A DNA stretch of 64,000 bases from Malacoraja senta. Lineage: Eukaryota. The notes below the pieces were generated by a model. It had not been told where the DNA came from and did no database searches. It saw only the letters and a program-made list of their open reading frames with translations. Below are positions 1 through 64,000 of this stretch, piece by piece. Numbering within the stretch: the stretch's first letter is position 1; each line of letters opens with the position of its first letter. Both the position numbers and the translations under genes were made by a program. Where the stretch lies: assembly GCA_038087875.1 (NCBI GenBank), contig CM075982.1, positions 59,334,001 to 59,398,000 of the forward strand. Direction: 5' to 3'.

Positions 1-599
1 GGAGGAGGGGAAGTATACTCCAGAATAAGAATAGACAATCTTGGCATTTGTTCGGAAGGGCAAATCTTCACAATGAAGCTGATAAGATAGCTGGAAATCT
101 TGACGTCAAATAAAAAGAGCTGAGGAAAACTTGTTTTCCAATTCGAAAATTTAAGTGGTAGATATTTTCAAGGTATGGATTATGTAACCAAAGCAGGTGG
201 ATTATTTTAAGATACCGATCAGACATGATCTACTTATGTAGAAGAGGATGATCCATATCAGTCGTTATGCACATATCTGGATCATATGCCCTTACAAGCA
301 TAAGATATTTGATAAAAACACATTTTAAATGGGCTAGTTAGCCTGGAATATTTCACATTTAGCTTTTGGATCTGTGTTTGTTACTCATTCTTGGTTCACC
401 AAGCATTAGAGATGTGACAGTAAGGCATAGCATTTTTAGGTGAAAGAAGTCATTGTAAAGAAAGTACTGATTTCCATTCGTGATCCCTATTCCAAGACCT
501 TGGTTGTTATGTCATTGCAAATGTTGAATGAGTCAGCTTGGCAACCAAATAAATGTTCAAGGCAGTGACACCGTCAAAGATCATATGTGCAGTATGATT

Positions 600-674
600 G
601 CAATGAAAGACTCAAGAATTTCTGTTACAAAACAAGGCAATGAAAGACACAAGAATTTCTGTTACAAAACAAGG
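600..674. repeat. 37-bp tandem duplication (GCAATGAAAGAC[T/A]CAAGAATTTCTGTTACAAAACAAG x2)
   Basis: Two adjacent copies differing at one base. Confidence 0.9.
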
Positions 675-1424
675 AGAATCTGCCAATGAACACAGAATAA
701 ATTCCACACTGTGATAACTGGCCAACCTTCGTTAAAAAGAGCAACAACTGATTGTTCCTAATACTGCTCAATCACTCCAAAATAGTGGTAATATTGACCA
801 TTTGATTGCTTTTCTTTACCTATTTTCTACTGTCATCTAACCATGATGATGAGAATTAGTGGTAATGGGCTTGCACAGTTAACTTTAGAGGGATGCATAT
901 AATGTCACACCTAATCCTGACTAATTTTGTAACCAAGTTTTAAATGAGTGAAATACCTCACTGTCGCATCAATATAATTAGAAATAAATATTTTAGTAAT
1001 CTTCTAGGAAAAAAGATTACCAGCTGGTGTATATTTACTTACAAGCTTGTTCTATTTTCAAACTTGTTACAAAATCTACTTTATTTTTAAGATCGTATGT
1101 CATCTTAAAAGCTGGGAGAGAGATGGTGTAAAAATACGGTGAAATGATACATAGGGTATCCTGACTATTGACCTCTACTACAATTCCAAAATGTAACAAA
1201 CCAGAAAGAAGCACACACGTTGCTTACCAATGAACCTGACAGCATCCTGAATACCTAGAATGAGCAAGGGGATTGCACATTTTATACATCTGCAAGAGAT
1301 AGCCCATTGCTAAAAGTAACTCATAATATGTATTATTGTTTGGTTTGTACCTTTAAAATCAAAATAATAATAAGTGTGTTAATATAAAATAAGGCATTGG
1401 GCTGATATATTTTACAAAGTTTGC

Positions 1425-1663
1425 AGTTTAGTTTAGTTTAGAGATGCAGCCCTTTAGCCCACTGAGAGCACGCCAACCAGCGATCACCATAGCACTATTG
1501 TACACACTACGGACAATTTACAACTTTACCAAAGCCAATTAAACTCCAAACTTATCCGTCTTTAGAGCGTGGTAGAAAACCCATGCGGTCACAGGGAGAA
1601 CATACAAACTCCATACAGGCAGCACCCATAGTCAGGATCGAACCCGGGATTCTGGCGCTGTAA
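1425..1663 (-). mobile_element. tRNA-derived SINE (HE1/V-SINE-like), head lost
   Basis: (TTTAG)n tail, central V-type domain and B-box; interrupted at TAA by a MITE end. Confidence 0.85.
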
Positions 1664-1718
1664 TGGGCCTGTCCCACTTAGGCGATTTTTCAGGCCACTG
1701 CCGGCGACTGTCAAGTTC
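1664..1718 (+). mobile_element. PIF/Harbinger-type MITE terminal fragment
   Basis: TAA followed by TGGGCCTGTCCCACTTAGG, the same TIR type as at 30521; no partner TIR seen. Confidence 0.65.
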
Positions 1719-2199
1719 TAAAGTTTCTGAATTCTTTGATTTGAGCTAAAACCTTGAAGATTTCCTGTGTCTTGCGTGTAGCTATCATTTATTGTGGTAT
1801 TTTGACCAAGCTATGCCCAGTTATCGCATTGAGTCCTGTATAAAGCTTTTACAGAGTTCTGGAAGAACCCACAGAGAACATTTTTTTAAATCACTTGTTT
1901 CTTGACAACTGTGACTGTACAGGATGTGCAGTCCTGCACTCTATTCGTCTACATGTATCACTTAGGTTTATTGTTATCCTTGTTACCTCATCTCCTTGTT
2001 AGCCCTCCACATGTACATTACCATACACTTTTTTCCAATAGAATACCATTAACCATTTACCTACCCACTCAACACACCTAGTCAAAACATACACACACGA
2101 GCTGACCTGCTGAGTGCTTCCAGCATGTTCTGTTTTCATTATTTATTTCTTGCTTTACACCTAAATTTTCTTTTTCACTACACCTATATATATATTTTT

Positions 2200-2533
2200 G
2201 GAATCATACAGTATGGAAACAGGTATTTTGCCCTCCAAGTCTATACCAATCTTTAAGCACCCAATTACTATATTTATTTTGCCCACATTCACATCAACTG
2301 CTCACAGTTTCTACCCCTCGTCTATGTATTCAAAGAAGTTTACAGCGTTTCAGTAACCTACCAACCTGCATGACTCTGGGATTAAGGAGAAAACTAAAGG
2401 ACCCAGCGAAAACCCACATTGTACCACAGATGATGAGAGAAAACTCTATACAGATGACACTGGAGGTCAGGAGTAAACCTGTATCATTGAAACTGAGGCA
2501 GCAGCTCTACTAGTTGCATCACTTTGCCACCCA
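2200..2533 (-). mobile_element. Old HE1/V-SINE-like SINE
   Basis: Degraded similarity to the other copies from tail (GGAAACAGG) to tRNA head. Confidence 0.7.
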
Positions 2534-2711
2534 CAAAAGTTATTTTAATCTTCACAGATTTGGCTTGATTATTGATTGCACCTCAAAACGTAAGCAGCCT
2601 TGTGCTGAGCCATTCAGATTGTCTTCCAGTCACAAAACCACCAGTCAAGTTTTGCTTTAGATCCAGTCAGCCAAAGTTTGGAGGCATTTTATTACTTTGC
2701 AACAGGTTTTA

Positions 2712-3024
2712 ACTTTAGACTTTCATTTCGAGTTTAGACATACAGCGTGGAAACAAGCCCTTTGGCCCACCGAGAACACGCTGACCAGCAATCAGTCCAT
2801 ACACTAGCACTATCCTAGACACTAAAAACAATTTATAATTTACAGAAGCCAATTAACCTACAAAACCTGTACGGATTATACTGTGAGAGGAAACTGGAGC
2901 ACTAGGAGAAAACCAATATAGTCACAGGGAGAATGTACAAACTCAGTACAGTCAGCACCCGTAGTCAGGATCAAACCCGGGTCTATGATGCTGTAAGGCA
3001 GCCACTCCACCACTGTGCCACCCT
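2712..3024 (-). mobile_element. HE1/V-SINE-like SINE, near full length
   Basis: tRNA head, central domain and CR1-like 3' tail. Confidence 0.9.
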
Positions 3025-3376
3025 TAACTGACCAATGTGCCACGCATGATCTTGGCCAAGAAGTTGACCTTCTTTGATTAGTCAGTGCCTATTTGAATCC
3101 CAATTAATAAGGGCTTAGGAATACAAGACAACAGGCTGAGAGTGCAGAATGGACACATTGTAAAAATATTGTCGGTTTAGACAAGAAAAAGTTGCCACAT
3201 GACGACAGCACACCAAGATATGTGGCAGACCCTACCTAAAGATGGAAGTCAGGCCAATGTTGGAATCAGTCAGGGCAAGTGTGCAGCCTCTGTGGGAAAA
3301 TCAGGGATGGACAACTCGGACAGGCAAAACCTGCCTAATTGGCCAAATCGTCGGGTTGAGAACCACTGTAAAAAGA

Positions 3377-3766
3377 TAGTGAGGGGGGATCTTATAGAAA
3401 CTTACAAAATTCTTAAGGGGTTGGACAGGCTAGATGCAGGAAGATTGTTCCCGATGTAGGGGAAGTCCAGAACAAGGGGTCAGAGTTTGAGGATAAGGGG
3501 GAAGTCTTTTAGGACCGAGATGAGAAAAGAAAATTTCACACTGAGAGTGGTGAATCTGTGGAATTCTCTGCCACAGGGGGTGGTTGAGGCCAGTTCATTG
3601 GCTATATTTAAGAGGGAGTTAGATGTGGCTAAAGGGATCAGGGGGTATGGAGAGAAGGCAGGTATAGGATACTGAGTTGGATGATCAGCCATGATCATAT
3701 TGAATGGCGGTGCAGGCTCGAAGGGCCGAATGGCCTACTCCTGCACCTATTTTCTATGTTTCTATC
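3377..3766 (+). mobile_element. CR1 LINE 3' end
   Basis: ORF2 C-terminus (RGDLIETYKILKGLD, FTLRVVNLWNSLP), 3'UTR and CTATGTTT-type tail. Confidence 0.95.
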
Positions 3767-3949
3767 TTACTATAGTTCTATTCTACCAGATCTGAAACAT
3801 CAAAACTTTCAGAACCTCTTGATCAACCCACTGCCCCAGGATGGCCCCAACATGGTACCAAGGCATTTTCAAAGTGTTGAACAACGTGTTAACCAATGGA
3901 GAGAAACATGTCAGGAATTATGTGAAAGAAAGGAAAGAACGGTTGCATA

Positions 3950-4079
3950 GGCAACCTTCACGTGATCCGCCCTGTTTCGACTAATGCAATCAACTCAACG
4001 TGCACAAACGGAAGATCAAATAGAACAAGTTGTCCTACAACTTTAGGCTGTGTACGCCACACGAAAGAAAAAGAAGAAG
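3950..4079 (+). mobile_element. Short LINE/SINE 3' end with GAA tail (Ingi/Vingi-like?)
   Basis: CpG-containing 130-bp block ending GTACGCCACACGAAAGAAAAAGAAGAAG; family assignment is tentative. Confidence 0.35.
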
Positions 4080-4859
4080 CTACCCATATCATGATGTTCT
4101 ACATATACTTTCTATAATACTTTCATTTTACCAAATATCTTCTATATTCACCCTAACACTACCATTGTTAAACTAACGTAACTTATGCCATTTAATGAAT
4201 GCCACAAAACATTTTATTGTTATTATTACAACTATCTTGAAACATTCTTTAAGAATGATGAAAGGATTTGTGTAAAGTCAATTTTCCAGAAGTCAGGTCT
4301 TTCGTAAACCAGACAGTCCCCATTCTTGTTTTCTACACTAATATTCTATCCATCCCCATCTTGTCTAAATCCACTGCAGTTAGGAATGCGAAGCTGCCGT
4401 TCTTTACACCGTGGTTCAGTAATGTCTGAAACGTGAGATCTCTGATCTCCGCTATATCTTTCTCCAGGGTCACTGAGCACTGGTGAAGCTACCCTCCAAA
4501 GGGTGGGGCACTGATTACACGACTATCAACATTGCTGTCTGAGAAGGCAACAGTTTATAAATATCAGTTCTCAATTAAATCCTCATGATATTTTAAAGTA
4601 TTTTGCAACCAAGAGGCTTCTTATAAAAAGAAGCAATTGTGTTTATAGCATTCCTTTCATGAACAGAGTGCCTTTGAGGACCGCACCAGGTCCCTATTTG
4701 TTCTCGGTGGCGCCCCCCGCTGATTCCCTCTTTGTTATCTTTGTAATTACAAATGATTTTGTGATCCAGATATTTAACTGGAGCACGAAAGGGTTTTAAA
4801 AAATAAGCACATTTAACTATTCACAAATAGTAAACAACAAATAAATCTGCGTGAGCCAA

Positions 4860-5005
4860 ATAAAAAGTGTTGGAGGAACTCAGCGGATCAGGCAGCATCT
4901 GGGAAAGGAATGGACAGGCAATGTTTCTGGTTGGGACCCTTCATCACTCTGAAGAACAACCCTGACCCGAAACATCACCAGTCCATTCCCTCCCCAGATG
5001 CAGCA
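4860..5005. mobile_element. Penelope-like (PLE) terminal repeat, head-to-head inverted pair
   Basis: Inverted arms around CCCTTCATCA/CTGAAGAA...CCCGAAAC motifs. Confidence 0.7.
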
Positions 5006-5063
5006 TTGGCAATCTCTTGTGACATCATAACCCTGACTCCCTCATCATAACTAGACCACGTTT

Positions 5064-5196
5064 AGTCTGAAGAAGGATCTCGGCCTGAAACATCACCCAT
5101 TCCTTTCCCCAGAGATGCTGGCTGTCCCACTGAGTTACTCCAGCATTTTGTGTCTATCTTTGGTTTAAACCAGCATCTGCAGTTCCTTCCAGCACA
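5064..5196 (+). mobile_element. PLE-derived short repeat
   Basis: CTGAAGAAGG...GAAACATCACCCATTCC...GAGTTACTCCAGCA...GCATCTGCAGTTCC. Confidence 0.8.
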
Positions 5197-5362
5197 TTTA
5201 GTTTAGTTTAGTTTACTTTGGAGATACAGCATGGAAACAGGCCCTTTGGCCTATCGAGTCTGCACCAACCAGCGATCACCCGTACACTAGTTCTATCCTG
5301 CACGGAGGGGACAATTTACCGAAGCCAATTAATCTACAAACCTGCACATCTTTGGAGTGTGG
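5197..5362 (-). mobile_element. HE1/V-SINE-like SINE, 3' half
   Basis: (TTTAG)n tail plus body. Confidence 0.85.
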
Positions 5363-5514
5363 AAACAGTCCAAGGAAATAATCGGTGTTGTTGATTTCAA
5401 ATGAATCTTTTGCTTTTTTTAAATACTTTACATATTGCTGAATGATGCTTCAGAAATAAAAGTCTGGGGAACAGCAGGCATGGCGAAGTGCCATCCTGAT
5501 ACGTCATAGGATGT

Positions 5515-5695
5515 TAGACACGGGTGGCGTTTCTGGTCAAGACCCTTCATCAGACTCAAGGAATAGGTGATTTTTCAGGTTGAGACCCTTCATCAGTCCT
5601 TTTCTCCAGAGATACAGCCTGGCCCGCTGATTTACATGAGCATTTTGTGTCTATCTTCGGTGTAAACCAGCATCTGCAATTCCTTTCCTATACAG
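5515..5695. mobile_element. PLE-derived insertion with inverted 5' pieces and 12-bp TSD
   Basis: GTCATAGGATGT at 5503-5514 and 5696-5707. Confidence 0.8.
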
Positions 5696-6544
5696 GTCAT
5701 AGGATGTGTTGTTTGTGCCTAACATTCCTCTTGAATCAAACTATTAATCACAGTGGGTTTACCGAGATGTGCGCTGAACAGAGACCAAACAATCTCCTTC
5801 AGAAAACTAACAAGTAGAATATACATCAGATGAGTCACACATCAGTAGCAGTTACAGGGCAAAGGCTGATGCTCAGAGAGGTTCCTAGAAATCCTCATAA
5901 AGATTCTCCGAAGAAAGATAATAAGGAGCAGGAAGAAATGATAGTCAGTCTCAAAATATGTAGGTACAAATTAGAGACGTGGCTTTACTTAGTCATGAGA
6001 CATGATTTCTGGTTTCCATCAGCCAGACTAATAAGGGATTGCAATCTGTTCCAGGATGCTTTCTGGTTATATCTTTAATAATCTGTTAGCCTTTGAAAAG
6101 AACTTGCCCCAAAGAGAAAAAACAAATTAATAACATATCTAATACAACAAAACTGGGTAGCGAATGGTCCTTAAAGTTGGCGTTTTGCTTTTAACATTAC
6201 AAATGACTGGACTATTATCACAAATAGTATTAGAAAAGATTTTCAGGGGTTTAATGTATATTTTGATTCATTCTCATCTACCAGACAATGCATGGAAAAA
6301 ATCATGCTGCAGACTGCAAATCACTGTTTAAGAAAGTGGCAATTTATTTTCAGAAAGCCATCTAATTTTCTTACAATTGACACATTCTGCAAGGCGTTTG
6401 ATCTTCAGTGAGAAGAATTCTATAGAAGACTCCTGAAGAAATATTCCTTTTACCTTAATCCTCTTTTCTGCATTTAAGAAGATCCAGTCTCTACTGCATT
6501 AATAATTGAACTGTTTCAATTCATCAGCCTTGCTTGTTCATACT

Positions 6545-6941
6545 TCAATTAGAGTTTAGAACAATGAGGGGGGACCTCACTGAAACATACAGAATTATGA
6601 AAGGCTTGGATAGAGTGCATGTGGAGAAGATGTTTCCACGAGTGGGAGAGTCTAGGACTAGAGGTCGTAATCTCAGAATTATAGGATGTTCTTTTAGGAC
6701 GGAGATGATGAGAAATTGCTTTAGTCAGAGGGTGGTGAATCTGTGGAATTCTTTGCCACAGAAGGCTGTGGATATTTTAAAGGCAGAGATAGATAGCTTC
6801 TTGGTTAGTAGAGGTGTCAGAGGTTATGGGAGAAGTCAGGAGAATAGGGTTTGGAGGGAGAGATAGATCAGCCATGATTGAATGGCGTAGACTTGATGGG
6901 CCAAATGGCCTAATTCTACTCCTAACACATGACCTTATGAC
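6545..6941 (+). mobile_element. CR1 LINE 3' end
   Basis: LEFRTMRGDLTETY...FSQRVVNLWNSLPQKAV plus 3'UTR. Confidence 0.92.
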
Positions 6942-7561
6942 CACACGCCCTTCTTCACCTGATTTTTTTGTATTTACATATTCTCTATGTTCTCTGGATT
7001 TTGTTCTCTGTCTGGTACAAGGGTGCTGATTTTCTAGCTGGATTCTCTGCAGAAAAACTGCAGCAGAACTATAACATGTTTGACTATAACATAGGATTGT
7101 TTCCAATAGGCCTCTACCAGTCGGTGTGGGAAGTTGGACCAAAGGGCCTGTTTCCACCCTGTACAGTATGACTATGACTCGATATTATTATTCAGCCATC
7201 TATTTCAAATCATCTTTGAAACCAAATGCATTGCTACATATAAAAATATAGTTATAGTTTTTGACCTAGAAAATCAACTTGAAGACCTATGTTAAAATGT
7301 TTCCAAGTGGGTGGTGTGCATTGTTTTGTTCTATTGATGATAGGGTATAGGTTTTGTGCACAAGCAATGTGCAAGTCTTCATGCCCACAAATGTGACTAT
7401 TTGTGCAATTAGTTATGAGTAATGTTATTTATGAACCATGAACAAACACACACTATTTCTCCATATGCTGGATTTCTTAATGGAACAGCTGTCAAAGAGT
7501 CATACAGCAAGGAAACTGTCCCTTTGGCCAAACGTATCCATATTGACTAACTGTGACAACT

Positions 7562-7880
7562 TTAGTTAAGTTTAGTTTAATTTAGAGAAACAGTATAGGA
7601 ACAGGCCCTTTGGTCCACTGAATCCGCACCGACCAGCGATCACTCCTTACTCTAGCACTATCCTATGCACTAGGGACAATTTTACAATTTTACCAATCCC
7701 AATTAACCTACAAACCTGTATGTCTTTGGACTGTGGGAGGAAACCGAAGCACCCGGAGAAAACCCATGCGATCACAGGGAGAACGTACAAACTCAATATA
7801 GACGGCACCCGTAGTCAGGATCAAACCCGGTCTCTGGTGCTATAAGGCAGCAGCTCCACCGCTGCGCTACTGTGCCGCCC
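7562..7880 (-). mobile_element. HE1/V-SINE-like SINE, full length
   Basis: tRNA head with A/B boxes, central domain and (TAAAC)n tail. Confidence 0.92.
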
Positions 7881-8880
7881 TTTGTAAGCAGTTCAGTGAC
7901 GAAGTTGATCTCCAGGATGGGACAGGAGAGAAAGCAATGATTTGATGATCATGGTACCAGTAAGGGAGGATTGGCATACCCAAGACTCTCGCCTCAAAAA
8001 TTAGAATGCTGCTATAATTTCTTACACATCCCAATTAAAGCATTTTCTGAGTTGTGTCAAGTTTCCGATTTAAATTTATAACTTTGAAATAAACTGAAAA
8101 GTTATGAGTATCACAGTGTGCTTATTATAATGGGGAACAGTTGATCTTATAGTTAGCTCAGTTAAATAAACATATCATTTGTCTTACAGGAGTCAGGATG
8201 TCCTGTGTTCCTGTGTAATATATCAAGATAACCACATTAGAGCTTTGGTCTGCAGTAATCCCATTTCATTCATCCTGTGGCAATGCTTGACATCAATGGT
8301 GATAGCTTTGAACCTTAGAGGGAAGGAGAAGCAGGGATTTCTTTAGAACAGGGTGTTGCCTTTGGAGGAAGTTGGACGTCCAGCACTAAAGACGCCAAGC
8401 TTGGCCACATAACATCTGCAGGAAACACAGTTGTAGGAGCTAATGCAAAGCATAACAAACAGTATTTGTGTAACAAACTTGTATTTGAACAACACACTTG
8501 AACTTGAAACATGTGGCATCAATTAAACACATTTAAAATATTTTTTTTACATGGGCCTCACCTGAATAATAATCAAATATCTGACCATTCACTGCTACTG
8601 AACTAAGCATTGTGTCTCCTGAGCAATGGGTAACCTAAGAATATAAGTAATGAATCACAAAAAAAAGCCATTTTTGTTCTTTTATGCGAAGCAGGTAAAG
8701 CTCACATTTATTTCCTATCGACAAGTGCCCTTGCTGCTGGTGACGTAGCCTTCTTAAACTGGGAGCAGTCCTTCTGATGAAGATACTGCCACAATGTGCC
8801 CGAGTAAGGTTACAAATAATGCATTTCAAAGAAAGGGTGATGTGTGATTTGGAGGGAGTGCTACAATAAGAGAGGGTTTT

Positions 8881-9158
8881 ATAGAACATAGAATACAGCA
8901 CAGGAACTGGCCCTTTGGCCCAATGTCCATGCCAAACTTAATGCCAAGACCAATGCTTATCTGCCTACGTATATTCTATTCCCTCCATTTCCATCATATC
9001 CAAGTGCCTATCCAAAAGTCTCTAAAACACCACTCCTGTACCTGCCTCAACCATTACCTCCAATAGTGCTTTCTAGACACTAACCATTCTCTGCATAAAA
9101 CACAAGCCCCACACATCTCCATTAAACTTTACTCCTCTCACCTTAAAGCTATGCCCTA
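8881..9158 (-). mobile_element. Old CR1 3' end
   Basis: ATAGAAC tail repeat and CR1 3'UTR similarity. Confidence 0.7.
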
Positions 9159-9208
9159 GTTAATATTGGCTAAATTAAAGACACCATAAAATGGAGGATC
9201 CCTGCACT

Positions 9209-9983
9209 TGTCAGAATTGCTTAACCCTTGTCAGCTGAACTTTACAGGCTTTGATTGGCACCAGCCAGTCTAGGCTCAGACTGGTATGCAGGACAGTGAG
9301 GGGTCCAGGTATTCTCCCTGTTTCTCTTAAATTGATAACATGTATAGCAGTTTTGCAAACTATCCTTAAATGCATATTTTCTATTAGATCACTGCAAAAG
9401 CATTGTAAATTGTATAAATAATGTTTCAAGATGGTCATCCTGTTAATTGATGATTGGTCGAACTGTTGAGCCTTGGAGAAATTGTTTGAATCTCAGGGCA
9501 CATGTTTCAATGTTTGTTCTTGTTGGCTTCCTTCTAGAGCTTTCTTTCTAATACAATGTATTAAGCTGCTGTATTATTGGGTTAGGGAAATTTCTGTTAT
9601 GTATGGGGTTAATCGATATCTGTAATTGGATTGTTCAGAGACCACCCCCATGTGGTTCAGTCCCTCGAGGTCCCGGGACCTATAAAAGTCCGCTGCAATG
9701 GGGTCCAGCGTCGATCTTCTGGGAGAGCGCTTGGGACTGCATGACCTTCTGGAGTGTCTCTGTTTGAGCGAGGCCTAGAGGGCTTGATCAGGCAGATACG
9801 AAGATCAAACCCGCGGTGGGATAGGTACAGTAGTTGAACTGTAATTGTGCTTTGCTAAAATAAAGATTAGTTGTTCGTGCTTGATTCAGTGTTTTTGACT
9901 GAAACTAGACTGGGGAAGCTTAGAATGAGCAATTTACACCCTCTGTTATTTGATATTTCCTTCCTGAGAAAAAGGTTCTGACT
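9209..9983 (+). mobile_element. Solo-LTR-like element
   Basis: TGTCAGAA...TTCTGACT inverted ends, TATAAAA at 9681, AATAAA at 9859; homologous to 37874-38570. Confidence 0.6.
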
Positions 9984-10169
9984 CTCTGCCTGTTTCATTG
10001 CATCAGCTGCAGATGTTCCTTTCGGGGGGATGTTTTTGAAATATGTGGTCAAAGTAGCCTTAACAGTAACTAATGTACAATATGGGGATGGTACACACGA
10101 CAGCCACAATGAGATGGTGCAAATAAATGGTGAGAATGGTGGATGAGTATCAATGGTTTAAAAGTTCAT

Positions 10170-10390
10170 GTCATAGGTGCAGAAGTAGGTCACTTGGTCC
10201 ATCAAGTCTACTCCGCCAATCAATCATGCATGATCTATCTTTCCTTCTCAACCCCATTCTCCTGCCTTCTCCCCATACCCCTTACTAGTCACAAATCAAT
10301 CAATCTCCACTTTAAAAATTCCCAATTACTTGGCCTCCACAGCTGGCTGTGGCAATGAATTCCACAGATTCACCACCCTCTGACTAATGA
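10170..10390 (-). mobile_element. CR1 3' end
   Basis: Reverse complement of CR1 3'UTR and GAGGGTGGTGAATCTGTGGAATTC. Confidence 0.8.
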
Positions 10391-11189
10391 AGTTAGCTAT
10401 CTTCACCTGGCGAGTGCCAATCCTCTTGTGTGTTGTTGGACCTTTCAGGTAATGGGGAGTATTCTATCACACAACCGATATTCCTTGCTTGATGGAAAGG
10501 TTCGGACAGTCAGGCATTGAATCAACATCGCTTACCATATGATATCCAGCTTCTGACCTGCTTTAAGATGTGCAATATATATGTTGCTCATCTTGTTAAA
10601 TCCTGGTCAAAGATGCCCCTCAGGATGTTGATAAATTGGGAAATTAGAACCTATGATGGTAATGTCATTAAATGTCAATGGTGGACAGTCAATCCCTCCC
10701 TTGTTGGAAGAAGGGTCTCAACCCAAAACATCACCAATTCTTTTCTCCCAGAGTTCACCTGGTAGACTATCCTAAATGGGAGTCAAATCCCAAATCACTT
10801 ACAATGAAATTTTTAACATTCATCTAAAGGCATCCCTTTGAATAAATGGACATGGTTTTTTTTAAGAATAAATAAAAGTAAAGATTGGGGTTGTAAAGAA
10901 CACAAAAACATGAACATGATTCAAATTATACAAATTAAGTCCGATGGTTTGGTAATATTGGCAAACTTACTTATGGTCGATAACCCCTTCATCAAAGTAA
11001 AAGGTATAAATCCATTCCGTTCGAGAGTGTCAGAGATTATGGAGAGTTATAAATTTGGAACCCATAACATGCTGTCAGGAGATATGATTAGTGATGACAG
11101 TCATTCTAAAAAATGTCTCAGCATTACAACTTCAGCATGCTCTTGTGTTGTGAAGTAAATTTGTGTGTAGATTGACTGAAGGGCACATA

Positions 11190-11358
11190 TTCTGTAGCTG
11201 TACACTGGATTGTAATCATGAATTGTGTTCCCGCTGACTGGTTAGCACACAACCAAAGCTTTTTACTGTATTTCGGTACACATGACAAACAAAATCAAAC
11301 TAAACTACACTAAACTACACTACACCACTACACTAAACTACACTAAACTACACTAAAC
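11190..11358 (+). mobile_element. Rex1/Babar LINE 3'UTR with (ACTAAACTAC)n tail
   Basis: Matches the Rex 3'UTR at 45433-45550. Confidence 0.7.
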
Positions 11359-12539
11359 ATCCATCCAGTCCAAGTTACTAAACACGTTACTTCAAACATT
11401 TGATAAAATGGTCAGAGAACGCATAGGCATCACACATTGTGCTAGAACTGAAAGCTGATAATTCTGCTCGTTTTATAAAAAGGTAGTGGACGATTAACAG
11501 TACCCTCTGCTCATGTTTCTCAGTCTACAGTATATACTGTATTTATATACTGAAGGCTTTCAATAAGTTAAACCTTTTTCATGTTTATGCCTAACCTAGG
11601 GTAGACAAAGAAACCTCACACTACAGGTCATCCCCAGGGTACACCAGGAGTATATCCTATTAAGTGTTTGTATCCCAAAGAAAATTTGCAAGTGGGAATA
11701 TGGCCATGAACATGTCAGAAGATGCCTTCAAACCTTCAGGAGCTGAGAAATCCATCCTACCATCTCCCAAATTGGGCGTTTGTAATCTCGGGGGCGACCT
11801 GTAGTTGACGATAACACCCAAAAAGGACTGTGCTTGTATATCAGGTTACCTCATGGAATTAAGCCTTTACCAAAAATATTCCCGACAACTCCGAATAAGA
11901 TGCAGTGTGGATCCCTGACTGGGTGTGATTCAATACTGCACCAGATTTCCACCCAATCCTGTCACCGTATTGCATTTTCTTCAAACTAGTAAATACAGAT
12001 GAAATACTACAGTGAGGGTGTGATGGGGTTGGGGGAGAGGATCAGCAAAAATGTATATGATCCATGCAATGATAGCTTCACCTGTGAATTTTTTGGTGGA
12101 TTATTATGCCAATCAATAGCTAAAGCTCCCTGCAATATTTCTGAATATGGATTTGGGGTAGTGATAAATCAGATTGTGGACAGTGAATGTGAGAAGCAGG
12201 TTGCTTACATAGTGTAGACACTGATCAAAAGGGAGGGGGAAGAGAGGATACAAAAATTACACTGGAATAGAAAAGGTGGTATTGGCAATTATATTTGAAA
12301 TTCGAAGTATGTACATGGAACATGGAAGAAGGCAAAAGTGGGTTAAGTTCAGAGACATTTGCAGAGTAAATTACCCTTAAATGCTTGTTTTTTGTGGCTA
12401 GCATATAACTATTGGTCAGTTTACTGAAATATTGCAGGATTGAATATAGGCAATAAATGCTGACTTTGTCAGTTACATTCACATTCCAGTGATGAATAAA
12501 ATAATCAACCCAGCGTTAATTACTACGTATCAAAAAAGT

Positions 12540-14424
12540 GGGGAGAAAAACAGCTGGTAAAAAAGAATATAAAGCAGGATAGTAAAAGCTTCTTTAGCTA
12601 TGTGAAGAGGAAAAAAATTAGTTAAGACCAAAGTTGGACCCTTGAAGACCGAAAAAGGTGAATTTAGTATGGGGAACAAGGAAATCGCAGATGAGTTGAA
12701 CAGGTACATTGGATCTGTCTTCACTAAGGAGGACACAACCAATCTTCCTGATATAGAAGTGGCCAGAGGATCTGGGGTGTCAGAGGAACTGAAGGAAATC
12801 CACATTAGGCAGGAAATGGTGTTGGATAGACTGATGGGACTGAAGGCTGATAAATCCCCAGGGCCTGATGATCTGCATCCCAGGGTACTTAAGGAAGTGG
12901 CTCTGGAAATCGTGGATGCATTGGTGATAATTTTCCAATGTTCTATAGACTCGGGACCAGTTCCTGTGGATTGGAGGGTAGCTAATGTTATTCCACTTTT
13001 TAAGAAAGGCGGGAGAGAGAAAACGGGGAATTACAGACCAGTTAGCCTGACATCGGTGGTGGGGAAGATGCAGGTCCATTATAAAAGATGTGATAGCCGC
13101 ACATTTGGATAGCAGTAACAGGATTGGTCTGAGTCAGCATGGATTTACAAAGGGGAAATCATGCTTGACTAATCTTCTGGAATTTTTTGAAGATGTAACT
13201 AGGAAAATGGACATGGGAGAGACAGTGGATGTAGTGTACCTGGACTTTCAGAAAGCATTTGATAAGGTCCCACAAAAGGAGATTAGTGGGCAAAATTAGG
13301 GTACATGGTATTGGGGGTAGAGTGCTGACATGGATAGAGAAGTGGTTGGCAGACAGGAAACAAAGAGTAGGGATTAACGGGTCCCTTTCAGAATGGCAGG
13401 CAGTGACTAGTGGGGTACCGCAAGGCTCGGTGCTGGGACTGCAGCTATTTACAATATACATCAATGATTTGGATGAAGGGATTCAAAGTAACATTAGCAA
13501 ATTTGCAGATGACACAAAGCTGGGTGGCAGTGTGAACTGTGAGGAGGATGCTATGAGAATGCAGGGTGACTTGGACAGGTTGGGGGATTGGGCAGATGCA
13601 TGACAGATGAAGTTTAATGCGGATAAATGTGAGGTTATCCACTTTGGTAGCAAAAACAGGAAGGCAGATTACTATCTAAATGACGTCAAGTTGGGAAAAG
13701 GGGAAGTACAATGGGATCTGGGGATCCTTGTACATCAGTCTATGAAAGTAAGCATGCAGGTACAGCAGGCAGTGAAGAAAGCGAATGGCATGTTGGCCTT
13801 TATAACAAGAGGAATCGAATATAGGAGCAAAGTGGTCCTTCTGCAATTGTACAGAGCCCTAGTGAGACCACACCTGGAGTATTGTGTGCAGTTTTGGTCC
13901 TCTAATTTGAGGAAGGACATTCTTGCTCTTGAGGGAGTGCTGCGAAGGTTTACATGGTTAATTCCCGGGATGGCGGGACTGTCATATGCTGAGAGAATAG
14001 AGCAGCTGGGCTTGTACACTCTGGAGTTTAGAAGGATGAGAGGGCATCTCATTGAAACATATAAGATTGTTAAGGGCTTGGACACGCTAGAGGCAGGAAA
14101 TATGTTCCCGATGTTGGGGGAGTCCAGAACCTAAGAATAATGAGTAAGCCATTTAGAACGGAGACGAGGAAACACTTTTTCTCACAGAGAGTGGTGAGTC
14201 TGTGGAATTCTCTGCCTCAGAGGGCGGTGGAGACATGTTCTCTGGATGCTTTCAAGAGAGAGCTAGATAGGGCTCTTAAAAATAGTGGAGTCAGGGGATA
14301 TGGGGAGAAGGCAGGAACGGGGTACTGATTGTGGATGATCAGCCATGATCACATTGAATGGCGATGCTGGCTCGAAGGGCCAAATGGCCTACTGCTGCAC
14401 CTATTGTCTATTGTCTATTGTCTA
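12540..14424 (+). mobile_element. 5'-truncated CR1 LINE with disrupted reverse transcriptase (RT) ORF2
   Basis: KSPGPDDLHPRVLKE, NYRPVSLTS, QHGF, YLDFQKAFDKVP, GVPQGSVLG and FADDTKL spread over frameshifted or stopped ORFs 12642-14328; (CTATTGT)n tail. Confidence 0.97.
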
Positions 14425-14833
14425 AATATAATGATGCTATCAAGCAATGAGTTTCAGATTGTTCTTAACAGAGAGAGCATGCACGTTTTAATCTGTTCAT
14501 CAGATTTGGCCAGTAAACTTTTCCAGGAAATATATCTTTCACTTCTATACCAATGGGAAGTTTGCCATTTAAACACCAAATGGCTAATCTTTCACAATTT
14601 CTCATGGATCATGTATTCAAACAAGTTCTGCCCATCTTTGACAGTTATAATAGTATAACTATTTTGAAGAGATGACTGTCCAAATAAATTAAACCAGTGT
14701 TGAATTCAACCATATTCCCATAAGACTCATAAATATGCAGTTAATTTGCCTTAATACAGTTTCCACCATACAGTCTTTCAATCACAGACTGAGCTTGTCC
14801 AAGTCATTGATTTCCCCACAATTATCAGTGTTA

Positions 14834-15242
14834 AAGGCCTGTCCCGCTTTGCAATTTTTTCCATGACCTCAACAGCAACAACATACGACAGCACATGATA
14901 GCCTACGACAGCGCATACGATATCCTGCGACCGCACAGACATCAAACAACGACAGCCGAAGTCAACATATGTCCACACGATACGACAGGCTACGTCACTG
15001 TCTAAGACATCTGAGGCCAACAGGTTGACGCATGATGACGCATGATGACGTATGATGACGCAGGCTGTCGCAAAATGAATTAGCCGATGTCATGACCTTG
15101 CGTCACCATGCATCACCGGGCATCACCCGCAGGACAGCCTACGTCAGCGTGCGACAGGGTGCACAACATGATTAGACACGCAGGTGTCGCGGAAAGACAC
15201 GCAGGTGTCACGGAAAGACACGCCGGTGTTGCGGCAGGCCCT
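14834..15242. mobile_element. PIF/Harbinger-type MITE
   Basis: TTA|AAGGCCTGTCCC ... GCGGCAGGCCCT|TTA; internal 10-bp (TGACGCATGA) and 21-bp tandem repeats; CpG-rich. Confidence 0.8.
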
Positions 15243-16299
15243 TTACAGTCTGTTCACACTCTCAGCAGTCATGTTATGTATGAGGAGAGGGATAATCTCC
15301 ATCTACATTCGGTCATTGTCGACCAAACTAAATTTATCTCTGGTCTGTCAATCACCATAGTTTAGGAGATGATCTTACACAGATTTAATCTTCAATCGCT
15401 GCAAAATGCCCTATAGTCTATTTTGAAGAAGTTAAATGTTTTGCAATCTCTGCTCAATGACATCTGCAAGATTCAATTAGTAAGCTTTAAATATAAAGTA
15501 AGATTACAGCACAATTATTAGACATGTAAAATGTGTAGTTAAAAAAAATCCTGAACACTTATTGCAAGTTTATTGATGTTAAAGGAGTTAAACGTTTGTT
15601 GTGGCATTCCACTGATGCACAAGATGGATATCTTCAATTTGAATCCACTTTTGTGCTGTGTTAACTTTTATCAGATTGCGTTAAGAAAAGGGAAAAACTT
15701 ATCACCCCTGCTTTTACTGATTCTGATGACAAATGAATGCTTCAGCCAAAAAGGATGACTAGAGATTGTTCCAATCTTGTTTTACTTTTCTCTCCATTAT
15801 AAGCTCTTGAACTGAACTGGGAACTGAACTAATTGTAAGTAGAAATCACTTGGAGAATAAGCTCCCCTGCTTCAGTTTTATATACCTTTTGTCATTTCAT
15901 TCAAAAGAAATGATAACAAACGACTGGAAATAAAGTATCCAGCATTCTCAAGTCTGGAAGTGGTACACAAGTGAAGAATAAGGATTGAATGTTAATATAT
16001 GTTGGCAGCACAAAATAACGCAAGAAAATTGGACACACTATAAATGGCTCAATATTTTCAATAGCTCCTGTTTTTTTGTTTCTGTTTCTTATATTTGACT
16101 TTCACCCCAGGATATTTGATCAATTCTAAAAATTAGATTGGAAGTTTTCAATGTCACTCAATTATTTAACAAATGAAGGAATGAAAAGCTAGTAAATTGG
16201 TATTTTATTAATCTCCCTGAAAATTTGGCAGTCGTGAGTTACTAGGAACAACCCAACTACTTCAGGTTGACAGTCCAGGATCACCTAATTAACTTGCAT

Positions 16300-17030
16300 T
16301 TGAGGAGGTAGCAAACATGTTGGATGTTCTGCACACAAACTTCCAGAAGGCACAGAAAGATCGCAGATAAATGTCATGAATCCATGTTGAGTTCAAGGCA
16401 AGCTATTGGCATGGCAATAGAATTGGTGAGAAATGTTGCTTGAAACCATATTTCAAGAGGGCTTGTGTACAAAAACAGGGATGTAATGCTGAGGCTCTAA
16501 AAGGCGCTGGCAAGGCCGCATTTGGAATATTGTGAGCAATTTTGGGGCACCATGTCTGAGGAAGGATGTGCTGGCTCTGGAGAGGGAGCAAAGGAGGTTT
16601 ACAAGAATGATCCTAAGAATGAGTAGGTTAATATATGATGAGCGTTTGTTGGCACTGGGCCTGTACTTGATGGAGTTTAGAAAGATGATTGAAACATTGA
16701 AACATACAGAATAGTGAAAGGCTGTGGAGAGGATATTTCCACTAGTGGGTGAGTCTAAGACTAGAGGTCATGGCCTCAGAATTAAAGGATGTCTTTTAGA
16801 AGGTGATGAGGAGGAATTTATTGAGTCAGAGGGTGGTGAATCTGTGGAATTATTTGCCACAGTAGGCTGTGAATATTTTTAAGGCAGAGATGGATAGATT
16901 CTTGATTAGTACAGGTGTCAGAGGTTATGGGGAGAAGGCAGTAGAATGGGGTTAGGAGGGAGAGATAGATCAGCTATGATTGAATGGCAGACTTGATGGG
17001 CTGAATAATTCTACCACTTATGACCTTATG
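16300..17030 (+). mobile_element. Degraded CR1 LINE 3' portion
   Basis: APCLRKDVLALEREQRRFTRMI and CR1 3'UTR. Confidence 0.88.
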
Positions 17031-17419
17031 AAGAGCTATGATAATTATCTCCTAAGTGAGTCAAACAGAGGGATGTAATTCATAAATTCCCAAAACCTGT
17101 GACCAGAGCCTTAGCTTTCCACCACATACGACTAGGAGGAGGGATTAGAGAATTGTTTGCTAAACTTTTTAACAATAACATTGGCCAATGCTGACATATG
17201 AAGAAAGTTGCAAATAGACAATGATAGCTTTGTGAGGAAACTGTGGCAGATAATGAATACAATGTTAGGAGTTTGAGAAACACCGTGGGTAGATGGAATT
17301 CAGATAAAGACATTGAATAGTCTCTCTGCTCCTGACTCCATGATAAACACATTAATACGGATCATCTTTTGCATTAACTAATTGCGTTTCAGAAAAGTAA
17401 AACTTTGGTAAATAAATAT

Positions 17420-17590
17420 GGAAAACACTCAGCAGACAGCATTTCCAGTTCTGATGAAGGGCTATTGGCCTGAAATTTTAAATCTGTTTCTCTCTTCATC
17501 AATGTGGAGGTCTGATCTGCTGATTATTTCTGACATTTTTTGTTTTTATTTCAGATTTGCTACATCTGCAGTTTTGTTGTTTGATTTTCA
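17420..17590 (+). mobile_element. Old PLE-derived repeat
   Basis: CTGATGAAGGG...CCTGAAA and ...CATCTGCAGTT. Confidence 0.6.
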
Positions 17591-18844
17591 CATTCTATGA
17601 CAAAAAATGGGCTTGCTATAAACATTCCACACACGTCTTGTTTTTGATTAGATCGATTCTGTAATCATAGGCGTTAAGTTGGGGAGTTAATCTAAAGGGA
17701 ACATATAATGATCATAGAGCTAAAACATTGTCAGAACTCCATAGTTCTTCTAGCCCTTAGTAACTGACAAAAAGCTCTCAGGTGGAAAGTTGGGATAGGC
17801 CTGTTTATGGGGCATCAATCAGAATCGAGCTGAGGAATATACATTGTTTATCAAAGAGCAGAGGTTTATCCTGTCTAAAACATTAATGCGATGCATTAAT
17901 TTATCAAGATCCTTTCGATTGTACATTAAAAGACTCATTCTAATAATAAATGTGGACTGCTGTCAAATATCTTACTTTTTTTCTTTGACGTTAACAGAGC
18001 TACTTTGAACAGTGTGCCAAAATCCAATTTTTTTTAAAGTGGCTCCTTCAAACCAAGGGAATGCTGCCAGCTCATAATATTTAAGTTCTGAATAACTGGG
18101 CCTTAGAACACAACCATTAATACGAAAATACATCAGAAATGTCAGATGCAGAAACTGGTAAACATCTTTTTTTGCATTACAATCCAAGTGATTTGAGACC
18201 ATTTGATAATTGAGCTAACTTTGTTGAACAGATTCAGCTAGATTCTCCCAATAATAACAGCACGAGTCAGTTTATAATACAAATGTTTGAAGTTAAACTC
18301 TAACCTCATATCTGTGATGTGATCAAATTAAGTCTGCCTTGCTTTTTTAACCTTTTCTGCATCAATTGCTTTTTGTACCCTCATGAATCCCTTTTACACA
18401 TGTGCGACAACACATGTGATTCCTTGTAATTCTGCACCAGTAAGGGAGGAAGACGAGGAACAAAATGAACAGGGGAACAATTAATACATGCCAAGATTTC
18501 TCAGAGGTTATATAGTGTTTTGCATCTGGTAATAGCCACTTTCATACTGAAATGCACAACTACCAGAGAGAAAGCTTTGCAGTTTAATCAAACAATTGGA
18601 TAAAGCCAACACAACATATATCACATTTATTTTGTCCCCTACTTATAAAAATCTTTGCTTTTGTAACACAATCTACACAAAATAAACTTTCTCAAGTGAC
18701 CTGTATCCAGTGTAATTGTACACATATTGTTTTTTTCTATATTGTCCCTCATATGCTTCTTCTAATACTGATGTTTTGTGCTGAATTATTTATTCGACAT
18801 CATTTCATGAACGATGATAAAGATCCACATTATTCTAAATTTTG

Positions 18845-19147
18845 GGTGGCATGGTGGCTCAGTGGTAGAATTGCTGCCTTACTCAGGTGCCAGAGACTTA
18901 GATTCGATCCTGACTATGGGTGCTGTCTGTACGGAGTTTGTACGTTCTCCTTGCGACCGCATGGGTTGCTCCAGTTCCTCCCACACTCCAAGGATTTGTA
19001 GGTTAATTAGCTTTGGAAAAGATTGTAAATTGTCCCTAGTGAGTATTATAGCGTTAGCATACGTGGATTGCTGGTCGGCGCAGACTCGGTGGGCCGATGA
19101 GCCTGATTCTGCGCTGTATCTCTAAACAAACTAAGCTAAACTAAACT
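18845..19147 (+). mobile_element. HE1/V-SINE-like SINE
   Basis: tRNA head, body and (CTAAA)n tail. Confidence 0.9.
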
Positions 19148-20137
19148 CGACTAAAAGGTATTTCAAATTGAGTAATGGTTCTTAGCATTGACTTTGATCA
19201 AACTTTAAAAAAATGTAAGTCATAAGGGGGAAAGAAAGAACAACGGTGAGGCACTGATAAACATGCAGACATTTAAGATAGTGTGAGAGATCAATATTCT
19301 ATACCAGTTGCAACCAGCATCTTTAATTACTGGTTAAATGGTGATGCGGAAATGCTACTACAGTCTCCATAAGGTTAATTCTGAGATTCCGAAAATTATC
19401 CAAGATGGTTCTGAAGTCATGTTTGAATTCAGTTTTTTTTATTCCCTTTGTGCTTAGACGCTTTGGCATATTGTGGTGGCAGTAAAGGCCTAGATGCCAT
19501 CTGCTAGAAAGATATTCTCAAAAGGTGTCATTACACTCTATTAATATTGATATGTTAAATATCATAAAGAAGGATGTTCGGAAGGATGTTTAGTATATGC
19601 TTGGCAAATGTTTAAGCATACGTTCTTGAGAGGCTACCAAATATAATTTTACTATTTGTATTTTTACATTGGTTAGTTAGCCAGTGTAAATTGGCAGGTG
19701 GTAACAGGAACATTGGGGGTGTTGATGGGCATGTGGGAAGATATTCACTAAGGTGGGTCTGATGGGAATAGTCTGAGTGTCAGAGTGGACTTGAATAGCT
19801 TCTGTTGATGTTGTAAGAAACTATGGGAAAAATGGCTCTTAATGAATAAAGTAAATATCACAAACCTGCAGACTGCAAGATGTGGCAGAGATCATCAACA
19901 AAAAATGATCGTGAGCCTAGGAAGCTAAGTGACCTTGACCTATGTGGGCAAAACAATGAAGGCTCTCACATGAGGTTACGTTTGAGAATATCGATCTTCG
20001 TTAGGACAACGTTTGAATGATGGCTCTGGGGAAATTGAGTTAGTAAAATGTAGTTGGTCTTTGAGTAAATAAAAACTGTCGCTGTTCACAATGAGGCTGA
20101 AGGTCCCTTTTGCAGAAGAATCTTACTTGTCATACTC

Positions 20138-20385
20138 GAATAGTGAAAGGCCTGGAAAGACCTGGATACAGTGAATCTGTGAAATTAATTGCTGCAGAAG
20201 GCTGTGGAGGCAAAATCAATGGATATTTTTAATGCCGAGATCGATAAATTCTTGATTAATACAGGTGTCGGGGGTTATGGGGAGAAGCGGGAAAATGGGG
20301 TTAGGAGTGAGAGATAGATCAGCCATGAATGAATGGCAGAGTAGACTTGTTGGTTGAATGGCCTAATTTAGCTCCTATCACTTAT
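20138..20385 (+). mobile_element. CR1 3' fragment
   Basis: CR1 C-terminus and 3'UTR similarity. Confidence 0.8.
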
Positions 20386-20393
20386 AAACAACT

Positions 20394-20481
20394 GAAGAAG
20401 GGTTTCAGCCCGAAACGTTGCCTATTTCCTTTGCTCCATAGATGCTGCCTCACCCGCTAAGTTTCTCCAGCATTTTTGTCT
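20394..20481 (+). mobile_element. PLE-derived short insertion with 14-bp TSD
   Basis: ACTTATAAACAACT at 20380-20393 and 20482-20495; starts at the CTGAAGAAGGG motif. Confidence 0.85.
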
Positions 20482-21837
20482 ACTTATAAACAACTATTGA
20501 TTTCATTTTAGTGAGTATTAAGGCAGTGAGGGAGTGATGTGCAAACAAAAATTCCTCGGGGAAGTCACAAGATAAAGATATCAAAAGACTCTACAAGACA
20601 CAGAAATTGTCCAAAATGGTACATAATACAGTTCTGCCAACTTCACTAAGTGCATGTGACAATTGGAAAATATAACACAAATTATTATTTTATGTTTAAA
20701 TCCATGTTTAAATGTATGCCACTTTATATCAATGCAAAAATCAGTATTGCATCGGCATTGAAACAATGGCAAATTTGGGCTACAAAAGTAAAAGTGAAGT
20801 GGTAAAAATAGTTAAAAAGGCAAGAGATATTACACTGAAAACATCAGATTAGGAAGTAGTGCTGAGGCTCTTGATTTGAACTCCAGTTTAAAATGGTAAT
20901 CACATCCCTGAAATTATACTCCCTCATTCCAATTCTCTCAGAAGAGGAGGTTTCCCCTCAGCATCTAACATGTCAAAACCCTGCGAACCGTACATGTTTC
21001 AGTTAAAGTACCACTCACTCTCTTAACTCCATTGATGATAGCGAAACCTGCTCCGCATTTCTTCGTACAACAAACCCCTCATCCCCAGGCAGAACCTTGA
21101 GAACTTCTACCTAGTAACTGTTGCTCAAAATAAAAATGTGGGAATTAAAGAATTGGAACATGTAATGCTAACTCAGGAAGAATTGCCTGCCCACTAGTAT
21201 TTTTGGGGGGAGCATGCAAAGTATAAAGAATATCCAAGAAATCAAAAAATTGATAATAATTTTAGGATAGTGTCAGTGGATACAATTACCAGAATAAAAT
21301 GTCTTCAATGTGGATATTTCCTTGCAAAAGTTAATTTTTATTATAACCTTCTCCCGAATGTAATTCACCGATAAGAGCCCACAGCACAACCACACCATTT
21401 TCAGTCAAAATTATGAACCTGTTTTTGAGCCTGTTGATCTGGCAGTCAGCCTTGTAAACTTATTTCAAAACATCAGATTATAAAACCTCAATACCTTCCT
21501 AATTCTTCTTTTTGTTAACGTATTTAGCTATCTCCATCATCTAAAATCCATCAGCTGTTCCCAGGCAAGCTGCTGTTCCTGCAGTTTCTGCCCTTTTGAG
21601 AAATGACTGAGAACATGTCTAACAACTGGCCAGTTCATTACTATAAATCAGACAAAAAAGCAAGTTACAGAAAAGTCATCCTCAGATTCAAGAACTGCTG
21701 ACAATTGTCATAATTCAGTTGATTACTGCCTCCACATTGAATTTTACTTCGGAGTCACTTTAGTGATTCCGTGAAGAAGACCCGTCAGGGCGCATGCGTC
21801 ATTACGTCGGTCGCATTGGCACACGGACCAGCGGGAG

Positions 21838-22153
21838 GACAGAGCTCCTCCTGTGGTAAGTACTTTTAGAGTATTTTAAAGAGTTTTAAAGCTCCAGCTA
21901 AGTGAGAAACTTAGCTGGAGTAAAAAGTTCTTTACTGTGGTGCTGTGCTCTGTGTTTTGTCACAGGCAGCACCATGGTGAAGATGAGCAGGGGAACACAG
22001 GGCTCCTCCTGTAGTAAGTACTTTTAAAGTACTTTTATAGTTTTAAAGCTCCAGCTAAGTGGGGAACTTAGCTGGAGTGAAAAGTTCCTTTTTTGTGGTG
22101 CTCTGTTTTTTTAATTATTGCAGGCAGCACCATGATGAAGACGACCAGGGGGA
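21838..22153 (+). repeat. 158-bp tandem duplication in the DIRS-A leader (intron-like unit, hairpin and Kozak ATG)
   Basis: GTAAGT at 21856/22014, CAG| at 21965/22123, GCAGCACCATG in both units. Confidence 0.85.
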
Positions 22154-23330
22154 GGGCAGCCGCAGCTAAAGAATAGGAGAGCCGTGGGAATGCAGTCTGT
22201 GAGCGGCTGCCTCGTACCCCTGCACAGTCGCCGACGGGGTGCGGGGTGACTTCAGACTGAGTGCTAAAAAGCACCAAAGCCAACGCCAGTCGGGCGTAAG
22301 ACACGGGGAAGTCTGGAAGGCCCTCGGTCTCAACTGAGTCGGGCCACAATGACCCTGTACGGGGCTGGAGACGTTTTTAAATGGTTCTCCCAAATGGAGC
22401 ACCTCATCCAGAGGTTGCTTGCAGAAACGCACTCTCCGGGGAGGAGTTGTGTGGGCGGTAGGCTGCAGAAAGGCAACGCCGGCAGCACCTGGTAGAGTGC
22501 TGCTTAAAGCACCCTCATGCATGAGGTGAGTGCAGAGGGTCAGCTAAGGTCTGACCCCGACTCTGACGGAGACTTGGAAATTAGCGAAGAACGGCCGTTG
22601 TCAGAGGTCCATTCTCTGGCAGCACGATTCGCTGTCCAGTCAGAGTATGGATTGCCACTGGAACAAGAGCTGGCCTCCACGATAGGGTCAGCTCAGTTCT
22701 GACCCGACTCTGACGGAGACTTTGTTGAATAGCGATGAACGGCCGTTGTCAGAGGTCCATTCTCTGGCAGCACGATTCGCTGTCCCGTCAGAGTATGGAA
22801 TGCCACTGGGAAAGCGAAGACGGCCGTTGTCAGAGTTCCCATCTCTGGCAGTACGATTCGCTGTCCAGTCAGAGACTGGAATCACCAAGAGACGGGGTAA
22901 CTGCGAGTTGCTGAAGGTGCCAGCAGTGAACCGGGTGATATGGAGCCAGATGGGTGTGGGCGTGCAGTGCCCAGGAGATGAAGCTGCAGAGAATCCTGAA
23001 ATTACTTGGCTCAGGAATCACGGCGTTCGCGAGAACGGTGGATGGAGGGCATGTGTCGGAGACGCAGCAAGAGGTACTAGGGTTGCTTTATATCACCCAT
23101 TTTTGAGATAAATTGTCTCAGGGGAAGTGCCATTCGGCCCACCATTAATTCCAAGATTGCAGTATTTTTCCAGCCTAGCAACATACAGCCGGCAAACTTA
23201 CTCTTCGGAGAGGACCTCGCCAAGAGTGTCAAGGACATGGATGACGAGGCAAAGACGGTAGGCTTGATCAAGCCACCCGCATTCGGCAAGTTTCCAAAAA
23301 AGAAAGTACCCCGACAAACGAAGCGGGAAC
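22132..23330 (+). pseudogene. DIRS gag-like ORF1 remnant
   Basis: Position upstream of RT, Kozak ATG, GC-rich with many stops; LLKVPAVNRVIW and LLFGEDLAKSVKDM segments resemble DIRS ORF1. Confidence 0.55.
22536..22881 (+). repeat. ~148-bp tandem repeat (2 copies plus a partial) inside the gag region
   Basis: Repeated CGGCCGTTGTCAGAG...CGATTCGCTGTCC (ERPLSEVHSLAARFAV). Confidence 0.9.
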
Positions 23331-23399
23331 ATGGTCAAACATACACCAGGTACCAAGGAGGTAGGTGGGCCTGGTTCTCAGGTGCACATATCAAATGTG

Positions 23400-24610
23400 A
23401 CACAACTTAAATCTGGGGTACATTACATCTGTTTCTGGGATGAATGGAAGCAAATTACCTTCGCTCTGTTTATACAGAGTGTTATTCAAAGGCTTTGAAT
23501 GGATTTCAATCCAAATTGTGATTTGCACATTGAGCATTTTGTGATTTGCACATTGCACATTGAGAACTATTCAGTTTTCATTAACAGAACAGATGGATGT
23601 TCAGACTGCGCTTGCAAGCTTATGTGATAAAGGTGTAATGGTAAAGTTGGTTCACCAATCCCATCAATTTGTGTCTAATATTTTCCCAGGCCAAAAAAGG
23701 ATGGGGGATATAGTATAGACATTGTAAGATGGAATTGTCACTGCCAAGAAACTGGGTCAAGAGGATGCTATATGGTGACTATAGACCTTAAAGATGCACA
23801 TTACTCAAAGTCTGTTTATTTGCAGGATAAGGATATTTGAAATTCACCTGGATGGATCAACTATGGCAACAAAATTGTTAAAACCTATATTAGGCATGCG
23901 GAGAGGCCAGGGTCAGGTGCTCTTGGCTAATCTTGATGATATCTTGATTACAGGGGTATCCAAGACAACAGCTGAAGTAACAGGTGATATTTGTTAAATC
24001 CAATTTTCAAAGATTGGGCATTAGTCATCCAGAGGAATCCAAATTAACACCTGACTATTTGGGTCACAATTGATTCAATTAAGTGACTCTGCCCAGGGAA
24101 AAAGGGTAGAGCTAATTGACAGATGTATCAAGCTAATTGAGGCATTAAAGATACATTGGGTCATTATAATAGACCTATGCAGTTATCAGTAAAGGCTATT
24201 TTCGGATTTGCAATGGTGGATTCACCATGTGTCCAGAAGTTATAGCAAGGTAATGCTTGACCAGCCTTCCATGATTTTGCAGATGAATGTCAGTGCACTC
24301 GGGTGAGGTTTCACGGATACGAGTTTCAGCTATGGAGGCAGATGGACTGAGCAAGAGGCATTGCTTCTGCAGACATGGGCAATTAAATATTAAGAGGCTT
24401 ATTGCTCTAACAAATGTAATCTGCATGTTCAGTTTCAGATTGACAATACTACACAAGTGGCATATATATTAATCACATTGGTGGAATCAAGTCGGCATTT
24501 TGTGACAGATTGGCTAATCAAATTTGGGCCTGGTGCATTGAAAAAGATATTTCAACTATTTATCTACCAGGTAGATTTTACATAGTAGCAGACGCCAAGT
24601 CACGAAGGTT
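23400..24610 (+). pseudogene. DIRS reverse transcriptase / RNase H remnant
   Basis: PKKDGG, MVTIDLKDAHY, LANLDDILI (YLDD-like); RNase H motifs QIDNTT..AYINHIGG and IWAWC...YLPG..IVADAKSR; frameshifted. Confidence 0.88.
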
Positions 24611-24624
24611 CCATGACAACATAG

Positions 24625-24930
24625 ATTGGATGTTGAACCAGGAGGTGTTCAATAATATAGTACTTATATATAAATGCCAGATATCGATTTGTTTTGCATC
24701 AAGGTTCAACCATCAGCAGCCTAAATAGGTTTCATGGGAACCAGACCAGGTGGCAGTTGCAATTGATACTTTGGCGTTAAATTGGGGTGGTATGTTTTAT
24801 ATATTTTCCTACCATTTTGCCTAATAGGTCGGAGTCTGGAAGAAATCAAGCAGGATGCCGCTTTGGGGGTGCTTGTAATACCTAATTGGCCGAATCAAGC
24901 ATGGTTCCCTTTGATGTTACAGTTAGGGAT
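24625..24930 (+). pseudogene. DIRS adenine-methyltransferase-like (MT) domain remnant
   Basis: WMLN..VF, DIDLF(A)SRFN, YIFLPFCLIGRSLEEIKQD..GVLVIPNWPNQAWFPLM. Confidence 0.75.
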
Positions 24931-25039
24931 CCAACCTCTTTTTGGTGGTTCCCAAGTGTAGGAATTGACTGGAGCATCCGCTAACACGGGAAAGTCATCT
25001 GTTATGTGATTGTATTGACTTGTTAATTTGCAGGTTTTA

Positions 25040-25950
25040 AGAAGGCCATACCTGGAGCAAGGACTGTCTGGGTGAACGGTGGGCATGCTCACTGTAGCCT
25101 GGAGAAAGAGTACTCAAAAGGGGTATATTACTGATGTAAAAAATGGGAGCAATATTGTGTACAAAATAATATTGACTATAGTACTGCAGGTATTGTGGAT
25201 ATTTTAGAGTTCCTGTTGACACTCTACGATGATGAGGGGCTCAGTTATAGCACCATTAATACAGCTTTAAGTGCTTTGTCATCGTATGGTTTTGATGGGG
25301 TCAGGAAAGATCCTATTGAGTTTCATCATATCATAGCTGGATTGATGAAAGGAATTTCAACTCTAAACCTCCTAAACCCAGGTATATGGCGATCTGGGAT
25401 GTAAGTGTGGTCCTCAAGATGCTTCGACAGTAGGTTCCTGTCATGTCTCTGAATTTGCCAAACTAATCATGAAAGTGGTTATGCTATTGGCATTGGTTCA
25501 GCATAGCAAGTGTAGATTTTGCAAAAACTGCTGCTAGACAAGATGGAAGTTGCTGAAGAGAATGTTATGTTATATAATTGCGTCCTGCTTAAGCAGAGCA
25601 GGCCAGGTGTCACAGGTTTGTTAAAATTGTGTTTCAGCATAAACTACTGATCCATGTTTATGTGTAATGGCACATTTATTTTCATTATATTGAAGCAAAA
25701 AAAATCTTAAGAAATGTGGAAACAGTTACATGAAGCCACACAGGAGAGTGTCAGTGCAGAGTATCTCAAGGTGGTTTAAAGCAAATGTTGATTAAGGCAG
25801 GTATTAACACTGAAGTGTATATATCCTTTTTCCACTAGTGCAGCAGCAACGTCGTCGGCTAGGGCGATGGATGTTCACAGCGGCCATATTTTTATAGGTG
25901 CCGGGTGGTCAAATGAATTATTTTTTAAAAATTTACCATCGGCCGTTCGC
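25040..25950 (+). pseudogene. DIRS tyrosine recombinase remnant
   Basis: WRKSTQKGY, LEFL...GLSYSTINTALSALS, PRY..WDVSVVL, SISRW, FSTS (HSTR decayed), AGWS...F.KIY. Confidence 0.88.
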
Positions 25951-26170
25951 CGATCGGAGAGAGGCTGTTTGCAAATTCAGTATTAAGTCCTGTTTAGGTT
26001 CCCCTGGGATACAGGGGTTACTGTTTGTTTTGATTATTCAAATCAATTGTTATTGCATGATATTAAAATTTCATGTTTAACGCATTATTGATTGTTTCTC
26101 ATCGAAAGTCAATCAATGCAGTAAGAAGCCGGGATTTGGATCTGCGGCAAAAAATCACAGAGCTTTGAAC

Positions 26171-26282
26171 TCTTCACAGAATCACTAAGGTGACTCCGAA
26201 GTAAAATAGTAAGATTAAACGAGAACTTACCAGTTTGAAGTTTGATCGTTATTTTATGAGGAGTTACGTTGGTGATTACGTG
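26171..26282 (+). repeat. DIRS-A internal complementary region (ICR)
   Basis: Reverse complement of the left end (21741-21777) fused at ATT to the reverse complement of the right end (26432-26509). Confidence 0.95.
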
Positions 26283-26929
26283 CCCGCCACGCCCAACCCT
26301 CTCTCATAAAAAAGGTCATATGGTAGTTCTCATGTTGCTCATCTTAATATGTTACTTCAAATATTGTGTTATCTGTGATTTCATACCGCTGCTTTGAAGA
26401 TTAACGCGCATGCGCCCTGACGGGTCTTCTTCACGTAATCACCAACGTAACTCCTCATAAAATAAAGATCAAGCTTCAAACTGGTAAGTTCTCGGTTAAT
26501 CTTACTATTCCACACTTCAAATCATGTTAGTCCTTCAGATAGTTACACTGAATGTTTTTAAATGATCAATTAGCAGTAAAAATTGCATTCCATTTAGTTT
26601 TCTATTAAATACTAGTCGCTGGTTAAATACTAGTCCATTATGAACACCCATTTTTGAGTTTAGTTTAGGTTATTGTCCAGGCATTGTAAAATAGACTCAT
26701 CAATTCAAGATTGAGAATTTATTTTACTTAGAAGGCTTTCTCATCACGGAATTAGTGTTGGCTGGAAAGGCTTCAATGCAATACACTTTGAAGTCTTTTA
26801 CTGAATAATAAACCAATTTTACCTTACACTGTTACAAGGACAGTGAGGTAGAATCATCACATTGTTGGACTGAATCTAACTAACTGTGTCTGATGATCCC
26901 ATTAGGAATTGCCAGCAATCAGCCATTCA

Positions 26930-27522
26930 AATGGAAGTCCTGGGCTGAAGCTCCCAGAGGGCTGAGGACTTCAGGGGGTATCCGCCAAGCTGGTTTCCTG
27001 CACATAGGACTTGGTGAACCGTGGCCTGAGAGGGGAAGCCTGCCGAGCCCTGCTTGTCCCTTGAAGACCGGAGACCAGGAGGATGGAGCCAGCGATGATG
27101 ATGGACACAACCAGCGAGGAGCAAGTCCAGTGGGAGAGGGAACCAGGTTCTGACCCACCTCCCCCTTGAGGTCAGCTACGGGAGGCGTCCCCAGGTAACA
27201 ATGATGGATGGGCGAGGAGAGGAACACGAGTTCACTGGTTGATCTACATGTCCAAGGAAGTTGATGGCTGGAGACCCGCAGCATCCTGGAGCTTGCTTGG
27301 AATGGGCAGTGCTCATAACAACTAGAGCGTGAGCTGGTCTCATTGTGCCAAAGTTGTTCCAAAACATGATGCCTGTTACATGTGCGATCAGTAGACTATT
27401 TCTGTACACCTTCTAATTGGGAATGTGCTGGGAATACGTCACTGGACTGTGTGTAAGAAAATAATTTCACTGTGTGTTTGCATTTCACACACGTGACAAT
27501 AAAAAACACAATTGAACCATTG
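26930..27522 (+). mobile_element. GC-rich non-autonomous element with Rex1-like 3' tail
   Basis: Ends AATTTCACTGTG...CACGTGACAATAAA...ATTGAACC; 5' boundary uncertain. Confidence 0.4.
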
Positions 27523-28132
27523 AGGCACTCACTGAGCGGCAGATGCTGCCACATCTGTCACTGCCCTCTTTCAATTAACTCAGCACCTAGTTCAACAGCA
27601 GAGCCCAATTTTGCTGGGCTTCCCCAGCACTACTGTGGGGAAATCCCCGTGTCTGATATGCATGACGTAGCATCCAAATCTCATCTATTTCAACTATGTT
27701 TCTATGTCCAACTGAATAAAAGGCAAATAGAGAGGTTAGTTTTTCCCATTATTTTGATTTTTAATGATATTTTGATTTTCAATGATATGCACATTTAAAC
27801 TATTTACTACAGTTCATGTTTTTTTTTAGTGTTAGATATATTAAAAACTGTTAAAATCACGTAGTTTTGACAGGAAATTAAGTTCTGCCCCAGCTTTACC
27901 TTTTGCCAATGTTGATCAAGACATTTGAGATATAGAGTCCTCGCACTCTGCAGTCCATAACTCAATTGTCATCTGGACCCAAGTGCTTAACTTGGATGTG
28001 CAGAGGACTAGAGAGACTGGTCTTCTGATCTAGCCTAGGTAACTAAGATCATGTAGGGACCACAGTGGTCAGTTCCAGGTAGCAAGATGTGCACTTGTTA
28101 GATGGACTGACAGGAAGTTATCATCTGTACAA

Positions 28133-28515
28133 TTTAATTCAATTCAATTCAATTCAATTCAATTCAACTTTAATGTCATTGCACAAATACTGAGTATGGG
28201 TACAACGAAATGCAGTTTTGCGTCAGTCCGTAGTAGTAGTGCAATATAGAAATTTAAAAAAAAAAAAGAGGATACAGAATAATCAAAAATACAGAATAAT
28301 TAACAATGGGGACGGAGGGAACGGAGGAATCTATCGGCGGGACTCCGAGTTCAGCAATGCGACGGTATAATTATAGAAGCTGTTCCTCATCCTACTGGTA
28401 CGAGACCCGAGGCTCCTGTACCGCCTCCCTGATGGGAGGAGGGCAAACAGTCCATGGTTGGGGTGGGAGGGGTCTTTGATGATCTTCCCAGCCCGTTTCA
28501 GACACCGTTTTCGGT
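28133..28515 (-). mobile_element. Rex1/Babar LINE 3' end with (AATTC)n tail
   Basis: LLPSGRRYRSL C-terminal motif on the minus strand. Confidence 0.85.
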
Positions 28516-30520
28516 GTCTGAAACTTGAATGCCAAAAATATTAGAGAACAGAACAATACGACTTGCTATTATTATATTAGAAATTCAGGTCAACAAATGT
28601 TCACAAAGTAAATAGGAACTAATGTCATATTTTAGCAAATTCATAATTTGTTTTATGCATCTGGTCCTTTAAAATTGATAAAAGTAGAAATGTATATAAA
28701 ATATGATACTTTAATTTACTGAAATGTGTGTGTTTTTGTGACCAGAAATCTATTACCAGCAGGGTTCCACTAGTCAATCGCAATCCCTTGCTTTTATTGC
28801 TTTTGTTAATGTCAGACTAAAATGTTGAGCACTGCAGCAAGGAATTTGCAGTTGATATAAAAAAATGCTTATTTGGTTAGAAGGGGAAAGGGGGATATTT
28901 TTGCTTCAGTAGAATCAAAATGGTTAGTGAAACAGAAATAAATGATATTTGCTTTATAAAAGTGAAATATTTCTGTATGCTTTTCTCTCATATTCAAAAG
29001 ATGGATTTTACAGAAGTTACCATTTTGCAAGAAGTTAACGAATAAAAAGGAAACCCCTGCAGATCTGAAAACTGAAACAGAAAGAGATCAAACAGAAGAC
29101 GTGCAGCAGAAACTACCCGAGCTATCTTCAATATTTTCTGTTTTTGTTCAGGTTAATCAATGCTTGGCAGCAACATCAGCAAAGACACAAACAGTTCTAG
29201 TGGGAACTTTGAAAATAAAGTTTTCTTTTTCAAGAATGTTTAATCTTCCAGATGGTCCTCAGTAGGTTTTGGAACATTACATACCTTAAATCAGAACCAA
29301 TCGTAATAATTCAATACATGATTATTCTCAAAAACACTCTAATATTACTCTTTGTTGTACATTACTTGTTTTACATTCAGTTGAATGACTGAACTTGAAC
29401 ATATTTAATCCAACTAAATTGTTCCCCAGACACTGACAATAGATTGTTGTTTACAACATAAACGTTATTTCTCTCCACAATGCTGTCTGATTTGTTTTCA
29501 GTGTCTTCTGGTTATATGCAAGTATTTGTGACTAATGGAATTCCTGGATTATTCAGGATTATAGTGACCGGCAAACTACTACAGGTAAGGGATTAGCACA
29601 AAGGAAAAACTTCAAACTGCACCTATACTTTGGATGTGAATTGAAGGACTGTATGGAACCCTGTCCATTACTAAGCTGCGAGTCATGTTGCCATGCACAG
29701 TCACCTCCTCAACTAATAACTCCAGAGAAAGTGTCTCTAATCCACAATTATCACCAGAGGGACGTGGAAATATTGTGACTGGCTCGACGTGGCCCATAGA
29801 CGGAATCCATGGCATTTTTTTTCAATATTGTGAGACACAATTTTTCCTTTAAAAGCCATGGTGTGTGATTAATGTGTTTAGATAGAAAATTGGGACAAAA
29901 ATATCATGTGTATTGATTGTAGATATTAAGAACAGTTAATTGATACGCATTAATATATACACTAGCCTTTTTAAGATTGTAAATGTTTGCAATTGTAAGA
30001 AATAAATAAAATCAGCAGAGTACACAATGTTGAAAAGGAAATCAATATTTGAAAATGCAGAACATTTAAATGTATTGATATTCTGTTATTCTTTAAGAGC
30101 ACAGTTAAAACTGCAATTAACTGAATAATTTGTTCTAATAACTTAATTAATTATTTGTTATTGCTCTAAATCTTCATTTACTATCAACACATGCCTGAAA
30201 AATAGTTGATTTTAGGCATACCAACTTTAACAAACTGTAGCAGATTTTTAGCAGGACAAGTCTGTAATATTTACAAGACATAGTGCCACATTATTTACTG
30301 ATCTCCACCTGGGAGACAAATGCCTTGGACCATTGACTGTAATGTGCAGTGGAGTGAATAAAACCAGTGACAGATGCTCTTGCATTTGTTTGGCATGAGT
30401 GATAGCAACCCAACCTCTGAGAGGGGAAAGAACTCAGGCCTTTTGATCAGTACCATCCAACCAACATACTTTGAGAGAAAATGAAAACGGAAGAGTGAAA
30501 TGTACAGACTTGCAGAGTAA

Positions 30521-31058
30521 TGCCCCTGTCCCACTTAGGAAACCTGAACGGAAACCTCTGGAGACTTTGCGCCCCACCCAAGGTTTCCGTGCGGTTCCCG
30601 GAGGTTTTTGTCAGTCTCCCTAATGGTCAAAAGTGGTTTCCGCTTCTTCTATGTTCCGGCGATTATTTCAAAAAATTCAAAACTGGCCGCGACTAAAAAT
30701 AGGATGCCGTTTTAAAAATCGGTAATTTTTTAGTCGAAGCCGGTTGCGATGCTAGTTGAAGGTGGTTGCCGGAGGTTGCAGGTAGACCTTCCACTATCTG
30801 CAACCTCCGGCAACCACCTTCAACTAGCATCACAACCGGCTTCGACTGAAAAATTACCGATTTTTAAAACAGCAAGCTATTTTTAGTCGCGGCCGGTTTT
30901 GAATTTTTTTAAATAATCGCCGAAACATAGAAGAAGCGGAAACCACTTTCGACCATTAGGGAGACTGACAAGAACCTCCGGGAACCGCACGGAAACCTTG
31001 GGTGGGGCGCAAAGTCTCCAGAGGTTTCTGTTCAGGTTTCCTAAGTGGGACAGGGGCA
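30521..31058. mobile_element. Foldback PIF/Harbinger-type MITE, 538-bp near-perfect palindrome
   Basis: ~265-bp arms around an 8-nt loop (30786-30793); TAA TSD on both sides; TIR TGCCCCTGTCCCACTTAGG. Confidence 0.95.
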
Positions 31059-31235
31059 TAAGAGTCATCGGTGATCTAGTTGGGACTGTTGATACTAGAC
31101 AAGGCACAACTGGTGATAAACAGACCACAGTGCTCTATGAGGAACTGAGAAACTATAATGTGCAATCTCACTTGTACTGAAAAAGATACGATCGTGGTCA
31201 CTACTGATTATTGTGTATTTAAAAACAAAAGTATT

Positions 31236-31505
31236 GGGCGGCACAATGATGCAGTGGTAGAGTTGCTGAGAGTACAGTGCCAGAGACCCGGGTTCAATCC
31301 TGACTAAGGGTGCTGCCTGCACGGAGTTAGTATGTTCTCCCTGTGATCACCTGAGTTTTCTTCGGGTTTTCTGGCTTCCTCCCACACACCAAAGATGTGC
31401 AGGTTTGTAGGTTAATTGTCCTCTGTAAATTGCCCCTAGTAGGCCAGAATTAGTGTTCGGATGATCGCTGTCGTCAAAGATTCGGTGGGCTGAAAGGCCT
31501 GTTTT
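31236..31505 (+). mobile_element. HE1/V-SINE-like SINE
   Basis: tRNA head and body. Confidence 0.85.
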
Positions 31506-31519
31506 CTGAATTATTGTGG

Positions 31520-32770
31520 AAGATGTTTTATCGTCCATTCTCACCTATTGTGGTCTAGGTGATGGGATCTTTCTCGTGGATCCTGTGGCAGAGTGGGGTG
31601 CTGACTTGTAGGTCCAGGAGTTTGGAGATGAGGTTAGGTGGGATTATGGTGTTGAAGGCAAAGCTAGTCAATAAATGATTAGTCTGGCATGGTTATCCTT
31701 TTCCCTTTACATGTTCCAGAGATGAATGTAGGGCCAGAGAGATGGTGATGGTAGTAAACTGTGGTGGCTCTATGGGAGGCTGGAGTTAATGTGCACCATC
31801 GCAAGTCTCATCAAGTACTTCAATGTGGTGTATGCCAGAGCTAATGGATAGCAGTCATTAAAGGCATGGTATTTTGCTATTCTTTGGCACTGCGATGATA
31901 GTGGTCTTCTTAACGTTAGTGGGAACCTTAGAATGAAGTAGCGATAGATTAAAGATAGGAATGAGTACAGATTAAAGATAGGAATGATCCTGCCAGCGGG
32001 TCTGCCAAGGGGCTGAGGACGAGGCTGACGAATCCATGCGGGCCAGTTGTTTTCCACGGATTCACACTCAGGGAAGCCAATCTGACATCTGCTACAGTGA
32101 CCATGGGTACAGGCACACCAGAGGCTGATGGGGCAGATGATGTCCTTCTACCGACCTCCTGATCAAAGCAGGCACACAATGCATTGAGTTTGTTGGGAAG
32201 GGATGTGTTGTAGCCAGCAATACTACCCAATGCAGACATTTTACTACACAAGCCTTGTCACAATCGATGGGTGCCCGTGTGGTTACCTCGAGATTCTATG
32301 TTGGTCTGGAATTCCCTCCGAGTGCTCTTGTTGGGATTGCAAAGGTCGTAAACAGATTTCTTGCACTACTGTGGATCATATGAATTTAACACTGTAGACT
32401 TGGACGTCATCAGGCAGTTGATCTCAGAGTTCATCCATGGTTTCCGGTTGGTGAACACTCGTATTGTCTTCCTCCACACACTCACTGATGAAGTCTGTGA
32501 TGGCAGTGGCATACACTCATTTAGATTCGCCGCAAGGTCTTTGAATTTAGACCAGTTCAGCAACTCAAAGTAGTCGCAAGGGATCTCATCTGTTTCCTCA
32601 GACCAGCAATGTACAACTTTCTGTACTGGATCCTCCCACTTCAGTTTCTGCTTGTAAGCAGAGAGTAGACGCACAGACAGGTGGTCAGATGTTCCAAAGT
32701 GCGGTCAAGGGATAGAGCGGCATCTTTGGTGGGTGTGTAGCAGTGGTCAAGGGTGTTTGGACCCGCTGAT
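31520..32770 (-). mobile_element. Degraded Rex1/Babar LINE (endonuclease end to RT)
   Basis: LLSAYKQKLK, NRKPWMNSEI, VNPWK..GP and FNDCYPLAL motifs. Confidence 0.85.
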
Positions 32771-33079
32771 AGTATGTTGGTAGAACATTAATCAGGAAGG
32801 ATCACAGCACGTTGGGATGTAGAACATGTAACACTGTGTTGAGAATGGAGAGAGAAGGAAAACAGGAACTACAAATAAGTTAGTGGGAAATCCACAAATA
32901 TGAAGACAATAAGAAGCTATTTAAAAACTGATATTGGTCCAGATTGTATTAGACTATGTTCACTATGTGATATCTGTACCTTCACACTGACCTACACCAA
33001 GTGCAATCGAAGTCCATGATTTAGTTGTCAAATAGTTTATCACCCACAATTTCTACTGAAACCATTATATTGTGCAGAG

Positions 33080-33555
33080 TCAAGATGTTTGTTTGAAAGG
33101 AAAGTTATGTTTAAGAGGTTAAGGAGCCTGTGAGTGTAAATAATAGAGCCGTTAAAGGAACACCATTAGATGAAGATATTTGAAATTTTCCCAAGTCATT
33201 CGACAAGATGTGCCAAAGAAAACTTCTCTAAAGGATAAAATGTGAAGCTATCAAATGAACAAAGATGAACACAAAGTGCTGAAGTAACTCAGTGAATCAG
33301 GCAGCATATCTGGAGAACATCAATAGGTGATGTTTTGGGTCCCGACCCTAAACATCACCGTTTCTAAACAAAGACATTGGTTTCTGGAAAGAAGAATAAA
33401 TGGGCCCTTTCCAAATAGCTGGTCACTAATGGAGAGAGGTCAGAGGAATCCATTGTGGGACCTCAGAGATTTGCTATTTATATTAATTATACATTTGAAG
33501 AGGTGATGGGTACACATTTTCTGATGAAACAAAGCTCGGTGGAAAAGCAAACTGT
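33080..33555 (+). mobile_element. Very old CR1 RT fragment interrupted by a PLE piece (33265-33360)
   Basis: Degenerate GKLCL, FDK..P and SDETKLGG motifs. Confidence 0.55.
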
Positions 33556-33692
33556 GTCATTTCCTTTTATTTAAAATGTAAATGGTTTTTTTTAAACATC
33601 CCACTTCCATCAGCAAGAATATTACTACTGGCAGGTACTGGTCCAGAGGTTCATTGAGAAATACTGCATTCCACATCTCTGAATCCTAATTT

Positions 33693-33990
33693 GTGGTGCA
33701 GCGGTAGAGTTGCTGCCTTACAGAACCAGAGACCCGGGTTTGATCCTGACTATGGGTGCAGTCGATATGGAATTTGTATATTCCCCCTGTGACTGCATGG
33801 GTTTTCCCCAGGTGCTCTGGTTTTCTCCCACTCACCAAAGATATAGAGGTTTGTAGTTTAATTGTCCGGTAAAATTGTAAATTGTCCCTAGTGTATAGGA
33901 TAGTGGCAGTGCATGGGGTGATTGCTGGTTGGCGCGGACTCATTGGGCTGAAGGGCCTGTATCCATGCTGTATCTTTAAAGTCTAAAGTC
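33693..33990 (+). mobile_element. HE1/V-SINE-like SINE
   Basis: Head, body and tail present. Confidence 0.9.
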
Positions 33991-34409
33991 CAAAACCCAT
34001 TAGAATTATCTGTAGTTCAATAATGCAATTATTCAATGTTAAAAACATTGGAAATATGCAAGAGGTCAAATAACACCCATGAAGAATAAAACTGGGTTAA
34101 CATTTCAAGTCATGACTTTTCACATAAAGTTTGAGAAAGGTTAATTGATCTGCAACGTTAACTCTCTACAACTGCTGCCTCTAGCAAATTATATCCAACA
34201 GTTTCTGTTTTGTTGTAATTGCAATAAGATTCACCATCCATATAAAACTGCCAAAGGCTATTCATGCTTACAATTTTTATGTGAAAGAATTCTTAGCTGA
34301 CATTTAAGTTATGAAGTATAACATTAATCAAAACACCCATAAAGTTATTGACTAAATTCCATTAGGATGATATATTAAATTCCTGAATATATCTCCATTC
34401 AACTGTATC

Positions 34410-34578
34410 ATAGAAACATAGAAAAATAGGTGCAGGAGTAGGCCATTCGGCCCTTCGAGCCAGCACCACCACTCAACATAATCATGGCTGCTCATCTAAA
34501 ATCAGTACCCTTTCCTGCTTTTTCCCCATATCCCTTGATTCCTTTAGCCCTAAGAGCTAAATCTAACTCTCTCTTGAA
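34410..34578 (-). mobile_element. CR1 3' end
   Basis: ATAGAAAC tail and 3'UTR. Confidence 0.88.
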
Positions 34579-34919
34579 ATCATTTATCTAACTCCCCAAA
34601 TCACTGAATACCTTTTACCTGTATGCATAACATGTACTTTGCACGTTATTGCTGATATTAGCAAAATATAAGTTGCATGAGCAGGATGGAATATCAGATA
34701 TTAAGCATTCATGTGAAATTCAATGTAAATTATTTCAGTTAATTTATCATTTTAATTGATTCAAGGCATGCCAGACAATAATGATAATTTTCTAATGCAC
34801 TGTTACTAAATGAATCCCAGATGGACAATAACAAAAGAAAAGAGATTTAAGTACAAATTTAAATATTTATCTATCTCAAAATTTAATTGTATCTCTTTAC
34901 ACACTGAGCTCCTTGCCAG

Positions 34920-36160
34920 TCTGATTCAGCAGAGTTAACATGGATTTATGAAAAGAAAATCATGTTTGACTAATCTGCTGCAGTTCTTTGAGGATGTGGC
35001 TAGTTGAATAAACAAGAGGAAACCAGTGGATACAGAATAGCCGTATTTTCATAAGGCTTTTGAAAGGATCCTGCACATGATGTTAGTCGACAAGGTTTGA
35101 ACATGTGGGACTGGAAGTAATATAATGACATAGATTGAGAATGGGTTATAACAGAGTGTGAGTATAAACAGAATCTGTCACAACCTGACAAGCTGGACCA
35201 AGTGGGGAACAACAGGAATTGGTGGTTAGGCCCCAGATATTCCCAATCTGGTGATACAGTGGTGCAGGGGTAGAGTTGCTGCCTCACAGGGCCAAAAACC
35301 CAGGTTGGATCCTGACTATGGGTGTTGTCAGTGCGAAGTTTGTAGGTTCTCCCTGTGACCGCACGGGTTCTCCCCCTGGTGCTCCGGCTTCCTCCTACAT
35401 TCTAAAGACGTGCAGGCTTGTAGGTTAATTGGCCTCTGTAAATTGTTCCTAATGTGTAGGATAGAACTAGTTTACAGGTGATTGTTGATCGACATGGACT
35501 CGGTGGGCCAAAGGGCCTGTTTCGACGCTGTAACTTTAAAACCAAAATTAAAAACTAAAACAAATCTATGTCAAACAATTGGCCAAATTCCTATTTCCAA
35601 GGTTGCTCATGATACAAAACTAAATGGGATTGTTACTAAAGAGGAAGATATAAAGTGATGGCAATCATTTGCAAAGGCGATTCGTATTGTGGTCTTTATT
35701 ACAAGAGAATTTATGTAAAGTCGTCTTACTGCAATCATAAAGGGCTTTGAAGAGACCATTGACCTGGCATATTATGCAGAGATGACTAAATGAGGAGAAA
35801 TTGAGGAGAGAAATTGAGGAGAGAGAGAAGAAAATTCATTGAAACATATAAAACTCTTGGGGGGCAAGAAAGGTGCTGATATATGAGGTGATAGCTGGTT
35901 GGTGCAGACTTGGTGGGCGAAAGGGCCCATTTCCATGCTGTATCTCTAAAGTCAAAAGTCTCTGCAGTCTAGATCCGGGGAGAATATTTCCTCTGGCTAA
36001 GAAGTCTAGATCCAGGAGTCACAAATTAAGATTAAATGCAAGACCATTTAGGACCGAGAAGTATAGTAGGTTCTTCACATATAATTGGTGTATCTTTGAA
36101 AGTCTCAGACATTGAGTTTATTCAAAATAGAGATCAATAGATTTCTGGTCATCAAGGGAT
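34920..36160 (+). mobile_element. Old CR1 RT fragment with nested SINEs
   Basis: QHGFMKRKSCLTNLLQFFEDV; SINE insertions at 35250-35560 and 35885-35960. Confidence 0.7.
35250..35560 (+). mobile_element. HE1/V-SINE-like SINE
   Basis: Head, body and tail present. Confidence 0.9.
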
Positions 36161-37461
36161 AGTGAAGGATTTGAAAACATAATTACTTCAATAAAAAGTA
36201 ATGTAAATAATCTTTAACTAATAATGATTAGCTTGAAGTTAGAATTAAAAACAAACCAACTTATTAGTCGATTTCTGTCTTCTTTTCAGATTTTAAAGCT
36301 CTGAATGTTCTATCAACTGCCTACAATTTGTGTTATATTCTGCACTGTGCAATGAGGATTGGTTGAAGTGCTCTGTTTCATGTTTTGCATCAGTGCCTTT
36401 TATAATCAACTGTGATTTGCAGCACCCAAGTGAATGGTGAAACTGAGGTTAACTCATTTTCTGAGCCATCTATCCAATTTGAAACTACTTCTTATGCTAC
36501 GTTTAATCGGTCTCTGATTTTGTTCATTTCCACAAGTGAGCTTGAAATAACTTGAAACCTTGTCTGTGCATCAGACCATTCTCTGGATAAACCTCAACTG
36601 TTCATCCCTATTGCCAAGTTCATTATTTGAATTCAGAAATTAATTGGATTTTGCTATAAAACACACAAAACCATGAAATCTCTCCCTCTCCAGATAAATA
36701 GCAAAAAACTCTTCATATTAGGAGATGGTCAGTGGAGTAACTTACATGATTCCTTTAGCGTTGTTTGGTGTTGGGGAAGCATCACGTGCTCGGAATTTAA
36801 TTCAACAGCACTAGCCTATGGACTAACACCAGTAAGTCAAGCTTAATTATCCAATTTGTACCTTTGACCTGCATTGACCAGGTTTAATAATTTTGTTATT
36901 TTTATCCTTTAGAAATCTTTATAGGTATTCTGCTCTTCATCCAGTTTTGATTAGTTGTATGCTTACGTTGCTAATGTGCTGTCAACATGAAAGTTAATGT
37001 GAATTGTAGCCTTCCCCTGAAATTACAACAGTGGTTACAAGTCAATAATATTATAATTTGCTCTCATATGTTTTGTGGATATTCCAAGTTGATGAAAAGT
37101 TATACAAAAATAAGAGTTCTTATATTTTTTAATCCGGAAGGGGTTATTATTACAATCCTGCATTTCAAATAAAATGGAACCTTTATGACCACTATTATTT
37201 TATTGAGTACCAACTGCCCAGTGACCAGGGCAAATAGCAACTATCCATAAAACAAAGATATTTATTTATCAGCTGGCACATCCTCGGGGCATCTCCAATC
37301 ATTTTGTATTAATGGAAATTCATTCTCTTACATTGTCATGTAATGAAATGCTGTAATGAAATTCATACATGCAACAGAAAGTTTAATGAATAGATAATCT
37401 ATTGTGGCAAAGTTTGAGAATAAAATTTAGCAATCCATCAGATGACTTCACCTGCTGTTTA

Positions 37462-37775
37462 GGTTAGTTTAGTTTAGTTCAGTTTAGTTTATAGATACAG
37501 CGTGGAAACAGGCCCTTCGGCCCATTGACTTTTCGCTGCCCAGCAATCCCTGCACACTAACATTATCCTAAGCACACTAGGGAAAATGTACAATTTTACC
37601 CAGCCAATTAACCTACAAACCTGTATGTCTTTAGAGTGTTGGAGGTAACCGGAGTACCCGGAGAAAACCCACGCAGGTCATGGGGAGAACGTACAAACTC
37701 CATACAGACAGCACACATTGTCAGGATTGAACCCAGGTCTCTGGCGCTGTAAGGCAGCAACTCTACCACGGTACC
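37462..37775 (-). mobile_element. HE1/V-SINE-like SINE
   Basis: Head, body and (TTTAG)n tail. Confidence 0.9.
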
Positions 37776-37873
37776 ATTCTTTCTATTGTGATCATTTTAA
37801 TTTATAATCCATTTTACAATATACAGTAAGAGGCTACTGCTTAACATTCCAACTGAAAGACGTCACCTCGAAC

Positions 37874-38570
37874 TGTAGAATCGTTCCCTACTTCACCCTT
37901 GCACTGAACTATTATACCTAGGTGAGGGTGTAATTATGCTCCTAGAGCTAACCCCCTCGGTAAAACACCGAGTCAAGCACTGGACCACTAAATCTTTTTA
38001 TTTTATGAAACAATGAAGAATTCCCTATACAATACCCAGCCACACCGCAGGATCGATCCTTGTCTCTGCATGTCCAAGCCCTTCAGCCTCGTGCAAGCAG
38101 ATACTTCCAAAAGGTTACCCAGCCCCAAGCACTCATCCAGAAGATCGATAATGAACCTCGTGGGGGTTACCTTTTATAGGTAATCGAACCCTGTGAGGCT
38201 GATCTACATGGGGGTGGTATCCCTGCAAACCAATCACAGATATCGATTACATTAAAGTGTTATTGACAGTCCCCCAACCCAATTACAAAGCATCCCATTA
38301 CAATGTTTCTACAGAAGCTTCTGGAAAGAAGTCAGTTGACCCAAGTAAGGCAACATTCTCCTGGGGAGTATAAACAATTCAAACAAGGCGTCACACTTCA
38401 GCCAATCCTCAAACAGTAACATAAACACCTTGCAACATTATTAACAGTATTTGCAATTCTTCTGCAGCGAGCCTATCATGCTAAGGCAGTCCAACACCTT
38501 TGGGCTTCTCTGCAAAGTACTCATACATTTTAACAATTGTGACGACATCGGGACCACACCTTATCTGACA
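37874..38570 (-). mobile_element. Solo-LTR-like element, relative of 9209-9983
   Basis: TG...CA ends; shares ATCGATATCTGT.ATTGG, ACCACCCCCATGT, CCTATAAAAG, TCGATCTTCTGG, AATAAA and TTACACCCTC in the same order. Confidence 0.65.
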
Positions 38571-39202
38571 GTTCAATCTAGGACCTAGACTTCCTGGCAC
38601 CAATTTGCAGCTCTCAGCTTTGCACAGAAATTGACCAAACAGGTTTTGCAGATGCCCTGATACTCCATTTTATATGTCTCTATTTTAGCCCATATTAGCA
38701 AGGGCATACGTGTTAAGCCAAGGGTGATTATTGAGAGGTTGATAAATGAAGGCTTTGCACTCAATGTTACAAGCCTGTGGGAAAATATATCTGCATCTTT
38801 CCCAGCCAACATTTTTAGTACTATTAATCAGGATTTGATATACAGGTCCTACCTTTTAGTGTTCTTTGCAAGGACATTCCATGAAGTAAGCTGACATAGA
38901 TCAACGGATGAGTGCAGAGCTCAATCACTGTGAAAATGACGATTTCAACTCTTCAATTATCACAGTCTACACATGGGCAACCAATACAATATTGTCATAC
39001 ATTCTTCTTTCCTATTTAGAGCTATTTCTTGATGTCTTGTTGGTGATTACGTGAAGAAGACCCGTCAGGGCGCATGCGCGGCAATCTTCAAAGCAGCGGT
39101 ATGAAATTACAGACAACACAATATTTGAAGTAACATATTAAGATGAGCAACATGAGAACTACCATATGACCTTTTTTATGAGAGAGGGTTGGGCATGGCG
39201 GG

Positions 39203-39313
39203 CACATAATCACCAACGTAACTCCTCATAAAATAAAGATCAAACTTCAAACTGGTAAGTTCTCGTTTAATCTTACTATTTTACCTCGGAGTCACGTGAG
39301 TGACTACGTGAAG
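39203..39313 (-). repeat. DIRS-B ICR
   Basis: Circle-junction copy ...CTTACTATTTTACCTCGGAGTCACGTGAGTGACTACGTGAAG. Confidence 0.93.
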
Positions 39314-41514
39314 GGTTCAAAGCTCTGTGATTTTATGCCGCTGATCCAAATCCCGGCCTCACTGCATTGATTGACTTTCGATGAGAAATAATCAATAATG
39401 TGTTAAACATGAAATGTTAATATCATGCAGTAACAATTGATTTGAATAATCAAAACAAACAGTAACCCATCTATCCCAGGGGAAACTAAACAGGACTTAA
39501 TACTGAATTTGCAAACAGCCTCTCTCCGATCGGCCGATGGTAAATTAAAAAAAAAAAAATCATTTGACCACCCGGCACCTATAAAAATATGGCCGCTGTG
39601 AACATCCATCGCCCTAGCCGACGACGTTGCTGCTGCACTAGGTGAAAAAGGATATATACACTTCAGTGTTAATACCTGCCTTAATCAACATTTGCTTTAA
39701 ACCACCTTGAGATAGTCTGCACTGACACTCTCCTGTGTGGCTTCATGTAACTGATAAACAATGCTGTTTCCACATTTCTTAAGGTCTTTATAGCTTCAAT
39801 ATAATGAAAATAAATGTGCCATTACTCATAAACATGGATCAGTAGGTTATGCTGAAACACAATTTTAACGAACCTGTGACATCTGCCCTGCTCTGCTTAA
39901 GCATGACGCAATTATATAACATAACATTCTCTTCAGCAAATTCCATCTTGTCTAGCAGAAGTTTTTGCAAAATCTGCACTTGCTATGCTGAACCAATGCC
40001 AAGAGCATAACCACTTTCATGATTAGTTTGGCAAATTCAGAGACATGACATGAACCTACTGTCGAAGCATCTTGAGGACCTCACTTACATCCCAGATCGC
40101 CATATACCTGGGTTTAGGAGGTTTAGAGTTGAAATTCCTTTCATCAATCCAGCTATGATATGATGAAACTCAATAGGATCTTTCCTGACCCCATCAAAAC
40201 CATACGATGACAAAGCACTTAAAGCTGTATTAATGGTGCTATAACTGAGCCCCTCATCATCGTAGAGTGTCAACAGGAACTCTAAAAAATCCACAATAAC
40301 TGCAGTACTATAGTCAATATTATTTTGTACACAATATTGCTCCCATTTTTTACATCAGTAATATACCCCTTTTGAGTACTCTTTCTCCAGGCTACAAGCA
40401 CCCCCAAAGCGGCATCCTGCTTGATTTCTTGCAGACTCCGACCTATTAGGCAAAATGGTATCAATTGCAACTGCCACCTGGTCTGGTTCCCATGAAACCT
40501 ATTTAGGCTGCTGGTGGTTGAACCTTGATGCAAAACAAATCGATATCTGGCATTCATATACAAGTACTATATTATTGAACACCTCCTGGTTCAACATCCA
40601 ATCTATGTTGTCATGGAACTTTCGTGACTTGGCGTCTGCTACTATGCAGAATCTACCTGGTAGATAAATAGCTGAAATATATTTTTCAATGCACCAGGCC
40701 CAAATTTGATTAGCCAATCTGTCACAAAATTCCGACTGCCTTCCACCGATGTGATTAATATATATGCCACTTGCATAGTATTGTCAATCTGAAACTGAAC
40801 ATGCAGATTACATTTGTTAGAGCAATAAGCCTTGTCCATAAAAACCTCTTAATAGTTAATTGCAGAACTATTAAGTCTGCAGAAGCGATGCTGCTTGCTC
40901 AGGCCATCTGCCTCCACAGCTGAAACCAGTATCCGTGACACCCCAACCGAGTGCACTGACATTCATCTGCAAAATCATGGAAGGCTGGTCAAGCATTACC
41001 TTGCTATAACTCCTGGACACATGGTGAATCCACCATTGCAAATCAGAATAGCCTTTACTGATAACTGCATAGGTCTATTATAATGACCTGAATGTATCCT
41101 TAATGCCTCAATTAGCTTGATACAGCTGTCAATTAGCTCTACCCTTTTTTCCCTGGGCAGAATCACTTAATTGAATCAATTGTGACCCAAATAGTCAGGT
41201 GTTAATTTGGATTTCTCTGGATGGATCAGCAATCAGCGACTGAGCAGGAATTTTAGAGGCAAACGCCCACTGTTTTCCCTCGTGCATTCAGCATGGGATC
41301 CCGGCACATAGCCATGTTTGGATTCCTGTTTGGAGTTAATCCATACTAACCTTAGACACTCTTTTAGAGTTGGACTTATCGAAGCTGAAGCAGGTATCAC
41401 CAACCATCTCCTCAATTTGCTTGTACATGCCTCTGTACCAAGCATGATGTTCGACACCATTCCCCACAATCTTATCACATATGTGTGTGGCTCCATCTTC
41501 ATCCGCTATACATC

Positions 41515-41912
41515 CACGTGGGAGGACTTATGCTACCTGCAACAGGAGCTGCCCCAGGCCTGTGTGCATCTATTTTAGCACCATCTCGACCACTACGGAG
41601 AACCGAGTGGGAGTAATGGCAACCCTGCAAACAGGTGTTGCTTCAGGCCCATGTGCATACTCCTGTAGCACTCTCTCGACCACGCTGCCATTTGAGTGGG
41701 AGAAATTTTGGCAACCCTTTACTAGGCGTCACCTCAGGCATGTGTGCATATATTTTAGCACTATCTCGACCACTGTGGTGCACCAAGTGGGAGGAATGGC
41801 AACCCTGCAAACAGGTGTTGCTTCAGGCACATGTGCATCCTCCTGTTGCACTCTCTTGACCACTCCGACCCTTGAGTGGGAGGAATTTTGCAACCCTTTA
41901 CTAGGTGTTGCT
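41515..41912. repeat. ~90-bp subunit tandem array with a 180-bp higher-order period
   Basis: 41555-41734 aligns with 41735-41912; subunit motifs TGTGCAT, TCGACCAC, GTGGGAG and GCAACCCT. Confidence 0.9.
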
Positions 41913-42909
41913 GCCTGACATGCCTTACGATGGAGCGTTGTTGGATTGCAACGAGACGCAATGTTGTCTGACATTGATACCCCTGGCTTGGCATTCACTC
42001 TGAGTTGGGGTTATCAGGTTGCTGCCTACAGCAGCCGCCAGGACTAGCCATGCAAATCGATACTCTGTTGGTATCCTCCTTCCCCAAACAGGCTGCACAT
42101 GCTAGCGACTCCAAATCGTGCTCCTTTCCGATGCCAACGCCGTCTATAGGGAAGAATTGGAGTGCCTCTGACCCCCGTACATCAGACATAGTGGGAAATG
42201 CTGGAACAAAACTTAACAGTTATTTGTCATAGGCAAAGACATTTATGTGAATAAAGACGCCCATCCCAGTTAAACCTGGGATTTATTTACTTTTAATATG
42301 AGTAATCCGGCGTCTTGGGGAAGAAACCGTGCACAGTTCCTTTTAATGAGCAGAATTACTATGACGCCACCTGGTGTAACTCCCACAGGTGACTGTTAAT
42401 ACAGCTCAACAAGGCTTCCCATTTCCTTAATTGAGTAAATGATAATCATCTGTCTCGGTATAATAGTCACAATGTGACCAAGTGGTAACTATAATGTCTA
42501 CCCTTTTGAACGCTTCCCAAAATTGCGTTCGTCCTTAATTTGGAGGGCATGCATGAATTGTAAATTCTCCTTGAAGGCCAGCTTGGCCTAGACCTGAAAC
42601 CTCCACAGAATTAGCAGAAAATGCTACTGCCATAGACACATAAGGGTGATAAACCACTAATCTCACTTCCTGAGTTGGGGTTGGGGTCAGCCACACACTG
42701 ACCCCTTGTACTCCTCTCCACTGAGGGAATTGGTAAGCAGCCCTGAGACCTTACTCCTCTCCACTGAGGACATACATATATAACAGATGGGACCCTCCTG
42801 GCCAGGCTCCACATAGTTCAAACTCATATGGGCTGCCAAAGTCGGGGTCCTTGCCTCAATGAGCCGGGTAGTAACCCAACGACCACGCTCAGTCGGCACC
42901 CCAAATACC

Positions 42910-43265
42910 CTCGGGAGTCGCTGACCTTACTGTCAGCGACTCTAACAAGAAGTCCAACGGTAACCGGCTCCTCACTTTACTGCAGACCGTAGCCGGTGTT
43001 CCCGCGGTCCCTATTTAAAACATATCTCTGGAGTCGCTGACCTGCCTGTCAGCGACTCGAAATAACAAGCCCAACAGCCACCTCTATCGTGACCGTAGCT
43101 TGCTTAACCCGCGGTCTACAAAAACCCGCGGCCCGAATTAAACCTCGGGAGTCGCAGACCGTTCTGTCCGCGACTCAACCAGCAAAACCCACCGGCCGTC
43201 TGCTACCGCACTCCCGCGGTCCGAAGCCGGCATCCCCGCGGTCAACATTTTCCCCCGCGGTCCAC
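42910..43265. repeat. Three ~117-bp units, each with an 11-bp-stem hairpin GAGTCGCTGAC-N6-GTCAGCGACTC
   Basis: Hairpins at 42915-42942, 43031-43058 and 43149-43176; six CCCGCGG motifs. Confidence 0.9.
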
Positions 43266-43520
43266 CGGGTTATGCTCAATTTGATGTCCAGCAGGAACCT
43301 GCGAGAAGAGATTCCTGCAACGGACAACCTGAAAAGTAAGTTTAAACTTACCTGTAGGATTTTTCAAACTTACCGCTGGAGAACTTTGTTCCTCCCAGCC
43401 TGTCTGCGCCAATGCGACCGACGTAATGACGCGCATGCGCCCTGACGGGTCTTCTTCACGTAGTCACTCACGCGACTCCGAAGTAAAATAATTAATAGGC
43501 TTTCATTGAGATATAAAATG

Positions 43521-43673
43521 TTGTGGGGTCTTCACCATTTTGATATGAGATGATGTTATAAGAGCATCTAGAACTAAGGGTCTTCTCTCCAGAGATGCTG
43601 CCTGTCCCACCGAGATACTCCAACATTTTGTGTCTATCTTCGGTTTAAACCAGCATCTGCAGTTCCTTCCTAC
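43521..43673 (+). mobile_element. PLE-derived short repeat (core ~43580-43673)
   Basis: TTCTCTCCAGAGATGCTGCC...GCATCTGCAGTTCCTTCCTACA. Confidence 0.7.
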
Positions 43674-44109
43674 ATGATTGGGTTGGTGGTGAGACCACAT
43701 TGGAGGTGATGGAAGGTGGAAGGGGTTGGAGATGGGACATTGTGACCAGCGGTGGGTTCCACTCAAATCTCTGCAGAACGTGGAAGGGGACAGACATAGG
43801 ACAATTGGTTTGGCGGTTTGGCGGTGGGACCATGCTGGAGGTCTTGGAAGGGGATGGAGATGGGACGATGGGACTGGTGGAGTGATCACGTTCAGTCTCA
43901 TAAGGTTGGAATGAATAGGAGTAGAATTAGGCCATTCGGCCCATCAAGTCTACCTTTATAGCAGAAACGGGTGGAGATAGGATGATGTGTCTGGTGGTGA
44001 GACTATGTTGGAGGGGATGGAAAGAGGAGATGGTACAATATGATTGGTGGTGGGACCAACTTGCATCTCTGCAGAAGGTGGAAAGTGGTGGGGAGGGGAT
44101 TGGTGGTAG

Positions 44110-44700
44110 GACCAACTTTGAGCACAGAGGATGGGAGGTCATGTTGCAGTTGTACAAGACAATGGTGAGGCCGCATGAAGTATTGTGTTCAGTTCTGGGC
44201 ACCATGTTATAGGAAAGATGTTGTCAAGCTTGAAAGGGATCAGAGAAGATTTACGAGGATTTTGCCAGGACCTGAGGGTCTGAGCTATAGGGAGAGGTTG
44301 AGTAGGCTGGGACTCTATTCCTTGGAGTGCAGGTGGATGAGGTGTGATCTTAGAGAGGTGTACAAAATCATGAGAGGAAAAGATTGGGTAGATGCACAGA
44401 GTCTCTTGCCCAGAGTGGGGGAATCGAGGACCAGAGGACATAGGTTCAAGGTGAAGGGGAAAAAATTTAAAAGGAATCTGAGGAGTAACTGGGAGTGAGA
44501 GTATGTAACAAACTGCCAGAGGAGGTAGTTGATGCTGGGCCTATCCCAATGTTTAGGAAAATGTTAGACAGGTACATGGATAGGACAGGTTTGGAGGGAT
44601 ATGGATCAAGTGCAGGCAGGTGGGACCAGTGTAGCTGGGACATGTTGGCCGGTGTGGGCCTGTTTCCACACTGTATCACTCTATGACTCTATAACTCTAT
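44110..44700 (+). mobile_element. CR1 LINE 3' portion whose tail matches the SINE tail
   Basis: YCVQFWAPCYRKDV...; tail GGGCCTGTTTCCACACTGTAT plus CTCTATGA repeats. Confidence 0.92.
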
Positions 44701-45432
44701 GGCATTCTGTTCAGAAAATCTAAGCTCAATGGAGTGTCAGTCTTAGACAGTCTACAATTCTCCATTTGGCATCATGTTCAATACAAACATTGTGGGCCAA
44801 AGAGCTTGTACTTGCAATGAACCGTTCAATTTTTCATGTTCAATTTCTATATTCAAGGGTCCCATTTTTCCTCTCACAAGATCTGAGACCCTATCGAATT
44901 CAATAGTTCATGTATGCCAATGATTTAGGAGGCAAAGGATGTTACTTTATAAAATAATTTGCTCTCTTTTACTCTTAATTATTCATGCGCCTAAAGCATT
45001 ATGTTAAATTCATTTATTTTTAATTTTGACAATAAATATTTGATTAGTGGAGACTGGGTATCATGACAGCTGTCAGATAAATTACCATAAGTTCCACGTT
45101 GGAAATGATGATAAATTACCGCATGCCACAAGTGCATTAATATAATAAGCTCTAAATGATTATTATTTGTGTTGATCTCCTCCGTTAATGAAAGAGATTA
45201 GCCTATAATAGTTATAATGTTTAGCTTTTGTGCAAGGAAATGAGAACTAAAAATGTCAATATGAAATTGTCTGCAATTTTGTTTTTACGGTTTATTTCTT
45301 TCCTAACTTCTGGTAAAGTGCACATTTAATGTGTGAAATATTTATAAACAGAACCAGTTATGCTCAATTGAATCACCTTTACTAATGGTAGCCAACAATG
45401 CCAAATGCTCAACAATCCTCAAATTGGTAAGT

Positions 45433-46390
45433 TCAGTTTAGTTTATTGTCACGTGTACCGAGGTACAGTGAAAAGCTTTTGTTGCGTGCTATCCAGTCGG
45501 CAGTAAGACAATACATGATTACAACCGAGCAATTTACAGTGTATCGATACATGATAAGGGAATAATGTTTAGTGCAAGGTAAAGCCAGCAAAGTCCGATC
45601 AAGGATAGTCTGAGGGTTACTAAACCACCAGGGACGGCGAACGATTGGCAGCCCCGCCAACAGTTTGCTTGTTTTTTCGTTAAAAAAAAAAAATTTAGTG
45701 CGTTTTATAAGTTTGTGTAAATGTTCTCCGGTTGTTTTATGTTTGTAGGGGGGGAGGGGTTGGGGGAAACTTTTTTTTTTCAGTTTCTTACCTTGCCAGA
45801 GACATGGTGTTTCCGGGTCGCATGTCCGGTCGCCCGGCGTGGGGGAGCTGGCATCCCCCTGATACAGGAGCTGGATCGTACCGATGCAGAGGGCCCAAAA
45901 CGCCACCGGCTAAGGGTGTGAAGATCGTCCCGTCAACGGAGGGCTCGAGTCCCCCGACCGTGGGAGAGCTAAGGGAAGAGATTGAACTTTGTTTTGTCTT
46001 CCATCACGGTGAGGAATGTGGAATCTCTGTGGTGGATGTTTATGTTAAAACGTGTTTTGTGTGTTCTGTTGCTTTTTATTTTTATGACTGACTTGGCAAA
46101 TGAAATTCCTCGTATGTTGCAAAACATACTTGGCTAATAAAGTATTATTGTGATTGTTATTGTGAAGTGGTAGGTAGTAGTTCAGCACTACTCTCTGATT
46201 GTGTTAGGATAATTCAGTATCCTGATAACTGCTGGGAAGATACTGTCCCTGAATCTGGAGGTGTGCGTTTTCACACTTCTATACCTTTTGCCTGATGGGA
46301 GAGGAGAGAAGAGGGAGTGGCCAGGGTGCAACATCCTTGATTATGCTGCTGGCCTTGCCGAGGCAGCGTGAGGTATAAATAGTGTCAATA
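45433..46390 (-). mobile_element. Rex1/Babar 3' end interrupted by a non-autonomous element
   Basis: LPSGKRYRSVKTHTSRFRDSIFP at 46230-46300; 3'UTR at 45433-45623. Confidence 0.85.
45624..46164 (+). mobile_element. Non-autonomous retroelement, ACCACCAGGG family (internally shorter copy)
   Basis: Homologous to 47251-48005 at both ends; AATAAA plus (TGAT)-type tail. Confidence 0.8.
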
Positions 46391-46996
46391 GAATGCAATG
46401 AATATTTGATCATAGATTTCTGCGATTAAAGTTATTAAAAATAGTATGAAATGCCTAAATGAGTTATTGATATTTTTGAAGCTATTTGTTCAACAGTATT
46501 TTGGGATTGCAATTATTGAGTTAGTTGTCAAAACCTTAAAAATCAGAGGTGAATGGAACCTATTCCCTCATCTTTGTTCTTAGAATTCTAAATTTGCAAA
46601 CCGGTTCTCAGTCATTAAGTTCATGCTCAGCAATAGAATAGCTAATCATATAGTCCATTGAATTAGATTAGCTATTAAATTCAAAACAGAAATGATGCCA
46701 GTAAAATTCAAAGCAGGAAACATCAGAGATAGGAGATAGACACAAAAAGCTGGAGTAACACATAAGGGCAGGCTGCATCTCTAGAGAGAAGGAATGGGTG
46801 ACGTTTTGGGTCGAGAAATCAGAGATAGGGGATTGCCTACTAATATTTGTTTATTTGTTTGGCCTTATTACAAGCCATATACACCAAGCTTTAAAGGGAA
46901 TGAATGTTGATTGGTAAGTTCACATAAAATATAAGTTGTGAATTACAATCTAGACAGTGCGACCTAAAGCTTCACAATGAACCCTTCCTTTCAGTG

Positions 46997-47170
46997 TTTA
47001 GTTTAGTTTAGAGATACAGCATGGAAATAGGCCCTTCAGCCCACCAAGTCTGCGCCGATCAACAATCACCCATATACTAGTTTTATCCTAAACATTAGGG
47101 ACAATTTACGAAAGTCCATTATCCTACAACCTGCATGTCTTTGGAATGTGGGAGGAAACCGGAGCACGTG
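46997..47170 (-). mobile_element. HE1/V-SINE-like SINE, 3' half
   Basis: Tail and body. Confidence 0.85.
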
Positions 47171-47250
47171 GATAAATCATGGCAGGGAGCAATCTTGTAA
47201 AGGTAAAGGAGTGGTCCACTGATTTTGGGCACCTTTGCTTACCAAAAGTT

Positions 47251-48005
47251 ACCACCAGGGGCGCCGTACGATGGCAGCTCCGCCAGCAGTCTGTTCATTT
47301 TTAATATATTTTTTTATTTTTAGTGTTTGTTAAAAGTTTGTTTTAATGTTCTCCAGTTTGTCTTATGTGGGGGGAGGGGAAGGGGAGGGAAAAATACTTT
47401 TTTTCAGGTTCTTACCTTGCCGGAGATGTGATTGATTTTCGCATCACATTCTCTGGGCGCTCTGCGGCCTTCCATCGATGGAGCTGGAAGCATCCTCGGA
47501 CTGCCGTGATCCCCACTGAGGGGCGTGGAATTCACATCGGAGCTGATCCCTTGCCTGGGATCGCTCCAACCGCGGCCTGCGGATTTACCATCAAGAGGTT
47601 GCAGTCTCGGGAGAGGCCGAGTCGGGAGCTCCAATGTCGCGGAACGTTCGACCAGCCCCGACGCGAAGTTTGATCGTCCAGCGTGGGGGAGCTGACATCC
47701 CCCCGATGCAGGAGCTGATCGCCTCGACACGGAGGGCCAAAACACCGCCGGCTACGGGAGTCAAGATCGTCCCGTCAACGGAGGGCTCGAGGCCCCCGAC
47801 CGCGGGAGAGCAAAGGGAAGAGACTTGAACTTTATTTTGCCTTCCATCACAGTGAGGAATGTGTAGGAGTCACTGTGGTGGATGTTCATGTTAAAATGTG
47901 TTTTGGGTGTTCTGTTGCCTTTTATTTGTGTGACTGACTTGGCAAATGAAATTCCTCGTATGTTGCAAAACATAGTTGACAAATAAAGTAATATTCTGAT
48001 TCTGT
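47251..48005 (+). mobile_element. Non-autonomous retroelement, ACCACCAGGG family (longer copy)
   Basis: Same 5' start and 3' end as 45624-46164; CpG-rich non-coding body. Confidence 0.8.
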
Positions 48006-50074
48006 TCAGTGGAGCAGGGTGAAAATAGAGAGGTTTATAGTGAAGTCCTAAGATCCACCTAGTTTACACCAAGCCAAATGGGTTAAAATCAAGCCTTCTA
48101 TATTTTCTGAGCAAGGAAGCATTGTTTACAAGCAAGAAATATGTTTGGATTCGGAAGCCTGACTCGTATAAACACCAGGTTAAATTGGTTCATGTTGGTA
48201 ACAAGCAACGTTTCTACGATGTTGCAATATTTTAGTGGCTTTGTTCAATTAAATAGAATATATATTGATGATTTATACTGAATAGATCTGGAAGGCACAT
48301 GTAGTATGCCCAATGTAAACATAATTTCAACAGGAAGCCTTGTTTGTTCCAATTTATTTTTTTCCATTTCCTGCAGAAATCATGATTTGCCTTTTCAACA
48401 AGCCCTGACAGTCTTTTATAAAGTATGGCATCTGAGGAAATAGACATATAGTTACAATTAACAAACCATGAATCTTCTGATCGAACATTTCTCTAAAACC
48501 TATCTTCCAAAAGCAAATGGTCAAGGAATAACCTGAGGATAGAAAGCCAAGAGATGATTCTAACTTTGCCAGAGTTGAAGATATGAAAAAAGAAACTTAC
48601 ACCAATTATATTAAGGGATTGAGTATAAAAAGAGTTCTGTTGATTTTGTCTGATGTAGACCAGGATTCAAACATATTTCATAATGCCCCCCATTAAGAAT
48701 CTCTTCCCTTCAAGTACAGAAAATCTTGCTCTTTTATTGAGCTAAAGGCATTTTCCCAACCCTTGTCCTGGTATCATTCATAACTCAAGCGCTGATTTGT
48801 CAGTTGATCTGGTTTCTCTCCTCCATCCCATACCAATCCCAATGATACCCTCTGAAGAAGTCCCCTACAATCTCTACGCCTTCCCTCTAATGTCTAATCC
48901 ACTTCTCTTCACCACCCTAACCCAATCCTCGTATTCCTTGATATGTTAATAAAAAGTACAAGATGTTATACAATGTTCATTGTGAGAAATCTTTTCATGT
49001 AGGTTTGTGCTTTAGAGTTCTTTCAGAGCTAAATTTATTTAGATATTGAGCATAATCTACAGCTAGCTGGTCAGTTATTGGGCCCATTGTAGGAGTTTGA
49101 ACAGACATAAGCCTCATTGAAATTCCGCTCCCTATTTTAAAGACGTTAGTGAGTAGCATATCTGTGGAATAAAAACAAAATCTAGTTCAATAGTGTTAAC
49201 GCCTTTAAGCTATATTTTTTGTGTAATTTCAAAAGCAAACCAACAGCCTTGCCAGCCATGACTTCAGCAGGGAGTAAGTAACATTGGAAACCAGCTTGGA
49301 TAAAACAATCTAACTTTGCAAGTTATCAAATATTTATGAACAACCTGCATTTAAATCATTAATGTCACAAAAAAAGGCACTTCAAATGGACGTAAATTGA
49401 AGGGGATGAAGGGATAAATCCAGAGGAACAAATAGTCGCAATCATTGCTATTCCACCATCAAAGATATCTGTCGCTCCATCCCTCACCCACACTTGGGAA
49501 AATCAGACAACCTAGCTGTGCCCCTTTTTCCTGCGTATAGACAGTGACTGAAGACCGCAGCTCCAGTGGTGAGGAATAAACAGACCTGGTCAATGGGGGA
49601 AGAACTTCATGATGCTGGGCGTTGATAGACTCAGACCAGGATTTTAAGGACTCAACAGAGAACGTGAACAAATACACCATTGTTGTTACCGACTACATAA
49701 GGACATGTGAGGAAGAGTGCGTTTCGACGAAGACCATTTGGGTGTTCTCTAACCATGGGTGAACCATGAGGTCCACAATCTATTGAGGATCAGATCTTGG
49801 GCATTCATGTCTGGTGATACAGGATCAAATTAAGTCCAGGTGCAACCTAGATAAGACCATCAGAAAAGCGAAGAGACAATCAGTCTAAACTGGAGGATAA
49901 GATGGACATTTGGCAGTTGTAGCAGTGCTTGCATACCACCACTTTTTTTCACTGCACTTTATGTGCACGTGACGAATAAAACTTGACTTGACTTGACTTG
50001 ACACTTCCTACAAGGCAAAACCAAATAGTGTTTTTTGCAACAACAAGGCATCACTCTCAAACAAGCTCAATACT

Positions 50075-50172
50075 CGAGTCTGAAGAAGGGTCTCGACCTG
50101 AAACATCACCAATTCCTTCACTCCATAGATGCTGCCTCACCCGCTGAGTTTCTCCAGCGTTTTTGTCTACCT
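50075..50172 (+). mobile_element. PLE-derived short insertion with 8-bp TSD
   Basis: TCAATACT at 50067-50074 and 50173-50180. Confidence 0.85.
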
Positions 50173-50293
50173 TCAATACTATGTAGACTTGCTTTCAAAT
50201 GGTGAACATTGAAGGGGATGAAGGGATAAATCCAGAGGATCGAATAGTCGCAATAGTCGAATAGTCTCGGGCCCCCATTACCCCCAGCAATAA

Positions 50294-50608
50294 GGGCGGC
50301 ATGGTGGCGTAGCGATAGAGTTGCTGCCTTACAGCGCTAGAGACCCAGGTTCAATGCCGACTATGGATGCTGTCTGTACAGAGTTTGTATGTTCACCCCT
50401 TGACCATGTGGGGCTTATACGGGATCTTCGGTTTCCTCCCACATTCCAAAAACTTACAGGTTTGTAGGTTAATGACATGGTATAAGTGTAAATTGTCCCT
50501 AATGTGTGTAAGATAGCGTTAATCTGCAGGGATCACTGGTCGGTGCGGACTCAGTGGGCCGAAGGGCCTGTTTCCACTCGGTATCTCAAAACTGAACAAA
50601 ACTAAACA
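50294..50608 (+). mobile_element. HE1/V-SINE-like SINE
   Basis: Head, body and tail present. Confidence 0.9.
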
Positions 50609-50982
50609 AAATAATGTACTCCTCAGTCACTGGCACTGATGACAGAAGATCTTTCATGAGGGTGAACCCTTGGAAAGCATCCATCCACAATGGAGAACTT
50701 GGATTCATTCTTAAAAACAGCAGTGATCAACTGGCTGTTTTCGTGAACATCTTCAACTTTTCATTACTAAGGTCCAAGATTTCCACTTGCTCTAAAAATA
50801 CATCAATACTACCAGTGTCAAGGAAGAGCAAGGTAACACACCTTAATAACTTTTGACCGTTAGTCTATGGTAATGGTGCTTTGCGAGGTTGTCCATGTTG
50901 CATAACACCCCAGCCGTGGTAAGGACCTGGACCCTTTGAAGTTCACCTACCGCCACAATAGATCAATGTGGAATGTGATCTA

Positions 50983-51176
50983 TGTAGGAAGGAACTGCAG
51001 TTTAAACCAAAGATAGACACAAAAAGCTGGAGTAACTCAGCGGGACAGGCAGCATCTCTGGAGAGAAGAAATGGGTGACGTCTGAAGAAGGGTCTCGACC
51101 CGAAACGTCATCCATTCCTTCTCTCCAGAGATGCTGCCAGTCCCGCTGAGTTACTCCAGCTTTTTGTGTCTATCTT
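50983..51176. mobile_element. Palindromic PLE-derived insertion with ~13-bp TSD
   Basis: ~70-bp inverted arms around CTGAAGAAGGGTCTCGACCCGAAACGTC; TSD GG[A/G]ATGTGATCTA. Confidence 0.9.
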
Positions 51177-51920
51177 GGGATGTGATCTAGCTTGCTCTTC
51201 ACACTGCACTAGACTACTTGGACAATAAGAATCATGCAGTTGTTCATCTACCATAGTTCAGCATTCAACATCATCAAAATTAGAGAACTGGTATGAATTG
51301 GCAATAACCATCAGGAGCACCTCAGTCCCTGGCTCTGTTCATTATGTAGCAATGACTGTAGCCAGAATCAGTCCTGATGCTTCCTGACCCATTGAGTTAC
51401 TCCAGCACTTGTTATTGTAAAAGTATGTATTACATTGTTATGAGGATTATTAAAGAGGTAGATTCCCATTACCCATTACACTCTATTGTGACTATACCCA
51501 CCCTTCTTTAGTTTTTCCTGAATTTCTATCCCCATCCCCACTTACCTCCATCTTCAATCCCTCAATGACCAAATTCCTGCCCCAAATCACCTACCAATCA
51601 ATGAGAGCAAATCACAGCCTGTCCCCTTCCCCAAATGGTCATGGTGTTGCACACCCCACCGTCGTATTCTGTGACTTCAACCCCACATTCATAACTCCAC
51701 TTCACCTGAAACCACATTGAACAAATGGGTCCAAAAAAAGCCTTTGGGAATAAGAGAATTTCAGGAGCCTCCAATCTCAGACACTGCAGACCCTTGTAAT
51801 AGCAGGCCCCCAACAAAACATTTCTAGATCACCTCACACTAATTAGTTCATATAATTTCCGATGCACAATTCAATTTCTGGAGCAGCATGTACTATTCTT
51901 TGGACAAGTTCAGACTGAAG

Positions 51921-52032
51921 GCTGAAGAAGGGTATCGACCCAAAATGCAACCCATTCCATCTCTCCAGAGATGCTGCCTGTCCCGCTGTGTCTACCTTCG
52001 ATTTAATTCAGCATCTGCAGTTCTTTCCTACA
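51921..52032 (+). mobile_element. PLE-derived short repeat
   Basis: CTGAAGAAGGGTATCGACCC start and the conserved body. Confidence 0.8.
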
Positions 52033-52509
52033 CTTTATAAATGATAGCTCTTGTTTTTTGAACAGCTTGCACTGGCCAGCTGTGTATGCCACTGTTAGCA
52101 TTTAAAGACAAACTAAAATAAAATAAAACTGGCTCCAGATACACCACCCAAAGACAAATTAATGATGATCAAATCACCATCAGCGTACCAAGACTCTAAA
52201 ATACCTTGTGAATAAATTTGGGCACTGATGGAATTACATCTCTGGAAGAAATGAGCACATGGTGGTGAAAATAAAAAGGAATAAACAATCAAGAATAAGT
52301 AATTACAGTTAAAGCCAATTTAGTTTCCTCCTCTGAGATAGAATACCAGCCATTATTGGTTTGGAGGTCCACGATTATTGACCAACAAAGAATATAAGGG
52401 GGCTAAAGGGAAGATGGTTCATTTTCTGCACTGAAAATGAAAATAAAAGTTGTTTAATGGTCATATTAATCAAGCTGATTGTTGCGACTTGTTCTCAAAT
52501 TGTCTGTGC

Positions 52510-53486
52510 GGGCAGGAACTGCAGATGCTGTTTTACACTGATGATAGACACAAAATGCCAAAGTAACTCAGTGGGATAGACAGGAGAGAAGGAATGTGTG
52601 ATGATTCGGGTCAAGACCCTTCTACAGACTGAGAGTCAAGGGAGAAGTAAACGAGATATGGAAGGTTACAAAGATGATGTAAGATGTGAAAATGACAGAT
52701 CAAAGCAGACTATGGTCAAGGAAATGTAGAATGGTTCATTGTCGGCTGAGGGGAAGGCGACAACGAGGCATACAGACAGTAAAATGAATCGGGAAAACAG
52801 TGAGACTAGTTGGAGATCTAGGGTGAGAGAGGGCCAGAGAGAAAGGGAAAGCAAGTTGTACATGGAGTTGTATATGACCCTGGTGAGATCACACCTGGAG
52901 TATTGTGTGCAGTTTTGGTCTCCAAATTTGGGAAAGGACATTCTTGCTATTGAGGTAGGTTCTCGAGGTTAATTCCCGGGATGGCTGGACTGTCATATGT
53001 TGAAAGAATGGAGCGACTGTGCTTGTATACACTGGAATTTAGAAGGATGAGAGGATATCTTATTGAAACATGCAAGATTATTAAGGGATTGGTCACGCTA
53101 GAGGCAGGAAACATGTTCCCGATATTGGGGGAGTGCAGATCCAGGGGCCACACTTTAAGAATAAGGGGTAGGCCATTTAGAACGAAGATGAGGAAAAACC
53201 TTTTCACCCAGAGAGTTGTGAATCTGTGGAATTCTCTGCCTCAGAAGGCAGTGGAGGCCGAATCTCTGGATGCTTTTAAGAGAGAGTTAGATAGAGCTCT
53301 TAAAGATAGCAGAGTTAAGGGATATGGGAAGAAGGCAGGAATATGGGTACTGATTGTGGATGATCAGCCATAATCACAGTGAATGGCGGTGCTGGCTCGA
53401 AGGGCCGATTGGCCTACTCCTGCACCTATTGTCTATTGCAAGGGTTACTTGCAGTTAGAGAAATCGATATTCATACCGCTGGGTTA
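52510..53486 (-). mobile_element. Penelope-like element 3' end, split by a CR1 insertion
   Basis: Minus strand 53445-53486 reads PSGMNIDFSNCK*, a typical PLE C-terminus, followed by a UTR and the short repeat module. Confidence 0.8.
52856..53437 (+). mobile_element. CR1 LINE 3' portion with 5-bp TSD GCAAG
   Basis: ORF2 C-terminus at 52981-53373; TSD at 52851-52855 and 53438-53442. Confidence 0.95.
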
Positions 53487-53885
53487 ACTCAAATCGTCTG
53501 TGCCACCAAACTTAAATTTGATAACTTTATTTTATAAAAATGGTGATTCAATGAGATGTGTTGTTCTGAGTTGTTGGGATATGTAAGACAAGTAAGATGA
53601 CAACATGTATTGCAGTTGCAGAGGAATTTCTGAGCATGTTGCCACTAAGGTGCTGTAATTATGCAGCCCACTCGCACTGCTCTTCACTCAGGGAAAGCAG
53701 GATAGTTGGTATGGGAGAAAGTGAGTTTTGCTCAACCTTGCCACACAGATGAGAACCGGTGTTGTAGAATGTAGTTGGGACACAGACTTTTTGGGAACAG
53801 TAGACAGCCTTTCTCCGATGATATTAACAAGATGCTTGGGTGTTTTTGGGAATCAGATTGATTTTAAGAACCTTTACTTTGTTTT

Positions 53886-54182
53886 TATTTAGTTTCGAGA
53901 TACAGCGCAGAAACAAGCCCTTCGGCCCGCCAAATCCATGCCGACCAGCGATACCCGCACACTAACACTATTATACACATACCAGGGACAATTTACTATT
54001 GTTACCAAGCCATTTAGCATTCATCTTGGAAGTGTGGGAGGAAACCGGAGCACCTGGAGAAAACCCATGCAGGTTATGGGGGGAACCTGCAAACTTCATA
54101 CAGACAGCATCCATAGTCAGGATCGAACCCGGGTCTCTAGTGCTGTAAGGCAGCAACTCTATCGCTGCACCATCATGCCGCC
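53886..54182 (-). mobile_element. HE1/V-SINE-like SINE
   Basis: Head, body and tail present. Confidence 0.88.
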
Positions 54183-54214
54183 CTTTACTGTTGTCAGTCC
54201 ATAGTCCATACACT

Positions 54215-54450
54215 ATCAAATCTCTTCATTGCCTCAATGGAATTTATAATCACAGTCGCTTGGATGATACTACCCTCCTCTCCTGTATTCACCCATGACC
54301 AGCCCCTCCCCTCCACACAATCAATCTGAAGAAGGGTCCCGACCCAAAATGTCACCTATCCACATTCTCCAGAGATGCTGTCTGACCCACTGAGTTACCA
54401 GCATTTTGTGTCTTTCCTTGGTAAACCAGCATCTGCTGCAGTTCCTTACT
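54215..54450 (+). mobile_element. PLE 3' end
   Basis: CTGAAGAAGGGTCCCGACCC module preceded by a C-rich UTR. Confidence 0.7.
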
Positions 54451-55335
54451 GCTTCCAATTACAGATTTCACTGTTGAAAATTTCTGGTTGGGTAATTTAA
54501 TTAGCTTAATGAAAGAGAAGAACAAAGTATATCCTCAATTGATGGCTGAGGAGTGAATGAAATTTGCAACTGCAGTGGACTTTCTTCTGCAGTTGAACAA
54601 ATTTTTTACGACTGCGTTTACAAGAAATGGTGAAGTTATTACTGAAGCTTATACATAAGCCTAAACTCAGCTTCAGAGGAGAAAGCTGTTGTGCTTTGCC
54701 AGAGCAGTAATATGGCTGGGGATTCACATAACTACATTCCTTCTCATGGGTCATCAAGGTAACTGCTCAACTCAACAATCGAAAGATTTAGCGTTGCAGA
54801 AGCTTTTGCTTAGACTTCTGATCGACAAACTTAGTCGGGGAACAGTTTGTCAGAAGCAAGATGCCAACAGAGTAATTTGACAGTTGGAAATAATTAAACT
54901 GAAGACGAAAGATTAAAGTTTAAAAAAAGATTATATGCTTGAATTGCAAAGTACCAAGCAATACGAGAAACATCACTCATCAATAATATTGCCCTTTGTC
55001 TGATATCTGTTCCAGATATGTGTGCAAATCTATTTTCTGGTTGCCAACATGTAAAAATCATGGAATAAATCTGTTTTGACCGCCACATTTTAGATTATAG
55101 CATTCATGCATCGCTGAGAACAAGCTGATTACAATAATATTTCAATAGTCACATTGACTTCACCATCTAACTGTGGGCTGAATGATGGTAATGCATTGTA
55201 GTTACAATTAAGCCAAGAGTGTCACTGCTAGCAATAATGTTCCATGATTTAACAGATACAGTTGCATTCTATTTGAGACATTTTATTGTTGTAGGGATAA
55301 GTATAGCGCTCTACAATGTAACTTTCAGTTGAAGC

Positions 55336-55618
55336 GCGGCTTGGTGGCGCAGCGGTAGAAATGCTGCCTTACATCACCAGAGACCCAGGTTTGATCCTGA
55401 CTATGAGTGCTGTTCGGTACGGAGTTTGTACGTTGTCCCTGAAACCTGCATGGGTTTGCCCTGAGTGTACAGGTTTGAAGGTTGATTGGCGTCGGTAATT
55501 TGGAAATTGTAAAATCGTCCCTAATGTGTAGGATAGTGCTAGTGTATGGGGTGATCGTTGGTTGGCGCAGACTCAATGGGTTGAAGGATCTGTTTCCCTG
55601 CTGTATCTCTAACCTAAA
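55336..55618 (+). mobile_element. HE1/V-SINE-like SINE
   Basis: Head, body and tail present. Confidence 0.88.
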
Positions 55619-56995
55619 GTGAATTAATGGCGAAACATTATCACAATTGTACCTTAAACACTGGCACATAAACATTCAATTGACATTTATAGCTGGGTGG
55701 TATTTACGATTAGAATCTTTTCCTCATTGTCCATCAATGCACATGCACCAAGGATGGATGTTTAGCTCCCTCTCTACTCCCTTTACACCCATAAGCACAG
55801 CTCCAATGCCATCTATAGATTTGCTGATGTCAGCACTGTGCTTGCCCAAATCACCAATGGTGATGAATTAGCGTACAAGTGAGAGGTTATTGTTGCAGCA
55901 CCAGTTAACCAGGTGTTCTACCTCTCTTTGGTGCAGATTCGTAGGGAGTGTTGCTTTAGGGTGGGAAGGGTGATATGGGGTGGGATGGAAGAATGGAATA
56001 TATGGAAGAGGCACTATCAGTCACAGTGCCTGACCGCTCTGCTGACCACCAAGGATGGCATAGACTTGGTTATTTTTTTATCTATTATATATAAGTATTT
56101 TCACCTGTGTGTCATAATCATTTGTGCTACCTGTTGAATTCCCTATTTAATGGCTGATGTTTATCTCAGTCTTGGCTCAGTCTTGGATTTTCTCATGGTG
56201 AGCCTTGTACTATTATTTACCATGATTATCGCGATTCTAGTAAAAACCTTTTTGCGTTTAACTAGCTCCTGTGTCTTTGCTGCACTTATGTATCCACACC
56301 TCTTGGTGTCGTTACACCATCCCCCCCAATACAGATGAGAATATTGGATCGGGAATGAGACCATAACTCGCAATGAACATACCTGGTGAAATAACCCAGA
56401 AATTATTATTATTATACTTCATTCTTAAAATAAATAAAACACAAAATGGTAACATTATTGAATTGGACAAAAATAGAGAATGTTGTACCAGTTCTTTAAA
56501 GTTCTTAATTGTGATCCTAGGTAAAGCATATGATACATTGCCAACACAGCGCAATCAGAATAGGCATACAATACATTACTGCTTCTTTAGTTGTAACTAG
56601 GAGCAGGGAGAATTTTTAATACCATATTAACAAAATTAAGGCTTAGTAAATAATTGCAGTTTTGCAGATTTCAAAGATTCACTCATCAGAGAATGGAATC
56701 TGAGAGTCCAGCCTGGAACAATGAGGAATAGGTGAGCCATTGTTAATTTAAAGAAAGTGTGTGAAGACCTGGGAAGGAGCTGTGATACCCGTAGAGAACT
56801 TTAAAAAAAAAGCCTGGGTGAATAACAGTAGGAAGCACCCGTGGTGAATTTCAAAACAAAAGATATAATCGGGAAAGTACAACTAATATGGTCTTAATGC
56901 TGCAAGTATCTGGAACAGCAACATGAATGCCCAATAAATAATTGCCTAGCAAAGAGGGAAAAAAGGTGTGCGATGTGAATAGAGAATTAGTTGTT

Positions 56996-57162
56996 GTTTA
57001 GTTCAGAGATACAGCGTGTAAACTGGCCCTTCAGCCCACTGAGCCCATCCTGACCAATGATCCAGTCTGATGAAGGTTCCTGACCCAAAACATCATCTAT
57101 CCTTTTTCTTCAGAGATGCTGCCTGACCTGTTGAGTTGCTCCAGTACTTTGTGTCTATCTTC
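56996..57162. mobile_element. SINE tail (-) followed by a PLE short repeat (+)
   Basis: GAGATACAGCG..GGCCCTTC, then CTGATGAAGGTTCCTGACCC module. Confidence 0.75.
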
Positions 57163-59026
57163 TGACCAGTGACAATCCATTTATACAAATCCTATTCTTG
57201 GAAAAATGTTTTTTTTTTCATCACCGATTTTTCCAGCAACCTTGGTTCCAGAGCATTTCTGTATTATCCATTTTTCCAGACCAACGGAGGTCATGTAATA
57301 ATAATTCAACAACACACCTCTGACCCACTAAGTATGCCCCTTATGTGGCTCTAAAGCATAAAGGGCTACTAGAAACTTAAGGAAAACAAATTAAATGCAA
57401 ATTAAATTTACCATGAAACATGCACTTCTTGCACGGGCAACCCAGGCCCCAGTTAATGACTGAAGTACTACATTCCTGCTTTGAAAGGCAGTCAGCTGAA
57501 TGCAAATGCAGGAAACCTTCTGAGCATTTGAACTTAGATATAATGCTGAATCTGTTCTCCAAATGACACACATTGTAACAATGAAAAGTGTTGGTGTGTT
57601 TAGATTGCAAAAGTATTTCAGAAAGTCCTAATCTGCAATGGTGAGCATATGATTGGCCAATTGTTTCAAATTCATAACTTGCAAGCATTTTGCCCTAAAC
57701 AAGTCCTATTTCCTCTAGCATTGGATTATCATTTGGACACCAGCTAATACCACATATCAGTACATTACCCAAAGCCAACAACAACAGTGCTACTTTGTTT
57801 ACCGTGAAGCCTTTTCCATTTGTTGGTTCACATAAAATTATGGAAAGCAGAGACTGAATATTTGCCAGCGCGATCAGCTTTTGTTTCCCTTCATGAAGCC
57901 TAATTTGTATTGCGTAAATTAATTTAAAGACTATTAATATATTACTTACATTGATTGGTGAAAGAAAGACTGGTCGTGCATCTGTTTTGCATCTTTCACA
58001 GCTTTAAGGCACAGATAAAGTATTTTACCGCCAGAAACATACTTATAAAATGCAGTTGTTACTGCAATGCAGTAAAGGTGACAAGCGATTTACACGAAGC
58101 AAAGTCATATAAATCAATGAGATAATAAGCAAGTTATCTATTCTCGTGATGTCGACTGGTGTTATAAATTATTTTTGATGGATTCACACTCAGCGACCTG
58201 TGTGCGTTACTGCGATACATTTTCAAATGGCACCATTGGCTAAAGGCCAATTATACAAACACACTGCAAGACCAACTTGCTGAGAAACCTGTGCTGCTCT
58301 TTGCAGAGTCTCAGCAGAACAATAAATTAACATGCCTACTGTATTCACACCTTAAATACGCTTCAAAGGCCATGCATGTTTATTTAATTTATTGTACACA
58401 CCGTAGATGCTAAAAATAATACAAGCTGGGAACTACTAGAAATACAATTAGGAATATAATAATATAAAGTATTGCCAAAGAAACCTTACTGAATTCAATA
58501 TTTTCAGATATTAGATTAGCGGGGGTTTGGATTCAAGAAGTAGACATGCAGTGGGAACAGCTTGAACTTATCCAGCACTTTGTTTCTGAGGAAACGAGCT
58601 GCAATAAACACACCAAACAGCCACCCTGTTTGCAACTGCAAATGGCATTACTGGAAATGGATTAATTAGGAAATCTCTACTTCACCTCAGAGTTCCACTT
58701 ACCACCTAATGTACCAACACTAATGAAGTGAGCAATTTGCATAAATTGGATTTTAATCAGAACAGGAAGATTGCTGGGTTATTCAAGAGCTCACCTCTTG
58801 GGAGATGTTAAGTACTGCTAGCAGGCCAACTCCACCTCACCATCACTCACTGGTCATCAGTGAGAGGAAGTGCAGGAAAGCAACAATGAACAAGACATAT
58901 TTTGTATGTAGGGAACGGGAATTTGGGGAAAAATAAGGAAAGTATGACATCAACAAAAATAAATATTACTTCTCAATGTGAAGGATTTCTGCATGGGAAT
59001 AGAGCTCTCAAGCAACCAACATAAAC

Positions 59027-59240
59027 CTGATGGACACAAAGTGCGGGAATATCTCTGAGGGGCAGGCAGCATCTCTGGAGAAAAAGGATGGGTGACGTTT
59101 CGGGTTGGGTTTCTTCAGATCCTGGGACCGACCCGAAATGTCACCTGTTCTTTTTCTTCAGGGATGCTGCCTGGTCCACTGAGATACTCCAGCACTTTTC
59201 TATCTTTGGTATAAACCAGCATCTGCAGTTCTTTGTTTCT
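59027..59240. mobile_element. Palindromic PLE-derived insertion with 8-bp TSD
   Basis: Inverted arms; ACATAAAC at 59019-59026 and 59241-59248. Confidence 0.8.
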
Positions 59241-59498
59241 ACATAAACTTAGCCCTCTTAAATTATGCATCACACATTAAGTTGAACAGTACAGTGTGCT
59301 CTGCACCAACAATACAGTGTCAACACAGCTTCTGAAAAGCATCAACTATTCTCTTGCCTATCTTGCCAGAGATTGATAATTACCACAGAAATTAAACAAT
59401 TTTATGGTGTTGATTCATGTCCACGACACACTGTACTGAGACTCGAATAAAAGCAAGAAATGATGGAACACTCAATGGCAGCATCTGTGTATAATAAA

Positions 59499-59715
59499 GA
59501 GTCAAGAGTCAATAGTTTTATTGTCATATGTCCCAGATAGAACAATGAAATTCTTGCTTGCTGCAGCACAACAGAATATGTAAACATAGTACACTGTAAA
59601 AAATATGATAAACGAGAGAGAGAAAAAAGTTCAGTGTGTATATATACACACACATACTAGTACACACATATATATATATGTACATGTACATGTACATATA
59701 TATATAAATACAGTA

Positions 59716-59767
<52 letters not shown>

Positions 59768-59803
59768 TACACACATACTAAAAAAAAAAACCAATAGTAG
59801 TGA

Positions 59804-59861
<58 letters not shown>

Positions 59862-60779
59862 GTCTATTGTAGTTCAGAGCTTATTTGAGGTTATAGTGTT
59901 TAATAGCCTGATGGCTGTAGGGAAGAAGCTGTTCCTGAACCTGAATGTTACAGTTTTCAGGCTCCTGTACCTTCTTCCCGATGGCAGTGGTGAAATGGGT
60001 TTGTGACCAGGATGGTGTGGTTCTCTGATGATGTTGGCTGCCTTTTTGAGGCAGCGACTCCGATAAATCCCTTCGATGGTGGGGAGGTCAGAGCCAGTGA
60101 TGGAATGGGCAGTGTTCACAACTTTTTGCAGTCTTTTCCGCTCCTGGACGTTCAAGTTGCCGAACCAGGCCATGATGCAACCAGTCAATATGCTCACTAC
60201 TGTACACCTGTAGAGGTTCAAGAGAATCCTCTTTGACATACCAAATCTCCTTAATCTTCTCAGGAAGTAGAGGCATTGATGTGCTTTATTTATAATTGCA
60301 TCAGTGTGCTGGGTCCAGGAAAGATCTTTGGAAATATGCACGCCCAGGAATTTGACGTTTTTGGCTCTCTCCACCATCGTCCCGTTGATATAAACAGGAT
60401 TGTGTGTCCTCATTCTTCCTCTTCCAAAGTCCACAATCAGTTTTACTGATATTGACAGCCAGTTGTTGTGCTGGCACCATTTGGTCAATTGGTCGATATC
60501 ATTTCTATACTCTGACTCATCACCATCTGTAATTCATCCAAGAATGGTGGTGCCATCGGCGAAATTGAAGATGGAGTTCGCACTTTGTCCGGCAACACAG
60601 TAATGAGTATAGAGTGAGTAGAGCAGGGGGCTGAGCACGCAGCCTTGAGGTGCTCCCGTACTATGAGGAAGTAATATTTCTGCCAATTCGAACAGACTGT
60701 GGTCTGTGGATGAGGAAGTTGAGGATCCAATTGCAGAGAGATGCGCAGAGTCCCAGTTCCGTGAGCTTGGTAGCCAGCT
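59499..60779 (-). mobile_element. Rex1/Babar LINE, RT C-terminal half and 3'UTR
   Basis: ORF 59874-60488 (FLGVHI..DLSW, LYFLRRLRRF, LPSGRRYRS) and FADGTT motif. Confidence 0.95.
59635..59860. repeat. Compound (TA)n/(CA)n/(TAA)n microsatellite in the Rex 3'UTR
   Basis: Read directly from the sequence. Confidence 0.95.
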
Positions 60780-61178
60780 ATTTTTCTAATCAAAAATATT
60801 TATTCAAATATTAAAATACAGTACAGTAAAAAACAAAACAGAACCCACCACCATAATACACGACAAATGATAAACTATTATATAAATCTTACACTCCTTG
60901 TCAAGGCTGCAATCAACCTCTCGTGGTGCCCAGCAGTGCCAGTAATCCCCCGGGGTGCCTGTGGACAGCGCGAAGTCCCTTTCTAACCCCACCCGGGTGC
61001 GGACATAACCCCGGAAAAGGGGAAGGCAGCCGGTTCGGGCAGAGCCCTCTTCCGCCTGGTGCTGTGACTCACAGATGGCCAGCTTGGTCAGGCCCAGGAG
61101 CAACCCAACCAGGACATTCTCGGCCCTACCTTCTCCCCTATGCGCAGGGTGTCCGAAGATGAGGATGGTGGGTAAGCC
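60780..61178 (-). mobile_element. Tx1-clade (L1-like) 3' module, copy A
   Basis: LLGLTKLAI...CLPLFRGYVRTRV.LE...W C-terminus, AATAAA and A-rich tail. Confidence 0.75.
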
Positions 61179-61602
61179 TTTTTTTTTAAATTTATCAAAA
61201 AAATGTATTCAATTATTAAAAATAATATTTACAATACAATAAAACAAACCGGAACCCACCACCATAATACAATACAAAGAAATGTCCTAAATTTATCTAC
61301 CATGCAACAATGTTACAAACCTTAGTGATGATGCATTCAACCCCCTGCGCTACCCAACATTCCCAGAAATCGCCCAGGGTGCCCGTGGACAGGTTGTAGT
61401 CCCTTTCTAACCCCACCCGGGTGTGGATGTAACCCCGGAAAAGGGTCAGGCAGCCAGCTCGGGCAGAGCCCTCTTCCGCCTGGTGCCGTGACTCACGGAT
61501 GGCCAGCTTGGCCTGGCCCAGGAGCAACCCAACCAGGACATTCTCGGCCCCACCCTCTCCCCTACGCAAAGGGTGTCCGAAGAGGAGGATGTTGGGTGAG
61601 CC
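61179..61602 (-). mobile_element. Tx1-clade 3' module, copy B
   Basis: [14 protein letters not shown]...; same 5' start as copy A; poly(A) tail. Confidence 0.75.
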
Positions 61603-62375
61603 TTGGAGGGGATGATGGTATTGAACGCCGAGCTGTAGTCTATAAACAACAGCCTGACATAAATGTTTTTATTGTCCAAGTGGTTCAGTGCGGGATGGAG
61701 AGCCAGTGAGATCGCATCACCAGTTGTGACGGACGGCAAACTGTAGTGGGTCGAGGTTCTTGTTGAGGTAGGAGTTGATATCCACCATAACCAACCTCTC
61801 AAAGCATTTCATCACCACAGACGTTAGTGCCACTGGCTGATAGTCATAGAGGCACGTCACCTTACTGTTCTTGGGCACCGGTATTATTGATGCCCTCTTA
61901 AAGCAGGTGGGAACGTTAGACCTCAGAAGTGAGAGGTTGAAAATGTCCACAAAAATCCCAGCCAGTTGGTCTGCACAGGTTTTTGAGAACTCGACCGGGT
62001 ATACCATCAGGTCCAGGCGGTTTCCGAGGGTTCACCCCACTGAAGGATCTTCTGACGTCGGCCTCTGTAACTGTGACAGTAATACCATCAGGGCGTATGG
62101 GGGCTCAGGAAGGCACATCAGTGTTCTCCCTATCAAAGCGTGGATAGAACGCATTGAGCTCGTAAGGGAGTGATGCTTCACTGTTGCTTGAGCTGCCTCC
62201 TGGTTTTGCCTTGTAGGAGGTGATGGCATTTAATCCCTGCCACAGTTGCTGAACATCCGTCCCTTCCTCCAGCTTTAAGCGGAAGTCCATTTTAGCCTTT
62301 TTGATGTCAAGGTCATATCTGGACTCCTTATAGACCTCTGTGTCACCAGACCTGAATGCCTGGGATCTGGTCCAC
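61603..62375 (-). mobile_element. Rex1/Babar LINE, 5' continuation of 59499-60779
   Basis: [52 protein letters not shown]. Confidence 0.95.
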
Positions 62376-62429
62376 AGTTTATAGTTACATTTATAAACTT
62401 TGTTTTCAAGAAAATAAACCAAAACTTTC

Positions 62430-63115
62430 AAATCCAAAACCCTTCATCAGAACTGGGAAAGTGGGAAAACAAGTCACTGTTAAGTTGCAGAGGGATTGCA
62501 AGAGGCATAGGCAGGACATAGGGAATATTCCTGATAGGGAGAGGCCAGAGTAGCCAACGTAATTTCCATGTTTACGCAACTTCTGTTTGATAGATTAGTG
62601 AAGGAGTTGGAGAGAGAGATAACAAATGAAATGATATATAAAAACTGTGAAATAGAGATTAAAGTTATTGCTGAGACCTGAAAAAAGGAGATAGGTGGAA
62701 ATGTTCTGATCAGTCAGTGCTCATGGAAAGAACAAAACCAAGATGACATTACAGATTAATAATTTTGCAGCAGAAAAAAATGCTGATACAAATAATAAAG
62801 GCAAGTTGTTTACAATTAGAATGGAGACCTGATGGAAGGTAGAGTGCAAAGTAGAATAGTCACAATGGCTGCTGGAGTCTGTGGACTTATAATGCATGTT
62901 GGTTGCTTACTAATCACCTACCATGGACATCAGAGAGAGAAACCAAGAGTCAAAGGTGGATCATGTGAATGTTAGAACAGGGAAGAAATTGAGAGCAAAA
63001 GACATGATTATTCTTTTGGTTCCATATGAGTTCCTCACTTGAAAGGACAATTAAGATCCTTGGAACCTTCTTCACTGTACCAAGAGAGATATTGAGGGAC
63101 GAGGGGGCTAAGAAG
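62430..63115 (-). mobile_element. Old Penelope-like element remnant
   Basis: YKSTDSSSHCDY (cf. the PLE RT motif YKPTDSHSYLDY) near 62860-62892; CTGATGAAGGG module at ~62440. Confidence 0.55.
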
Positions 63116-63151
63116 TATTGAAACAATGTTGCTTAAGTTCATTAAATTTTA

Positions 63152-63746
63152 AAGGCCTGTCTCACGAGTCTGCGGTCATTGGCGGCGAAACGGGAAGAAT
63201 CTGCCGCCATAGACCGCGCAATCGTGAGAACGTACAATTCCGGGGCCGTGCGGCGGTGTTCCCACCACCGCACGGTGCTAAAATTAAACCGACAATGTTG
63301 AAAACTATATACTCACCGCACAACCTCCACCAGTGATGCACGAGTGCGGCACGGCCGCCCGCACGGGCCGCCGCCAGTGTGGCTCGAGCGCCGTGCGTCA
63401 AACCTCCACTGCCACAGCCTCCGCCAGTGAGGCACGTGCCTCCGCCAGTGAGGCACGTGTGCGGCACGGCCGCAGGCACAGCCACCGCTACAGCGCCGCG
63501 ATCAGGATGGCCGCCGCCACAGCCGCCGCTGGTGAGTCACGTGCGGCGGGCCAACGTCATCGCAGTCGGCCCGCCCTTTTTTTTACTTACGGCAAGTACG
63601 TGGGACCCGCCGTGTTTGAATTACTCGGCCCCCGCGCAGCATCCGTGCGGCGCTCCAGTGGATAGGCTCGGCGCTCTCGCCATTGCCGCGCGGTCCCGCT
63701 ACTGGCGACGCCACGCTTCACCGCCGATGACCGCAAACAGGTAAGT
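63152..63746 (+). mobile_element. GC/CpG-rich PIF/Harbinger-type MITE
   Basis: TTA/TAA then AGGCCTGTCTCAC; imperfect ~40-bp TIRs; outer bases of the right TIR missing; internal 21-bp duplication. Confidence 0.7.
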
Positions 63747-63788
63747 TTACAGGCGGGATGGTGGCACAGCAGTAGAGTTGCTGCCTAA

Positions 63789-64000
63789 AGGCTCTGTCTT
63801 ACCTGTTTGCGGTCATCGGCAGTGAAGCGCGGCGTCGCCGGTAGCGGAGACCGCGTGGCAATGGCGAGAGCGCCGAGCCTATCCACTGGAGCGCCGCACA
63901 GATGCTGCGCGGGGAACCGAGTAATTCAAACATGGCGGGTCCTACGTGCTTGCCGTAAGTAAAAAAAAGGGCGGGCCGACTGCGATGACGTCGGCCCGCC
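63789..64000 (-). mobile_element. Second copy of the same MITE, inverted, inserted at TAA in a SINE head; runs off the window
   Basis: 63798-64000 is the reverse complement of 63545-63745; SINE head at 63752-63788. Confidence 0.8.

Follow-up and report, generated by a model that had tools for sequence, protein, structure and literature searches.

Left termini track their own ICRs in two DIRS1-like retrotransposon copies of the skate Malacoraja senta

Two DIRS1-like copies in the window

The window analysed here is a 64,000-nucleotide stretch of Malacoraja senta DNA (assembly GCA_038087875.1, contig CM075982.1, positions 59,334,001 to 59,398,000 of the forward strand). It contains two DIRS copies, DIRS-A (21741-26509, + strand) and DIRS-B (43489-39039, - strand), which lie 12.5 kb apart in inverted orientation and are referred to below as A and B. 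When the ends of A are read against its internal complementary region (ICR) a textbook DIRS1-like layout emerges, and the ICR of B (39203-39314) is laid out as it is in A. The parts of the two copies are as follows.

21741..21777, + strand: DIRS-A left terminus (L), with an ATT start; complementary to ICR part L'
21771..21798, + strand: DIRS-A conserved core of the inverted terminal repeat (ITR), 28 nt, without a difference across the four ITR copies of A and B
26171..26207, + strand: DIRS-A ICR left part (L'), reverse complement of L
26205..26282, + strand: DIRS-A ICR right part (R'), reverse complement of the right end (78 nt, 96%); its overlap with L' is the 3-nt junction
26407..26465, + strand: DIRS-A right ITR, by inverted-repeat match
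26466..26509, + strand: DIRS-A right extension, 44 nt, with ATT at its end
43453..43489, - strand: DIRS-B left terminus (L), complementary to 39278-39314
39278..39314, - strand: DIRS-B ICR left part (L'), complement of DIRS-B L
39203..39280, - strand: DIRS-B ICR right part (R'), counterpart of R' in A
39039..39078, - strand: DIRS-B right ITR, broken off within the ITR

The ICR of A (26171-26282) corresponds, in reverse complement, to a sequence made up of the element's right end (26432-26509) followed by its left end (21741-21777). In particular, 26171-26207 is the reverse complement of 21741-21777 and 26205-26282 is the reverse complement of 26432-26509, the two parts sharing AAT/ATT. Because this overlap is three bases long, the circle junction would carry a single ATT; ATT/AAT is the commonest junction among DIRS elements (Piednoel et al. 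2011, PMC3266345). Inverted terminal repeats are present both in A (21751-21798 against 26407-26454; 48 nt, 92%) and in B (43427-43476 against 39034-39083). Outside the ITR core of A lie the divergent part of the ITR and the right extension, the latter being complementary to the ICR alone. As inserted, A both starts and finishes with ATT and lacks a target duplication, its two flanks having nothing else in common. (Note that the right end of B is incomplete, its final ~67 nt not being found anywhere in the window.)

Coding remnants and family membership

Both copies are coding-dead and riddled with stops. Their recognizable remnants are listed here.

23631..23955, + strand: DIRS-A reverse transcriptase remnant, broken; tblastn with P0004
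24202..24943, + strand: DIRS-A RNase H / MT-like remnant, with frameshifts and a stop common to B; tblastn E 1.7e-41
25135..25983, + strand: DIRS-A tyrosine recombinase remnant, weak; Phage_int_SAM_4 E 0.0016
40460..41071, - strand: DIRS-B RNase H / MT-like remnant; tblastn with P0004

A 72-aa piece of A (24510-24728) has 618 relatives at E <= 0.001, and one of these, P0004, a 696-aa RT-RH-MT protein of DIRS type with Pfam RVT_1, served as the tblastn query. Residues 96-227 and 357-613 of P0004 could be placed on A and residues 349-553 on B, all of them interrupted by stops or frameshifts; no reverse transcriptase was detected in B by tblastn with this protein. The recombinase region of A matches an N-terminal SAM-like domain only (E 0.0016, 19 bits, against a Pfam cut-off of 27), and there was no Pfam match to the catalytic part of a tyrosine recombinase.

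A and B belong to a single DIRS1-like retrotransposon family, which is very abundant in the skate. The abundance follows from two same-species runs, in which ~28,000 and ~19,000 contigs were placed on A; the unique flanks match at 100%. Since the stop that follows NHQQPK occurs in both A and B, as does a degenerate form of the RNase H motif, their common ancestor was already dead and would have been moved by enzymes acting in trans.

A and B as separate insertions

Homology between A and B is confined to two parts, 21741-21861 (85% identity) and 24026-26446 (96%), and the 2.1 kb of 5' interior between them are unrelated in the two copies. The near-identity of the 3' halves that had been reported in the first-pass annotation is thus borne out, with 87 mismatches over 2148 aligned columns. 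Moreover, when the copies were compared with the family majority, A and B had two minority variants in common (25133 and 25541) among the variants listed, which argues that their 3' halves are close kin.

No homology was found between the flanks of A and those of B. The flanks being unrelated, an origin of B by segmental duplication of A is rejected, and the check on this point that the annotation had proposed therefore goes against duplication. Together with the differing 5' interiors and the truncation of B, this supports the view that the two copies were inserted separately and did not arise by passive duplication. The annotation had gone further and given each copy a replication cycle of its own; separate insertion is the part that stands, and for the rest the data mean only that A and B come from lineages whose L' versions already differed. 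(The spectrum of mutations is uninformative as a discriminator, the background differences between A and B already comprising 41 transitions and 46 transversions.)

Left ends track their own ICRs

The annotation had quoted a 26-nt left end and a matching 26-nt ICR sequence for each copy, and all four were found where it had placed them. In A, 21751-21776 (+) and 26172-26197 (-) differ by 2 mismatches; in B, 43454-43479 (-) and 39288-39313 (+) differ by 1. Shuffled sequence gave no such 26-mer matches. The full complementarity between terminus and ICR extends over 37 nt (21741-21777 against 26171-26207 in A, and 43489-43453 against 39278-39314 in B), and over these 37 nt the four sequences (A-L, A-ICR, B-L and B-ICR) vary in 8 columns, which behave as follows.

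21761, 21767 and 21769: fully linked, with A-L the same as A-ICR, B-L the same as B-ICR, and A different from B
21759: half-linked; the elements differ, with a later change in one A sequence
21748, 21757, 21770 and 21777: private, each to one sequence

The claim that diagnostic bases are common to the terminus and ICR within an element and not between elements is accordingly correct for three positions and half correct for a fourth. Four of the five sites that vary in L fall within the seven that vary in the ICR (P = 0.0025), and the joint chance of this together with matching bases is ~3e-4. When the right ITR is taken as the reference state, two derived, linked changes fall to each lineage. 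A-L differs from the right ITR at 4 positions, 3 of them common to A-ICR, and B-L differs at 5 positions, 4 of them common to B-ICR. These findings, which for the skate are drawn from the two copies in the window, support the conclusion that the ICR of the same copy, and not the right ITR, is what each left end tracks, in keeping with the prediction of the established ICR model. L and L' now differ over the 37 nt at 2 positions in A and 3 in B, numbers that fit the 1.5 mismatches expected had the two started out the same in each new insertion and diverged afterwards at the rate seen between A and B.

Of note, the covariation is symmetric, being compatible with the ICR as template or as copy and with selection for pairing. 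The annotation's reading of it as a footprint of ICR-templated end synthesis is therefore upheld in so far as the left ends follow their own ICR; the direction of copying is not proved by a symmetric pattern, and the excess divergence of L' described below is left unexplained by it. (A circle junction joining 26509 to 21741 was not present among the joints listed, which were those of contigs.)

Own-ICR matching in DIRS elements from metagenomes

Using an alignment of 13 DIRS pol proteins, we took 80 DIRS loci from metagenome contigs. Both L and ICR could be read in 48 elements (within the series L004-L080) at 39 distinct insertion sites, with ~18 terminus types among them. At 31 of the 39 sites L matches its own ICR at 100% (mean over all 39, 99.2%) as against a mean of ~73% for L and the ICRs of other elements, and in 38 of the 39 the element's own ICR was the best or tied best match to its L. 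Differences in L and ICR between families are nearly all linked, whereas those within families are mostly private. Changes confined to the terminus exceed those confined to the ICR in the metagenome contigs by 13 to 1, an excess that may be an effect of assembly.

The skate termini can be aligned with those from metagenomes, having the same ATTYTAC start and the same end motif, and two of the fully linked skate positions (21767 and 21769) belong to a short motif whose form switches from one DIRS family to another. In some metagenome families, one and the same L/L' occurs beside different ITR cores or in different R' contexts. Neither the skate ICR nor the skate ITR core had an exact match when viral and metagenome contigs were scanned for these patterns. 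Skate L and L' are predicted to fold (z about -2.7 to -3.7), and both lineage-specific stem changes improve the pairing. A conserved left-terminus hairpin as a general feature was nevertheless rejected, since 18 other DIRS families are without the fold (z about 0).

Excess divergence at L'

Between A and B, L' has changes at 7 of its 37 sites, as against 3.8% in the rest of the common 3' half (P = 6e-4), and is thus ~5 times more divergent than its surroundings; the adjoining R' part differs at 2 of 78. One-way templating alone does not predict such an island of divergence. Recombination of modules, a locally fast-evolving segment or two-way correction could each produce it, and the metagenome set contained no pairs close enough to show whether L' is a generally fast-evolving block. 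Given that the divergence of L' matches that of the 5' end, information might also pass from L to the ICR, through two-way correction of an L/L' duplex, or L and L' might form a separately exchangeable module; we regard either as doubtful. If true, such two-way flow or exchange would amend the one-way textbook model of DIRS elements, and the excess divergence of L' is the sole hint in these data at something undescribed.

Explanations for the covariation

We consider it probable that A and B are separately inserted, trans-mobilised DIRS1-like copies whose L was rebuilt from the ICR in each round. This explanation builds on what is documented above, namely the anatomy of the copies, the linkage within them, the independence of their insertion and the generality of the match in other DIRS elements; we infer the copying direction, from ICR to terminus. 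The dead A and B copies would have been mobilised in trans. The outer portion of the left inverted repeat (its "divergent" part) would not be passed on directly; instead, in each round of retrotransposition single-stranded cDNA would anneal to the ICR and the left end would be copied from it. A fresh insertion would then have an L that is the complement of L', and changes fixed in L' would recur in L. The A and B lineages would have had differing versions of L', each with two derived changes relative to the right-ITR copy, so that each copy came to have its own matched L/L' pair. The 2-3 mismatches that remain between L and L' in each copy would represent ordinary decay after insertion.

Alternatively, A and B might have arisen by recombination, their 5' portions deriving from two different subfamilies and their 3' halves from a single one, with L' either rewritten from the terminus, counter to the textbook direction, or made up of old alleles that recombination on both sides had moved. 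The identity profile favours this: the leader adjoining L is 85% identical, over the next 2.1 kb there is no relation, and identity in the 3' half reaches 96%, and L' diverges like the 5' end and unlike its own neighbourhood. The variants at 25133 and 25541, common to A and B against the family majority among the variants listed, mark the 3' halves as close kin, and there are the metagenome families that combine the same L/L' with different ITR cores or R' contexts. However, the excess of linked changes is modest, with four in 37 nt against 1.4 expected (P = 0.05, counting all background differences), and because the motif that contains the variable sites switches form across DIRS families in general, a locally fast-evolving segment would fit as well. 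We also know of no mechanism for copying from terminus to ICR, and on balance we think a mosaic origin or a two-way flow of information unlikely.

It is also conceivable that L is inherited through the RNA, without templating, and that only lineages keeping L and L' complementary go on transposing. Covariation alone cannot separate such compensatory selection from templating, and the ICR is indeed needed to complete the cycle (PMC7192593). Yet identity of 100% over 35-48 nt in 31 of 39 elements is more exact than annealing requires, the linked changes include loop-like positions, no intermediates were seen, and DIRS-1 transcripts and cDNA are without the left-end sequence (PMC7192593). We therefore regard selection by itself as a decidedly improbable cause. 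Least credible is that B arose from A by inverted segmental duplication, or that L and L' were homogenised after insertion by gene conversion at the DNA level. Although the proximity of the copies (12.5 kb), their inverted orientation and their 96% identical 3' halves might suggest duplication, the lack of flank homology, the unrelated 2.1 kb of 5' sequence and the truncated right end of B speak against it, and segmental duplication is contradicted outright by the unrelated flanks; a 37-nt inverted repeat 4.4 kb apart would be a very poor substrate for gene conversion.

Taken with the rebuilding of L from the ICR as the preferred reading, the window offers an illustration, at the level of single copies, of how ends may be rebuilt from an internal template, on dead, trans-mobilised vertebrate copies. 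To our knowledge no retrotransposons other than DIRS elements rebuild their ends in this way. The observations leave the DIRS model unchanged and are useful for annotating the abundant skate family and for dating its copies, the latter because L/L' mismatches act as an internal clock in the manner of LTR-LTR divergence.

Comparison with known DIRS systems

Dictyostelium DIRS-1 is the element of the Cappello model, which Malicki et al. 2020 (PMC7192593) put to the test.

The complementarity of the DIRS-1 ICR covers the outermost 33 nt at the left terminus and 55 nt at the right one (PMC7192593), an arrangement like that in the skate. Malicki et al. 2020 found the ICR to be essential for DIRS-1 retrotransposition, with the reverse transcriptase acting in trans (PMC7192593); as proposed for A and B, the ICR is required to finish retrotransposition, and the proteins act in trans such that defective copies can move (PMC7192593). 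DIRS-1 differs in its ~330-bp terminal repeats and its other gene order, and it has been studied experimentally, whereas the skate copies are known from sequence alone.

The 39 metagenome insertions resemble the skate copies in a terminus that begins ATTYTAC and ends in a CAYG/CGTG-AGA motif, in an L that equals their own ICR and in a conserved ICR flank (TTYAAAG). They differ in having other hosts and a mostly intact pol and, unlike A and B, no pair among them joins near-identical 3' halves with different L'.

There is also a close likeness to DIRS1-like elements with short ITRs, such as the mollusc AcaDIRS1/2 type (PMC3266345, Table 3), whose dimensions come near to those of the skate copies and in which there is likewise ATT at both ends with an AAT circular junction, a divergent ITR part of ~30-37 nt that tracks the ICR, a conserved core of ~30 nt, a right extension of ~45-55 nt, ICR parts of ~37 and 78 nt, RT-RH-MT followed by YR (putative in the skate), and no target duplication. 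The skate differs from this type in its host, a cartilaginous fish, in that both copies are dead, and in the 2.1 kb of unrelated sequence that in B replace gag/RT; the conserved ITRs of the published vertebrate elements in the same table are far longer (100-146 nt) than those of the skate. Piednoel et al. 2011 (PMC3266345) had already described a divergent ITR part under constraint from its ICR, and in the light of this precedent and that of Malicki et al. the finding is a correct reading of a known feature. The match between left end and ICR is a hallmark of DIRS elements and not a new footprint, seen here in a new host family and at a finer, sub-family scale than usual.

Private changes in the left terminus

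In the metagenome loci (DIRS elements from contigs of other hosts), where an element's left terminus and its internal complementary region (ICR) disagreed, the private change was in the terminus 13 times versus 1 (P = 0.002; loci L006, L026, L035, L038, L052 and L055 against L013). This excess of private changes could mean that the terminus is the error-prone copy, or it could have arisen because assemblers collapsed the interior to a consensus.

Predicted folding of the ICR and the left terminus

As single-stranded DNA, the entire ICR is predicted to form a long imperfect hairpin in both DIRS-A (26165-26290; -18.4 kcal/mol, z -4.0) and DIRS-B (39195-39320; -21.4 kcal/mol, z -5.5), the two DIRS1-like copies in the window. 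The hairpin arises because the outer inverted terminal repeat (ITR) is present in both L' and R', the ICR parts complementary to the left and right ends, and because the right extension, which lies outside the right ITR, is itself palindromic. A hairpin is also predicted in the left terminus of DIRS-A (21747-21776) and of DIRS-B (43454-43483), with z about -3, and its stem is strengthened by each of the lineage-specific changes at 21767 (DIRS-B) and 21769 (DIRS-A). A comparable left-terminus fold was absent from 18 other DIRS families.

Related copies in the same species

In both runs of the same skate species, the summed depth of contigs matching DIRS-A was 5-10x higher over the ICR and right ITR (26123-26454) than over the rest of the element, which suggests that there are either many truncated copies or several subfamilies with a common ICR/right-ITR module. 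At 21795, DIRS-B and most of these contigs have two extra bases (GC); thus, the left ITR of DIRS-A carries a private 2-nt deletion. In run X2, one low-depth contig links the left terminus, represented by its first 19 nt, to the final ~63 nt of the right end, with 3 intervening letters (21759 to 26447); this contig may derive from a miniature copy or a rearranged one.

Interiors and surroundings of the two elements

The 5' 2.1 kb of DIRS-B (41224-43367) showed no relatedness to that of DIRS-A (21862-24025), and a reverse transcriptase match was absent from DIRS-B. Both interiors contain repeats:

21833-22151, DIRS-A (+), 158-nt leader duplication
22582-22890, DIRS-A (+), ~80-nt repeats
41552-41899, DIRS-B (-), tandem repeats of a 180-nt unit
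42909-43192, DIRS-B (-), tandem repeats of a hairpin-bearing ~117-nt unit

Between the elements lies a 266-nt near-perfect palindrome (30520-31059; 95% complementary, 8-nt spacer). A SINE-like repeat also occurs several times in the window, with copies in both orientations:

31247-31438, SINE-like repeat
33693-33990, SINE-like repeat
35253-35550, SINE-like repeat
37488-37783, SINE-like repeat

Metagenome contig L015 (1553-10418) likewise carries two DIRS elements, arranged tail to tail, and their relative orientation is identical to that of DIRS-A and DIRS-B.
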